Positions 1 to 47,597 of a stretch of DNA of 47,597 bases are shown here, piece after piece. Source of the DNA: a virus (Duplodnaviria > Caudoviricetes). Under the pieces are notes generated by a model. It made no database searches. It was not told the origin of the DNA and saw only the letters and a program-made list of their open reading frames with translations. Where the stretch lies: the IMG/VR virus record IMGVR_UViG_3300010366_000017, positions 1 to 47,597 of that record; one strand, 5' to 3'. The position numbers and the translations under genes were made by a program. How positions within the stretch are numbered: position 1 is the stretch's first letter; the number at the start of each line of letters is the position of its first letter.

Positions 1-124
1 CGGCCGTGATACATCCTCGGGAAATCTGATTCGCCCCCGCGTGTGTACGGTGACGGTTGTGTCCTACGGGTTGTTGAGAGGGGTGGTGCTTGTGCCAGCT
101 GCTGAGACTTGGCCTGGGTTAGAG

Positions 125-175
125 AGCGGAGAGGCCGATCTGGTGCTTGTCATGGCTGCCGTCGGCCTCTCCGCT
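125..175. repeat. 14-bp inverted repeat (hairpin) downstream of the minus-strand mini-operon
   Basis: AGCGGAGAGGCCGA (125-138) / TCGGCCTCTCCGCT (162-175); a second imperfect hairpin follows at about 187-210. Confidence 0.6.
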
Positions 176-222
176 GCCCTGAGGTTCCGGGCCGTCTGCT
201 GGACGGTTCGGAGCGGCTGAGG

Positions 223-468
223 CTACTTGATCGTGCCGATCTGCGCGATCAGCTCACCGGTCGAGTTGAAGACGCCGACCATGATGTGCGTGTCGGGCTT
301 GATGATTTCGCGGGCGGCGAACCAGTTGGAGGCGATGATGATCGCCTGGTCTTGGTCGTAGGCTGCGGCGACCAGCTCGCTTTTGGTGTCTGCGTCGGTC
401 ATCGTCCAGACTTTGCAGAGCAGGTTCGGGTTGAGGTTGACCGGGTCGGCTGGTAGCTGCTCGCTCAA
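223..468 (-). CDS. hypothetical protein (81 aa)
   Basis: GC3-biased codons; TTG start overlaps the upstream TGA (TTGA coupling). Confidence 0.65.
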   Translation of the reverse strand: MSEQLPADPVNLNPNLLCKVWTMTDADTKSELVAAAYDQDQAIIIASNWFAAREIIKPDTHIMVGVFNSTGELIAQIGTIK

Positions 469-659
469 ACCGGTGTGACGCTGATGATCGTGTCGCCGGG
501 GATGATCCGCTCGTGCATCGCACGGGCGTCGTCTTCGTCGGCGGCGAGGTACTGGCTTGCGCCTGCCTGCTGCGTCTTGACGGCGAACCAGCTGCGCTCG
601 TCGACAGGCTCCGCCGCAGGGTCGCTCTTCGACGAGGACCGCTTCGGTGTGTCAGCCAC
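465..659 (-). CDS. hypothetical protein (64 aa)
   Basis: AGGAGG SD just upstream of GTG; coupled to the next gene. Confidence 0.7.
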   Translation of the reverse strand: MADTPKRSSSKSDPAAEPVDERSWFAVKTQQAGASQYLAADEDDARAMHERIIPGDTIISVTPV

Positions 660-729
660 GGGTTCCTCCTAGGTGAACTTGATTGTGAGAATCAGAGCAC
701 AAACGAAGATCCCGATCAGCATCGCGGTG

Positions 730-921
730 TCAATGGTCACAGGCGGCATCAGACCTCCTTCCGCGCCGCGCCGCTTGTTCCCGTGCTGAGAGCGCGAAAA
801 ACTTGGCGGCGACGACGTAGTAGTGCTGGAGAACTTCGCTTTTCGCCTTACAGGCTTTCACGAGCATCTCGACAGCCTTCTGTTCAGTTGCTGGTGCATG
901 GAACATGGGGTTTTCTCTCAC
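730..921 (-). CDS. hypothetical protein (start 921 or 906)
   Basis: GGAGG near the start; less biased codons. Confidence 0.4.
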   Translation of the reverse strand: MRENPMFHAPATEQKAVEMLVKACKAKSEVLQHYYVVAAKFFALSAREQAARRGRRSDAACDH

Positions 922-969
922 CTCCAGTAGCAGACAGCTAACGCCTATCCGAGCCGGAGAGCCAGCTCA

Positions 970-1242
970 AAGGCGCTCCCCCCCAACCCCCCCTCAAACT
1001 GGGAGGACGGAGGAAGCAATCCTCTGAGCCGGTGGCATCCGATCCGTGTCGCCTGGCTCGTCGGCGGGCCGATTCCCCTGACGGCCGCTACGAAAGCGAG
1101 GATGCATAACATCCGATCAACCGGGTAATATGCACCCCAGCTTTCGTAGCCTCCAACTGCGGAGCTAACCACGGCCCACCCTGAGGCGTCAAGGTGGGCC
1201 GTTTCCTTTTTACGCAAATAGCACTGTTGTTGGGGGAGACGC
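970..1242. ncRNA. candidate structured RNA or origin element in the divergent intergenic region
   Basis: Stems 1010-14/1020-24, 1026-32/1052-59, perfect 11-bp 1087-97/1140-50 with inner TGCATA/TATGCA, and 1171-80/1193-1202; C7-AA-C7 tract at 978-993. Confidence 0.5.
1171..1211 (+). terminator. intrinsic terminator-like hairpin
   Basis: ACGGCCCACC/GGTGGGCCGT stem followed by TTCCTTTTT. Confidence 0.6.
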
Positions 1243-1341
1243 TGTCCCCTGATGGTCGCAGGCAGCTCAGTCCTCGACACCACCGCCTTCGCGAATCGAC
1301 GACCCGCCCTCTCTGGCGGGGTGACCCCTGCCGGGCCACGA

Positions 1342-1358
1342 CGTAAACTCTGCCTGTG
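1342..1358 (+). promoter_or_regulatory. putative -10 element for a leaderless late transcript
   Basis: CG-TAAACT (1344-49), 6 nt, then GTG at 1356 with no SD; same geometry at 22583. Confidence 0.45.
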
Positions 1359-1859
1359 GACATCGGACACCTCGCCCGCGTCTTCGGCGCCAACGTCGAA
1401 GGCGCGTTCACTCATCCGGGCGACTCTGTTCTTTCCCCGCAGGACTGGCTGAACGCGCTCTACCACCCCTGGGGCAGCATCCAGCAAGCCTCCAACAGCC
1501 CCTACGCGATGATGATCCCCGGCGGCAAGCTCGCCGGTGAAACAACGACGCTCGGCCGGGTCGTCGGCGAAACATCGACGCTCGGGCCGAGAACGGTCGC
1601 CACGAACCCGGCTACCGGATGGGCGGCCGCCCAGAAAGTCCTCGCCGCGAACAGAAGCCTGCCCGCGACCGCCGAAGGCTGGGCGAGAGCGCACATGGCC
1701 GCCCGCGCCGCCGCCCGAGCGGGACAGACGCCCTACTCGCGGGCGATCCCCGGCTCGGGGCCGCTCTGGTCGTCGTCCGGACTCGGGCTGACGCCACCGA
1801 ACCCGGCGAACGCGCCGATGTTCAGGCCCTCCACCTGGGGCCGCATCTGGGGCCGCTAA
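1356..1859 (+). CDS. hypothetical protein, possible virion component
   Basis: First ORF of the plus arm; abuts the next ATG. Confidence 0.65.
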   Translation: MDIGHLARVFGANVEGAFTHPGDSVLSPQDWLNALYHPWGSIQQASNSPYAMMIPGGKLAGETTTLGRVVGETSTLGPRTVATNPATGWAAAQKVLAANRSLPATAEGWARAHMAARAAARAGQTPYSRAIPGSGPLWSSSGLGLTPPNPANAPMFRPSTWGRIWGR

Positions 1860-2774
1860 ATGGACGGCCCGCTCGGCGCGGTCGTCCACGCGATCACAAG
1901 GGCCGCCACCCGGCCCGGCGACGACATCACCAACCCGACCGACTGGGCGCACGCGCTCGCACGCATCTACCAGCACCCATTGGGCGCCCTCAGCCACGGC
2001 CTCACCAGCCCGTACGGCCTCGCGCTCGGAGTCGGCGTCCCAGGCAAGTTCCGCGGCGAACCGACCTTCGGCCAGCAGAACTTCCTCGACACGATCGAAG
2101 CCGCCAGCCGCAACAAGATCACGAAGCTCGGAAACGTCTACAACCCCACCGACCCCAGCGTTGCGGCGCTCCAACAGCGCATCGGCCAACCGGCTCCGTA
2201 CCCTCGCGATGCGACCGACCCGATGCCCGGCGGAGTCAAAATGGCCGGGAACCCGCTCCAGTATCTGTTCGAAGGCCGTGCCAGAGCATCTGAAATCGCC
2301 GACCTTCCCGGAGGAACACACAGCGGCATCGGCAGCAACGTCGTGCTCGGCCGCGGCCAGGAAGCGTTCGCGATGAAACGGCAAGTGATCGACCAGCTGA
2401 TGGACCTCGCCGACCACCCCGCCCTCAACCCGCAGTTCCGCGGTGCGGGTGGCGCCAACAACTTCTTCGGCCAGATCGCCGCCCAAGTCACCCACAACGA
2501 CTTCTCTGGCGCCGCCAGGGCGCTCCGCGACGCGTTCCGCTCAGGTCAGTGGCAAGGCAAGAACGACGTCACCGAAGGAATGGTCGACGCGATCGGGAAG
2601 CTCAACCACATGCAGGAGATGCTGCCGTTCGAGGGCACCGGCGGCGTCGGCCGCAGCCTCTTCGGGATCACCGGCGCCCAAGGCGGCGCCAAATACATCA
2701 CTCCAGACCTTCACGCCCTGATCCAGAACATCTTCGGCCCGAACTGGAAAGGCACCGGCCCGCCGCGTGGCTGA
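1860..2774 (+). CDS. hypothetical G/A-rich protein, possible virion component
   Basis: 304 aa, strong GC3 bias, coupled on both sides; has a YxHPxG-like segment also seen in the preceding ORF. Confidence 0.75.
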   Translation: MDGPLGAVVHAITRAATRPGDDITNPTDWAHALARIYQHPLGALSHGLTSPYGLALGVGVPGKFRGEPTFGQQNFLDTIEAASRNKITKLGNVYNPTDPSVAALQQRIGQPAPYPRDATDPMPGGVKMAGNPLQYLFEGRARASEIADLPGGTHSGIGSNVVLGRGQEAFAMKRQVIDQLMDLADHPALNPQFRGAGGANNFFGQIAAQVTHNDFSGAARALRDAFRSGQWQGKNDVTEGMVDAIGKLNHMQEMLPFEGTGGVGRSLFGITGAQGGAKYITPDLHALIQNIFGPNWKGTGPPRG

Positions 2775-3219
2775 CGCGCCCCGCGAGATGCTCGCCGACG
2801 CGCTCCGTGGCGTCCTCACCCAGGAACAGCTGAAAGTCCTGATCGACGAGGTCTTGGCGATCCAGAAGTCCACCTCAGCCGATTTCAGCTGCAAGTTCTG
2901 CGGCCGCCACCAGATGCAACGCACCAAAGTCAACGACGCCAAAGCCGTCGCGCTCGCGTTGCCTGACCTGCTCAACCAGGCGTTCGGCCGTGTCGGCGAG
3001 AGCACCGCCTCAACCGACCCGGTAGTTTTCAAACGGCTGACCGTCACCGACTCAGACGAAGAGGTCGAGGGTGCCCTACGGGCTATCGAAGAAGATCGGC
3101 GGCGACAACGCGACGAACGACGCGAAGATGGAGCAGTGCATCCAGAAGGTAATGGCGCAGGGCCACTCGAAGCTGCGAGCGATCCTGATCTGCAAAGCGT
3201 CGATCCAAGGAACAACTAA
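2767..3219 (+). CDS. putative terminase small subunit
   Basis: 150 aa upstream of terL; helical, LLNQAFGRV motif resembling TerS-type (L/I)LDRxxGK, plus CxxC. Confidence 0.5.
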
Positions 3220-3221
3220 GC

Positions 3222-4316
3222 GTGCCTAGCCCCTCAACCAGCCCGCTCGACGTCACCTCGACCGGCTCCGCGCAGCTGCGCGACCTCGGCGCCGTCCAGC
3301 AGGCCGGACAAGGACCCGCCGGTCCGCAAGGCCCGACCGGCGCGACCGGCGCGACCGGCCCCGCCGGGCCGCAAGGGATCCAGGGCGTCGCCGGACCAAC
3401 AGGCTCGCAGGGACCGACCGGCCCGACCGGCCCGCAAGGGATCCAAGGCACCGCAGGCACCGGCGTTCAATACATGGGCATGGTCAGCAGTTCAAGCGCG
3501 TTGCCGCCGACCGGCAACGTCCAGGGCGCCGAATACGTCACCCAGGACCTGCTCCACTGCTGGATCTGGAACGGGACCGCCTGGTACGACAACGGCCCCG
3601 TCAACTTCGGCATCGGCCCGCAAGGCCCCGCAGGCCCGCAAGGCGCCACCGGCGCGACCGGCGCCCAGGGTCCGGCCGGGGTTGGGATGCCGACCGGCTC
3701 AGGCTGCGAATGGTTCGGGTCCTCAGCCCCCAGCGGCTACCTGCTCTGCGACGGCTCCGCCGTCAACCGCACCACCTACTCAGCCCTCTACGCGATCGTC
3801 GGCAACGCCTACGGCGCCGGAGACGGATCCACCACCTTCAACCTCCCCGACACCCGCGGACGGCTGATCATCGGCGTCGGCACCCACGCCGACGTCAGCG
3901 CGCTCGGCTCGAACGACGGCTCCGCCTTGGCGAACCGGCGCGCCAAGCACTACCACACCAACGGCGTCACCGCGTCACCCTCAGGTTTGACGCTGCCCGA
4001 CCACAACCACTACCACTCGATCTCGCTGCCGAACCACCAGCACTACTCAACCGCCAGCAGCGTCGTTGTTGGCGTCAGCCCGAGCTACTCCGGTGGCGGC
4101 GGTGGCGGCCAGGGCAACATCAACAGCAGCGTCGACCTGTCCGGGCAAGGCACCAGCAGCCCGCTCAGCTACCCCGCCTGCAGCGGCGGCGTCGGCTCGA
4201 TCACCAGCGCCCCCGCGATCAACGGCTCCGTCACCGTCGGCGGCACGATCGGAGCCAGCGGCGGCACGATCGACACACCCGCCTACGTCACCGCGAACCG
4301 GATCATCAAAACATGA
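3222..4316 (+). CDS. collagen-like fibre protein with phage tail-collar domain
   Basis: G-X-Y repeats; collar motif [26 protein letters not shown]...[15 protein letters not shown]; ends IIKT. Confidence 0.85.
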
Positions 4317-4579
4317 GCCAGCCGTTCGACGAGCAGGTCTACGCCGTCCTCAAAGGCCAGAGCCGCGACTACTTCATCTTCCCGAACGCCGCCGCGTTCG
4401 CAGCCGAAGGACTCGACCCGGAGCAGGTCGCAGAAGAGCTGAACCGGCTCTTGGAAGCCGGAGAGGTCGAACGGGAACTGGTCACGATCGTGACCGGCTA
4501 CGACGACACCGGCGAAGAGATCACCGACCAGGTCGGCGGCGGCTACCGGCTGCTCGCAGTCCCGAACCCGCCCGAGTGA
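4313..4579 (+). CDS. small acidic protein, possible fibre chaperone (MSQPFDEQ..., 88 aa)
   Basis: ATGA overlap with the fibre stop; it is the C-terminal part of ORF-track 3710..4579. Confidence 0.7.
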
Positions 4580-4580
4580 T

Positions 4581-6170
4581 GTGGCCGAAACGATCGTCAG
4601 CGTCTTCGACGCCCTGCCGCCGCAAAGGGCGTTCCTCCTAAGCCAGGCGAAGATCCGCGGCTACGGCGGCGCGATGGGCGGCGGCAAAAGCCGCACCGGC
4701 TGCGAACAGGTCTTCGACTACGCGCTCGACCACCCCGGCCTGATGGCGCTCTGCTGCCGCCAAGCCCACACCAGCATCGTCGAGACGACCAGGAAAACGA
4801 TGCTGAACCAGGTCGTGCCGCACCAGCTGATCACCCGCAGCAGAGCGTCAGCCGGGGAGGACTACATCCAGCTCTGGAACGGCTCGACGATCCACTTCGT
4901 CGGCCTCGACGACCCGATCCGCTGGTACAGCTCAGAGATCGGCGTCGCCTTCTTCGACGAGTGCCAGGAGATCGAAGAGGACACCGTCCTCCGGATCATC
5001 ACCCGCCTGCGCCAGCGTTGCCGCGACTGCGAACGGCAGAACAACCGCGACTGCGCCCACATGCCGAACAAGGCGCTCCTGACCTTCAACCCGTCCAACC
5101 CCGGCCACTGGCTGCAGAAGTGGTTCATGCTCGACGGCGCCGAAAAGACCGAGTTCGGGTTCCGCAAAGACGAACTCTGGATGGAAGGCGCGATCGAATC
5201 GCTCGGCGACTGCGAGTTCGTGTTCGCCCGCGCCGCCGACAACCCGTTCCTGCCATCCGACTACTTGAAGCACACCCTCGGCGGCATGAAGGAGTGGATG
5301 CGCAGGCGCTACCTCGAAGGGTTGTGGGAGTTCATCTCCGGCAACGCGTTCTTCGACGCCGACTCACTCCGCTACTACATCGAACGGGCCGCCGACGTGA
5401 AGCCCGTCTTCCAGGCGTGCCACACCGTCGGCGACATCGAAGCCGACGTCGCCTACCGCACCGGCCGCACAAAGACGAAGCCGAAGCGGGAGCAGCAGAT
5501 CACGATCGAAGGCGACTCAGGCCCGTTGATCGTCTTCAAGAAACCAGTCCGCCGCAGCTTCGACGAGCAGACGAAGAAGGTCGTTGAGGCTCATCGTTAC
5601 GTGCTCTCCATTGACGCCAGCTCGGGTCGCGGCACCGACTTTTCGGCCATCCAGGTCCTTGATGTCGAAACGTTCGAGCAGGTCGCCGAGTGGCAGGGGA
5701 AACTGGAAACCGGCCTGGTAGCTCAGGAGGCGTACCGCCTCGGCCGCATCTACAACGACGCCTACATCGTCCCGGAGGTCACCGGCGGCTGGGGACTCGC
5801 GGTCGAGCAAGTCTTGAAGCGATACCACTACAAGCGGCTGTACCTGAAACGCACCTTCGACCGCCTCAGCCAGAAGTTCACCGACAGGACCGGCTTCGAC
5901 ACGACGATCCGGATGCGCTACTGGATCCTGGAGGTGCTGGAGACGGCCGTCCGGGAGCGGGAGCTGGGCCTCTACAGCCTGCGCACGCTAGGGGAGATGG
6001 GCACTTTCGTTTATTCTGAGCGCGAAAAGCCGGAGGCCCAGCCAGGCCACAACGACGACCTGGTGATGGCGCTCGCGATCGGCGTCAAAGTCGTGTCCGA
6101 CCTGCCCCGTACGCTCAGGAAGGTGAAGGAGAAGGAATACGTGCCGCAGTTCGAGGTGACCGGCTATTAG
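4581..6170 (+). CDS. terL: terminase large subunit
   Basis: Walker A GGAMGGGKS, Walker B AFFDECQE, motif TFNP, RNase H-like nuclease SIDASSGRGTDFS...HNDDLVMALA. Confidence 0.95.
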   Translation: MAETIVSVFDALPPQRAFLLSQAKIRGYGGAMGGGKSRTGCEQVFDYALDHPGLMALCCRQAHTSIVETTRKTMLNQVVPHQLITRSRASAGEDYIQLWNGSTIHFVGLDDPIRWYSSEIGVAFFDECQEIEEDTVLRIITRLRQRCRDCERQNNRDCAHMPNKALLTFNPSNPGHWLQKWFMLDGAEKTEFGFRKDELWMEGAIESLGDCEFVFARAADNPFLPSDYLKHTLGGMKEWMRRRYLEGLWEFISGNAFFDADSLRYYIERAADVKPVFQACHTVGDIEADVAYRTGRTKTKPKREQQITIEGDSGPLIVFKKPVRRSFDEQTKKVVEAHRYVLSIDASSGRGTDFSAIQVLDVETFEQVAEWQGKLETGLVAQEAYRLGRIYNDAYIVPEVTGGWGLAVEQVLKRYHYKRLYLKRTFDRLSQKFTDRTGFDTTIRMRYWILEVLETAVRERELGLYSLRTLGEMGTFVYSEREKPEAQPGHNDDLVMALAIGVKVVSDLPRTLRKVKEKEYVPQFEVTGY

Positions 6171-6414
6171 CAGCCAGGACTACAACTTCGGCGGCAACGA
6201 CACCCCCTCCGGCGGCGACCAGCTCCAGGCGCTGCAGGCCGTGATCACCGACCTGCACCAGCTGATCACGATCCTGACCGACCCGAAAGCCTCGCAGGTC
6301 GCGACCCAGTGCCTGCAGCAGCTGATGGGGATCCAGACGCAGCTGATGGGCGCCCAGCAGAACACGGCCCAGCAGGCGATCGGACAACGACTGTCCGGTA
6401 GCGCCTATGGCTAA
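6166..6414 (+). CDS. Gln-rich helical protein (82 aa), probable ATT start; absent from the ORF track
   Basis: Open GC3-biased frame SSQDYNFGGND...SGSAYG*; GAGGTG 7 nt before ATT; stop overlaps the next ATG. Confidence 0.65.
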   Translation: MSSQDYNFGGNDTPSGGDQLQALQAVITDLHQLITILTDPKASQVATQCLQQLMGIQTQLMGAQQNTAQQAIGQRLSGSAYG

Positions 6415-6604
6415 GCACTTCATCCAGGGCGCGATCAAGCATCCCGGGGCGTTCAAGGCGCAGGCGCAACGCGCAGGCCAGTCGACGCGCCAGTTCGCGC
6501 TCGCCCACCAGCACGACAGCGGCACCACCGGCCAACGCGCCCGCTTGGCGCTCACCCTGATGAAGCTGGGCGGCGGCAAGAAGAAGAAGAAGCGTGGCGG
6601 TTGA
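6407..6604 (+). CDS. small basic phage protein
   Basis: FIQGAIKHPGA...RARLALTL, a type recurrent near portal genes; Lys-rich tail. Confidence 0.75.
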   Translation: MAKHFIQGAIKHPGAFKAQAQRAGQSTRQFALAHQHDSGTTGQRARLALTLMKLGGGKKKKKRGG

Positions 6605-8438
6605 CGAATCGCAGGCGCGGCAGTCGGACGCACTCGTCGTCCAGACGCTGCTCCGCCTGATCGACGCCGGAGAGAAAGAACTCAAGACCCGCAAGCGCCG
6701 CTACGACCACTCCTACGACGTCTGGCGGGCGACCGAGAAGCGCCCCGACAGCCTGGAGCCGTGGCAGTCGAAGCTGAGAGTCCCGTACGGCCTCCAGTCG
6801 ATCGACACCGCGCTCGTCAACATCGTCAGCGGCTTCCCGCGCTGCATGGTCAAGCCCAGGCACCCCGACCTGGAAGCGAACGCGAAAGCGATGCAGGTCG
6901 CGATGGACTACTTCGTCCGCGAAGACCACATGGTCGACCGGCAGCCCGTGTTCGCGCAGCAAGGCTTGGTCTACGGCGTCACCGCCGCGAAGGTGCATTG
7001 GCTCTACCAGACCAACAACCGCGGCGCCGCGATGGACGTCGTCGTCCGCGACGGCCCCACCTTCGAGCCGTGGAACATCTACGACATCTGGTGGGACGCG
7101 AACGCCCGCGACGTCGACAACGCCCGCTACATCGTCCTCAGGAGCTGGCTGACCGAAGACCAGCTCCGAAAGCAGCAGTGCAACGCGCCCGGCGAGCACA
7201 CCGACGACCAGTGCGACGGCATCTACCACAACGTCGCCGAGGCGATCAAGGTCGGCCCGACCCAGATGCGCTCCACGACCCGCCAAAACCAGGTCGTCAA
7301 CAGCGGCGAGCAGGGCCGCAACAAAGACCTGTACGAGCTGCTCGAAATCTGGACCGACGAAACCGTCTCGGTCGTCTGCTCACGGCAGGTGCTGCTCCGC
7401 AACGACCCGAACCCGTACTGGCACGGACGCAAGCCGATCGTGATCGCGCAGCAGCGGATCGACATGTTCGAGCTGCAAGGGATCCCGGAGACAGAACTGA
7501 TCGACCACCTCCAGTCCGGCATGTGGACGCTGCAGAACATGGTGATCGACAACCTGCACCTGACCACGATGCGCGGAGTGACCTACCGGGAGGGCGGCGT
7601 CACCGACCCGAACAAGTTGCAGCTCCGCCCCCGGTTCAAATGGGCCGTCGTCGACCACGACGACATCAAGCCGTTCGAGGTGCCGCCGCTCTCAAGCGAC
7701 GTGTACCAGGAGCGGACACGGATGCTGAGCGACATGCAGCTCGTGACCGGCATCAACCCGTACGTGTCGGGGGCGGACCTGCAGACCGTCGACCAGAACA
7801 CCGCGACCGGTGTCACCGCCCTCCAGGAGGTCGCCTCGCGCCTCTTGCGGTTCAAGGCGAGCCAGTTCCAGTACAAGGGCTACCAGCACACGTTCGAGAT
7901 GTGGGGCGACATGATCCAGCAGTTCCTCGACCGGACGATCTGGGCGAAGATCACCGGCCCCGACGGACAGGAGACGTGGCACGAGGTCAACCCGCAGGAC
8001 CTCGCCGGACACTTCGACTACGCTCTCGAAGGATCAGAAGAGTCCCTTTCTCGCCAGCAGGAGCGGGGCGAAGCACTGGCTTTGCTGAACGCGTTCGCCC
8101 CGCTCGCCCAGCTCGGCTTCGTCAACTTCAAGCCGATCCTCGAACGCGTCGCGCTCGCCTACGACTTCCCGAACCCCGAGAGCCTGTTCCTGCCGCCGCA
8201 GGTGCAGCCAGCCGCCGCGCCGACGCAGGAGCAGATCGACCAACAGCAGGCCGCCCAGGCTCCACAGAACGGCGCAGGAGGCGCTGGCGGCCCCATGCCT
8301 GACCTCTTCGGTGTCCGCGGCTCCCAGATCGGCGAGAACGTCTACCAGGGCCGCCACGTCCAGGCCGGAGGTGTCGAGGTCGACCCGGCCCTGCTGGCCG
8401 CCCTCAGCCGGATCAGCCCGTTCATGGTCGGCAGCTAG
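6594..8438 (+). CDS. portal protein (P22/SU10-like)
   Basis: 614 aa after terL; GLVYGVTAAKVHW, FEPWNIYDIWWD, TATGV motifs; Q/A/P-rich tail. Confidence 0.9.
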   Translation: MAVDESQARQSDALVVQTLLRLIDAGEKELKTRKRRYDHSYDVWRATEKRPDSLEPWQSKLRVPYGLQSIDTALVNIVSGFPRCMVKPRHPDLEANAKAMQVAMDYFVREDHMVDRQPVFAQQGLVYGVTAAKVHWLYQTNNRGAAMDVVVRDGPTFEPWNIYDIWWDANARDVDNARYIVLRSWLTEDQLRKQQCNAPGEHTDDQCDGIYHNVAEAIKVGPTQMRSTTRQNQVVNSGEQGRNKDLYELLEIWTDETVSVVCSRQVLLRNDPNPYWHGRKPIVIAQQRIDMFELQGIPETELIDHLQSGMWTLQNMVIDNLHLTTMRGVTYREGGVTDPNKLQLRPRFKWAVVDHDDIKPFEVPPLSSDVYQERTRMLSDMQLVTGINPYVSGADLQTVDQNTATGVTALQEVASRLLRFKASQFQYKGYQHTFEMWGDMIQQFLDRTIWAKITGPDGQETWHEVNPQDLAGHFDYALEGSEESLSRQQERGEALALLNAFAPLAQLGFVNFKPILERVALAYDFPNPESLFLPPQVQPAAAPTQEQIDQQQAAQAPQNGAGGAGGPMPDLFGVRGSQIGENVYQGRHVQAGGVEVDPALLAALSRISPFMVGS

Positions 8439-8734
8439 TGGACGACAACGAGTTCCGCGACCTGCAGGAACGCTCCGCCCTGATCGCGGAGATGGCCGCC
8501 CACCCCGGCTGGACGATGCTCGTCGACCGCGCCCACGCGACGCTCGCCGCGAAGCAGCAGCGGATCCTGAACGGCCAGCTCGGCGACTACACCGAGTACC
8601 AGAAGCAGTGCGCCTACGTTGACGGCGCCCTCGACGTCCTGCACCTGCCGAACCGGGTCGCGAAAGAGCTGGAGGAAGAGATGGCGTTCCGCGACGAAAT
8701 CAGGAAGGCGGAGGAGGAAGAGGAAGCTGCTTAG
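8438..8734 (+). CDS. small post-portal protein
   Basis: HPGW motif, coiled-coil, typical position after podovirus portals. Confidence 0.75.
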   Translation: MDDNEFRDLQERSALIAEMAAHPGWTMLVDRAHATLAAKQQRILNGQLGDYTEYQKQCAYVDGALDVLHLPNRVAKELEEEMAFRDEIRKAEEEEEAA

Positions 8735-9284
8735 CGTCGATGCCCCCTACCAGGAGCTGCTGCAGCACTGGTCGGAGTTCGAGCAGGCGCTCGACCTGTA
8801 CCGGAAATGGAGGCCGCAACGGGTGCTGGAGGTCGGCAGCTACCACGGTGGCAGCCTCTACCACTGGCTCCAGAACGCCCAGGACGGCGCCGTTGTCGTG
8901 TCGGTCGACCTGCCGCCGCCCGGCACAAGGCAGCCGTTCACCGACTGGGTCCCGCACGGCGTCCACTTCGTCAAGATCACCGGCGACTCGGCCAGCGAAC
9001 CGGTCGTCAGCCAGGCGATCGAGTACGCCCCCTTCGACTGGGTCTTCATCGACGGCGGCCACTACTACCGCGAGGTCGTCGCCGACTGGCAGAACTACGG
9101 CCTCTCAATGTGCGACAACGGCATCGTCCTCTTCCACGACATCCTGAAAGGGCACGGCCACCCCGAGATCGAGGTCTACCGGCTCTGGGCCGAGATCAAG
9201 CGGCAGGGCCGCTACCGCACCCAGGAGTTCATCGAGGACCCGGACGCGGACTGGGGAGGGATCGGATGCGTCTTCATGTCCTGA
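8727..9284 (+). CDS. class I SAM-dependent methyltransferase (Methyltransf_24-like), probable CTG start
   Basis: VLEVGSYHGGSL, ITGDS, FDWVFIDGGH, GIVLFHD, C-terminal GIG. Confidence 0.85.
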   Translation: MLSVDAPYQELLQHWSEFEQALDLYRKWRPQRVLEVGSYHGGSLYHWLQNAQDGAVVVSVDLPPPGTRQPFTDWVPHGVHFVKITGDSASEPVVSQAIEYAPFDWVFIDGGHYYREVVADWQNYGLSMCDNGIVLFHDILKGHGHPEIEVYRLWAEIKRQGRYRTQEFIEDPDADWGGIGCVFMS

Positions 9285-9760
9285 CCGCCGTCACCCGGCC
9301 CCAGAACATCCCCGCGATCTGGGAGTCGATCAACAGCGACTGGCAGGGAGACTGGCAGGTTCACTGGCACGTCTACCAGGAACGCCTGGAGGCGGTCGGC
9401 GGCCAGCGGGTCAAGAACCAGATGCTGAACACCTGCGTCGGCGGCTGGGTCTACATCCTTGATGACGACACGTTGATGCACCCCGACCTGCTGAAACGGA
9501 CCAGCGACGTCCTCTACGAGAACCCGAAGGCGGACGCGATCCTGTTCGGCCGGATCGAGGGCGGCAACACATTCATGCCTGAGCTGCGGGTCGGGCTGAT
9601 CGACGTCGGCCAGGCGATGCTCCGCCGCAGCCTGATCGGCAAGCACCGGATCCCGCACCAGTACGACGGCGACGGGCAGCTGCTGACCGAGGTCGTCCCG
9701 CAGGCCCGCCAGGCCATCTACCTGAACGAGCCGCTCTCGTTCTACAATCGCCTCAGATAG
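9266..9760 (+). CDS. GT-A fold (family 2-like) glycosyltransferase
   Basis: MRLHVLTAVTRPQN, WVYILDDDTLMHP (DxD), YDGDG, LSFYN; GGGGAGGG SD. Confidence 0.8.
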   Translation: MRLHVLTAVTRPQNIPAIWESINSDWQGDWQVHWHVYQERLEAVGGQRVKNQMLNTCVGGWVYILDDDTLMHPDLLKRTSDVLYENPKADAILFGRIEGGNTFMPELRVGLIDVGQAMLRRSLIGKHRIPHQYDGDGQLLTEVVPQARQAIYLNEPLSFYNRLR

Positions 9761-9771
9761 GAGGACTTCTT

Positions 9772-9987
9772 ATGCCACGTTCAGTCGATGTACGCGTGAG
9801 TGCGCCGCAGAGCGAAGGCTTCAACCAGGCCACGCTCGCCCGCACCAGCCACGTCCCGTCGCTCGCCGACGGCTGCGCCCCGAACGCTGTCAGCGATCCG
9901 GGCGGCGTCGCCGCAGGCTCACCCGGAGCGGTACTCGGCACCGGCCAGAACCCGGATCGCTACACGCCGGTACTCGAAGCAGTCTGA
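9772..9987 (+). CDS. hypothetical protein (71 aa)
   Basis: AGGAGG SD; TGATG coupling to the scaffold gene. Confidence 0.65.
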   Translation: MPRSVDVRVSAPQSEGFNQATLARTSHVPSLADGCAPNAVSDPGGVAAGSPGAVLGTGQNPDRYTPVLEAV

Positions 9988-10799
9988 TGGCCGACAACCC
10001 ACGCGACCAGCTCGGCGTCGACCTGCCCGACCCGTCAGAGCCGCAAGCCGTCCCGCCCGAGCTAACGCCGGAGCCGGAACCGGAACGGCCCGACTACCTG
10101 CTCGACAAGTTCAAGACGGCGGAAGACCAGGCCCGCGGCTACGCCGAGGCCGAGCGGCGGATGAACGAGGCGGTCGAGGGGCAGCGCCGCCTGGAGCAGC
10201 AGGTCGCCGCCCTGACCGAGGCGGTCGAGGGGTTCAGGGTTCATCCCGACGACGGCCGCACACAGCAGGGCGACGACCAGATCCGTGCCCGCCTCAACCA
10301 GAGCTTCGACGAGGACCCGATCGGCACGATCGCCTACCTCGCCCAGCAGTACGCGTCCTCAGCGATCGACGAGCGGTTCGCGGCGATGCAGCAGCAGCAG
10401 AACCCGGCGATGCAGATGCAGCAGGAGCGCGACAACCAGCTCCTCGCGATGATGGTCGACCAGCGGCTCGGCGAGACGATCGACGACTGGGACGAGTACC
10501 GCGACCGGGTCGGCCAGGAGATCGTCAACGACCAGACCCTGATCCCGCAAGAGGTCCTGTACAACCCGGAGGCAACCGTGAACGCAATCCGTCGCGTCTA
10601 CCAGATGGTGAAGGCGAACGACATCATCGAGCAGAACCAGAACGGCACTTTCGTGACGACGCAGATGAAGCGGCAGGCGCAGACGATGAGCGGCTCCGGT
10701 GTTCGCAACCCGGACGCGGACCCGACCGACGAGAAGATGGACGCGCTCCGCAACGCCGTCGTCGGTTCCAGCTACAGTGCCTGGCGCGGCGGCGCCTGA
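9987..10799 (+). CDS. capsid scaffolding protein
   Basis: Acidic, Pro-rich N-terminus, KFKTAEDQARGYAEAE motif, coiled-coil, directly before the capsid gene. Confidence 0.8.
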   Translation: MADNPRDQLGVDLPDPSEPQAVPPELTPEPEPERPDYLLDKFKTAEDQARGYAEAERRMNEAVEGQRRLEQQVAALTEAVEGFRVHPDDGRTQQGDDQIRARLNQSFDEDPIGTIAYLAQQYASSAIDERFAAMQQQQNPAMQMQQERDNQLLAMMVDQRLGETIDDWDEYRDRVGQEIVNDQTLIPQEVLYNPEATVNAIRRVYQMVKANDIIEQNQNGTFVTTQMKRQAQTMSGSGVRNPDADPTDEKMDALRNAVVGSSYSAWRGGA

Positions 10800-10836
10800 T
10801 TGGCCGCGATCAGCGCCTTCCGCCTGACCGCATCAC

Positions 10837-11018
10837 CAAGGCCCGCATCGCCGCAGTTGCGGGCCTTGCTACACCAGCGGTAATCTTCCGGCCAGGATTC
10901 CGCCGGACTAGGAACAATCGGTGGTAAGGGACCCGCGGCCGGACAATCCCTGAGCCGACTCCTTCACCGACAGGAGCAATCCACTACCTGTCAAATCCGC
11001 GCCTTGTGAAGGAGGCTC
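10837..11018 (+). promoter_or_regulatory. structured capsid mRNA leader
   Basis: Stems 10837-47/10858-68, 10887-92/10902-07, 10959-63/10972-76; repeated CAATC; AAGGAGG SD. Confidence 0.5.
10857..10886 (+). promoter_or_regulatory. putative sigma-A-type promoter for the capsid gene
   Basis: TTGCGG-18-TAATCT. Confidence 0.4.
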
Positions 11019-12167
11019 ATGGCTCCCCCAACCCTTTTGACGGGCGACCTGGCGACCGACATCATCAACCAGGCCCAGCGCGTCATCGACATGGACGACA
11101 AGATCGCGGACCTGGAGCCGTCAGCCAGCCCGCTCGTCGTCCTCCTGAAGAAACTCCGTCGTGTGCAGGCGATTTCGCCGCAGGTGCAGTGGCTGGAGAA
11201 CCAGCTGATGCCCCGCTACGACACCCTCTCCGCCGCCGCAGCGTCCGGTGCGACAGCGATCCCGACCACCCACGCCAGCTACTTCCGCGTCGGTGACGTG
11301 CTCCGCGACACGACGACCGGTGAGGCGATGGAAGTCACCGCTGTCAGCGCGTCGGGGGTCGGCGTCAACCGTGCGATCGGCTCGGTGTCGGCGCAGGCAA
11401 TCGCCAGCTCCGACGAGCTGTTCATCGTCTCGAACGTGAACGCGGAAGGCGCGTCGCTACGCACGATCAAGACGGTGCAGCTGCAGAACCTCTCGAACTT
11501 CTGCGAGATCGTCCGCACGCCGCTCGGCATCACCGGCACCGAGGCCGCCTCGAAGCTGTACGGCGGACCCGACCGCAACCGGCTGCAGGCGCACGCCGCG
11601 ATCGAGCACATGCGCGACTGGGAGCACATCAGCTTCTTCGGCGCCCGCAAGGAGGACATCACGACCGCGACCGGCGCCCCGAAGCGGTTCGCCGGGGGCC
11701 TGATCGAGTACATCCAGACGAACGTCACACCGGCGGTCGGCACCTTGACCGAGACGGCGTTCCAGACGTTCCTGCGGACCGGCTTCCGCTACGGCTCCGA
11801 CCGCAAGGTCCTGTTCGCCAGCCCCTTGGTGATCACCGCGATCGAAGGCTTCGCCCGCAACACGCTGCGGACGAACGTGCCCGACAAGGCGTCCACGTTC
11901 GGGGTCGCGATGAGCACTTACGTGTCCGGCCAGGGGACCGTCGACATCGTGATGGAGAAGGCGTGGCTCGACAGCCGCACCTACAACGGCTACGCGTTCC
12001 TCGTCGACCTCGACGCGTCCGAGTGGCACTACCTCAGAGACACGAAGCTGCTGGAGAACCGCCAGGCCAACGACGCCGACAAGCTGGAGGACGAGTACCT
12101 GACCGAGGCTTGCCCGGTGTTCAAGAACGAGCAGAAGCACGCGCTGCTCAAGGGCGTCACAGGCTAG
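11019..12167 (+). CDS. major capsid protein (SU10/DUF5309-like, HK97 fold)
   Basis: 382 aa; QWLENQL, NAEGA...NFCEIVRTPLGITGTE, EHMRDWE, RFAGGL; strong SD; follows the scaffold. Confidence 0.88.
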   Translation: MAPPTLLTGDLATDIINQAQRVIDMDDKIADLEPSASPLVVLLKKLRRVQAISPQVQWLENQLMPRYDTLSAAAASGATAIPTTHASYFRVGDVLRDTTTGEAMEVTAVSASGVGVNRAIGSVSAQAIASSDELFIVSNVNAEGASLRTIKTVQLQNLSNFCEIVRTPLGITGTEAASKLYGGPDRNRLQAHAAIEHMRDWEHISFFGARKEDITTATGAPKRFAGGLIEYIQTNVTPAVGTLTETAFQTFLRTGFRYGSDRKVLFASPLVITAIEGFARNTLRTNVPDKASTFGVAMSTYVSGQGTVDIVMEKAWLDSRTYNGYAFLVDLDASEWHYLRDTKLLENRQANDADKLEDEYLTEACPVFKNEQKHALLKGVTG

Positions 12168-12179
12168 GACTATCCTGCC

Positions 12180-12205
12180 GGGGGGCCGTGGTGTTGCGGC
12201 CCCCA
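12180..12205 (+). terminator. GC-rich hairpin after the capsid gene (stabiliser or partial terminator)
   Basis: GGGGGCCG/CGGCCCCC, no U-tract. Confidence 0.45.
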
Positions 12206-12221
12206 GCCCGATAGGAGGAAC

Positions 12222-12521
12222 ATGACATCAGTAGAGAGCCAGGACGCGGTCACACTGGCCGCGCCGGTCGGCTGGACCGGCACCTACAACAACGTCAACG
12301 GGGTCCTGAAAGAGTTCGTGCCGTCGGCGCTCGGCCTCAACCCGATCCCCGACAACATCCTGGAGCAGTTCAACGCTGTCGCTAGGGCAACGGCAGACCT
12401 GATCGCAACGAAGGTCTGCGGGCACGGCCCAGGAACGAAGTTCAACATCGTCCTCTCCGGCAGCGGCGACTCCGGCCACAAGGGCAGCAACACCCTCTCG
12501 ATCAGCATCACCCAGCTATGA
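12222..12521 (+). CDS. hypothetical protein, possible head accessory
   Basis: AGGAGG SD; 99 aa. Confidence 0.7.
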   Translation: MTSVESQDAVTLAAPVGWTGTYNNVNGVLKEFVPSALGLNPIPDNILEQFNAVARATADLIATKVCGHGPGTKFNIVLSGSGDSGHKGSNTLSISITQL

Positions 12522-12994
12522 CGATCCAGGACCTCGACACGCTGATGCTGGAGTCGAAGTACGGCGAAATGACCTACATGGTCAAAGGCCCGCTCGTGAC
12601 GAACTGGAAGGACGGCTTCCCGAAGCAGGAGCCGAAGCTGTTCGTGTTCCAGTTCGACCGTTTCATGTGCGACATCGGCGACGAGATCCGCCGGATGGAG
12701 CTAACAGACGAGGACAAGGAGTACGTGCTCCGAAAGATCGAGCGCGACCTCGCCGACATCGACATGCGCGCCGACATGTGGATCCACCAGCCGCCGAAGG
12801 TGAACCCGCCCTGGCCGAACTACGAGGAGACGCACGCGAACGCGATCCCCGGGATCGCCAAGTCGATCGGTCTTGTCGACGAGGCGCTCACCTACGAGAG
12901 CCGCCGCGAAGGCGGCCCCAGAGAGTCGGTCGTGAAGAAGCTGCAGGAGGGCCAGAGCGAGGCGGTCGAAGCTGACGACTTCGCCGCCGTCTAG
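12518..12994 (+). CDS. hypothetical protein
   Basis: ATGA coupling; C-terminal PPWPNYEE...ALTYE...RESVV segment. Confidence 0.75.
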   Translation: MTIQDLDTLMLESKYGEMTYMVKGPLVTNWKDGFPKQEPKLFVFQFDRFMCDIGDEIRRMELTDEDKEYVLRKIERDLADIDMRADMWIHQPPKVNPPWPNYEETHANAIPGIAKSIGLVDEALTYESRREGGPRESVVKKLQEGQSEAVEADDFAAV

Positions 12995-14057
12995 AGCAAC
13001 CTGGGTCATCGTCCACGGCAGCTCGGACATCTACTGGCGCTGCCAGCTGCCCGCCAGGATGGTCGGCGCGAAGCTGATCATCGTCCCGCTCGACAACAGA
13101 GACGACTTCACGAAGCCGAACCTGGAGCCGGGCGAGTTTCGGTTCAGATGGTCCGAAACCCTTGACGGCACCGACTACCCCGACGTCGAAGGCACCGTCG
13201 TCTTCCCCAGGCCCGACCTGATCCGGGCGATCCACGGAGCCTCGATGCAGGCGAACGGCCACCGTGTTGTTGCCGAGGTCGACGACAACTTCCTCTCGAA
13301 CCCGAACCACAACATCTTCATGGCGCAAGCGAACTTCGGCCCTTTGCAGCGCCGCGACCACATGCACGCGTTCGCGTCGATGAACGCGATCGTGTTCTCC
13401 ACGCACTGGCTCAGGGACCATTACCGGCAGGCGTTTCTGCGAGAGTTGAAGTATGTGCCGGAACTGCACGTTGCCCGGAACCACGTGGACGACGGAGATG
13501 CTCGTTGGCAGCCCCAGGAGCGGGCTTGGGGAAAGCTCCGTGTCGGGATCATGGGCAGTCACCAGCACGTCACCGACTGGAAGCTCGCCGCCCGCGCTCT
13601 ACATCTGGCGGTCGAGCTGGGCTGCGAGGTCGTTTTCATGGGCCTCGACCCCGGCGAGGTCAACCCGGAATGGGCACGGATCCTGGGCCAATACACTCAC
13701 CTGCCCTGGGCTGCAGCAGAGCTTTACCACTCGCAACACATACCCTTCGACATCGGTCTGGCCCCGCTGGTGACGACGAACCACACGCTCGGCAAGAGCG
13801 ACGTCAAAGCCCTCGAATACGCCATGTCGGGCGTCGCCGCGGTGCTGCAGAACAACACGGTCTACAACCGCGAATGGGTCCACGGCGAAACGGCCCTGCT
13901 GGCCGGAGGCGTCGATGAATGGGAGCACTGTGTCCGCACCCTGATCAGGGACGCGAAGGCCCGCAGCGGCCTGGTGGAGCGGGCACGGGACTACGTCCGC
14001 GCTGAACGTACGATTCAGGGCAACATCGCCGAGTGGGAGGTCGCCCTCAGTGGCTAG
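12972..14057 (+). CDS. GT-B fold glycosyltransferase (probable CTG start 12972; ATG alternative 13059)
   Basis: YWRCQLPA, AEVDDN, FSTHWL, VARNHVD, RVGIMGSHQH, FDIGLAPL...KSDVKALEYAMSG. Confidence 0.85.
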   Translation: MTTSPPSRATWVIVHGSSDIYWRCQLPARMVGAKLIIVPLDNRDDFTKPNLEPGEFRFRWSETLDGTDYPDVEGTVVFPRPDLIRAIHGASMQANGHRVVAEVDDNFLSNPNHNIFMAQANFGPLQRRDHMHAFASMNAIVFSTHWLRDHYRQAFLRELKYVPELHVARNHVDDGDARWQPQERAWGKLRVGIMGSHQHVTDWKLAARALHLAVELGCEVVFMGLDPGEVNPEWARILGQYTHLPWAAAELYHSQHIPFDIGLAPLVTTNHTLGKSDVKALEYAMSGVAAVLQNNTVYNREWVHGETALLAGGVDEWEHCVRTLIRDAKARSGLVERARDYVRAERTIQGNIAEWEVALSG

Positions 14058-14298
14058 TCCGGTCACGATGCCCAGTTTCGTCAGCCATCTCGCGAACCTG
14101 ATGGGCCGCTACCGCGCCTACGAGCACCGGCAGAGCCTGATGATCCCGAACGAGTACATGCTCTCGAACCGGGGCGTCTACCCGCAGGCCGCCTACGACT
14201 TCTCGAACCAGGGCACCGACCTGTCGCAGGCCCCCGACCCGGTCAGGGAGGCGCTGTTCTCGATCCTGAAAGCGGGAGGCGGGTTCTTCCGTGGCTGA
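14050..14298 (+). CDS. hypothetical protein
   Basis: 8-nt overlaps on both sides; biased codons. Confidence 0.65.
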   Translation: MASPVTMPSFVSHLANLMGRYRAYEHRQSLMIPNEYMLSNRGVYPQAAYDFSNQGTDLSQAPDPVREALFSILKAGGGFFRG

Positions 14299-14518
14299 AC
14301 CGTTCCGGCCGATCTACAAGCTCTGGAACGCCGAAGAGGGCCACTGGCAGTGGGGCCTTTTGCGGCCCGACTACGAACGGATCCAGAACGGCTACGGCTG
14401 CGGCAAGTGCCTGGAGCCGTTCGACTACTGGGTGCCGCGCTGCTACGTCTGCGGCGAGCTGAACACTCCCGCTCCGGACACACCCGTCCCGTCGCAGTGG
14501 GTCAAACAGGGGGAGTAG
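14291..14518 (+). CDS. small Zn-ribbon protein
   Basis: CGKC...CYVCG; GGAGG SD. Confidence 0.7.
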   Translation: MAEPFRPIYKLWNAEEGHWQWGLLRPDYERIQNGYGCGKCLEPFDYWVPRCYVCGELNTPAPDTPVPSQWVKQGE

Positions 14519-15229
14519 ATGGCCTACCCAGGCACCTTCTCCGACATCCAGGACGCCGTCATCGCGAAGCTCCGGCTCGACCCGGACCTCGACACCGACA
14601 AGGTCAAGGACTGGATCAACCAGGCGTACATGGAAGCGTGCATGGAGACGCAGTTCTACGTCACCGACGCGATCCCGACCTCGCCGCTTCCCGCCAACAC
14701 CGGCTCGACCGGCGTCCCCGCGTCGATCCTCGCGATCGACTACGTCACCTCGACCCAGACAGACGGCTCCAACCGCGGCCCGATGGACCTGGTCGGGATC
14801 GACGTGATCCTGGAGAAACGCGCCTGGGGCGGCGGCGCCACCCCCAGCCAGGGCGCACCGCAGATGTACGCGTACCGGTCCGGGCCGCAGCCGCTGATCG
14901 AGTTCTGGCCGCCCGCCGCCGGAGGCGAGGTGCTGACCTTCTACGGCGCCCGGCTGCCGCCGACGCTCGTCGCTGACGGCGACGTCTGGCTGATCCCGGA
15001 GCCGTACGGGTCGAACCTGCTGGAGTTCGGCGCCGACGCGCAGGCCGCCGAGTTCAAGCAGAACTTCATCATGATGAGCACCTACCAGCAGGAGAGCGCG
15101 GGCTGGCTGCAGCGGTTCCGCGGCTTCCAGAACAACCGGGCCGGGAACCAGCCGCAGCAGTTCCGGATCGTTCACGCCTACCAGCCGGTGCCCGCGTCGA
15201 ACTCGGTCGACACGCCCGCTAACTGGTAA
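14519..15229 (+). CDS. head-tail adaptor / tail tubular protein A-like
   Basis: TFSDIQDAV...VKDWINQAY, GAPQMY, IEFWPP, LIPEPY motifs; position after head genes. Confidence 0.75.
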   Translation: MAYPGTFSDIQDAVIAKLRLDPDLDTDKVKDWINQAYMEACMETQFYVTDAIPTSPLPANTGSTGVPASILAIDYVTSTQTDGSNRGPMDLVGIDVILEKRAWGGGATPSQGAPQMYAYRSGPQPLIEFWPPAAGGEVLTFYGARLPPTLVADGDVWLIPEPYGSNLLEFGADAQAAEFKQNFIMMSTYQQESAGWLQRFRGFQNNRAGNQPQQFRIVHAYQPVPASNSVDTPANW

Positions 15230-16830
15230 TGGCCGGTCAAGGGAGAGGCCCAGGCCCCGGCAACGCATGGATGTTCCGGCACGGGATCCCGGTGCCGGTC
15301 ATGGAAGCCGACTTCTCCGCCGGGATGGTCAGGGACGTGCCCCGCACCTCGATCCCCGACGGCGGCGTCTACCGGATGCAGGACTTCCTCTGCGACCAGC
15401 CCGGCAAGGTCTACAAACGCGGCGGCGCCGCCTTCGCGAGTCCGGCCGTGAACGAGCAGATGATCAACATCTGCGCGATGGCGGAGTTCCCGAACGACCC
15501 GCGCCTGGTGATGATCAGCTCGAACGCGGGCAACCAGTATTTCGCCTACGACGTGACCAAGAACACCGCCTGGCCCGGCGGCGGCCTGACCGTGAAGGCG
15601 TTCCCGTACGAGAACCCGCAGTTCTGGGTGCATGGCGGCACGACCGGCAGCCTGTTCCTGACACACGGCCAGGGCGGCGTCACGCCGCAGCGGATCTACC
15701 TGTCCGGCGCGACCCTGGTCGTGCAGGACCTGCCGGGCGCTCCGGCCGCGAAGTGCAGCTGCGTCCACCTGAACCGGCTCGTCTTGGCGAACACGAACGA
15801 GAACCCGAACCGGATCTGGTTCAGCGAGATCAACGACCCGCTCAACTGGTCGCAGGTGAACGGCTTCTACGACACCGAGAACGAGGTGATCGGGATGGCG
15901 TCGGTCGGGGGGCAGCTGCTCGTGTTCCACCGCGGCTCGATCCAGCGGATCATGGGCGAGGTGCCGCCCGGCTACGGCAGCGAAGACTTCGGGGTGCCGT
16001 CGAACATGCAGCTGCAGCCGGTCGCCCGCAACGTCGGCTGTTTCGACGCCCGCACGATCGTGCAGGCCCGCGGCAACGCCTTCTTCGCGAACGAGTACGG
16101 CATCTACTACACAAACGGCGGCGCCCCGACCTGCATCACGACCCGTGACGATGCCGCCGGGATCGGGCAGCTCTGGCGCGGCTTCACCTACGACCTCGCC
16201 CCCGCCGTCGGCGCGGTGCTGGCGCAGGGCGTCTACGCCGACACCTGGCTGTTCTCAAGCTGCCGCCACCCGGCCGGAATGAACTTCCAGACGATCTGCC
16301 ATCTCCCCTCGCAGGCGTTCGTGACCACATCGCTGAACATCGCCTGCGTCAACTACGCGAGCCGGGTCGCGCCGCACGCAGGCATCTACGGCTGCGACGG
16401 CAACTACTCGGAGCCGGTCCGGCTGCTCGACCTCTCGACCCTGTTCACGCCCTACCCCGGCCCGGCCCTGGATGCTGACGGGGCGGCGGTGCTGCCGGTG
16501 ATGGAGACACGGATGGTCGGCCAGGACGGCGGCTTGAAGGCGTACTACGACGCCTACCTGACCTACGACATCCGTCCCAGCAGCGGCAACACCCCGCGGC
16601 TGCAGGTCGAGGTCGGCACCAACATCGAAGGGTCGAACTTCAAGACGGTGCCCGAGTCGCCGATGAAGCCGACGAGTACGGAGGCTGCCCGCCGCCGCTT
16701 CTCGACGTCGGTTGATGCAAACTCAATCCAGTACCGGCTGACGCAGCTCGACCCGTCCGCGCTGACCGAGATTTACATGATCGAGTCCTCCTACCACAGC
16801 TACTACACAGGCGATGGCCGGTTCCCGTAA
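15229..16830 (+). CDS. tail nozzle / stabilisation protein (P22 gp10 or T7 gp12-like beta-propeller)
   Basis: DFSAGM, VYKRGG, HLNRLVLA...RIWFSEINDPLNW, VGCFDARTI. Confidence 0.75.
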   Translation: MAGQGRGPGPGNAWMFRHGIPVPVMEADFSAGMVRDVPRTSIPDGGVYRMQDFLCDQPGKVYKRGGAAFASPAVNEQMINICAMAEFPNDPRLVMISSNAGNQYFAYDVTKNTAWPGGGLTVKAFPYENPQFWVHGGTTGSLFLTHGQGGVTPQRIYLSGATLVVQDLPGAPAAKCSCVHLNRLVLANTNENPNRIWFSEINDPLNWSQVNGFYDTENEVIGMASVGGQLLVFHRGSIQRIMGEVPPGYGSEDFGVPSNMQLQPVARNVGCFDARTIVQARGNAFFANEYGIYYTNGGAPTCITTRDDAAGIGQLWRGFTYDLAPAVGAVLAQGVYADTWLFSSCRHPAGMNFQTICHLPSQAFVTTSLNIACVNYASRVAPHAGIYGCDGNYSEPVRLLDLSTLFTPYPGPALDADGAAVLPVMETRMVGQDGGLKAYYDAYLTYDIRPSSGNTPRLQVEVGTNIEGSNFKTVPESPMKPTSTEAARRRFSTSVDANSIQYRLTQLDPSALTEIYMIESSYHSYYTGDGRFP

Positions 16831-17191
16831 GCCACCGCCGAAGATCGACAGCGTCGGCGCCTTCACCGACCACGGCCTCGTCGAGCTGAAAGGATGGCTG
16901 GAGCCGTGGTTCCGCGGCCAGGCGACCGGTGGCGGCGGCGGCCAAGGCCCCCAAGGCCCCGTTGGTCCTACCGGTCCTGCTGGGCCTGCCGGGCAGATCA
17001 CCCTGTTCGTCTACACGCAGGGAACCGCTGCTGCGACCTGGAACGTCGCGCACAACCTCGGCCACTTCCCCGCCGTCACCGTCGTCGACACCGGCAACAA
17101 CACGATCATGCCCGACTGCCACTTCGTCGACCAGAACAACCTCACCCTGACCTTCGGCTCCGCTACGTCCGGCAAGGCGTACTGCCTGTGA
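16814..17191 (+). CDS. short collagen-containing fibre/tail protein
   Basis: G-P-X repeats then WNVAHNLGHFPAVTVVD...SGKAYC domain. Confidence 0.75.
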   Translation: MAGSRKPPPKIDSVGAFTDHGLVELKGWLEPWFRGQATGGGGGQGPQGPVGPTGPAGPAGQITLFVYTQGTAAATWNVAHNLGHFPAVTVVDTGNNTIMPDCHFVDQNNLTLTFGSATSGKAYCL

Positions 17192-17194
17192 TCC

Positions 17195-18268
17195 ATGCCG
17201 ACGCTCGGTAACAACCTCGACTTCTCGAAATACGAGGCCCGGCAGATCCGGATCCACCAGCTCGGCGCGGCGCCGTCCAGCCCGGTGACGGGGCAGATGT
17301 ACTACAACACCGCCGACAACACGCTCTACTGGTGGGACGGCACCCAGTGGCAGTCGGCGAAGGGCGGCGCCACCTCGACCCCGCCCGCGACCACGTCGAG
17401 CCTGGGCACGATCCAGCTCGCCGGTGACCTCGCCGGAACCGCCACGTCGCCGCAGATCGCGGCCGGGGCGATCGTCGATGCTGACGTCAACTCGGCGAAC
17501 AAGGACGGTGCTGTCGCTGTTCCGTCGCTGCGCACGCTCGGCTCCGGAGCGCAGCAGGCGATGCCAGGCAACCGCACCCTCGACCAGGTCCTGGCGCCGG
17601 TCGCGTCGGTCAGCCTCAACAGCCAGAAGATCGTCAGCCTCGCCGACCCGACGAACCCGCAGGACGGCGCCACCAAGAACTACGTCGACCTGCTCCAGCA
17701 AGGCTTGGACAGCCACCCGTCGGTGAAAGCTGCGACGACCGCCAACATCACCCTCTCCGGCACCCAGACGATCGACGGGATCGCCCTCGTCGCGAACGAC
17801 CGCTGCCTCGTCAAGAACCAGACGACCCCGGCCAACAACGGCATCTACAGCGTCCAGTCCGGTGCCTGGACCCGGGTCACAGACCAGGACACCTGGGCCG
17901 AAGTCGTGTCCGCGTACGTCTGGGTCGAGCAGGGCACCGTCAACGCCGACAGCGGCTGGAACTGCACCAGTGACCAGGGCGGCACCCTGAACACGACCGC
18001 GATCACCTGGGTCAAGTTCACGCAGGCCGCCGCCGTCCAGGTCAACTACTACTCGAACAACGCAACCCACGGCGCCGGGACGACGATCACGATCACGCAG
18101 GCAACCCACCAGCTCAGGGCCGCCCGCGGGATCCTGGTGCAGGTGCAGGACAACACATCGGGCAACGTCGAGATCCCCGACATCACCGTTGCCGCGAACG
18201 GCGACGTGACCGTCACCTACGGCGCCGCGCTGACAGCGAACACGAAGCTCGTTACGCTGATCGGCTGA
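17195..18268 (+). CDS. tail fibre protein
   Basis: [55 protein letters not shown]...LVKNQT...NGIY fibre modules. Confidence 0.85.
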
Positions 18269-19221
18269 TGCCCGACTTCCCGGGGACGCTCAAACCACCA
18301 CGGCTCCCGTCAGCACCATCGTCCCCGGTCGTCGGGCAGCTCTACTACGACACGACCCAGAACACGCTCTACTACTGGAACGGCACCAGCTGGATCGCCG
18401 CTTCCGGCAGCACGGACTACCACCGCTACAAGGGCGACTGGGCCGCGGGCAGCTACATCGACGGTGACATCGTCGTCTACCAAGGCTACGAGTACCTCTG
18501 CGTTAGGCCCACCTCTGCGACCCCGGCCGGATGGGCTGTCGGCCCCGGCTTCGGCGCGAGCGGGATCCCGACCGGCGGCGGCTGCGACTGGTACGCCGCC
18601 ACGGCACCGACGGGGTATCTGCTCTGCGACGGCAGCGCCGTATCACGCACCACCTACTCAGCTCTGTTTTCCGTGATCGGCACGACCTGGGGCGCCGGTG
18701 ACGGGTCCTCGACGTTCAACCTGCCCGACACCAGAGGCAGGATCATCGTCGGCCTCGGCAGCCACAGCGACGTTGCCGCGCTCGGCCAGAGCGACGGTGC
18801 AGCCTTGGCGAACCGGAGGGTGAAGCACAGCCACACGAACGGCCTCACCTGGTCGGGTAGCTTCGCTGGAACGAACGCGAACACCGGCACCGAGAGCGCA
18901 GACCACACCCACTCCGGCTCGACCGGCGGCATCTCCGCGAACCACTACCACGGCGTCACCGCCTCGTACGTGTCCGGCTCCGACTACCAGTGGTCGGACT
19001 ACAACGGCGTCAACCACTTCCAGAACAACGTCGGCAACACCGGCTACGTGTCGAGTGACCACTCCCATAGCTTCACGACCGGCGGCCGCTCAGCAGCCCA
19101 CAGCCACAACTTCACCCCGGCCGGGACGGTCAGCGGCACCGTCGCAGGCACGATCGGCGCGACCGGCGGGACGACCGACACGCCTGCTTACGTGGTCGTC
19201 AACCAGATCATCAAGACGTAG
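18268..19221 (+). CDS. tail fibre with collar domain and HxH needle
   Basis: Collar motif; HSH/HTH/HYH repeats; ends IIKT; paralog of 3222..4316. Confidence 0.85.
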
Positions 19222-19229
19222 GGGACAGG

Positions 19230-19415
19230 ATGCACATCAGCATCATGATCACGATGAGCAAGGACGAGGAAAGCCTCGTCAAGCCAGCGAAGGAGCTGAT
19301 GCCGGACCTGCTCAGCTTCCTCAACGCCCCCGCCGACTCGACCTGCAACGTGCATGTGTCGATCACCGACGAGGCGTCGAGCGCGATGGACCAGACCGAA
19401 CCCGCACCAGTGTGA
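19230..19415 (+). CDS. small protein, possible fibre chaperone
   Basis: 61 aa after the collar fibre; GTGA coupling. Confidence 0.6.
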   Translation: MHISIMITMSKDEESLVKPAKELMPDLLSFLNAPADSTCNVHVSITDEASSAMDQTEPAPV

Positions 19416-20281
19416 GCAACGGCCAGCCGCAGCCCCGGATCATCGTTCCGCTCGCGTCGCCGGACCCGGCAACGACGGACTGGGTGCCGCTCGGGCCGCC
19501 AGGCCCCGGCATCCCCCCGGCCGGGTCGACGAACCAGGCATTGGTCAAGAACAGCGGCACCGACTACGACGTCAAGTGGGGCGCCGCCGGTGCCGACCTG
19601 ATCTACGACGGCGACTACGCCTCCGGGCCGACCTACAAGGACGGCGAGATTGTCGTCTACCAGGGGATCGCCTACATCTGCACGATGCCCACCACAAGCC
19701 CACCGTCGGCATGGCCCGGCGGCGGTGCTGTCGCGCAGCCACCGGCGACCGTCACCAGCTACGGGATCACGCTCCCCACCGGCCCCTACGACGGGCAGGA
19801 AGCGGTGCTGGTCGACAGCATCACCGGGTCGAACTGGCAGTGGCGGTTCCGCTACAACGCAGGCCGCACCTCCGACACGAACAAGTGGGAGTTCGTCGGC
19901 GGCGCACCTGCTGTGTACGGCCCGTCCGGGTCGCTCAGCACCAACTCAACAACAGCGGCGGCGGTCCCAAGCGGACCAGCGTTCACAGCGCCAAGAAACG
20001 GCAGCTACCAGATTCTGGTCACCATCGAGTTCGGCAACGCCGGTGTCGCGTCAGGCGGCTACACCGCCTACGGCAGGCTGATGTCGTCAGTGAGCGGCCA
20101 GGTCGGCGACTACGGAATGGCTATTTCAACAGCGGCCTGGTCGTCGGCCTGTAAGACCATGCTGCTCGGGAAAACGATGACGGCCGGGGAAACCCTGACC
20201 TGGCAGGGTCTTCTCAACAACACGGTGCAAACAACGATCGGGCCGATCGGGATGACCGTGACGCCGTGGCGGGTCGCATGA
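19412..20281 (+). CDS. modular fibre / receptor-binding protein 1
   Basis: GTG at 19412 overlaps upstream stop; DGQEAVLVDS...WRFRYNA...KWEFVGG module. Confidence 0.75.
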   Translation: MSNGQPQPRIIVPLASPDPATTDWVPLGPPGPGIPPAGSTNQALVKNSGTDYDVKWGAAGADLIYDGDYASGPTYKDGEIVVYQGIAYICTMPTTSPPSAWPGGGAVAQPPATVTSYGITLPTGPYDGQEAVLVDSITGSNWQWRFRYNAGRTSDTNKWEFVGGAPAVYGPSGSLSTNSTTAAAVPSGPAFTAPRNGSYQILVTIEFGNAGVASGGYTAYGRLMSSVSGQVGDYGMAISTAAWSSACKTMLLGKTMTAGETLTWQGLLNNTVQTTIGPIGMTVTPWRVA

Positions 20282-21492
20282 CCGACGTCGCCACCCCGCA
20301 GGCCGCCCCCGTCACACCGCCCACGTCGAACCCGTGGGTGCCGATGTGGAACCTCGGCCCGACCGCCTACGACCTCCGCTACAACGGCGACTACGCCGCC
20401 GGGTCGTACACGGACGGCGACATCGTTGTTTACAACGGCGTTACCTACCTCTGCGTCAGACCCACATCAGCGGCGCCGACACCGTGGACCACGTTGGGCG
20501 CGTCACCGTCACCGAGCGTGGCCGTCTACCGCGCAACGGCATACAGTATCCCGCACGCGGCCTGGACTGCTGTCCCGTTCGATACTGTTCGCTACGACAA
20601 CAGCTCCCAGTGGGTGTCGGGTAGCCCAACGCGGCTGACCTGCAAAGTTGCTGGCACCTATGACGCGGCAGCCTATGTCCAGATGGGCGCCGCAGCTAAT
20701 GGTTCTTACCGGGTAATCGCGCTAGCGGTGAACGGTCTGTATGTGGCGGAATCGTCGCTGGCAGGAGCAACGATCACAGGCGCTGCCTCACCCCGCTTGA
20801 CTGCTTCCTCTCCGGTCCAGTTGAACGTCGGCGATTACGTGGAGGTTCATGCGTATCAGGATTCAGGTGCGGCGCTGGCGCTTGCCGGAGGCGCTAACGA
20901 GCCGTCCCAACTCTCGATGGCTTTGCTCGGCGGGCAGCCTGGTCCGCCCGGACCCGCCACCCCTGTCACCTACAGCACCTCGCTGCCTGCCAGCCCGGTG
21001 GATGGACAGGAGGCGATTCTCGTCGACTCGGTGACGAACCCGAGCTACCAGTGGCGCTTCCGCTGGAACGCCGGATCAACGAGTGCCTACAAGTGGGAGT
21101 TCGTCGGTGGAACCCAGGCATGGCTCCACAACGAGACAGGCACGTACATCACCCCGGCGAACACCTGGGTCAACCCGATAGGTGCGTCATTCCAGTTCGT
21201 GGTTCCAAGGTCAGGTGAGTATCAAGTTGATTTTTCTGGCCGTTACCACACGACCGGTGCTGCTGCCGACATTGTCAGCACAGGTTTTGGTGTTCAAGCG
21301 GCTACCAGTCCTAGCTCGGGTGCATGGACAACTACGCAGGTAGCTGGCACCAACTACCAGTTGTGTGCTGCTAAGGAATCTAGACTCGTTGCGGCAGCGG
21401 GTCAGTACATACAGCCCCTTCTCAACTCGGGGGTCACGACTACCTCGATTGATTACCCCCGCTTCTTCGTTCAGCCGGTGAGGGTGTCGTGA
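20278..21492 (+). CDS. modular fibre / receptor-binding protein 2
   Basis: ATGA coupling; C1q-like module (VPFDTVRYDN...RLTCKVAGTY...LNVGDYVE) plus DGQEA module. Confidence 0.78.
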   Translation: MTDVATPQAAPVTPPTSNPWVPMWNLGPTAYDLRYNGDYAAGSYTDGDIVVYNGVTYLCVRPTSAAPTPWTTLGASPSPSVAVYRATAYSIPHAAWTAVPFDTVRYDNSSQWVSGSPTRLTCKVAGTYDAAAYVQMGAAANGSYRVIALAVNGLYVAESSLAGATITGAASPRLTASSPVQLNVGDYVEVHAYQDSGAALALAGGANEPSQLSMALLGGQPGPPGPATPVTYSTSLPASPVDGQEAILVDSVTNPSYQWRFRWNAGSTSAYKWEFVGGTQAWLHNETGTYITPANTWVNPIGASFQFVVPRSGEYQVDFSGRYHTTGAAADIVSTGFGVQAATSPSSGAWTTTQVAGTNYQLCAAKESRLVAAAGQYIQPLLNSGVTTTSIDYPRFFVQPVRVS

Positions 21493-22571
21493 CCAGCATC
21501 GTCCCGCAGGCCGCCCCTGCCCCGGCGGGTGTTGACTGGGTTCCGATCTGGGGCTACAGCCAGTCCGGGGTTGTCCCGACGACGCAGCCGAGCGTCAGGG
21601 TCTATCGCAACGCAACCCAGTCGATCCCGAACACCGCGATGACAGCAGTCCAGTGGACTACTGTCCGTTACGACAACGGTCCGTCGCCGCACTGGGTTTC
21701 GGGTAGCCCGACACGACTGACCTGCCAGGTCGCAGGGACGTATCTCGTCTGGGGAGAGGTGCAGTGGGCTGGTGTCGCAGGAGGCACGATCAGAGGTGCG
21801 TGGCCGTACCTGAACGGGTCGATCTACATCGGTGCTGGCGGCCCACAAGGATCGACCCAGATCGCATCGGGGAACCCGATTGCGAACTCGCCATCACTGG
21901 TCTATCTGAACGTCGGTGACTACGTCGAGTTGCTCTGTTACCAGGACAGCGGCAGCGCTGTCAATGTCAACGCGAGCGACGGCGGAACCTCGCGCCACTC
22001 TTGCGAGTTCGGCATGGCCCTGCTCGGCGGGATGCAAGGCCCGCCCGGCCTGCAAACCCCCGTCAGCTACGGCACCCAGCTGCCCGCCTCGCCCGTCGAT
22101 GGGCAGGAGGCGATCCTCGTTGACAGCGTGACGAACCCGTCCTACCAGTGGCGGTTCAGATACAACGCCGCCTCTACCGGCACCTACAAGTGGGAGTTCG
22201 TAGGAGGCACAACCGCCCACGTCGAAGCGTCCGCTGCCGTGGTCGTGCCCAACTCAGGCTGGAACGTTGTCGCGGCGCCGACGTTCACGCTTCCCCGCGC
22301 AGGCACCTATCTCTTCACCGGCTGGGTCGACTGGACGAACGTGACTGCTGCGGTCGGGATGTGGCTCGCCCCGGCGATCGGGGCCGGAACGGTCGGCGGC
22401 GGCGCGATGACCTATCTCCCGGCTGGACAGAACATGGGCGGTATCCCCTCGACCGGTCAGACAACACAGCCTGCCGGGGCGGTTGCGAACCTGATGGTCT
22501 GGGCGGGTGTGGCGAACACGATCACGCTGCAGCGGCGGATGCTGCAGATCCAGCCGTGGAGGGTGTCGTAA
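21489..22571 (+). CDS. modular fibre / receptor-binding protein 3
   Basis: GTGA coupling; same C1q-like and DGQEA modules. Confidence 0.78.
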   Translation: MTSIVPQAAPAPAGVDWVPIWGYSQSGVVPTTQPSVRVYRNATQSIPNTAMTAVQWTTVRYDNGPSPHWVSGSPTRLTCQVAGTYLVWGEVQWAGVAGGTIRGAWPYLNGSIYIGAGGPQGSTQIASGNPIANSPSLVYLNVGDYVELLCYQDSGSAVNVNASDGGTSRHSCEFGMALLGGMQGPPGLQTPVSYGTQLPASPVDGQEAILVDSVTNPSYQWRFRYNAASTGTYKWEFVGGTTAHVEASAAVVVPNSGWNVVAAPTFTLPRAGTYLFTGWVDWTNVTAAVGMWLAPAIGAGTVGGGAMTYLPAGQNMGGIPSTGQTTQPAGAVANLMVWAGVANTITLQRRMLQIQPWRVS

Positions 22572-22580
22572 CCGACTCAG

Positions 22581-22597
22581 CGTAGAATCCGGCTGTG
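22581..22597 (+). promoter_or_regulatory. putative -10 element for a leaderless transcript
   Basis: CG-TAGAAT (22583-88), 6 nt, GTG 22595, no SD. Confidence 0.5.
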
Positions 22598-23821
22598 GCG
22601 ATCGTCTCGACGCCGAAGATCAAGCCGCCGACCGCAGGCACCACCAGCAGCGTCAACAGCCCCTACTACTACGGCGGTGGTGGGATCGCGTCCGCGAGCG
22701 TGACGCAGCAGCCGTCGAAGCCGATCGCAAGCCCGTTCAAGCTGACCCCGGCCGCGGCCGGGATGAGCCAGTTGCCCGGCTTCACCCAGACCGGCCTCGG
22801 CACGGGCGGCTCCAGCCCGTACACGGACCCGAACCGGTCGGCCGCGAACCCGTACAACTTCCCGGGCGGCCAGACCGAGACTGACCAGCTCTACAAGGAC
22901 TACCCGGGCCTGATCGGCGCACCGACGATCGACCCGCAGACGGCGATCAAGAACTACCTGCAAAACGACGCGATCCGGGTCGGCCAGATCCAGGCGTTGA
23001 ACGCCGGGCTGTCGTCGAACTGGGCAACCTCGGTGCTGTCTCCGGCGCAGCAGTACGAGCTGCAGTACGGCGGCGCCCCCAGGGACGCGTCCGGGAACCT
23101 GATGACCGCTGGCATGTTCGGCGAGGGGCCGACCGGGTTCGTGACGAACCTCGGCGACGCCGCCCCGAGCCTGGGCCAGTCGCTCGGCTCCGCCCTGCTT
23201 GATCCGACCCTTGTTGCCAATGCGCAGGGGAACAAGTTCAGCGCCCTCGCGCAGATCGCGGACCAGCTCCGCAACAAGAACGCCGCCAGCCTCGCCCGCT
23301 ACGGCGCCTACGGCAACACCGGCGCCATCGCCCAGTCGCAGGCGAACAACCAGCTGCAGGCGAACCAGGCGCAGCAGGACGCCGCGAACACGTTCCTCGG
23401 CAACCTCAACACCCTGTACGGGAACTTCCTCGGCAACCTGCAGACGGCGGGTGGGCAGTGGGGCCAGTACAACCAGGACGCGTTCACCAGGATGATGAAC
23501 CTGATCCAGAACAGCGACTTCGACCCGTTCGGCTCCAAGGCCGCAGCGGCAGCAGCAGCCGCCGCCCGGGCGGCGCAGCAGCCGCAGTACAGCCCGCAGC
23601 CGGGCGACACCGACGCTGGCTGGGGCGGCTACGCCGACAACCCCGACATCGGCCTCGGGCTGACGCAGCCGATCCCGGACGCGCCGACCTACTACGCGCC
23701 GTACCAGGGGCAGGGCGCGGGCGGGTTCACCGGCTCGACAACAGCACCGGCGGTGGTGATGCCGAAGAAGTCAACGTCGCTTAGGAGCAGCCCGTACTAC
23801 TACGGCGGCGGTGAGTGGTAG
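22595..23821 (+). CDS. internal virion (ejection) protein
   Basis: G/Q/N/A-rich, no Cys, in the podovirus core-protein position. Confidence 0.7.
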   Translation: MAIVSTPKIKPPTAGTTSSVNSPYYYGGGGIASASVTQQPSKPIASPFKLTPAAAGMSQLPGFTQTGLGTGGSSPYTDPNRSAANPYNFPGGQTETDQLYKDYPGLIGAPTIDPQTAIKNYLQNDAIRVGQIQALNAGLSSNWATSVLSPAQQYELQYGGAPRDASGNLMTAGMFGEGPTGFVTNLGDAAPSLGQSLGSALLDPTLVANAQGNKFSALAQIADQLRNKNAASLARYGAYGNTGAIAQSQANNQLQANQAQQDAANTFLGNLNTLYGNFLGNLQTAGGQWGQYNQDAFTRMMNLIQNSDFDPFGSKAAAAAAAAARAAQQPQYSPQPGDTDAGWGGYADNPDIGLGLTQPIPDAPTYYAPYQGQGAGGFTGSTTAPAVVMPKKSTSLRSSPYYYGGGEW

Positions 23822-25594
23822 ATGGCTGTCCCGCTCGGCCCGGCCGCGCCAGGTAGAAGCAGCCCCGCGGTCACCCGGCCGGGCTGGTGGAAGGGGCTGC
23901 GGCAGCCGGGCGACTCGATGGCGAGCGTGCCACCGGCCGCCTACTACCACGGCGGCGCCGGGTACGACAACTGGTACGTCAACCAAGGCTCCGACCCGAA
24001 CGTGCGGGCCGACACGAGCGGCGACACGCCGCCGGTCAGGATCGGCTCGACGGGTCCGAGCCTCAGCAACTGGCTTGCCCTGAACACGCAGGGAGTCAAC
24101 CTCGGTGTCGGCAACGGGATGCAGATCGGGCTGAGAGGCCCGTACGCGCCGCCGCCGCCGAACTACGGCGACCCGAACCATCTCCCCGGCGGCATGGGCT
24201 ACCAGCCCGGAACCGGCAGGGCACCACCGGCCGACCCGACCGTCACCCGGCAGACGCAAGGGAACGTCGGGCTGCCGGTGGGGCTGATCGACCCGACCAC
24301 GCTGCCGCAGTTCGACCCGAAGGCGCTGGCGGCGTTGACGAAGCAGGTCGCGTCGGTGATGAACATCAACACGAAGGGGCTGTCGAAGGCCGCCGCGAAA
24401 CAGGCCAGGGCTGAGGTCGCCCAGAACGTCAAGGAGCTGGTTCGGCAGCAGCAGATGGTAGAGGCGCAGGCGAACCGGCTCGCGCAGGACTACCTGATGG
24501 GCGGCAAAGCCTCAGCGCAGCTCGCGCAGGCGCTACCCGGGATCCTGCAGTCGAACTACGACACCGCCGCCCGGACACTGTCGGGACTGGCGGGAGGCTA
24601 CGCCGGTGACATCCAGAACATCGCGCAGACGCAGGCGAACCAGATCGCAGCGAACCCGGCGACGGGCGGCGGCGCCCCGATCACCTCGTCCGGTGTCAAC
24701 GTCGCCGGGATGGTGCCGGGCGGGCCGCCGCTGCTGTCCGAGTCGATGCGGAACGCGCTCGTCGGCAACACCGCCGCCTACGTCGGCACACCCGGCACAG
24801 CACCGGGGCAGGGAACAGGGCTGCTCGGCGGCGAGTTCGGGCTGATCGGGCAGGCGGCGACGCTGCCGGGGATCCTGCAGGGGCAGGCGAACCAGAGCGC
24901 CCTCTTGGCCCAGGGCGCCGGGACAGCGGCGGCGGCGAAGCTGCTGCCGGACATCAAGGCGCAGCAGGCGAAGATCGGGCCGCTGACGCAGAGCTACTAC
25001 AACACGCTTCTGAGCGGCGCCCAGAAGAACGCGCAGGCGACGGCGACGAACCTGATCAACCTCGCGAAGATGTACAACATCACGCCGTACCAGGCCGCGC
25101 AGCTGCAGATCGGCGCTGGCCGGGCGAACGCCGCCACGCTGAAAGCGGCCGGGGCCACGAACAAGCCGGAGCGGCCGGTCATGGTCGGCAACGAGAAGCA
25201 GGGAACGTTCGCGTGGTACCCGTCGACCGGTGAGCGCATACAGGTGCTGCCTCCGGCGCCGACGACCGCGAAGGGACTCTCGAACGCGGACGTTCGTCAG
25301 CTCGGCAACAAGATCCAAAACGACGGGCTGGCCGGACAAATCTTCCAGAAGAATCCGGCGCTGCCCGGCGGCGGCCAGTGGATCGACGACCCGAACAACC
25401 CGAAGATCACGCTGCAGCAAGAGATCGACATGGTCATGTCGCGCACCAACTGGACCCGGCCGCAAGCGACCGCGTTCGTCGTCACGAACAGCGAGCAGTA
25501 CATGAACGACTTCAAGGGCGGCCAGATCCTGCAGGGTGCGTTGCACAACCTGAACCCGAACGACCCTCAGTACACCGGCAACTGGAAGCCGTAG
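23822..25594 (+). CDS. internal virion (ejection) protein
   Basis: 590 aa A/Q/G-rich helical. Confidence 0.7.
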   Translation: MAVPLGPAAPGRSSPAVTRPGWWKGLRQPGDSMASVPPAAYYHGGAGYDNWYVNQGSDPNVRADTSGDTPPVRIGSTGPSLSNWLALNTQGVNLGVGNGMQIGLRGPYAPPPPNYGDPNHLPGGMGYQPGTGRAPPADPTVTRQTQGNVGLPVGLIDPTTLPQFDPKALAALTKQVASVMNINTKGLSKAAAKQARAEVAQNVKELVRQQQMVEAQANRLAQDYLMGGKASAQLAQALPGILQSNYDTAARTLSGLAGGYAGDIQNIAQTQANQIAANPATGGGAPITSSGVNVAGMVPGGPPLLSESMRNALVGNTAAYVGTPGTAPGQGTGLLGGEFGLIGQAATLPGILQGQANQSALLAQGAGTAAAAKLLPDIKAQQAKIGPLTQSYYNTLLSGAQKNAQATATNLINLAKMYNITPYQAAQLQIGAGRANAATLKAAGATNKPERPVMVGNEKQGTFAWYPSTGERIQVLPPAPTTAKGLSNADVRQLGNKIQNDGLAGQIFQKNPALPGGGQWIDDPNNPKITLQQEIDMVMSRTNWTRPQATAFVVTNSEQYMNDFKGGQILQGALHNLNPNDPQYTGNWKP

Positions 25595-25597
25595 GCC

Positions 25598-28500
25598 GTG
25601 GCGACGCCGATCACGATCAACGGCGTCCCGGTCACCACGACGGCGCACCGGAGCTTCCTCGGCAACGTCGAACACATCGGCGGCCAGTTCGTCAACGACC
25701 TGATCGACGCGTTCACCGGCTCTGCCGGGGCGATGATCCACGGCAGCGAGTACGCGTTCACGCACAACCCGATCGACACGCTGTCGCAGCTGCCACGGAT
25801 CGGCGAGGCGATGGGGCAGCAGATGTGGACGGACGTCCAGCATCCGCTGCGGCACCCAGGCAACACGTTCCTGGACGCCTTGACGTTCCTGCCGATCCCC
25901 GGCGCCATCGCAGGCCGCGCCGCGCTGCTCGCAGGAACAGCCGCCCGCGGCGGCAGGCTCGCCGCCGACCTCGCCGAAGCGACCCGGCCCGCGCTCGCGG
26001 CCGGTGACCTCGCCGGTGCCCGCGAGATCGCCCGCTCGATGGGCCGCGGCGACGAGTTCAGCCGGGCGATCAGCCCGTCCGGGGAAGCCGTCCCGTACGC
26101 GAAACAGATCGGCCTCGACATCACCCGCGGCGCCCCGCGGCAGGAGCGGCTGCTCCGCACCCCGGAAGGCGACGTCGTCCACGGCTGGATCTACAGCCGC
26201 GACCCGACGATCAAGGCGGCGCAGAAGCTCGTCGACCGGGCCTACGACCACTGGACCGCGAACGGCCGCGCCGCGCCACCGCCGGTCTGGCGGGCGCTGC
26301 CGCCGTTCTGGCGCAGCCAGTCCAGCCGTGTCAGCCGCGCCGCGACCGCCGCCAACATTCAGCGCACCACCAGCCTCGGATCCGAGGCGCAGAGCCTCTG
26401 GAAGCAGTTCAAGAACGTCCCCGACGGGATGCACCTCGCCGCCCGGATGGTGCTGGAGGGCGTGACGCCGGAAGAGTTCGCCAAGTACCACACCGACGTG
26501 CTCGCCGGGCGGCACCCTGACGTGAAGGTGACACCGAGGATCGAGAAGGAGACGCAGCGCAGGCTTGGCCTGCTGCCGGAGGCGCAGCAGTACCTCCAGA
26601 ACGTCACCCATGACATCGTCGGCGATGACGGCGTCACCCGCAGCTACCAGGTGCCCGAGATCGCGCCGCAGTTCCACGGCACCACGATCGACAAGTACGT
26701 CGACCAGATCCGGACGATGTCGAACGAACGCTCAACGGCGTTCGTCGGTGCCGACGTGCTGAGTCCGGCGTCGGAGATCGCCCGCACGATCGCGCCGAAG
26801 CACGAGATGATGTACAAGGAGCTGCCGCTCTACGAGGAGTCGCTGCAGCACAACATCAAGAAGCTGGCAGGTGTGCAGCGGCTGCACCCGAACGACCCAG
26901 CGGTCTGGCAGAGGATGCAAGACACGATCAAGCGGGCACAGGAGAACCCGCTGATGCCGCAGGACGTCGCGGAGAAGCTGATCCAGAAGGCGAACCTGGC
27001 GCGTGTCCACTACGACCTGCCGCCCCTGGCGAAGATCCGCAACCTCGGCACCGTCGGCTTCCGGAGCGCCTACCGCGGCCACGGCAAGCCTGGTGCGCCC
27101 GGCACGATCACGCACCCGTACAAGGCCGAGATCCTCCGCGGCGGCGGCGGCGACATCAACACCGCCCGGGTGATGGCGCAGACCTACACGGAGGCGCAAC
27201 GCTACATCGCGCTGCACCAGAACTGGCAGCGGATCCTCGGGTCGCTGCAGGAGACCCCGGATCTGATCCCGGAGCGGTACCGGACGCTCGTCCGCAAGCC
27301 CGGGCTGCCGAACGTGATGACCCGCACCCAGGCCGACCGGTTCATGCAGCGAGCCGGGGAGACAGAGGACCTGTCGAAGAGCGAGGCGGAAGCCCTCGGG
27401 ATGAACTACGAGGAGACGAGGCAGGGGCTGTTCCCGAAACGGATCTGGGACCGGGCCGCGCAGGAGTTCCGGGACGTGATCGGGATGGCGAAGAACAACG
27501 AGACGGCGCCGCACGGCTACGGCTGGGCCGACAGCCGCCTGCTCGGCGGCCTCGACAAGCAGAACCCGCTGATCGGGCTGCTCTCAGCCAGCCCCGTCGC
27601 TCGCGGCATCGTCCGCTCGATCGACGCGATCAACACGATCAACAAGACCGCGATGCTGTACCTCAAGCCCGCCTACATCCTGCCGAACGCGTTGGGTAAC
27701 GTCGCTCTGAACCTGGTGCAGCAGGGGTTCATGATGCCGTACAACCTCGGCAAGAGCCTCTTTGTCTGGAACCGGCTACCGCAGGAAGCCAGGCAGCGGC
27801 TCCTGTCAGGGATGGGGGAGGGCGGCGCCCAGGTGATCGGTGACGTGTCCGGCACCGCCTTCAACCGGATCCAGCAAGGGTCGCGTTGGCTCAGCCGCAA
27901 GTACGGCAAGGTCGTCGATGAGCCGTTCCGGGTCAGTAGCTTCCTGCATGAGGCTGCCGTCGCCGGGTTCACGTCGAAGGACGACATCCTGCATCTGCTC
28001 AAGGACCCGAAGCTGCGCGATCAGTTCAACGACATCGCGCAGCGGGCGAACGACGCGATCATCAACTACGAGTTCCTGTCGCCGAACGAGCAGGCGATCA
28101 TGCGTCGCCTGATCTTCTTCTACCCGTGGATCAAGGGCGCGACCCGCTACGCCGCCCAGGTCTACAAGGAGCACCCGATCGCGACCGGGCTGCAGGCGCA
28201 GGGCGGGCGGCTGGAGAACAAGCGCACCGAGGAAATGCTGGGCGCTCTCCCGGCCGATCTGCGCGGCATCTTCGCCCTCCACGGCATGAACCCGAAGACC
28301 GGAGTTGCGCAGACGCAGAACCCGAACGCGTTCTCGATCCTGGAAACACCGGCGCACGTCGCGGAAGAGTTCCTGAACATCGTCGAGAGGAACCCGAACG
28401 CCGCCCTTAACTTCGCGAGCGAGATGTCGCCTTCTGATAGGGCGATGCTCGACATCATCACCGGCGGCATCACCGGCCAGAACCAGAGCGGCAAGGTCCT

Positions 28501-28732
28501 GAAAACGCAGTCGCCGCTGCGGACAGCGTGGAACGACCTGACCGGCACCGATGCGATCAGGACGCTCGTCAGGCATCTCCGTAACCAGGCGAAGCCGACC
28601 GCGATCTACCCGAACCAGAACTGGATCCGCGACCTGCTCCAGTTCGGCGTCTGGGGCAACCTCGGCCCGCGGGCAACTAACGTTCCGATGGCGAACTACA
28701 TCGCCTGGCTGGAGAAGCACCCGCATGGCTGA
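25598..28732 (+). CDS. large internal virion / DNA-ejection protein
   Basis: 1044 aa; INYEFLSPNEQAIMRRLIFFYPW motif typical of large polyvalent virion proteins. Confidence 0.75.
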   Translation: MATPITINGVPVTTTAHRSFLGNVEHIGGQFVNDLIDAFTGSAGAMIHGSEYAFTHNPIDTLSQLPRIGEAMGQQMWTDVQHPLRHPGNTFLDALTFLPIPGAIAGRAALLAGTAARGGRLAADLAEATRPALAAGDLAGAREIARSMGRGDEFSRAISPSGEAVPYAKQIGLDITRGAPRQERLLRTPEGDVVHGWIYSRDPTIKAAQKLVDRAYDHWTANGRAAPPPVWRALPPFWRSQSSRVSRAATAANIQRTTSLGSEAQSLWKQFKNVPDGMHLAARMVLEGVTPEEFAKYHTDVLAGRHPDVKVTPRIEKETQRRLGLLPEAQQYLQNVTHDIVGDDGVTRSYQVPEIAPQFHGTTIDKYVDQIRTMSNERSTAFVGADVLSPASEIARTIAPKHEMMYKELPLYEESLQHNIKKLAGVQRLHPNDPAVWQRMQDTIKRAQENPLMPQDVAEKLIQKANLARVHYDLPPLAKIRNLGTVGFRSAYRGHGKPGAPGTITHPYKAEILRGGGGDINTARVMAQTYTEAQRYIALHQNWQRILGSLQETPDLIPERYRTLVRKPGLPNVMTRTQADRFMQRAGETEDLSKSEAEALGMNYEETRQGLFPKRIWDRAAQEFRDVIGMAKNNETAPHGYGWADSRLLGGLDKQNPLIGLLSASPVARGIVRSIDAINTINKTAMLYLKPAYILPNALGNVALNLVQQGFMMPYNLGKSLFVWNRLPQEARQRLLSGMGEGGAQVIGDVSGTAFNRIQQGSRWLSRKYGKVVDEPFRVSSFLHEAAVAGFTSKDDILHLLKDPKLRDQFNDIAQRANDAIINYEFLSPNEQAIMRRLIFFYPWIKGATRYAAQVYKEHPIATGLQAQGGRLENKRTEEMLGALPADLRGIFALHGMNPKTGVAQTQNPNAFSILETPAHVAEEFLNIVERNPNAALNFASEMSPSDRAMLDIITGGITGQNQSGKVLKTQSPLRTAWNDLTGTDAIRTLVRHLRNQAKPTAIYPNQNWIRDLLQFGVWGNLGPRATNVPMANYIAWLEKHPHG

Positions 28733-29825
28733 CAGCGCGACACTGCAGCTGCTCCGCAACTTCGCCGCCACCCACCAGACCGCGGGCCTCTCCGGGTTCC
28801 CGGCGATCGACGTGTTCGGCAACCCGGGCACGCCGGTGCTCGCCCCCGTCGGCGGCAACATCGTCGATGTCCACATGATCCCGTGGAACCAGCAGCAGCG
28901 CGTCGGCGGCGAAACCGCCTACCTGCAGGGAGCGAACGACCGCACCTACTTCCTCACCCACCTCGGCGGCAACGTCCCGACGGGGCCGGTGACCGCCGGG
29001 CAGCAGATCGGCACCGTCGGCCAGGTCCCGGGCGGCTGGTGGCAGCCGCACATCCACGAAGGGATGTACCAGGGCATCTACAACCCCGGCGGCAGCCCCG
29101 CTCCCACAGGAGACACCCGCCAGCTCGCGAGCGCCTACACGGCTGCCGGTTGGGCGCCGAGTGCGCTGCTCGCCTACCAGATGGCGATCCAGCAGGGCGC
29201 CACCCCGGCGCAGGCGAAAGACTTCGCGTCGGTCCAGTACGGCGAGTCCGGCTTCGACCCGACGAACTGGTACGGCAAGAGCCAGGGGAAGCCGTACGTG
29301 GAAGGGAAGACCGCCGCCGGTCTGTACCAGCTGCTGTCGCAGGGCTACATCGACAAGGCGAAGGCGCTCGGCGGTGTCTTCAACCCGCGAGCGAACATCG
29401 GCGCGATCCTGCCCGACTACCTCAGCTACTACCGCTCCCACCCAGGTGCGATCGTTCCTGGTGCGGCCGGTGCCGCCGTCGAGAAGAGCGGCGAGAACGC
29501 CGCCTACTACGCGCAGGGCTACCAGCACCTGCCGGGGATGCCAACCGGAGGCGGAGGCGGTGACAACTGGGGCAACGCCGTCGGCGGCACCGGTGGCGGG
29601 GTGACGCTGCTGCCGTACTACGCCCCGGCGGTGAAGACAGCGAGCCGGGCCGCGTTCGTGAACGCGCTCCAGCAGGTCGCACGAGCGGGCAGGCTCGGTC
29701 CGCCGCAGCCGGTACCGTCGAAGCTCGCACCGATCACGACCGCGGCCCCGAGCATCGCGTCCGCGAACCTGACACCGCCCGGCGACTACAGCTTCCAGAA
29801 CCTGATCAAGAACACGAGCTACTGA
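28725..29825 (+). CDS. virion-associated peptidoglycan hydrolase: M23 peptidase plus lytic transglycosylase
   Basis: AIDVFG.PGTPVLAPVGG, YFLTHL, GQQIGTVG, PHIH (M23); GESGFDP, AAGLYQL (lysozyme-like); ATG at 28725. Confidence 0.85.
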   Translation: MADSATLQLLRNFAATHQTAGLSGFPAIDVFGNPGTPVLAPVGGNIVDVHMIPWNQQQRVGGETAYLQGANDRTYFLTHLGGNVPTGPVTAGQQIGTVGQVPGGWWQPHIHEGMYQGIYNPGGSPAPTGDTRQLASAYTAAGWAPSALLAYQMAIQQGATPAQAKDFASVQYGESGFDPTNWYGKSQGKPYVEGKTAAGLYQLLSQGYIDKAKALGGVFNPRANIGAILPDYLSYYRSHPGAIVPGAAGAAVEKSGENAAYYAQGYQHLPGMPTGGGGGDNWGNAVGGTGGGVTLLPYYAPAVKTASRAAFVNALQQVARAGRLGPPQPVPSKLAPITTAAPSIASANLTPPGDYSFQNLIKNTSY

Positions 29826-30730
29826 TGGGATGGAACGACAACCCGCCGAAGGGCGGACCGATGGTGAAAGTGAAAGGGTTCCCCGGCCCCTTGTACCCGC
29901 CCGACAGCAGCAAGGGGCCGTCACCCGACAGCGACTTCGTGGTTGCGTTGAAGCGGACAGCGGCCAGGATTGGGGCCTGGCCGTGGGACCCGGAAGGCTG
30001 GGACGACAGCTACTCGAACCGGTTCGCGCACGGAGACGGCTGGGGCGACCAGGACCACGCCGGGATCGCCGGGCTGCAGCACTGGTCGGGAACGATCGAC
30101 CCGACCGGCAACGTCGGCGAGCAGACGTTCAACTTCATGCGCTCCGTCAAGGTGCCGCAGGGCCGCACCCACGCCGGGGAGATGGCGATGGACAGTGTTG
30201 CCGTCAACCTGATCAACAGCGCCTACGACGACAGCCACCCGCCACCGCCGCCACAGAAGACCAAGCGTGAGCGCGCCCTCGACCTTGCGGTCACCCAGAT
30301 CGGCGTCAAGGAGTCACCGGCCGAGTCGAACAAGTGCAAGTACACGAGCTGGTACGGGATGGTCGGCCCCTGGTGCGCGATGTTCTGCACCTGGTGCTAC
30401 GACTCCCCCGGCGGCCCCGGCTCCGACACGTTCACGCAGGGGATCGACTACAGCTACGTTCCCTACATCGTCAGCGACGCGAGGAACGGACGCAACGGCC
30501 TCAGCGTGACCGGCAGCCCGAAGGCGGGCGACCTTGTCTGCTACGACTGGCAGTGGAACGGCGAGTACGACCACGTCGGCTTCTTCGAGGAGTGGACGTC
30601 GGGTGTCGCCTTCAACGCGGTCGAGGGGAACACGTCGACCTCGAATGACTCGAACGGCGGCGAGGTGATGCGCCGGTCACGGAACGCCAACAGCCAAGCG
30701 ACGACGTTCGTGCGGGTTGCGGAGCCTTGA
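29825..30730 (+). CDS. endolysin with C-terminal CHAP domain
   Basis: QIGVKESP, PWCAMFCTW, PKAGDLVCYDW, DHVGF, VEGNTS; Pro linker. Confidence 0.9.
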   Translation: MGWNDNPPKGGPMVKVKGFPGPLYPPDSSKGPSPDSDFVVALKRTAARIGAWPWDPEGWDDSYSNRFAHGDGWGDQDHAGIAGLQHWSGTIDPTGNVGEQTFNFMRSVKVPQGRTHAGEMAMDSVAVNLINSAYDDSHPPPPPQKTKRERALDLAVTQIGVKESPAESNKCKYTSWYGMVGPWCAMFCTWCYDSPGGPGSDTFTQGIDYSYVPYIVSDARNGRNGLSVTGSPKAGDLVCYDWQWNGEYDHVGFFEEWTSGVAFNAVEGNTSTSNDSNGGEVMRRSRNANSQATTFVRVAEP

Positions 30731-30929
30731 TCCGCACCTGGTGGCGGCGGCTGGTGCGCTTCTTTCGGGGGGAGGAAGCCTCGCCGCCGCCGTCTACTTC
30801 GTCAAAGCCGAACGGAAACGGGCAGGAGAAGAGTGCGACAAGCGACTCGAAGCCTTCCGGGAAGGACTGAGGATCGTCCGTGAGAAACCCCGTGACGTTA
30901 CTTATCGCAGCCCTGACGTTGGCGGGTAG
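30717..30929 (+). CDS. putative holin-like membrane protein
   Basis: One hydrophobic helix then charged coiled-coil, right after the endolysin; start uncertain. Confidence 0.55.
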   Translation: MRSLDPHLVAAAGALLSGGGSLAAAVYFVKAERKRAGEECDKRLEAFREGLRIVREKPRDVTYRSPDVGG

Positions 30930-31155
30930 CGGCGGCTTCCTCGCGGCGACAGCGATCGGCGGGTCGACGCAGGCGACAAGGACAGTCACGATCAACGTGG
31001 CGACAGGACCGGCCGGACCGCCGGGACCAACCGGTCCCCCTGGGCCGCCCGGCCCGGCCGGGTCCACCGCTTGCCCCGCCGGGTTCTCCCCCGGTGACGT
31101 GGTGATCAACCATCCGGGCGGGCAGACGACGCTCTACACCTGCCTGAAAGACTAG
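30880..31155 (+). CDS. secreted/membrane collagen-repeat protein, possible lysis accessory
   Basis: Signal/TM N-terminus, G-P-P repeats, Cys pair at the C-terminus. Confidence 0.7.
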   Translation: MRNPVTLLIAALTLAGSGGFLAATAIGGSTQATRTVTINVATGPAGPPGPTGPPGPPGPAGSTACPAGFSPGDVVINHPGGQTTLYTCLKD

Positions 31156-31161
31156 GGGCAT

Positions 31162-31191
31162 AAAAAAAGGCCCCCTCTTTCGAGGGGGCCT
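31162..31191 (-). terminator. intrinsic terminator at the arm convergence
   Basis: AGGCCCCCTC/GAGGGGGCCT stem, GAAA loop and U7 on the minus strand. Confidence 0.85.
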
Positions 31192-31239
31192 CATCGCTAG
31201 CGTTCCGTCTAGGTTCTCAGCCTCAGAGAACGAGGCCCC

Positions 31240-31974
31240 CTAGAGCAGGTCGAAGATCTGAGACGTCGGCTGGATCTCGATCGTCTCGTCGCTCGACATG
31301 CCGAGGACCCGAACCATCTTCTCCAGGTCCGTCTCCCTGCGACCCTTCTTGAGCTTCGCGGGCTTGTAGGCGTCGTCCTTGAACATCTCCGCGAGCCGCT
31401 CTTCCACCTGCCGCCACGAGCCGCCGAAGGTGCGGCCGATGTACTCGACGACCTCCTCGTCGTGGTCGGTCAGGAACTGCGCGACGCCGTGCCTGGCCTC
31501 GCGCTCCTTCGCCTCGACGACCTGCCGCTCCTTCTCTTCCTCGTCGAGCTGCTCCTGCAGCCGAGCCACGACCTGCTCGCGGTTCGCGTTGATCGGCTGC
31601 GGCAACTGCACACCATCATGCTGTAACGCCACTTGAACCTCCTTGATCGTTTCGTACCAGGGATGGACTTCGTACGCTTCGACCCCTTCGTACTCCGGGT
31701 TCGACGAACACCAGACGATGTTCGCCCTGTCGTATTCGCCCAGCTGGGACTCGATGTCCTCCAGGTCGAACCCCTCGATGACATCGAGATGGGCGTCGTG
31801 GCTGAGCAGATACGACTTCGCGCCGAGGATCGCCCAACTCCTACCCATGAACGCCTTGGCGAGATTCCACTCGCCGAAGCCGAGAGCCATACTGGGCAGC
31901 CTCGCCTCTGTCCTGGTCGGGTCCGGGAACCGGTTCCCGTTTCTAACCACTAGGTACAGCTTGTTCAACGGCAA
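31240..31974 (-). CDS. hypothetical protein (244 aa)
   Basis: AAGGAGG SD; biased codons. Confidence 0.75.
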   Translation of the reverse strand: MPLNKLYLVVRNGNRFPDPTRTEARLPSMALGFGEWNLAKAFMGRSWAILGAKSYLLSHDAHLDVIEGFDLEDIESQLGEYDRANIVWCSSNPEYEGVEAYEVHPWYETIKEVQVALQHDGVQLPQPINANREQVVARLQEQLDEEEKERQVVEAKEREARHGVAQFLTDHDEEVVEYIGRTFGGSWRQVEERLAEMFKDDAYKPAKLKKGRRETDLEKMVRVLGMSSDETIEIQPTSQIFDLL

Positions 31975-32794
31975 CCTCCTTCTTCTCGTCTTTCGGTTTG
32001 CGGGGGTAGCCGGTCAGGCACAGCGCCGTCTCGGCCAGGGTGTTGCAGCACTTGCACCTGACCACCCAGTCGGCACCGTCGATCGTCCCCCAGTTGTCAC
32101 TGCCGGGGCAGCAGTAGTTCGCGTGTCCGGACAGCTGCGTTTCACCGTCGAAGAAGTGGCCGCAGCCGGGGCAGCGGATCAGCATCCCCTGCGGCAGCGG
32201 CGGCGGCTTCGGCGGCTCCGGCTTCTTCACGACATGGGTCGACTGGTAGCCGCCCCAGCCGGTGTAGCTGGCGCCGTACAGCGCCGGTTTGTCGTTGTCT
32301 CCTTTCTCCCGCTGGAACTTCGTCCAGTATTTCGGGTGGTCGCAGATCGCGTGTTCCGCGATCTTCTTCGGGACGATGTACATGCGCAGCATGTAGTTGC
32401 CCGGCGTGCCGTCACCCGGGACAACGTACGCCTGCCGCTCGTCCGACTTCTCGACCCGAAGCCCCTGCTTGGCCTCCTTCGACAGCTCGTCGTACCACTT
32501 GCCCATGTTCCAGATCGCGACCGGCGGGATCACCATGTACTGCTCGATCCCGTTCGAGATGTCGATCGTCGCGACACCGTTCGGCTTCTTGCCTCCGAAC
32601 TGCGCCGCCCCCGGACGGATCCCGGTTTTCGTGTCGGCGATGAAGTCCAACGGGGTCTTGTCTTTGTAGGTGGACCCGAACTGCCACCCTTCCAGCATCT
32701 CCTTCTCGAACTGCTCGTTCTCAGAAGGGCTGTCCGTCGTCGTCGTGGTCGACTCCGACTTCGGCTGGCTCTTCTGTGTTTTGGTTCGACCCAT
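31943..32794 (-). CDS. hypothetical protein with C-terminal Cys-rich Zn-binding region
   Basis: AAGGAGG SD; CPGCGH...CC...CKCC. Confidence 0.7.
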   Translation of the reverse strand: MGRTKTQKSQPKSESTTTTTDSPSENEQFEKEMLEGWQFGSTYKDKTPLDFIADTKTGIRPGAAQFGGKKPNGVATIDISNGIEQYMVIPPVAIWNMGKWYDELSKEAKQGLRVEKSDERQAYVVPGDGTPGNYMLRMYIVPKKIAEHAICDHPKYWTKFQREKGDNDKPALYGASYTGWGGYQSTHVVKKPEPPKPPPLPQGMLIRCPGCGHFFDGETQLSGHANYCCPGSDNWGTIDGADWVVRCKCCNTLAETALCLTGYPRKPKDEKKEVAVEQAVPSG

Positions 32795-33446
32795 TCCCTA
32801 GCACCTCCTTCGCTGCGATCGAGAGGTCGTCGGTGCCGGGCACCTGGTGGTTGCGGAGCAACGCGCAGATCGCCTGCACCGTGTCTTCTGCCCTCGACGA
32901 GGGCAGGTTCGGCTGGGTCGGCAGACACTGCGCCAGCTCGTACAGCAGCTTCATCTTCGTCTGCCAGTCGTCCGGCGCCGAGGACGGCACCGGTGTGTCT
33001 TCGATGTGGTACTTCTGGTTGTTGTCGTTGATCGCGATGTGACGCACCTGCACACGGATCTTCTGCGTCAGCTCCAGCGGACCCTTCACCTTCCGTGCCC
33101 GGACCAGCTCGTCGAGCTGGGCGCAGAGACTCTCGACCTCGTCGATCCGGATCTGGTTCAGTTGGTGGTAGCTGAGCAGCTTCGACTTCTTGCTGGCTGT
33201 CAGCTTGCTCGACTTCCCGATCGGGACGCCGTTCTCCAAGGCCGCGTGCAGGATCGTGCGTAGCTGCTGCGCGGCGTACCACTGGTCGTACTTCGCCGTG
33301 ACAGGCCCCACCTTCGTGGCCATCTTCACCCCCTTCTCCTTCGGCTTTGGCCCCCACCAGACGTTCGACGTGGCCGCGTTTGTCGTCGACGTGGCCGCGT
33401 TTGTCGTGATGTAGACGTTCGACAGGTACTTGTTCGGGTCGACCAC
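32721..33446 (-). CDS. hypothetical protein (start GTG 33446 or ATG 33323)
   Basis: TAGTG coupling at 33446; SD-like sequence before 33323. Confidence 0.65.
   Translation of the reverse strand: MVDPNKYLSNVYITTNAATSTTNAATSNVWWGPKPKEKGVKMATKVGPVTAKYDQWYAAQQLRTILHAALENGVPIGKSSKLTASKKSKLLSYHQLNQIRIDEVESLCAQLDELVRARKVKGPLELTQKIRVQVRHIAINDNNQKYHIEDTPVPSSAPDDWQTKMKLLYELAQCLPTQPNLPSSRAEDTVQAICALLRNHQVPGTDDLSIAAKEVLGNGSNQNTEEPAEVGVDHDDDGQPF
33365..33407. repeat. perfect 21-bp tandem duplication (TTNAATS x2)
   Basis: TCGACGTGGCCGCGTTTGTCG twice. Confidence 0.9.
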
Positions 33447-33775
33447 TAGAGCCGGTCGTTGTAGTAGCCGAACTTCCCTTCGTCGAAGTCGACGATCGTC
33501 TTGCGCATCTGCCGCGGCGGGACCACCTGCGCCCCGTTCGCCCGCGTGCCCCACATCTCCGCGCACACAGACGCCAAGCGATCCGACGAGAACGAGATGC
33601 TGTCGCCGACGACGCCGGTGACGCCGCAGTCCATCAGCCCCCGGTAGAACAGGCAGGCGGCCGGGTCGCCCTGATGGGCGGACGGCAGCTCGCTCAGCCT
33701 GTTGAACCCGAGCCGGTCACGGACCACGTTGACCTGCGCGAGCACGTCAGCGATCTGCAACTGGTAGTCGCTCAT
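33446..33775 (-). CDS. hypothetical protein (109 aa, MSDYQLQ...)
   Basis: AAGGAG SD before ATG 33775. Confidence 0.75.
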   Translation of the reverse strand: MSDYQLQIADVLAQVNVVRDRLGFNRLSELPSAHQGDPAACLFYRGLMDCGVTGVVGDSISFSSDRLASVCAEMWGTRANGAQVVPPRQMRKTIVDFDEGKFGYYNDRL

Positions 33776-33796
33776 GGTTCTCCTTCCTTCTGATGT

Positions 33797-34118
33797 CGGG
33801 GCGGCAGGTTGCGCCGAGCAGTCCGACATGCTCGCCTGCCGCCCCGCTCCCGGCTCTATCCGGGAGAGCGTGAGCTTGCGCTCTGTCCACGCCAGCCCAG
33901 GCGGGGTCGATGTCACGCGTCCTTCCCGAGAGTTGTGACATCGAGGCTGCCCCGCCCGGAACGTGGGCTGGCGTGGACACAACGCAAGCTCCTGGGGGGC
34001 CGCCGCAACACGGCCCCCCAGGTTCCCTGTGTCAGCACAGGAACTTGAAGCTGCGGTCATGTAGGTGCGACGGGCGACTATCTGGATGAGAGATAACCCG
34101 ACGCGTCCGGCCCGCAGC
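33797..34118 (-). ncRNA. candidate structured ncRNA / leader with six consecutive stems
   Basis: Stems 33797/33846, 33847/33866, 33872/33991 (120-nt rod), 33991/34022, 34021/34046, 34050/34118; strand inferred from flanking genes. Confidence 0.65.
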
Positions 34119-34123
34119 CAAAC

Positions 34124-34414
34124 TCAGCAGTTCGGCCAGGCATCGTACGTGACCGCTAACGCGGCCTTGTCCTGAACCCATTCAGGCGCCCAGGCTGGGT
34201 CATGTCCCTTCCACGCCCACGGCGCGAAAGCGTCCCATGTCGCCTGGTCGAACTGCCACTTGCCCCGGTACCAGCCGCGGTAGCCGATCGCGTGGATGTC
34301 ACCACGCGACTCACACCAGGCGTTCGCGTACCGGATCGACTGCAACCCTCTGTATCCCGCCGTAGCGGGGGCGGCCAGCAGCAGGGCCGCCAGCACAGGT
34401 AGTGACCATCTCAC
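34124..34414 (-). CDS. rpf: secreted resuscitation-promoting-factor (Rpf)-like transglycosylase
   Basis: Signal peptide; CESRG catalytic Glu, GKWQFDQATW, PAWAPEWVQDKAA, AWPNC; GGAGG SD. Confidence 0.85.
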   Translation of the reverse strand: MRWSLPVLAALLLAAPATAGYRGLQSIRYANAWCESRGDIHAIGYRGWYRGKWQFDQATWDAFAPWAWKGHDPAWAPEWVQDKAALAVTYDAWPNC

Positions 34415-34481
34415 TAATCACCTCCAGGTCGTCGGTGCCGCGCCGTCAGATCGACGCGGTCCTTCGGTCTGGTCGCTTCTG

Positions 34482-34784
34482 CTAACCACCTCCTCCGAGT
34501 CGATGGCGGAAGCGCACGCGACGGTTCCCACGTGCGGTGTTCTCGCCTAGCGTGACCACTTCTAGGTGGTCGGGATTAACGCAAGCCCGCCGGATGCAGG
34601 CGTAGTGATCGAGCGTCATGCCCGGCGGGATCGGGCCGACGAGTAGTTCCCAGGCGAAGCGGTGAGCGGAGTAGTAGCGTCCCCGCAGCTTGAAGCGGCC
34701 GTAGCCATTCCGCCTCGCTCGCGTCCAGAGCCAGCAGTCGCCATCGACGACGACGTGGCCCCAGAACCGCTCTACGGTTTCATC
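34482..34784 (-). pseudogene. HNH endonuclease (HNH_3 type) frame lacking an in-frame start; not in the ORF track
   Basis: ERFWGHV..GDCWLWT...NGYGRF...AHRFAWELLVGPIPPGMTLDH...CVNPDHLEVVTLGEN; nearest ATG (34783) is out of frame. Confidence 0.75.
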
Positions 34785-35014
34785 CCAGTTCGCATCTCTT
34801 CTGCGTTCCGCTGGCTCTCACCTCCTTTCGGCAGGACGTTGACGTGACCGCCGATGCCGCCCGCTGTCTGCTTCGCGGACGGCAACGTGATGGGTGTCGT
34901 CGGCAGCGGCCCCGGCTGGTTACGCCGTCGCAGTGCCTTGTGTGACAGCTTCACCGCTCTGAGCGCCAGCAGCACAGCGCAGAGAGAGAAGCCAAGCGAC
35001 AACCACTGCAACAT
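34772..35014 (-). CDS. small membrane protein (80 aa)
   Basis: AAGGAGG SD; N-terminal hydrophobic helix then basic stretch. Confidence 0.6.
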   Translation of the reverse strand: MLQWLSLGFSLCAVLLALRAVKLSHKALRRRNQPGPLPTTPITLPSAKQTAGGIGGHVNVLPKGGESQRNAEEMRTGMKP

Positions 35015-35045
35015 GCCCTCCTTCTTTGTCGTGCTGACACATGGT

Positions 35046-35402
35046 TCATTCGTCATTCTCTGCCAGCGTCCCCTGGGTCGCCAGCTTCTTGCCCGCCGCT
35101 GTCCGCTGCCAGCCGACCGCAGTTTTCTGCATCGCGTCGACCTTGACGACATAACCCTCGTCCCAGAGGTAACGCAGACGAGTGCTGATCAACGCCGACG
35201 GCAGCGTCGGGTCGAGCGCCTTCTTGATGTGGACGACCTTCACGATGTCGGGCAGGTAGCGGCCCCTCATCGCCCCCTCGTCCGGCAGCATCCGGAGGAT
35301 GTCGAGGTCGAGCGCGTTCGGCTGCCAGTTCTCGGTCTTGAACAGGCCGGACGGGCCACGCTCAGCGTGGGTGCGGTGCTCGCCCTTCTCGATCCGAGGC
35401 AT
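35046..35402 (-). CDS. putative winged-helix DNA-binding protein
   Basis: LDILRML...ISTRLRYLWDEGYVVKV...WQRTAAG pattern; TGATG coupling. Confidence 0.6.
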   Translation of the reverse strand: MPRIEKGEHRTHAERGPSGLFKTENWQPNALDLDILRMLPDEGAMRGRYLPDIVKVVHIKKALDPTLPSALISTRLRYLWDEGYVVKVDAMQKTAVGWQRTAAGKKLATQGTLAENDE

Positions 35403-36289
35403 CAGTGCAGCCTCTTCACGTCGAGCCGTTCACGTCGGTCGACCTGGCCGAGCGCCCGGTTGTGGACCTTGACCGCCTCGCGGGCGACCATCATCGGCAG
35501 CGAGACGCCGCCCTTGGTTGTCCGCGGCTGGCCGATCGCCGAGTCGCGGGCTGATGCGAGCAGCCCCGCGGGTCCGATCTCTTGCAGGCCGAGGATCAGC
35601 CGCTCCATGTTGACCTCGTTGTCTGGGTACGCCTGCCAGAAACGGCCGAAGCCCTGGATCACCCAGGCGTTGAACGATCCCTTGCGGCCCCGGAACGCCT
35701 CCCTGAGCAGCGCCAGGGTGGGTTGCAGGCAGTTGTCGCGGATCTCGCCGCCGGGCATCTGGTAAGCCCGCTCGACCGCCCGGATCGCACCGATGACGGT
35801 GTCGTCGTTCGACACCGGGCCGAGGCTGAACCCTTCCATCTCGACGATCTGGGTGATCGTCCCCGCCTCCTCGTCCCCGGCCATCCTGCGTGCCCGGAAC
35901 GAGTAGTACGGGTTCATGCTCTTGCGGTCCTTGTTCTTTCGGTAGAAGAACCCGGCCTCGTCCTGCAGGCTCATGCCGGTGTAGACCGCCGCCCAGCAGG
36001 CCGACTTGCCGACCTGCCGCATCATGTGGAACCGCTGCTGTCCGTCGAGGATCGCGTAGATCTTCCCCTTCGACCGTTCCGCGATGTCGATCGTCCCGAC
36101 GAGCGTCTCGTCGAAGTTCGCCGCCCCGTGGGCGATGAACTCGTGATGCGGCGGACGCTGGTAGTCGTCGAGGATGAGGACATCGAGCGGTACCAGGTAG
36201 ACGTCGAACGGCCACTCGGCGTGCGCCCGCTTCGCCTCCAGGTCTGGCAGGACGGCGACCGCAGGCTTGACGCCTTGGGTTGCGTTCAT
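35402..36289 (-). CDS. ParB/Srx-like N-terminal domain protein (DUF6551-like)
   Basis: DYQRP, FDETLVGTIDIAER, YAILDGQQR, EAGFF; AAGGAGG SD. Confidence 0.8.
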   Translation of the reverse strand: MNATQGVKPAVAVLPDLEAKRAHAEWPFDVYLVPLDVLILDDYQRPPHHEFIAHGAANFDETLVGTIDIAERSKGKIYAILDGQQRFHMMRQVGKSACWAAVYTGMSLQDEAGFFYRKNKDRKSMNPYYSFRARRMAGDEEAGTITQIVEMEGFSLGPVSNDDTVIGAIRAVERAYQMPGGEIRDNCLQPTLALLREAFRGRKGSFNAWVIQGFGRFWQAYPDNEVNMERLILGLQEIGPAGLLASARDSAIGQPRTTKGGVSLPMMVAREAVKVHNRALGQVDRRERLDVKRLH

Positions 36290-36340
36290 TTGTTCCTCCT
36301 TCGATTGTCAGGCCGCGCCTCAGCGGCCCCTTGTACGGGA

Positions 36341-36358
36341 CCCGTTTGTTCAAACGGG
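36341..36358. promoter_or_regulatory. palindromic operator copy 1
   Basis: CCCGTTTGTTCAAACGGG. Confidence 0.75.
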
Positions 36359-36413
36359 ACCTCTCCGTCCCTCCGCGTTTTTCACTGCAAGAAGGACATC
36401 TCCTACTATCTAT

Positions 36414-36442
36414 ATCCTATCAATGGGTGGTACTGCTGTCAA
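36414..36442 (-). promoter_or_regulatory. sigma-A-type promoter
   Basis: TTGACA-17-TAGGAT with TGn extension. Confidence 0.75.
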
Positions 36443-36443
36443 G

Positions 36444-36623
36444 CTAGATCGGCGCCCCAACCCTGACCGCATAGACGTCATGGTTGGCCGTCACGACAAC
36501 ATCGACGGACGGATCAGCCTCGATCCGGACCTTCAAATAGGCGACCGAGAACCCCTTTTCGTCCAGTTCGTCGAGCGTCTCTTCCAGCGTCGTGCCAACC
36601 TCGACCAGCTGCTCGATCTTCAT
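36444..36623 (-). CDS. hypothetical protein (59 aa, MKIEQL...)
   Basis: AAGGAGG SD; ATGA coupling. Confidence 0.65.
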   Translation of the reverse strand: MKIEQLVEVGTTLEETLDELDEKGFSVAYLKVRIEADPSVDVVVTANHDVYAVRVGAPI

Positions 36624-36841
36624 CGCTTCCTCCTTTGCGCCGAGGCGCAGGCTGGTTTCGCGCACCATTCCGGCCGGTCGTGCTTCGACTGGCCGACGGT
36701 CGGGCCGCCGCAGTTGCGGCAGACACCGGCGTACTCGGTGCGCTGGCGGTGTTTGATCTTCGCGATCGTTTCGGTGCGGTGAGCCGCGTACCACTGCCGC
36801 TGGTAGGCGAGCTTCCGCTCATAGTCTCTGAACGGCATCAT
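36620..36841 (-). CDS. small basic Zn-finger protein
   Basis: CRNCG...C...C; AAGGAGG SD. Confidence 0.65.
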   Translation of the reverse strand: MMPFRDYERKLAYQRQWYAAHRTETIAKIKHRQRTEYAGVCRNCGGPTVGQSKHDRPEWCAKPACASAQRRKR

Positions 36842-37032
36842 CCCTCCTTCGACGTCTTGTCCAACGCTTCCGTTAGAATGTCGAGTGCTTGCTTCGAGTC
36901 GCAGGCGGCCAAGGCGAGGATCGCCTCCGCCACCGCGACCGTCAGCACCTGCTCGTTGCGCAGCCGTCGCTCACGCCTGCGGCTGTAGTCACGCATGTAG
37001 GCGAGCTGCCGCTCGCGATCGGCGTACGGCAT
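36838..37032 (-). CDS. hypothetical protein (64 aa, MPYADRERQLAY...)
   Basis: TGATG coupling; N-terminus similar to the next gene. Confidence 0.6.
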   Translation of the reverse strand: MPYADRERQLAYMRDYSRRRERRLRNEQVLTVAVAEAILALAACDSKQALDILTEALDKTSKEG

Positions 37033-37370
37033 CACTCCCCTTCCGGCTCCCAGCCGCGCATGTAGGCGTCCGAGAACTCCTGCTCGCTGATGAAGCCGAC
37101 CTCGTCGAGGTCGACGGTGCCAAGCTCGCCGCCCGGGCAGGCGGTCGAGAACCACTCGCCGAACACCCTGCCCTCGCGGCGCTCGTCGTCGTCCTCCTGC
37201 ATCTGACGGCCCCAGATGTGGAGATGGTCGAACGTCGGTGTGATGATCACGACGTCGTCGGCCGGGTGCTGCACGAACGGCACGTCCGAGGTGTCCCAGA
37301 TGTAGAACAGGTACTTGCCGGTCGGGTGCGCCCACCGGTTCGGTTCCGGCATCGGCAGGCTAGTCGCCAT
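37032..37370 (-). CDS. hypothetical protein
   Basis: Biased codons; WFSTACPGGELG motif. Confidence 0.7.
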   Translation of the reverse strand: MATSLPMPEPNRWAHPTGKYLFYIWDTSDVPFVQHPADDVVIITPTFDHLHIWGRQMQEDDDERREGRVFGEWFSTACPGGELGTVDLDEVGFISEQEFSDAYMRGWEPEGE

Positions 37371-37545
37371 AGCGGAACTCCCGGCGCCACGACTCCCGCG
37401 TCCACTCCGGCAGCTTCTCCCACGGTGTGCTTTTGCCGCCGATGATGTGCTTCTTGACCGCGTCGTTGTACATCGTTCGCACCTGCGGCTCGTCGTCTCC
37501 CTCCGGTTCCGGGGGAAGCAGCCAGTCCGGTTTGAACTCGTTCAT
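37360..37545 (-). CDS. hypothetical protein
   Basis: AAGGAG SD; PWEKLPEWTRESWR motif. Confidence 0.7.
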   Translation of the reverse strand: MNEFKPDWLLPPEPEGDDEPQVRTMYNDAVKKHIIGGKSTPWEKLPEWTRESWRREFRYGD

Positions 37546-37570
37546 CCGTGTCTCCTTCTATGGTTTGTGA

Positions 37571-37834
37571 ATGACCCCGCTTGAGGCTGAGGCGCTGCTG
37601 GTTCGCTACCAGGCAGCCGTCACCCAGATCGAACGAACCGACGAGCAGGGCCGCTGGGCGCTGCTCGACGAGGTCGTCTACCCGGGTGACGGGGTGATGC
37701 TCGCATCGCTCCAGGTCGCGGAACAACGCGGCATCTCGAAGCTGGCGTTGGCGATGGTCGCGTCCGCGACGCAGCAGCTAAAGGACGACCGCCACCTGCT
37801 CGCCGCAACTGAGGCAGTGCCAGTCGCGGCCTAG
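37571..37834 (+). CDS. counter-oriented hypothetical protein (87 aa)
   Basis: Protein-like helical sequence with GC3 bias; no SD. Confidence 0.5.
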   Translation: MTPLEAEALLVRYQAAVTQIERTDEQGRWALLDEVVYPGDGVMLASLQVAEQRGISKLALAMVASATQQLKDDRHLLAATEAVPVAA

Positions 37835-37891
37835 GAAGACGGCCGAGGCGGGATCGCCTTTGCAGTAGATCCTCACCTCCTTACCATAGTA

Positions 37892-37921
37892 AGTATAACA
37901 CATAGGGGGGGTAAAAGTCAC
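37892..37921 (-). promoter_or_regulatory. sigma-A-type promoter
   Basis: GTGACT-18-TATACT with TGn extension in an AT-rich patch. Confidence 0.65.
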
Positions 37922-38118
37922 GTTTTTGCAGGGACATCGTCCGCCCGGGCAGTCGCTGCATGGCCGAACAGGTGCCAGGGCGCCGGGCACTGCGGCAGGT
38001 GCCAGCACGCCTCGACGCCGTTCTCTTTGTGCTCCTGGAAACCTTGCTTCACCAACACGCGTTGACCGCAGGTCGCACACCACCTAATCGTCCTCTTCGA
38101 GGATGACTTGGTTGTCAC
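37918..38118 (-). CDS. small Zn-binding protein
   Basis: CATCG...C.H...C; start uncertain. Confidence 0.45.
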   Translation of the reverse strand: MTTKSSSKRTIRWCATCGQRVLVKQGFQEHKENGVEACWHLPQCPAPWHLFGHAATARADDVPAKT

Positions 38119-38197
38119 GGAACGCGAGCGTCAACCCGGCGACGATCACGACGGTCGCGCAGATGATCAGCGTGAACACGACCCACTGCCACGTCAC
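38084..38197 (-). CDS. 37-aa single-TM peptide (MTWQWVVFTLIICATVVIVAGLTLAF...)
   Basis: GTGA coupling; hydrophobic helix with acidic tail. Confidence 0.6.
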   Translation of the reverse strand: MTWQWVVFTLIICATVVIVAGLTLAFRDNQVILEEDD

Positions 38198-38466
38198 AGC
38201 GGCTTGCCGTCGGGGCCGTAGATCAACGGCTTCGGCTTCGGCTCCGGCGTGAAGTTGTACGGCGCCATCGACGAGGCGGCGTAGAAGTGAACCGCGTCAT
38301 TCGGGTCGATCTGCAGCACGGCGCCGGGCGCGATGCGAAAATCTTCCGGGGGCCGGGAACGTCCCGCATCCGGAGCGGCTTGCTCGGCCCCCTCATCCTC
38401 GAACCACTCCGGGAACAGTTCCCGCTCCAGCCGGTTGATGTCGTCGTAGTCGGGCCTCGGACTCAT
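38194..38466 (-). CDS. hypothetical protein
   Basis: ATGA coupling; ends IYGPDGKPL. Confidence 0.65.
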   Translation of the reverse strand: MSPRPDYDDINRLERELFPEWFEDEGAEQAAPDAGRSRPPEDFRIAPGAVLQIDPNDAVHFYAASSMAPYNFTPEPKPKPLIYGPDGKPL

Positions 38467-38621
38467 GCCGCCTGCTTAAAGCGACGATTCCAACGGGCAC
38501 GGCGAAGCTCGCACGACAGCTGCCGCAGGCAGACCCAGTCGTTCTCGTAACGCACAAACCAGCGTGTGCCCTTGCGGCCGCAGATGAAGCACTGGCGCGG
38601 GAACGACTTAGGCCGCGGCAC
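38463..38621 (-). CDS. 52-aa Zn-binding protein (CFICG...C....C)
   Basis: Fills the gap with coupled ends. Confidence 0.5.
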   Translation of the reverse strand: MPRPKSFPRQCFICGRKGTRWFVRYENDWVCLRQLSCELRRARWNRRFKQAA

Positions 38622-38916
38622 GCTCGCGCCTCCGTGCCCGCGCCTCCCGGTGCGCCTCCCGGCACTCCAGGCAGCGGCAGCCTTTGCAGTAGCGGCTGTC
38701 GGTGCCGTGCTGGTTCGGCGTCACCGTCGCTGCGTAGAAGCAGACGCGGCACGTCTCCGCCTGGCGGGCCTTCTCGCGGCCACAGGCGCAGCGGTCGTAG
38801 TTGTAGCGCCGGTCGCGCATGTAGGAGGTCATCGCGGCCCTGCAGGCGTCGCAGCGGCAGCCGAGGTTGTTGTAGCCGTTCGGGGTTCCGTGCCTTTTGT
38901 CGCCTGGTTCAAGCAT
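38608..38916 (-). CDS. Cys-rich protein with two HGT-x-Y-x-GCRCxxCR repeats
   Basis: HGTPNGYNNLGCRCDACR and HGTDSRYCKGCRCLECR; motif common in actinophages. Confidence 0.75.
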   Translation of the reverse strand: MLEPGDKRHGTPNGYNNLGCRCDACRAAMTSYMRDRRYNYDRCACGREKARQAETCRVCFYAATVTPNQHGTDSRYCKGCRCLECREAHREARARRRERAAA

Positions 38917-39631
38917 CGCCGAGTAGCTCCCTTGAGTGTTGAACGAACAGTCCCAGCACGGTAGCCAACACGAAGAACCGGACGTTGCGTTCGGGGCCGT
39001 AGCCCAACCCTGCCCGGTCCATCTCCAGCCTCGCCTCTTCCAAGAGCGTGTCGAGCGTTTCCGCGCCGTTCTCGCGTTTGTCGGCCGGAACGGTGATCGT
39101 CCAGCTGCGGCGCAGCCGCGGCTTCTCCTTTTTGTCGGTTCTGTCGGGTCGCTTGTGAGGCAGCGGCTGCCTGCAGGTCGGGCACTCGTTCTCCAGCAGC
39201 GGCTCCGTTTTTTCCCCGGCCATTTCGAACGCCGGGTTGAAGACGACGTCGAGTGCCGCCTCAGCGCCGATCTGGCCGACCACGTCCAGGACGTTCTCCA
39301 TCTCGACCTCGATGTGCGGCGGCTGGAACGCCAACGGCAAGAACTCGTGGCCGTCCTGCTCCCAGTAGAACGCCCCGCCGAACCAGGCGATCCTGGCTTC
39401 GTTCTCGGTGATCAGCCGGTGATGCTCCCGGCACAAGGTGACGATGTTGCCGACCGCCGACCCGTCGGGGAGGATCAGCCAGTTGCGGTTCCCGACCTCG
39501 CTGCGGCGCCAGATGTGGTGCCGGTCGACGTTCTGGTTGAAGCAGCCGCCCTTCGAGCAGATCCGGGGCAGCTGGTAGTCGGGGCCGTCGAAGCCATGCA
39601 CGTTCCGGTCCTCAATCGGCAGCTTCGTCAT
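38909..39631 (-). CDS. HNH-fold nuclease with Zn ribbon
   Basis: C....C...DRHHIWRRS...NIVTLCREHH; CPTC. Confidence 0.7.
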   Translation of the reverse strand: MTKLPIEDRNVHGFDGPDYQLPRICSKGGCFNQNVDRHHIWRRSEVGNRNWLILPDGSAVGNIVTLCREHHRLITENEARIAWFGGAFYWEQDGHEFLPLAFQPPHIEVEMENVLDVVGQIGAEAALDVVFNPAFEMAGEKTEPLLENECPTCRQPLPHKRPDRTDKKEKPRLRRSWTITVPADKRENGAETLDTLLEEARLEMDRAGLGYGPERNVRFFVLATVLGLFVQHSRELLGDA

Positions 39632-39680
39632 CTCTGAGCCACCCCTTCCCTTCGTAAGAAGACGACGACCAGGAACGTGC

Positions 39681-39827
39681 TCACGGCCCGATCCAGTCTG
39701 CGAACTGGAACCAGAAGCTGAGGCGGCGGCGCAGGATCGGCGCGCAGCGCGTCACCCGGCCACCCTCAACGACGAACCCGGCACAGAAGCGGTGGTTACA
39801 GACGCGGTAGAGGCCGTCAGGGGCCAT
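39681..39827 (-). CDS. 48-aa hypothetical protein (MAPDGLYRV...FCAGFVVEGGRVTRCAPILR...)
   Basis: GGAGG SD. Confidence 0.6.
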   Translation of the reverse strand: MAPDGLYRVCNHRFCAGFVVEGGRVTRCAPILRRRLSFWFQFADWIGP

Positions 39828-39848
39828 CCGTGCCCTCCCAGGCGAGCG

Positions 39849-39971
39849 TCACGGTTCGACTCCGTAACCGCAGCGTTTGCAGAACGTCAGCCGCGCACCC
39901 GGCATCGGAGGTCGCGGCCGGTGTCCGAACAGGCGACAAATCAGCCGCCGCCATGAGAACGGCTCACGCAA
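39849..39971 (-). CDS. 40-aa Zn-binding protein (LICRLFGH...CKRCG)
   Basis: DUF1660-like phage motif; start uncertain. Confidence 0.55.
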   Translation of the reverse strand: MREPFSWRRLICRLFGHRPRPPMPGARLTFCKRCGYGVEP

Positions 39972-39992
39972 TGTAACCGGCCTTATCGTGCG

Positions 39993-40799
39993 TCATGGGC
40001 CATCAGTCCCTTGCCAAGCGAAGCACTTGGGGACGAACGAGCAGTATTTGCACAGCCAATCGTGATGGATGCCGCTGGGAGGCCACGGCTCGTCGGCCCC
40101 CCAGCGTGCGTAGTAGTCGTTCAGCGTCGCGACGGCCCGGTTCAGGATCAGCACCGTCTGGTCCGGGTCCGCGACCGGCGACAGCAGGCCAGGCTCAGAC
40201 GCCGACGTGTAGATCTTCGGCGTCGCCTGCCTCGTCACTATCTGGTGCTCCACCGGTTTCCTCAGGCTCAGCTGATACATCCTCGCCTGGAGCCTCCACC
40301 TCGGTTTCGGTGTCGTCACCTTCGCCGGTGTCGTCTTCGTCTCCAGGATCCGTGACCTCGTCTCGCAGTCCACGACTCCAGTCACGGGCACTGGAATGCC
40401 GCTGACGCGTTCCTCGAACCAGGTTTCGGTTGCCAGCGGCTGAATAGCCGGTGCTTCCGAGTCCAGATACGAGGTCAGCATCAGGCTCGACGCCTGGAAC
40501 AGCTGCTGCGGTGGTTCCTTCCATTCCGGTTCACCCTCCCGTTCGATCGTGTCATCCCAGGCGCCCATCAGCCGTTCCAGGGCGGCCCGCTCCGGTAGAT
40601 CATTCCCGTTCGCGAGCTTCCAGCGCCAGTTGTCCGCGATTGCGCCGTGGAAGGCTGAGCCGACGAGCTTCTGGATGTTCAGCCGCTCCGGCTCGTGCTT
40701 CAAGTAGCGGAGCCGGTACTGCTCCGGACAGGTGATCGCGACGGAGAGCTGGGTGGCGGAGAGGTGGTCGGTCGGGAGGTGGAAGCCGGACAGCCTCAT
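39993..40799 (-). CDS. PD-(D/E)XK RecB/Cas4-like exonuclease
   Basis: HLSATQL..CP, GSAFH, GVVD, ETKT, QARMY, CKYCSFVPKC Fe-S-type Cys set. Confidence 0.85.
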   Translation of the reverse strand: MRLSGFHLPTDHLSATQLSVAITCPEQYRLRYLKHEPERLNIQKLVGSAFHGAIADNWRWKLANGNDLPERAALERLMGAWDDTIEREGEPEWKEPPQQLFQASSLMLTSYLDSEAPAIQPLATETWFEERVSGIPVPVTGVVDCETRSRILETKTTPAKVTTPKPRWRLQARMYQLSLRKPVEHQIVTRQATPKIYTSASEPGLLSPVADPDQTVLILNRAVATLNDYYARWGADEPWPPSGIHHDWLCKYCSFVPKCFAWQGTDGP

Positions 40800-40987
40800 G
40801 GCTGCGGCCTCCAACTCTCGATCAGGAGCCGAGACGACGCCTCCCAGAAACGGATCATCTGCCTGATCGCCTCGCTGCGGCTGACCTTGTAGACCTCCAT
40901 GTACGCCTCGACCGTCGCTGCCTCATCGACGCTGAGATTGACGACGATGCCGTTCCTCTTGTTCCTCAGCTGCGGCTTCGGCCTCAT
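40796..40987 (-). CDS. ribbon-helix-helix DNA-binding protein
   Basis: IVVNLS...VSRSEAIRQMI (CopG/Arc-like). Confidence 0.7.
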   Translation of the reverse strand: MRPKPQLRNKRNGIVVNLSVDEAATVEAYMEVYKVSRSEAIRQMIRFWEASSRLLIESWRPQP

Positions 40988-41310
40988 ACTCGCCGCCAGA
41001 CCCGGTTGTTGTTGCCGTGCCGGACGACCCGCTCGCTTTTCGCGTAGCGGCCGGTCCAGAGCACAAGACCCCGCCTCGACCAGGCCGAGAACAGCGCCCC
41101 GACGACGTTGTTGCGGTTCGGGCCGATGTCGGGCAGCCCGATCGCCGCGACCAGATCGTCGGCGGTGAAGTCACGGAAGCGGCTGACGGTCGTCAGCCAG
41201 TCGGCGGCTTTCAGCTTCCACGCCTGCACCCTGAGCGCCCGCATCGCCTTGCTCATGCCTTCCTGGCCCTGCCGGTCGCCCTCGTCGGGGTCGAACATCA
41301 ACTGGGTCAT
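40984..41310 (-). CDS. hypothetical protein, possibly winged helix
   Basis: FTADDL...VGALF...RRGLV...VWR. Confidence 0.7.
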   Translation of the reverse strand: MTQLMFDPDEGDRQGQEGMSKAMRALRVQAWKLKAADWLTTVSRFRDFTADDLVAAIGLPDIGPNRNNVVGALFSAWSRRGLVLWTGRYAKSERVVRHGNNNRVWRRV

Positions 41311-41930
41311 TAGAAAGGAATGTCCGAGTCCTCGGGTGGCGGTAGCTGCGAGCCGGGGTCGCCTGTGTACTGGTTGTCCGGCTCGTCGCGGTACTGCCGG
41401 TAGGCGGCGGCGTTTTGGTGGTTTTCACGGGGAATCGGGTCGGGTGTCACCGGCCGGTTCTGGAACGGCTTCACGCCTGACTGGTAGAAGCGCAGAAGCT
41501 CTTCGACGTTGAACCAAAACTCCTGCTGGGTCTTGCTGATCTGGGCGGCGACCTTGGTCGCGGTCTGCCGGTGGATCGACAGGTTCTTGCGCTCTTCCGC
41601 CGCCGTCGGCTCGCTGAGGGCCTCCTGCGCCGTCTGCGGCTGCGCCTGCTGTGCCTGCACGGCCGGGTTCGGCTGCTGCATCGTCGTCTGCCCGGCCGAA
41701 CTGACGAAGTCGAGGTAGTGGTTCAGGTAGCCGTTCCGTTCCTCGTCGCGGGTGATCGCGTCGACCTGCGTGTTCTCCATCATCTGGGCGATGTTGAAGA
41801 CGTCCTTGCGGGCGACGAACGGCCCCTGCCCGTCGATCCAGACCTCATAGAGTGGGAAGGAGCCGGAGCCATCTCTCCGCTCGATCATGCGAGGGGCGGC
41901 CTTCGTGATGGTGCCGCGAATGTTTGGCAT
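41310..41930 (-). CDS. SSB-like / recombination protein
   Basis: OB-like N-terminus, Q/P linker, acidic tip EDSDIPF; TATCCT 7 nt upstream of ATG suggests leaderless. Confidence 0.6.
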   Translation of the reverse strand: MPNIRGTITKAAPRMIERRDGSGSFPLYEVWIDGQGPFVARKDVFNIAQMMENTQVDAITRDEERNGYLNHYLDFVSSAGQTTMQQPNPAVQAQQAQPQTAQEALSEPTAAEERKNLSIHRQTATKVAAQISKTQQEFWFNVEELLRFYQSGVKPFQNRPVTPDPIPRENHQNAAAYRQYRDEPDNQYTGDPGSQLPPPEDSDIPF

Positions 41931-41987
41931 GATCGGCAGGATACGACAAGCCTCGGACGTTGCAAGCCTAGGAGGTGCAGGAACAAG

Positions 41988-42305
41988 TTGACAGTTCTGC
42001 GCTCTAAGCGAAAGAATCGGAGCAGGAAGGAGAAGGCGTTCGCGCTGGCGCGCAAGCAGAAGCTCGCGAGCGGGGGCAGGGACGAGTGCCCGACGCCTTG
42101 GAAAGAGCCGTACGTCTCCCGCAAGGTGGCGCGTACACGGCTGCAGTCAAGCCCGCGCCAGCACGGCGAGCGGCTGAGCGTCTACCGCTGCTTGTGCGGA
42201 CGCTTCCACGTCGGCAAGCTGCTGACAGAAAGCAGGGAGCATGACCGGCTGATCGCCGACCGGAAGATGGCACAAAAAAAGGGGCCGTCCGAAGACGGCC
42301 CCTAG
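41988..42305 (+). CDS. counter-oriented basic Zn-binding protein
   Basis: CPTPWK..Y.SR..A...VYRCLCGRFHVG; AGGAGG upstream of TTG. Confidence 0.65.
   Translation: MTVLRSKRKNRSRKEKAFALARKQKLASGGRDECPTPWKEPYVSRKVARTRLQSSPRQHGERLSVYRCLCGRFHVGKLLTESREHDRLIADRKMAQKKGPSEDGP
42272..42303 (-). terminator. intrinsic terminator
   Basis: AGGGGCCGTC/GACGGCCCCT, UUCG loop and U-tract on minus. Confidence 0.85.
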
Positions 42306-42343
42306 CTCATGCCGGTGTTTCGCTGTTCACCGACCCCTATCGG

Positions 42344-42553
42344 TCAGTCTGCTCTTGTCTGCCTCCTTTCGCGCCGCCTGACTCGTCGTGCCTCGCGGCG
42401 TTCGGCCTCGCTGATCAGGAGTTCCAGTGCTGACTTCTCTTCCAGGTCGAAGTAGACCGGGCCGATCCCCTGCCTCGCCTCTGCTCGCCGCTCAAGGAAG
42501 CGGAGGCGGCGCCTCAGTATCCGTAGCGCCTGCGGCACTGTCTTCGGCTTCAT
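42344..42553 (-). CDS. small Arg-rich protein
   Basis: GGAGG SD. Confidence 0.6.
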   Translation of the reverse strand: MKPKTVPQALRILRRRLRFLERRAEARQGIGPVYFDLEEKSALELLISEAERREARRVRRRERRQTRAD

Positions 42554-42809
42554 CCGCCTGCTCACCTCCCCCGAACGCGAGTAGGGCTGCGTGGATCGCT
42601 TCGATGTACTCGCTCAGCTGCTCGCGAGTAGCTCCCTGCTCGTAGGCCCGCAGTGCGGACTCACACAAGGTGATCGCACGCAGGATCGTGCTCATACCTT
42701 CTACCTGACGGTCGATGTCGTTCCCCCCTTCGGGTCGTTCTGCTCCCAGCACAGTGCAGGGCCAGGCCCCGCCCTGTGCCCAGTAATGGCCGCAGTAGGA
42801 CATTGTCAC
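42492..42809 (-). CDS. hypothetical protein (start uncertain)
   Basis: GTGA coupling; alternative ATG near 42695. Confidence 0.45.
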   Translation of the reverse strand: MTMSYCGHYWAQGGAWPCTVLGAERPEGGNDIDRQVEGMSTILRAITLCESALRAYEQGATREQLSEYIEAIHAALLAFGGGEQADEAEDSAAGATDTEAPPPLP

Positions 42810-43312
42810 TTTCGGGGAGGTAGTAGGTCAAGCGGCGGCATCTTCCCTCGGTCGCGATAGAGCCGTTCCTCTTCCAGGATCGACTCGGTCACGTCCGGCG
42901 GCGCCTGCTGCCCGCAGTGCTTGCAGACAACCGGCGTTTTCAGGAAGTCGCCGCCGTACTCGCTGTAGTCGCGCCACTTGTGATCGCACTCGTCCGGCTC
43001 CCTGGGCGGCCATGTCTCGTACGGGTTGTCGATCAGCGGCCTCAGGTCGATGCCGGTGATCTGCCAGGCAGCGGTGAGGATCTCCCAGCAGGAGTCCTCG
43101 CCGATGATCGAGAAGTCGGACGCCCTCGCGGGGTCGACGATCAGCAGCCCTTCGCTGTTCTCGACCAGCGGTGCCCCGTCAGCCTCGCAGTCATCGGCGA
43201 CAGCACCGACGGCGCCGCCGCTTTTGCCGTCCCAGCTGAACGTGACCGAGACGTGAACGGTCGCCTCGTTACTGACGCCGTTCAGCGCCTGCCGTAGCTC
43301 ACCAACGGTCAT
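42806..43312 (-). CDS. hypothetical protein with CxHxW...CxxCG module
   Basis: AAAGGAG SD; MTVGELRQAL N-terminus. Confidence 0.75.
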   Translation of the reverse strand: MTVGELRQALNGVSNEATVHVSVTFSWDGKSGGAVGAVADDCEADGAPLVENSEGLLIVDPARASDFSIIGEDSCWEILTAAWQITGIDLRPLIDNPYETWPPREPDECDHKWRDYSEYGGDFLKTPVVCKHCGQQAPPDVTESILEEERLYRDRGKMPPLDLLPPRK

Positions 43313-43390
43313 GGTGCGCTCCTTTCTCTCCGAGGGGCGGCTCCCCGAGGCCGCCCCTCTCTGTTGTCGTTGTAGCTGTTGCCGCCGCGC

Positions 43391-44227
43391 CTAGCGCGAC
43401 GCAGCCTTGGTGGTCTTGCGGGCAGGCTTCCGCTTCGTCAGCGCCACGGAAGCCTTCATCTGGTCGAGGATGTCCACGACCGGGTTGTTGTCTGCGTCAC
43501 GCAGCTGCGAGTGCGGCAAAAGCACCTGCTGCTCGATCTGCTGCTGGCGCCACTGCCGTGCTTCGGTCGTGATTTCGGCCGGGTCGATCACCGACGTGAA
43601 CGTCTCGATGTAGCGGGCGGCGGTCCGCTTCTCGGTCGCCTTCGGGATCACGAGGCCGTCCGGGGCCATGCCGAACGTGCCCGGGTCGATCATGTCCTCG
43701 TCGTGGTGGAGGTAGTGCATGACGAGGCCCTGGATCCAGGGCTGAACGACGACAGGGTGTTCCTTGCCGTGCCACAAGGCGGCATGGCCGAAGCCCACCA
43801 CCTCCGCTTCCATCAGCGATGTCAGAAGCAGCGAATACTGCTTTTCGTACCCCTCCTTCGGCTTGAGCCAGTAGCTCTTCTTGACGCGGAGCGGCGACAG
43901 GTCGTCGGTGACGAACTTGTAGACCTCGATCTGGTCCGATGACCGCGTCGGCTTCGGGGCTTCCGTTTCGTCAAACGTGACCGGAACGAAAACGCCCTTC
44001 GACTGCTCGACCCCGGGCACCATCTCGTCCGGGGTGAGGTTGACGACACCACACTTCATGCAGACCGGGATCCGGTTGACGGGTGTGTTGCAGTCCTTGT
44101 GCAGGTTGACGGTCTTCCCGTTCTGGGTCGTCTGGCCCTTGACGGCGCCGTAGACGTCGACCGGGATGACGACCATGCCGGGCGCGACGATCTTCGCGCC
44201 ACGGATGGCCCTCGGTGCAGTGCTCAT
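43391..44227 (-). CDS. ku: Ku-like DNA end-binding protein
   Basis: GMVVIPVDVYGA, LHKDC..PV, IEVYKFV, SYWLKP, YSLL..SL, GLVMHYL, VVDILDQMKASV, basic tail; ATG 44227 with GAGGAG SD. Confidence 0.88.
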   Translation of the reverse strand: MSTAPRAIRGAKIVAPGMVVIPVDVYGAVKGQTTQNGKTVNLHKDCNTPVNRIPVCMKCGVVNLTPDEMVPGVEQSKGVFVPVTFDETEAPKPTRSSDQIEVYKFVTDDLSPLRVKKSYWLKPKEGYEKQYSLLLTSLMEAEVVGFGHAALWHGKEHPVVVQPWIQGLVMHYLHHDEDMIDPGTFGMAPDGLVIPKATEKRTAARYIETFTSVIDPAEITTEARQWRQQQIEQQVLLPHSQLRDADNNPVVDILDQMKASVALTKRKPARKTTKAASR

Positions 44228-44251
44228 GATTCTCCTCTCCGCAGCAGAGAC

Positions 44252-44282
44252 AAAAAGGGGGTGGTGGCCGAAGCCACCACCC
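44252..44282 (-). terminator. intrinsic terminator immediately upstream of the ku RBS
   Basis: GGGTGGTGGC/GCCACCACCC, UUCG loop, U5. Confidence 0.75.
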
Positions 44283-44294
44283 TGCTCTACCGCT

Positions 44295-44570
44295 CTATTC
44301 GGTTGTACTGCCGGGCTTCTCGCCGAAGACGACTTCGGGTGCGACAACCCGGATGTCCCAGCAGGGGCAGGGCGGCGTTCCTGAGCAGACGCGGCCCTTC
44401 CCGCAGACGGACGTGCTGACACGGTCACGCCGCCGCTCGCGCTCCCCGGGGAGGTCGAGCGGGACGTGCTTTCGTTGCGACCGCAGGATCAGCTGCGGCA
44501 GGTTGAGCGGCTCCGGTTCCGGCACGTCGGCCGGTTCCGTGAACCGGAACTGGAACCAGGGAGCGGCCAT
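44295..44570 (-). CDS. hypothetical protein
   Basis: TGATG coupling; C-terminal half doubtful. Confidence 0.4.
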   Translation of the reverse strand: MAAPWFQFRFTEPADVPEPEPLNLPQLILRSQRKHVPLDLPGERERRRDRVSTSVCGKGRVCSGTPPCPCWDIRVVAPEVVFGEKPGSTTE

Positions 44571-44815
44571 CAGCCCTCGCCTCCGTGAACGCGATTGCCT
44601 GCGCCGTCCGGGTGTCTCAGTTCTGCTCGTTCCTTGAGCCGAACCTCGTACGGAACGAACTTGGGGTGTTCGATCCCCGGCAGCTTCTCGTAGACGAGCC
44701 AGTGGCCGCTGAGCCAGAACGCCTGCCGCTCGTCCTCGATCACTCTGACCTTGGACGCCTCCGGATGAGCGCAGTCCAGCTCGACTGCGATCCAGTAGAT
44801 CCCTTCGATCAACAT
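44570..44815 (-). CDS. hypothetical protein
   Basis: TGATG coupling on both sides. Confidence 0.65.
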   Translation of the reverse strand: MLIEGIYWIAVELDCAHPEASKVRVIEDERQAFWLSGHWLVYEKLPGIEHPKFVPYEVRLKERAELRHPDGAGNRVHGGEG

Positions 44816-45102
44816 CAGGACCGGACCCGGTCTGGGTCCGGGGTGAAGTCGAGCGTGACCGCGAACTTGCCGCGGTCGGGGATCGCGAAGCGGTAGGTGC
44901 CGTTCGCTTCCTCGGCCAGCTTCGAGTGCTGGTTCGCGACGACGAGCAGCGCCGATTCGACGGGGTTGAAGCCGCCGTAGGGTGAGAGTTCGATTTCGTC
45001 TACGACCACCTCGTAGGTGATCGGGAAACGAACGACCTCGCTGTCGCCGAACGGGATTTCTTCCTCCGCGATCGGCGTGACCTTCTTACTGTGCTGAGCC
45101 AT
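44815..45102 (-). CDS. hypothetical protein
   Basis: AAAGGAG SD; first gene behind the consensus promoter. Confidence 0.75.
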   Translation of the reverse strand: MAQHSKKVTPIAEEEIPFGDSEVVRFPITYEVVVDEIELSPYGGFNPVESALLVVANQHSKLAEEANGTYRFAIPDRGKFAVTLDFTPDPDRVRS

Positions 45103-45156
45103 GTCGGCTCCTTTCCGCCTGCCTGCTCAGGAAGGCAGGCTTTGACGGGAACGGCA

Positions 45157-45174
45157 TCCGTTTGATCAAACGGA
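45157..45174. promoter_or_regulatory. palindromic operator copy 2
   Basis: TCCGTTTGATCAAACGGA, perfect 18-bp palindrome. Confidence 0.8.
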
Positions 45175-45217
45175 GCCTCTGGCGGAGGCAGGGACGACTC
45201 TCCTAACCTCCAACTAC

Positions 45218-45247
45218 ATTATATCCTTTGAAAGGAATAAAAGTCAA
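45218..45247 (-). promoter_or_regulatory. strong sigma-A-type promoter
   Basis: TTGACT-18-TATAAT. Confidence 0.85.
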
Positions 45248-45317
45248 GAGTTCCTGCGCATAGCACACGCGGGTACTTCGACTCCGAGAAGTGTGTGATC
45301 AGCCTGCAAAAGAGCAC

Positions 45318-45345
45318 AAAAAAAAGGGCCTCCCGAAGGAGGCCC
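45318..45345 (-). terminator. intrinsic terminator
   Basis: GGGCCTCC/GGAGGCCC, UUCG loop, U8. Confidence 0.85.
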
Positions 45346-45360
45346 CTGGTGTGGCGCCGA

Positions 45361-45453
45361 CTAGAACGGCAGCTGGCCGGTGAGCCAGTAGCGGACGACG
45401 CAGTAGAGCACCTGCGCCGACGCGGCTAGCTCGCGGCAGCCGTGCCAGATCAC
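45361..45453 (-). CDS. 30-aa peptide (MIWHGCRELAASAQVLYCVVRYWLTGQLPF)
   Basis: GTGA coupling; ends just before the terminator. Confidence 0.4.
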   Translation of the reverse strand: MIWHGCRELAASAQVLYCVVRYWLTGQLPF

Positions 45454-45683
45454 TTGTGCCGGACGAGCCGTTGCGGCTCGTCTGCCCGCGGTGTCGCCCA
45501 GACGATGTCGGCGACGACGGACGGGTTGTGGACGACCCGCATCGAGCGGTGGTCGCAGCACGGGCAGAGATCCCCGTCGGCTAGGCAGCGCGACTCGTCG
45601 CCCTTGCGTAGCTCGTGGATCACTGTGGCGCCGCAGCCTGCACACTCGCAGCGCGACGCCTCCCAGTTCAGCTGTGGAGTCAC
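45450..45683 (-). CDS. small Zn-ribbon protein
   Basis: CAGCG...CPCC; GAGGA SD. Confidence 0.6.
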   Translation of the reverse strand: MTPQLNWEASRCECAGCGATVIHELRKGDESRCLADGDLCPCCDHRSMRVVHNPSVVADIVWATPRADEPQRLVRHK

Positions 45684-45763
45684 AGCGTCCTCTCTTTCCG
45701 CTAGCCCGTCGGCTAGCTATGTCTCGGATTCCGAGACAGGCAACACTTGTTGCCTGCTCAAAC

Positions 45764-45793
45764 AACGTATCCCGGCACGGACACTGTTGTCAA
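45764..45793 (-). promoter_or_regulatory. sigma-A-type promoter
   Basis: TTGACA-18-TACGTT. Confidence 0.7.
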
Positions 45794-45812
45794 GTCAGAC
45801 ACCTAAGGGGTT

Positions 45813-45828
45813 GCGTTTGACCAAACGC
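45813..45828. promoter_or_regulatory. palindromic operator copy 3
   Basis: GCGTTTGACCAAACGC. Confidence 0.75.
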
Positions 45829-45902
45829 GAGGCAGTCCCTACGCGCCCGCGTCGCGGTCTTTTAGAAAGACGGGCGTGCCCGGGCGAATGCTTGCGCAGT
45901 CA

Positions 45903-45916
45903 CGTTTGATCAAACG
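45903..45916. promoter_or_regulatory. palindromic operator copy 4
   Basis: CGTTTGATCAAACG. Confidence 0.75.
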
Positions 45917-45932
45917 GGTCGGCCGCGGGCAC

Positions 45933-45965
45933 AAAAAAACCCCCCGCGGCGTCTGCCGCGGGGGG
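45933..45965 (-). terminator. intrinsic terminator
   Basis: CCCCCCGCGGC/GCCGCGGGGGG with U7 on minus. Confidence 0.85.
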
Positions 45966-45968
45966 CTG

Positions 45969-45995
45969 GCTTGACTCACCTGGTGGACTCTCAGA
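45969..45995. repeat. inverted-repeat arm in the 3' UTR (pairs with 47263-47293)
   Basis: GCTTGACTCACCTGGTGGACTCTCAGA. Confidence 0.8.
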
Positions 45996-46016
45996 CGTTG
46001 TTTGTGTTGTTTGTGA

Positions 46017-47249
46017 CTAGCTGGTCTGCGGCGCCTCGGCGTCTGCCTCGGCGTCGGCCGCGGCGTCCGCGGCGGCTTGCTTCTGGGACGTCATCTCCGC
46101 CCGCAGGACGGAGAGGATGTCGGCCGGTTCGGTCGACTCCTTCCGCTCGACGTAGCGGTACTGCTCGACGGACTCCTTGGACGTCTTGTCCTGCATCGCC
46201 GCGGCCGTGAAGACGCCGAGGTGACCGAGGGAGTCGACGGCCGGGATGACCCGTTGGATCCGGTTCGGAACGTCCGACGTGCTCGGCGCCTCACCGGGCA
46301 CGCCCAAGAGCGAGTCGGAGAGGTGCGAGAGTCCGCGCCATAGCTGCTCAGCGAGGATGTCGGGATGACCCGCGGCAGTCGCGATTAGCTCGCTCATGAC
46401 GCGGGAGATGTCCGCGGCCGGGTTGCTCGGACCGGACGCCGTCGGGCGATTCGCCCGGCGTGCCTCCGCCTCCGCCTCCCGCTCCGCCTTGTCCGTCGCA
46501 GTCTCATACGCGGGCGGGACGTTCTGCCCGGCGTGCTTGTACGAGGTGCGCAGGAACGTTGCCACGTCCGCAGGAACGTTGTCCTTGCTCAGCTTGCGAG
46601 GCGCACCGTTCACGCCCGCCAGCTGCTCTTCCCAGACTGCGAAGTCCGCGTCTGAGATGTCACCTGCGGCGTGCCCGCGAGCCACGATCGCAACGTCCTT
46701 GCGACCCTCCGTTGCCAAGACGTTCTGGCGGACGGAGGCAAGCGCGGAGTCAACGTCGTCCTCGGAGATTTTCGAGTCCGGCGTCGCGGCGAGGATCGCG
46801 GCGTGAACCTTGCGCACGATCAGCCGATTGAAGCTGCGCTTGTAGGCGTTGCCCTTGCCGTGCTCGTCGGGCTTGCCCAGGTAGGTGAAGCACATCCGAA
46901 CCTGCATGATCAGCGGCACAAGCGCGAGCCGGATGGCGCGTGCCTCATCGCTGACCCGGGTGAGGCTTTCGAGTCCCGCGGCGATCCTGGGAACGAGTCC
47001 CATGACCGTCTTGGGATCCTCAAGCGCGGAGTCCTTGTCCTTGCTCGCTGCCACCAGGGCGTCGAGCGTGAACGGGTCGGAGTCCGCCCCGGGGTTGTCC
47101 TGCCCGCCCGCGTCTGCGGCGTCCGCGTCTGCGGCGTCTGCGGCGGCTTGCGCCTCCGCCTCCGCCACCTCGGCGTCCGCAGGAACGGGCGTGGCCTCCG
47201 CGGGCTTGCGTGCCCGGGAGGTACTGCGGTTGGAACTACGTGCTGGCAT
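46017..47249 (-). CDS. large early hypothetical protein (410 aa) with acidic Ala-rich termini
   Basis: GAAAGGAGG SD before ATG 47249; followed by its own terminator. Confidence 0.8.
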   Translation of the reverse strand: MPARSSNRSTSRARKPAEATPVPADAEVAEAEAQAAADAADADAADAGGQDNPGADSDPFTLDALVAASKDKDSALEDPKTVMGLVPRIAAGLESLTRVSDEARAIRLALVPLIMQVRMCFTYLGKPDEHGKGNAYKRSFNRLIVRKVHAAILAATPDSKISEDDVDSALASVRQNVLATEGRKDVAIVARGHAAGDISDADFAVWEEQLAGVNGAPRKLSKDNVPADVATFLRTSYKHAGQNVPPAYETATDKAEREAEAEARRANRPTASGPSNPAADISRVMSELIATAAGHPDILAEQLWRGLSHLSDSLLGVPGEAPSTSDVPNRIQRVIPAVDSLGHLGVFTAAAMQDKTSKESVEQYRYVERKESTEPADILSVLRAEMTSQKQAAADAAADAEADAEAPQTS

Positions 47250-47262
47250 GGCCAGCCTCCTT

Positions 47263-47293
47263 TCGGAGAGTCCCACCAGGTGAGTTTTCAAGC
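47263..47293. repeat. inverted-repeat arm in the 5' UTR (pairs with 45969-45995)
   Basis: Minus strand reads GCTTGAAAACTCACCTGGTGGGACTCTCCGA. Confidence 0.8.
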
Positions 47294-47460
47294 GTTGCCA
47301 AGTGCCCGGCCACGTCCGGGTCAAGAGTCCGCCCGACCCGCGCTGACCGCGGAGGGCTGCATCACCAGCTAAGCACAAGGGTAGGACCCGTGTCAAGCCT
47401 AAGGTCTAGCCCGACCCTAGACCATAGGTTGGACTGACCGGCGATGGCTGGCCAGCGACC

Positions 47461-47474
47461 CGTTTGAACAAACG
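47461..47474. promoter_or_regulatory. palindromic operator copy 5
   Basis: CGTTTGAACAAACG, about 65 bp upstream of a minus-strand TTGACA at 47391-96. Confidence 0.75.
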
Positions 47475-47597
47475 TGAGTCCTCAACTATTGACCACTCAA
47501 GCTCTTGAGTCGGACAGAGAGACGCGTCGAAGAGGACGCGCCCGCACACGCACGGGCGGCCCACCCCCCCCACGAGCCTGCGGCGCAAGTTGCCGAC

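Follow-up and report, generated by a model that had tools for sequence, protein, structure and literature searches.

Why should the message of a single phage gene begin and end in sequences that are complementary to each other? The question is raised by a 410-aa ORF in a stretch of 47,597 nt (the window), which is the whole of a linear virus record with 66% GC, judged 56% complete by CheckV. Terminase, major head, tail-fibre and endolysin genes lie on its plus strand, and exonuclease, ParB-like and Ku genes on its minus strand. On the minus-strand arm, the 410-aa gene (46017-47249, minus strand; AUG 47249-47247, stop 46017-46019) lies farther out than any other long gene, a position that suggests early expression, and is flanked by a promoter-like site and a terminator of its own. 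Near-identical DNA is present in soil metagenome runs of five studies. Because a contig from an independent study spans 44679-47588 with one substitution (46728), one gap (45318) and no change in the complementary arms, these arms are not an assembly artefact. The gap at 45318 is one base absent from the A run of a terminator near 45324 in contigs of three runs, possibly a homopolymer error or a variant.

The complementarity of the two UTRs is beyond chance. The initial annotation had described about 26 bp of pairing with two bulges and one mismatch, and we recover it on the minus strand, with a 5' arm at 47263-47293 and a 3' arm at 45969-45995. The surroundings that it gave for the 3' arm also hold, namely an A/C-rich spacer (45997-46014), which is unpaired in the predicted folds and would leave the 3' arm free, and an intrinsic terminator (45931-45967), seen in a terminator scan, with a 13-pair stem (45938-45967) and a U-tract. 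Folded alone, the arms are predicted to form 26 pairs, at -41.5 kcal/mol, that are interrupted by two bulges (AAA, 3 nt, and a single G) and by one C-U mismatch. Local alignment of the 5' UTR with the reverse-complemented 3' UTR scores 39, which none of 2000 dinucleotide shuffles reaches (maximum 28), and the UTR duplex energy is -45.2 versus -29.5 ± 3.3 in shuffles, with 0 of 500 as low. Among 43 genes tested, the 410-aa gene ranks first in UTR complementarity (runner-up, 27). A genome-wide scan of 1523 segments of 31 nt found one other long-range inverted repeat that scores higher (41, at 39402), made up of two coding stretches that resemble each other and lie on opposite strands.

With one ORF between inverted copies of about 26 bp, the arms might instead act as DNA, either as the termini of a mobile or invertible element or as two protein-binding sites based on a CACCWGGTG near-palindrome, a 9-mer that occurs five times in the genome. 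We consider this very improbable. The arms differ by indels, their flanks are dissimilar, with no direct repeat or target-site duplication around them, the record (56% complete) has no detectable integrase or resolvase domain, and domain and family searches give no transposase match for the 410-aa ORF, whose structural model has no Foldseek match at E 0.001. Contigs of four runs, which can show presence only, contain no strand-switch joints. Moreover, the near-palindrome is absent from the leaders of two related phages, L090 and L001, in which a core of the 5' arm is kept. The earlier preference for an RNA duplex over transposon ends, argued from the bulged pairing and from the lack of a transposase or recombinase, is supported.

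What, then, does the transcription unit look like? A likely promoter has the -35 hexamer TTGACA at 47391-47396 (minus strand), 105 nt upstream of the leader motif discussed below (104 nt in the orthologue L090), followed after an 18-nt spacer by a weak -10 candidate (47367-47372); a consensus promoter scan missed it. Transcription would start near 47360, about 110 nt above the AUG. The leader then forms, in predicted folds, a short hairpin or stem strand at 47305-47320, in a position like that of rrn boxB, and a predicted hairpin stands immediately 5' of the motif in the window, L090 and L001 leaders alike. The motif itself has a 10-nt core, TTGAAAACTC (47282-47291), that recurs unchanged in the boxA-containing leader strand of the 16S and 23S stalks of Thermoleophilia. 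It opens the 5' arm, which continues through a variable middle to an anti-SD strand. The anti-SD strand, a GAAA loop and GGAGG (47256-47260) make up a predicted SD hairpin (47256-47270) that would lock the ribosome-binding site, and a second predicted hairpin of 6 pairs (47242-47256) contains the start codon and is left closed by the 3' arm. A reading of the motif as a -35 box was rejected, as two of three leaders lack a matching -10 (by eye).

Operator-like palindromes flank the gene, one at 45903-45916 below the terminator and apart from the arms (CGTTTGAnCAAACG) and one upstream of the promoter at 47461-47474. The same palindrome, CGTTTGAnCAAACG, also lies near minus-strand promoters at 45159-45172 and 45814-45827, with weaker copies at 36343 and 43964. 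L001/L081 have a different palindrome (GTCACGCGTGAC type), with seven sites at no more than one mismatch, in matching places, and a ribbon-helix-helix protein (PF01402, 40796-40987) could be the operator binder. Promoter-like sites also precede the downstream genes, at 45247 and, by eye, near 45798 (TTGACA-18-TACGTT).

We presumed at the outset that the leader motif is a Gram-positive rrn boxA, and then compared it with genomes. A 16-nt probe retrieved at least 120 loci from GTDB. Of the 120 matches listed, 91 are followed at 142-351 nt by a 16S start, and almost all named genomes in this list are Thermoleophilia. Both 16S ends were available for 39 of the matches listed; in 36 the motif pairs with the trailer and in 3 it does not, and the 16S helices among the matches listed have energies of -44 to -56.5 kcal/mol with one G-G mismatch. 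In five genomes chosen for having the 16S site, an 11-mer occurs exactly twice each, and 9 of these 10 sites are 16S or 23S leaders, the tenth standing before a protein gene. A site in Solirubrobacter soli (L325) was considered as a 23S leader and rejected because it precedes a protein gene; there, an ABC-transporter-like ORF follows the boxA-like CCTTGAAAACTCATC at about 70 nt and may have a host mRNA with a boxA. At 23S leaders, the motif pairs with a trailer about 3.0 kb away in 15 of 21 loci, such a helix being absent within the stretch fetched from the other 6. The analogy to rRNA processing stems drawn earlier finds support, as the 5' arm opens with a host-type rrn boxA/leader-strand motif that is kept in two related phages.

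How specific this motif is depends on how much of it is taken. The bare 10-mer is not specific to rRNA, since 23 of 30 loci fetched from the class are not rrn. For L090, by comparison, agreement with the 23S-leader consensus is 18 nt long in 21 of the 23 rows compared, which represent 22 distinct sites; of these 18 nt, the 10-nt core is present by selection of the sites and the 8 flanking nucleotides are not. The match extends over 13-15 nt in L001 and over 11 in the window. A search of 151 genomes across the phylum, many without rRNA operons, found the 18-mer in one, the Gaiellaceae centre itself. The sole evidence on the host is this match to Thermoleophilia/Gaiellales-type rRNA leaders, which makes Gaiellales the likely host. 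Ku matches in genomes of the host order are about 30% identical and do not fix the host, and a small-terminase profile gave weak matches only, in 6 of 401 genomes of the class. The phage-encoded Ku itself (43391-44227; PF02735, E 2e-18) is about 30% identical to bacterial Ku.

The relatives that could be compared are few. A profile-free search of 1.84 billion representatives found five relatives of the 410-aa protein (24-44% identity), and DNA was reached for two related phages only. L090, the one among 23 loci from a metagenome scan for a neighbouring marker gene that has it, contains the 5' third of an orthologue (46% protein identity, over full P0037). L001 has a terminase 64% identical to that of the window and a first gene without significant similarity to the 410-aa gene. 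In all three leaders, CTTGAAAACTC occurs once, after the predicted hairpin; one copy is expected 0.015 times per genome of the window's composition, and the window has a single copy. The sequence 3' of the motif differs among the three. L090 has the same SD hairpin, GAAA loop included, with changes in two pairs; around its TTG start lies a hairpin of 6-7 pairs whose sequence is different. In the leader of the non-homologous first gene of L001 (590-740), the boxA core is followed by a pyrimidine run complementary to that leader's own SD and then by a very long hairpin with an operator-like palindrome at its tip.

Both arms are seen in one genotype, as L090 and L001 end inside the gene before any 3' arm; because no relative with a 3' end was obtained, the leader-trailer helix rests on that genotype. 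No relative with the whole gene was found in viral contigs (by protein or arm pattern), GTDB contigs or named phages, or in 401 class genomes, the last in a search run without a positive control. Contigs matched to L090 comprise one of 607 nt over the coding part, with no second fit at the leader. At 90 mostly low-GC loci chosen by a scan of viral contigs for the same motif plus an SD, there is no complementary arm, and downstream complementarity scores are at most 26. It could therefore be argued, from the single genotype, that the 3' arm is a private accident, a local inverted duplication of the leader, and that selection acts on the 5' boxA only. This seems improbable to us in view of where the arm lies: it fills the 27 nt between the unstructured spacer and the terminator and begins exactly at boxA, and the boxA strands of the hosts are likewise paired with trailers.

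If the duplex forms in the message, what would it do to translation? In the eight nascent fragments folded (163-1369 nt), GGAGG is paired in every one, with unpaired probabilities mostly of 0.00-0.01, and in the full transcript the first four of its bases are predicted to be unpaired with probabilities of 0.3-0.5. The predicted cost of opening the SD falls from 10.0 kcal/mol before the 3' arm to 4.7 after it, and that of opening the region from the SD to +6 falls from 16.3 to 11.0. The 3' arm pairs with boxA and the anti-SD strand, leaving GGAGG outside the helix, which ends 3 nt from the SD and 14 nt above the AUG. Since the 3' arm makes the SD cheaper to open, the prediction is that the helix relieves a block on the SD, and only in part, rather than imposing one. 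The full-length fold has the helix for 5' ends at 47300-47370 (23-24 expected pairs), loses it for 47400 and 47440 (1.6-1.8 pairs in the predicted ensemble) and largely regains it for 47480.

These folds go against the initial proposal that the finished transcript shuts itself off, so that the protein would be made only as a co-transcriptional pulse. Nor does the hok mRNA, offered as an analogue, fit. The 5' and 3' ends of that mRNA pair over the whole message, which encodes a small toxin and is countered by an antisense RNA, and its full-length form is silent; the phage ORF encodes a 410-aa helical protein and not a small hydrophobic toxin, and the predicted polarity is the opposite. Self-shut-off could still act as a steric block beside the SD, given that the helix ends 3 nt away, or through an RNase III cut that removes the terminator. 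There is precedent in icaR, where 5'/3' pairing is described as blocking initiation and inviting RNase III (PMC3868564, as far as its accessible text goes), and the part of PMC12697547 available to us reports that distant pairing can repress in vivo. We nevertheless give this reading a low probability because the 3' arm occupies the anti-SD strand, not the SD, and because the SD is fully paired in the 163-1369-nt nascent fragments and less so in the full transcript.

Because the leader carries the Thermoleophilia boxA stalk motif and the UTRs are complementary, the mRNA likely closes into a helix of the pre-rRNA type. Our leading model, held tentatively at somewhat under an even chance, is that this leader-trailer helix unlocks a ribosome-binding site that is shut during transcription. 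First, host polymerase would start about 110 nt above the AUG. Second, the nascent leader would fold the SD hairpin and the start-codon hairpin, both predicted and kept in the orthologue. Third, host NusB-S10 would likely bind boxA and hold the leader at the polymerase, as in E. coli rrn. Fourth, the 3' arm, made 1.3 kb later just before the terminator, would pair with boxA and the anti-SD strand and free most of the SD. Finally, RNase III may or may not trim the stalk, the ends presumably being clamped by about 16 or more pairs regardless. The outcome would be that only complete, end-protected messages are translated. Among the points against the model are that the start-codon hairpin stays shut (SD to +6 still costs a predicted 11.0 kcal/mol), that the helix ends 14 nt above the AUG, that the helix is lost in folds with 5' ends at 47400 or 47440, and that the -10 is weak.

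The third step depends on the host machinery. We surveyed 121 genomes, incomplete ones among them, from the order of the Gaiellaceae genome G002 (one, G590, is flagged as unpublished and was counted only). NusB scores over the cut-off in 112 of them, the Rho RNA-binding domain was found in just 8, and RNase III was found in 5 of 5 likely-host genomes. Rho may be largely lost in the order of G002, unlike in Solirubrobacter soli. With Rho so rare, the arrangement is unlikely to serve as protection from Rho, and delivery or processing is a better fit than antitermination. The leader of E. coli rrn is kept at the polymerase by the Nus complex, which has been proposed to bring it to the trailer (PMC8632103, in part); there, according to the accessible portion of PMC10250234, a helix of more than 17 pairs is essential, and loss of boxA costs only 2-3-fold. 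For Gram-positives, the text available of PMC13753749 raises the question of what the rrn Nus complex chiefly does, block Rho or bring the leader to the trailer, and the NusB-binding B. subtilis boxA given there has UCUUUGAAA in common with the host 16S form. Against a 12-nt boxA frame of the host sites, L090 and L001 match at 11 of 12 positions and the window at 8 of 12, the 10-nt core matching at 10 of 10. Because of the 8/12 match, NusB binding at the window is doubtful, and its kept core may serve RNase III or pairing instead.

It is conceivable that the helix is a processing and stabilizing stalk only, whose borrowed rRNA-type ends are trimmed by host RNase III to leave a long-lived clamped mRNA, with a minor effect on the SD. 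The kept core does extend past the NusB frame into the paired part of the host stalks, and RNase III is present in all five likely-host genomes. As far as PMC4838370 is available, fragments of 65 nt and ~82 nt place the B. subtilis trailer cut some 17 nt away from the base of the stalk; a cut of this type would map just past the phage bulge. In the account of hbs in PMC5737220, seen in part, pairing protects against cleavage. We think this reading unlikely, although not negligible, on two grounds: the phage trailer is without the host U run, so that the geometry of the host site is lost, and the conserved SD and start-codon hairpins call for a mechanism that opens them.

Alternatively, the boxA could be a site of the lambda nut or suhB type, at which Nus factors repress translation or aid read-through, the 3' arm stripping Nus or being incidental. 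It lies 20-25 nt above the SD of a phage gene with its own promoter, and the accessible text of PMC5725501 describes repression of suhB and lambda N translation by Nus complexes at distances of up to 100-200 nt. However, Rho turned up in just 8 of the 121 genomes from the likely host order, the downstream genes have promoter-like sites of their own, and no N-like protein was identified, all of which leave this explanation with little probability.

Comparison with known systems sets the phage helix beside the rrn stalk. Shared are a hairpin (predicted in the phage), a host-type boxA strand and a distant trailer, with a loop of 1.3 kb in the phage versus ~1.8 kb for 16S and ~3.0 kb for 23S, and a similar stability (about 26 pairs and -41 kcal/mol in the phage, -39 to -57 in the hosts). 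The differences are that the phage helix encloses a gene for a 410-aa protein and no rRNA; that its 5' strand doubles as the anti-SD and its trailer abuts an intrinsic terminator; and that it has a 3-nt AAA bulge where the hosts have a G-G mismatch and an A run paired with a U run, the bulge arising because the phage trailer lacks that U run. The phage feature would work like an rrn leader-trailer stalk, yet it is no rRNA operon.

Other mRNAs share single elements of this arrangement. Long-range pairing of 5' and 3' UTRs within one bacterial mRNA is known from S. aureus icaR and B. subtilis hbs (PMC3868564 and PMC5737220, both in the parts available). In icaR, a short 3' motif sits on the SD and is repressive, whereas the phage 3' arm lies off the SD and is predicted to release it; in hbs, 14 pairs shield a cleavage site, compared with 26 pairs plus boxA in the phage. 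The 5' UTRs of lambda N (nutL) and E. coli suhB likewise carry a boxA, and there, as here, Nus factors may repress translation; the accessible text of PMC5725501 describes no 3' complement for them. The 410-aa gene differs further in that its hairpin precedes boxA, which is the rrn order, in that an N-like protein was not identified, and in that the likely host is mostly without detectable Rho. Our literature search, which covered few subscription papers, returned nothing on a phage mRNA, or any mRNA, with boxA plus a leader-trailer helix, on activating UTR pairing or on Gaiellales phages.

The 410-aa protein belongs to a small unnamed family, two of six members of which have a basic N terminus. 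Its model is mostly helical and confident only at residues 70-270 (pLDDT 69 overall). Sequence searches of Pfam, PHROG and PDB gave no match, nor did Foldseek on the model at E 0.001, and the best VIA Z of 7.6 falls on a low-confidence three-helix stretch. Several faint signals point to repressors of the phiC31 c type. A phiC31-type repressor cluster is among the nearest named neighbors of two family members in the atlas (0.82 and 0.85). A Foldseek hit at E 5.8 is a 454-aa protein of phage Vash, which is probably gp23, noted as an immunity repressor and also of 454 aa. An hhalign comparison with PF25746 is collinear over 150 columns and runs through that family's invariant L, R, P-D and P, at a pairwise E of 0.02 and a probability of 2.4% (reversed control, E 0.74); a PF25746 search gave no match at E 10. 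The operator-like palindromes on either side of the gene are a further point of likeness. At four Streptomyces repressor loci, there is neither a boxA-like motif nor UTR pairing (scores 16-21). We take the repressor assignment as a weak lead, rather doubtful on balance, and not as family membership.

Elsewhere in the window, for which an Rfam search gave no match, several features merit separate mention. Positions 1074-1220, with counterparts in L087 and L090, are non-coding and visibly conserved; they contain an imperfect inverted repeat of 42 nt as well as a hairpin resembling a terminator, have no Rfam match and may be a structured RNA or a packaging or origin site. The intergenic region 33800-34124 has a 28-nt inverted repeat, 93% complementary, around a second hairpin and is possibly a non-coding RNA or an origin; its part 34047-34114 shares 80% identity with a stretch of L001 close to the first-gene promoter there (L001 1159-1224). 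A small transglycosylase-like ORF (Rpf-type, PF06737) lies at 34124-34414.

In a broader and more speculative form of our model, which we would rate as doubtful, phages of the Rho-poor Gaiellales dress their first mRNA, possibly that of a repressor, as a pre-rRNA: Nus would hand the boxA leader to the trailer, and the helix would be a translational on-switch, a checkpoint that requires transcription to be finished first. An mRNA that encodes a protein yet follows the boxA-plus-stalk plan, in hosts among which Rho is rarely found, would offer a direct reporter for leader delivery. If the model is right, this would be a case of 5'/3'-UTR pairing that activates rather than represses, and it would show a role for boxA where there is no Rho to block. 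The 18-nt match may, in addition, mark uncultured phages whose hosts belong to an abundant soil group.
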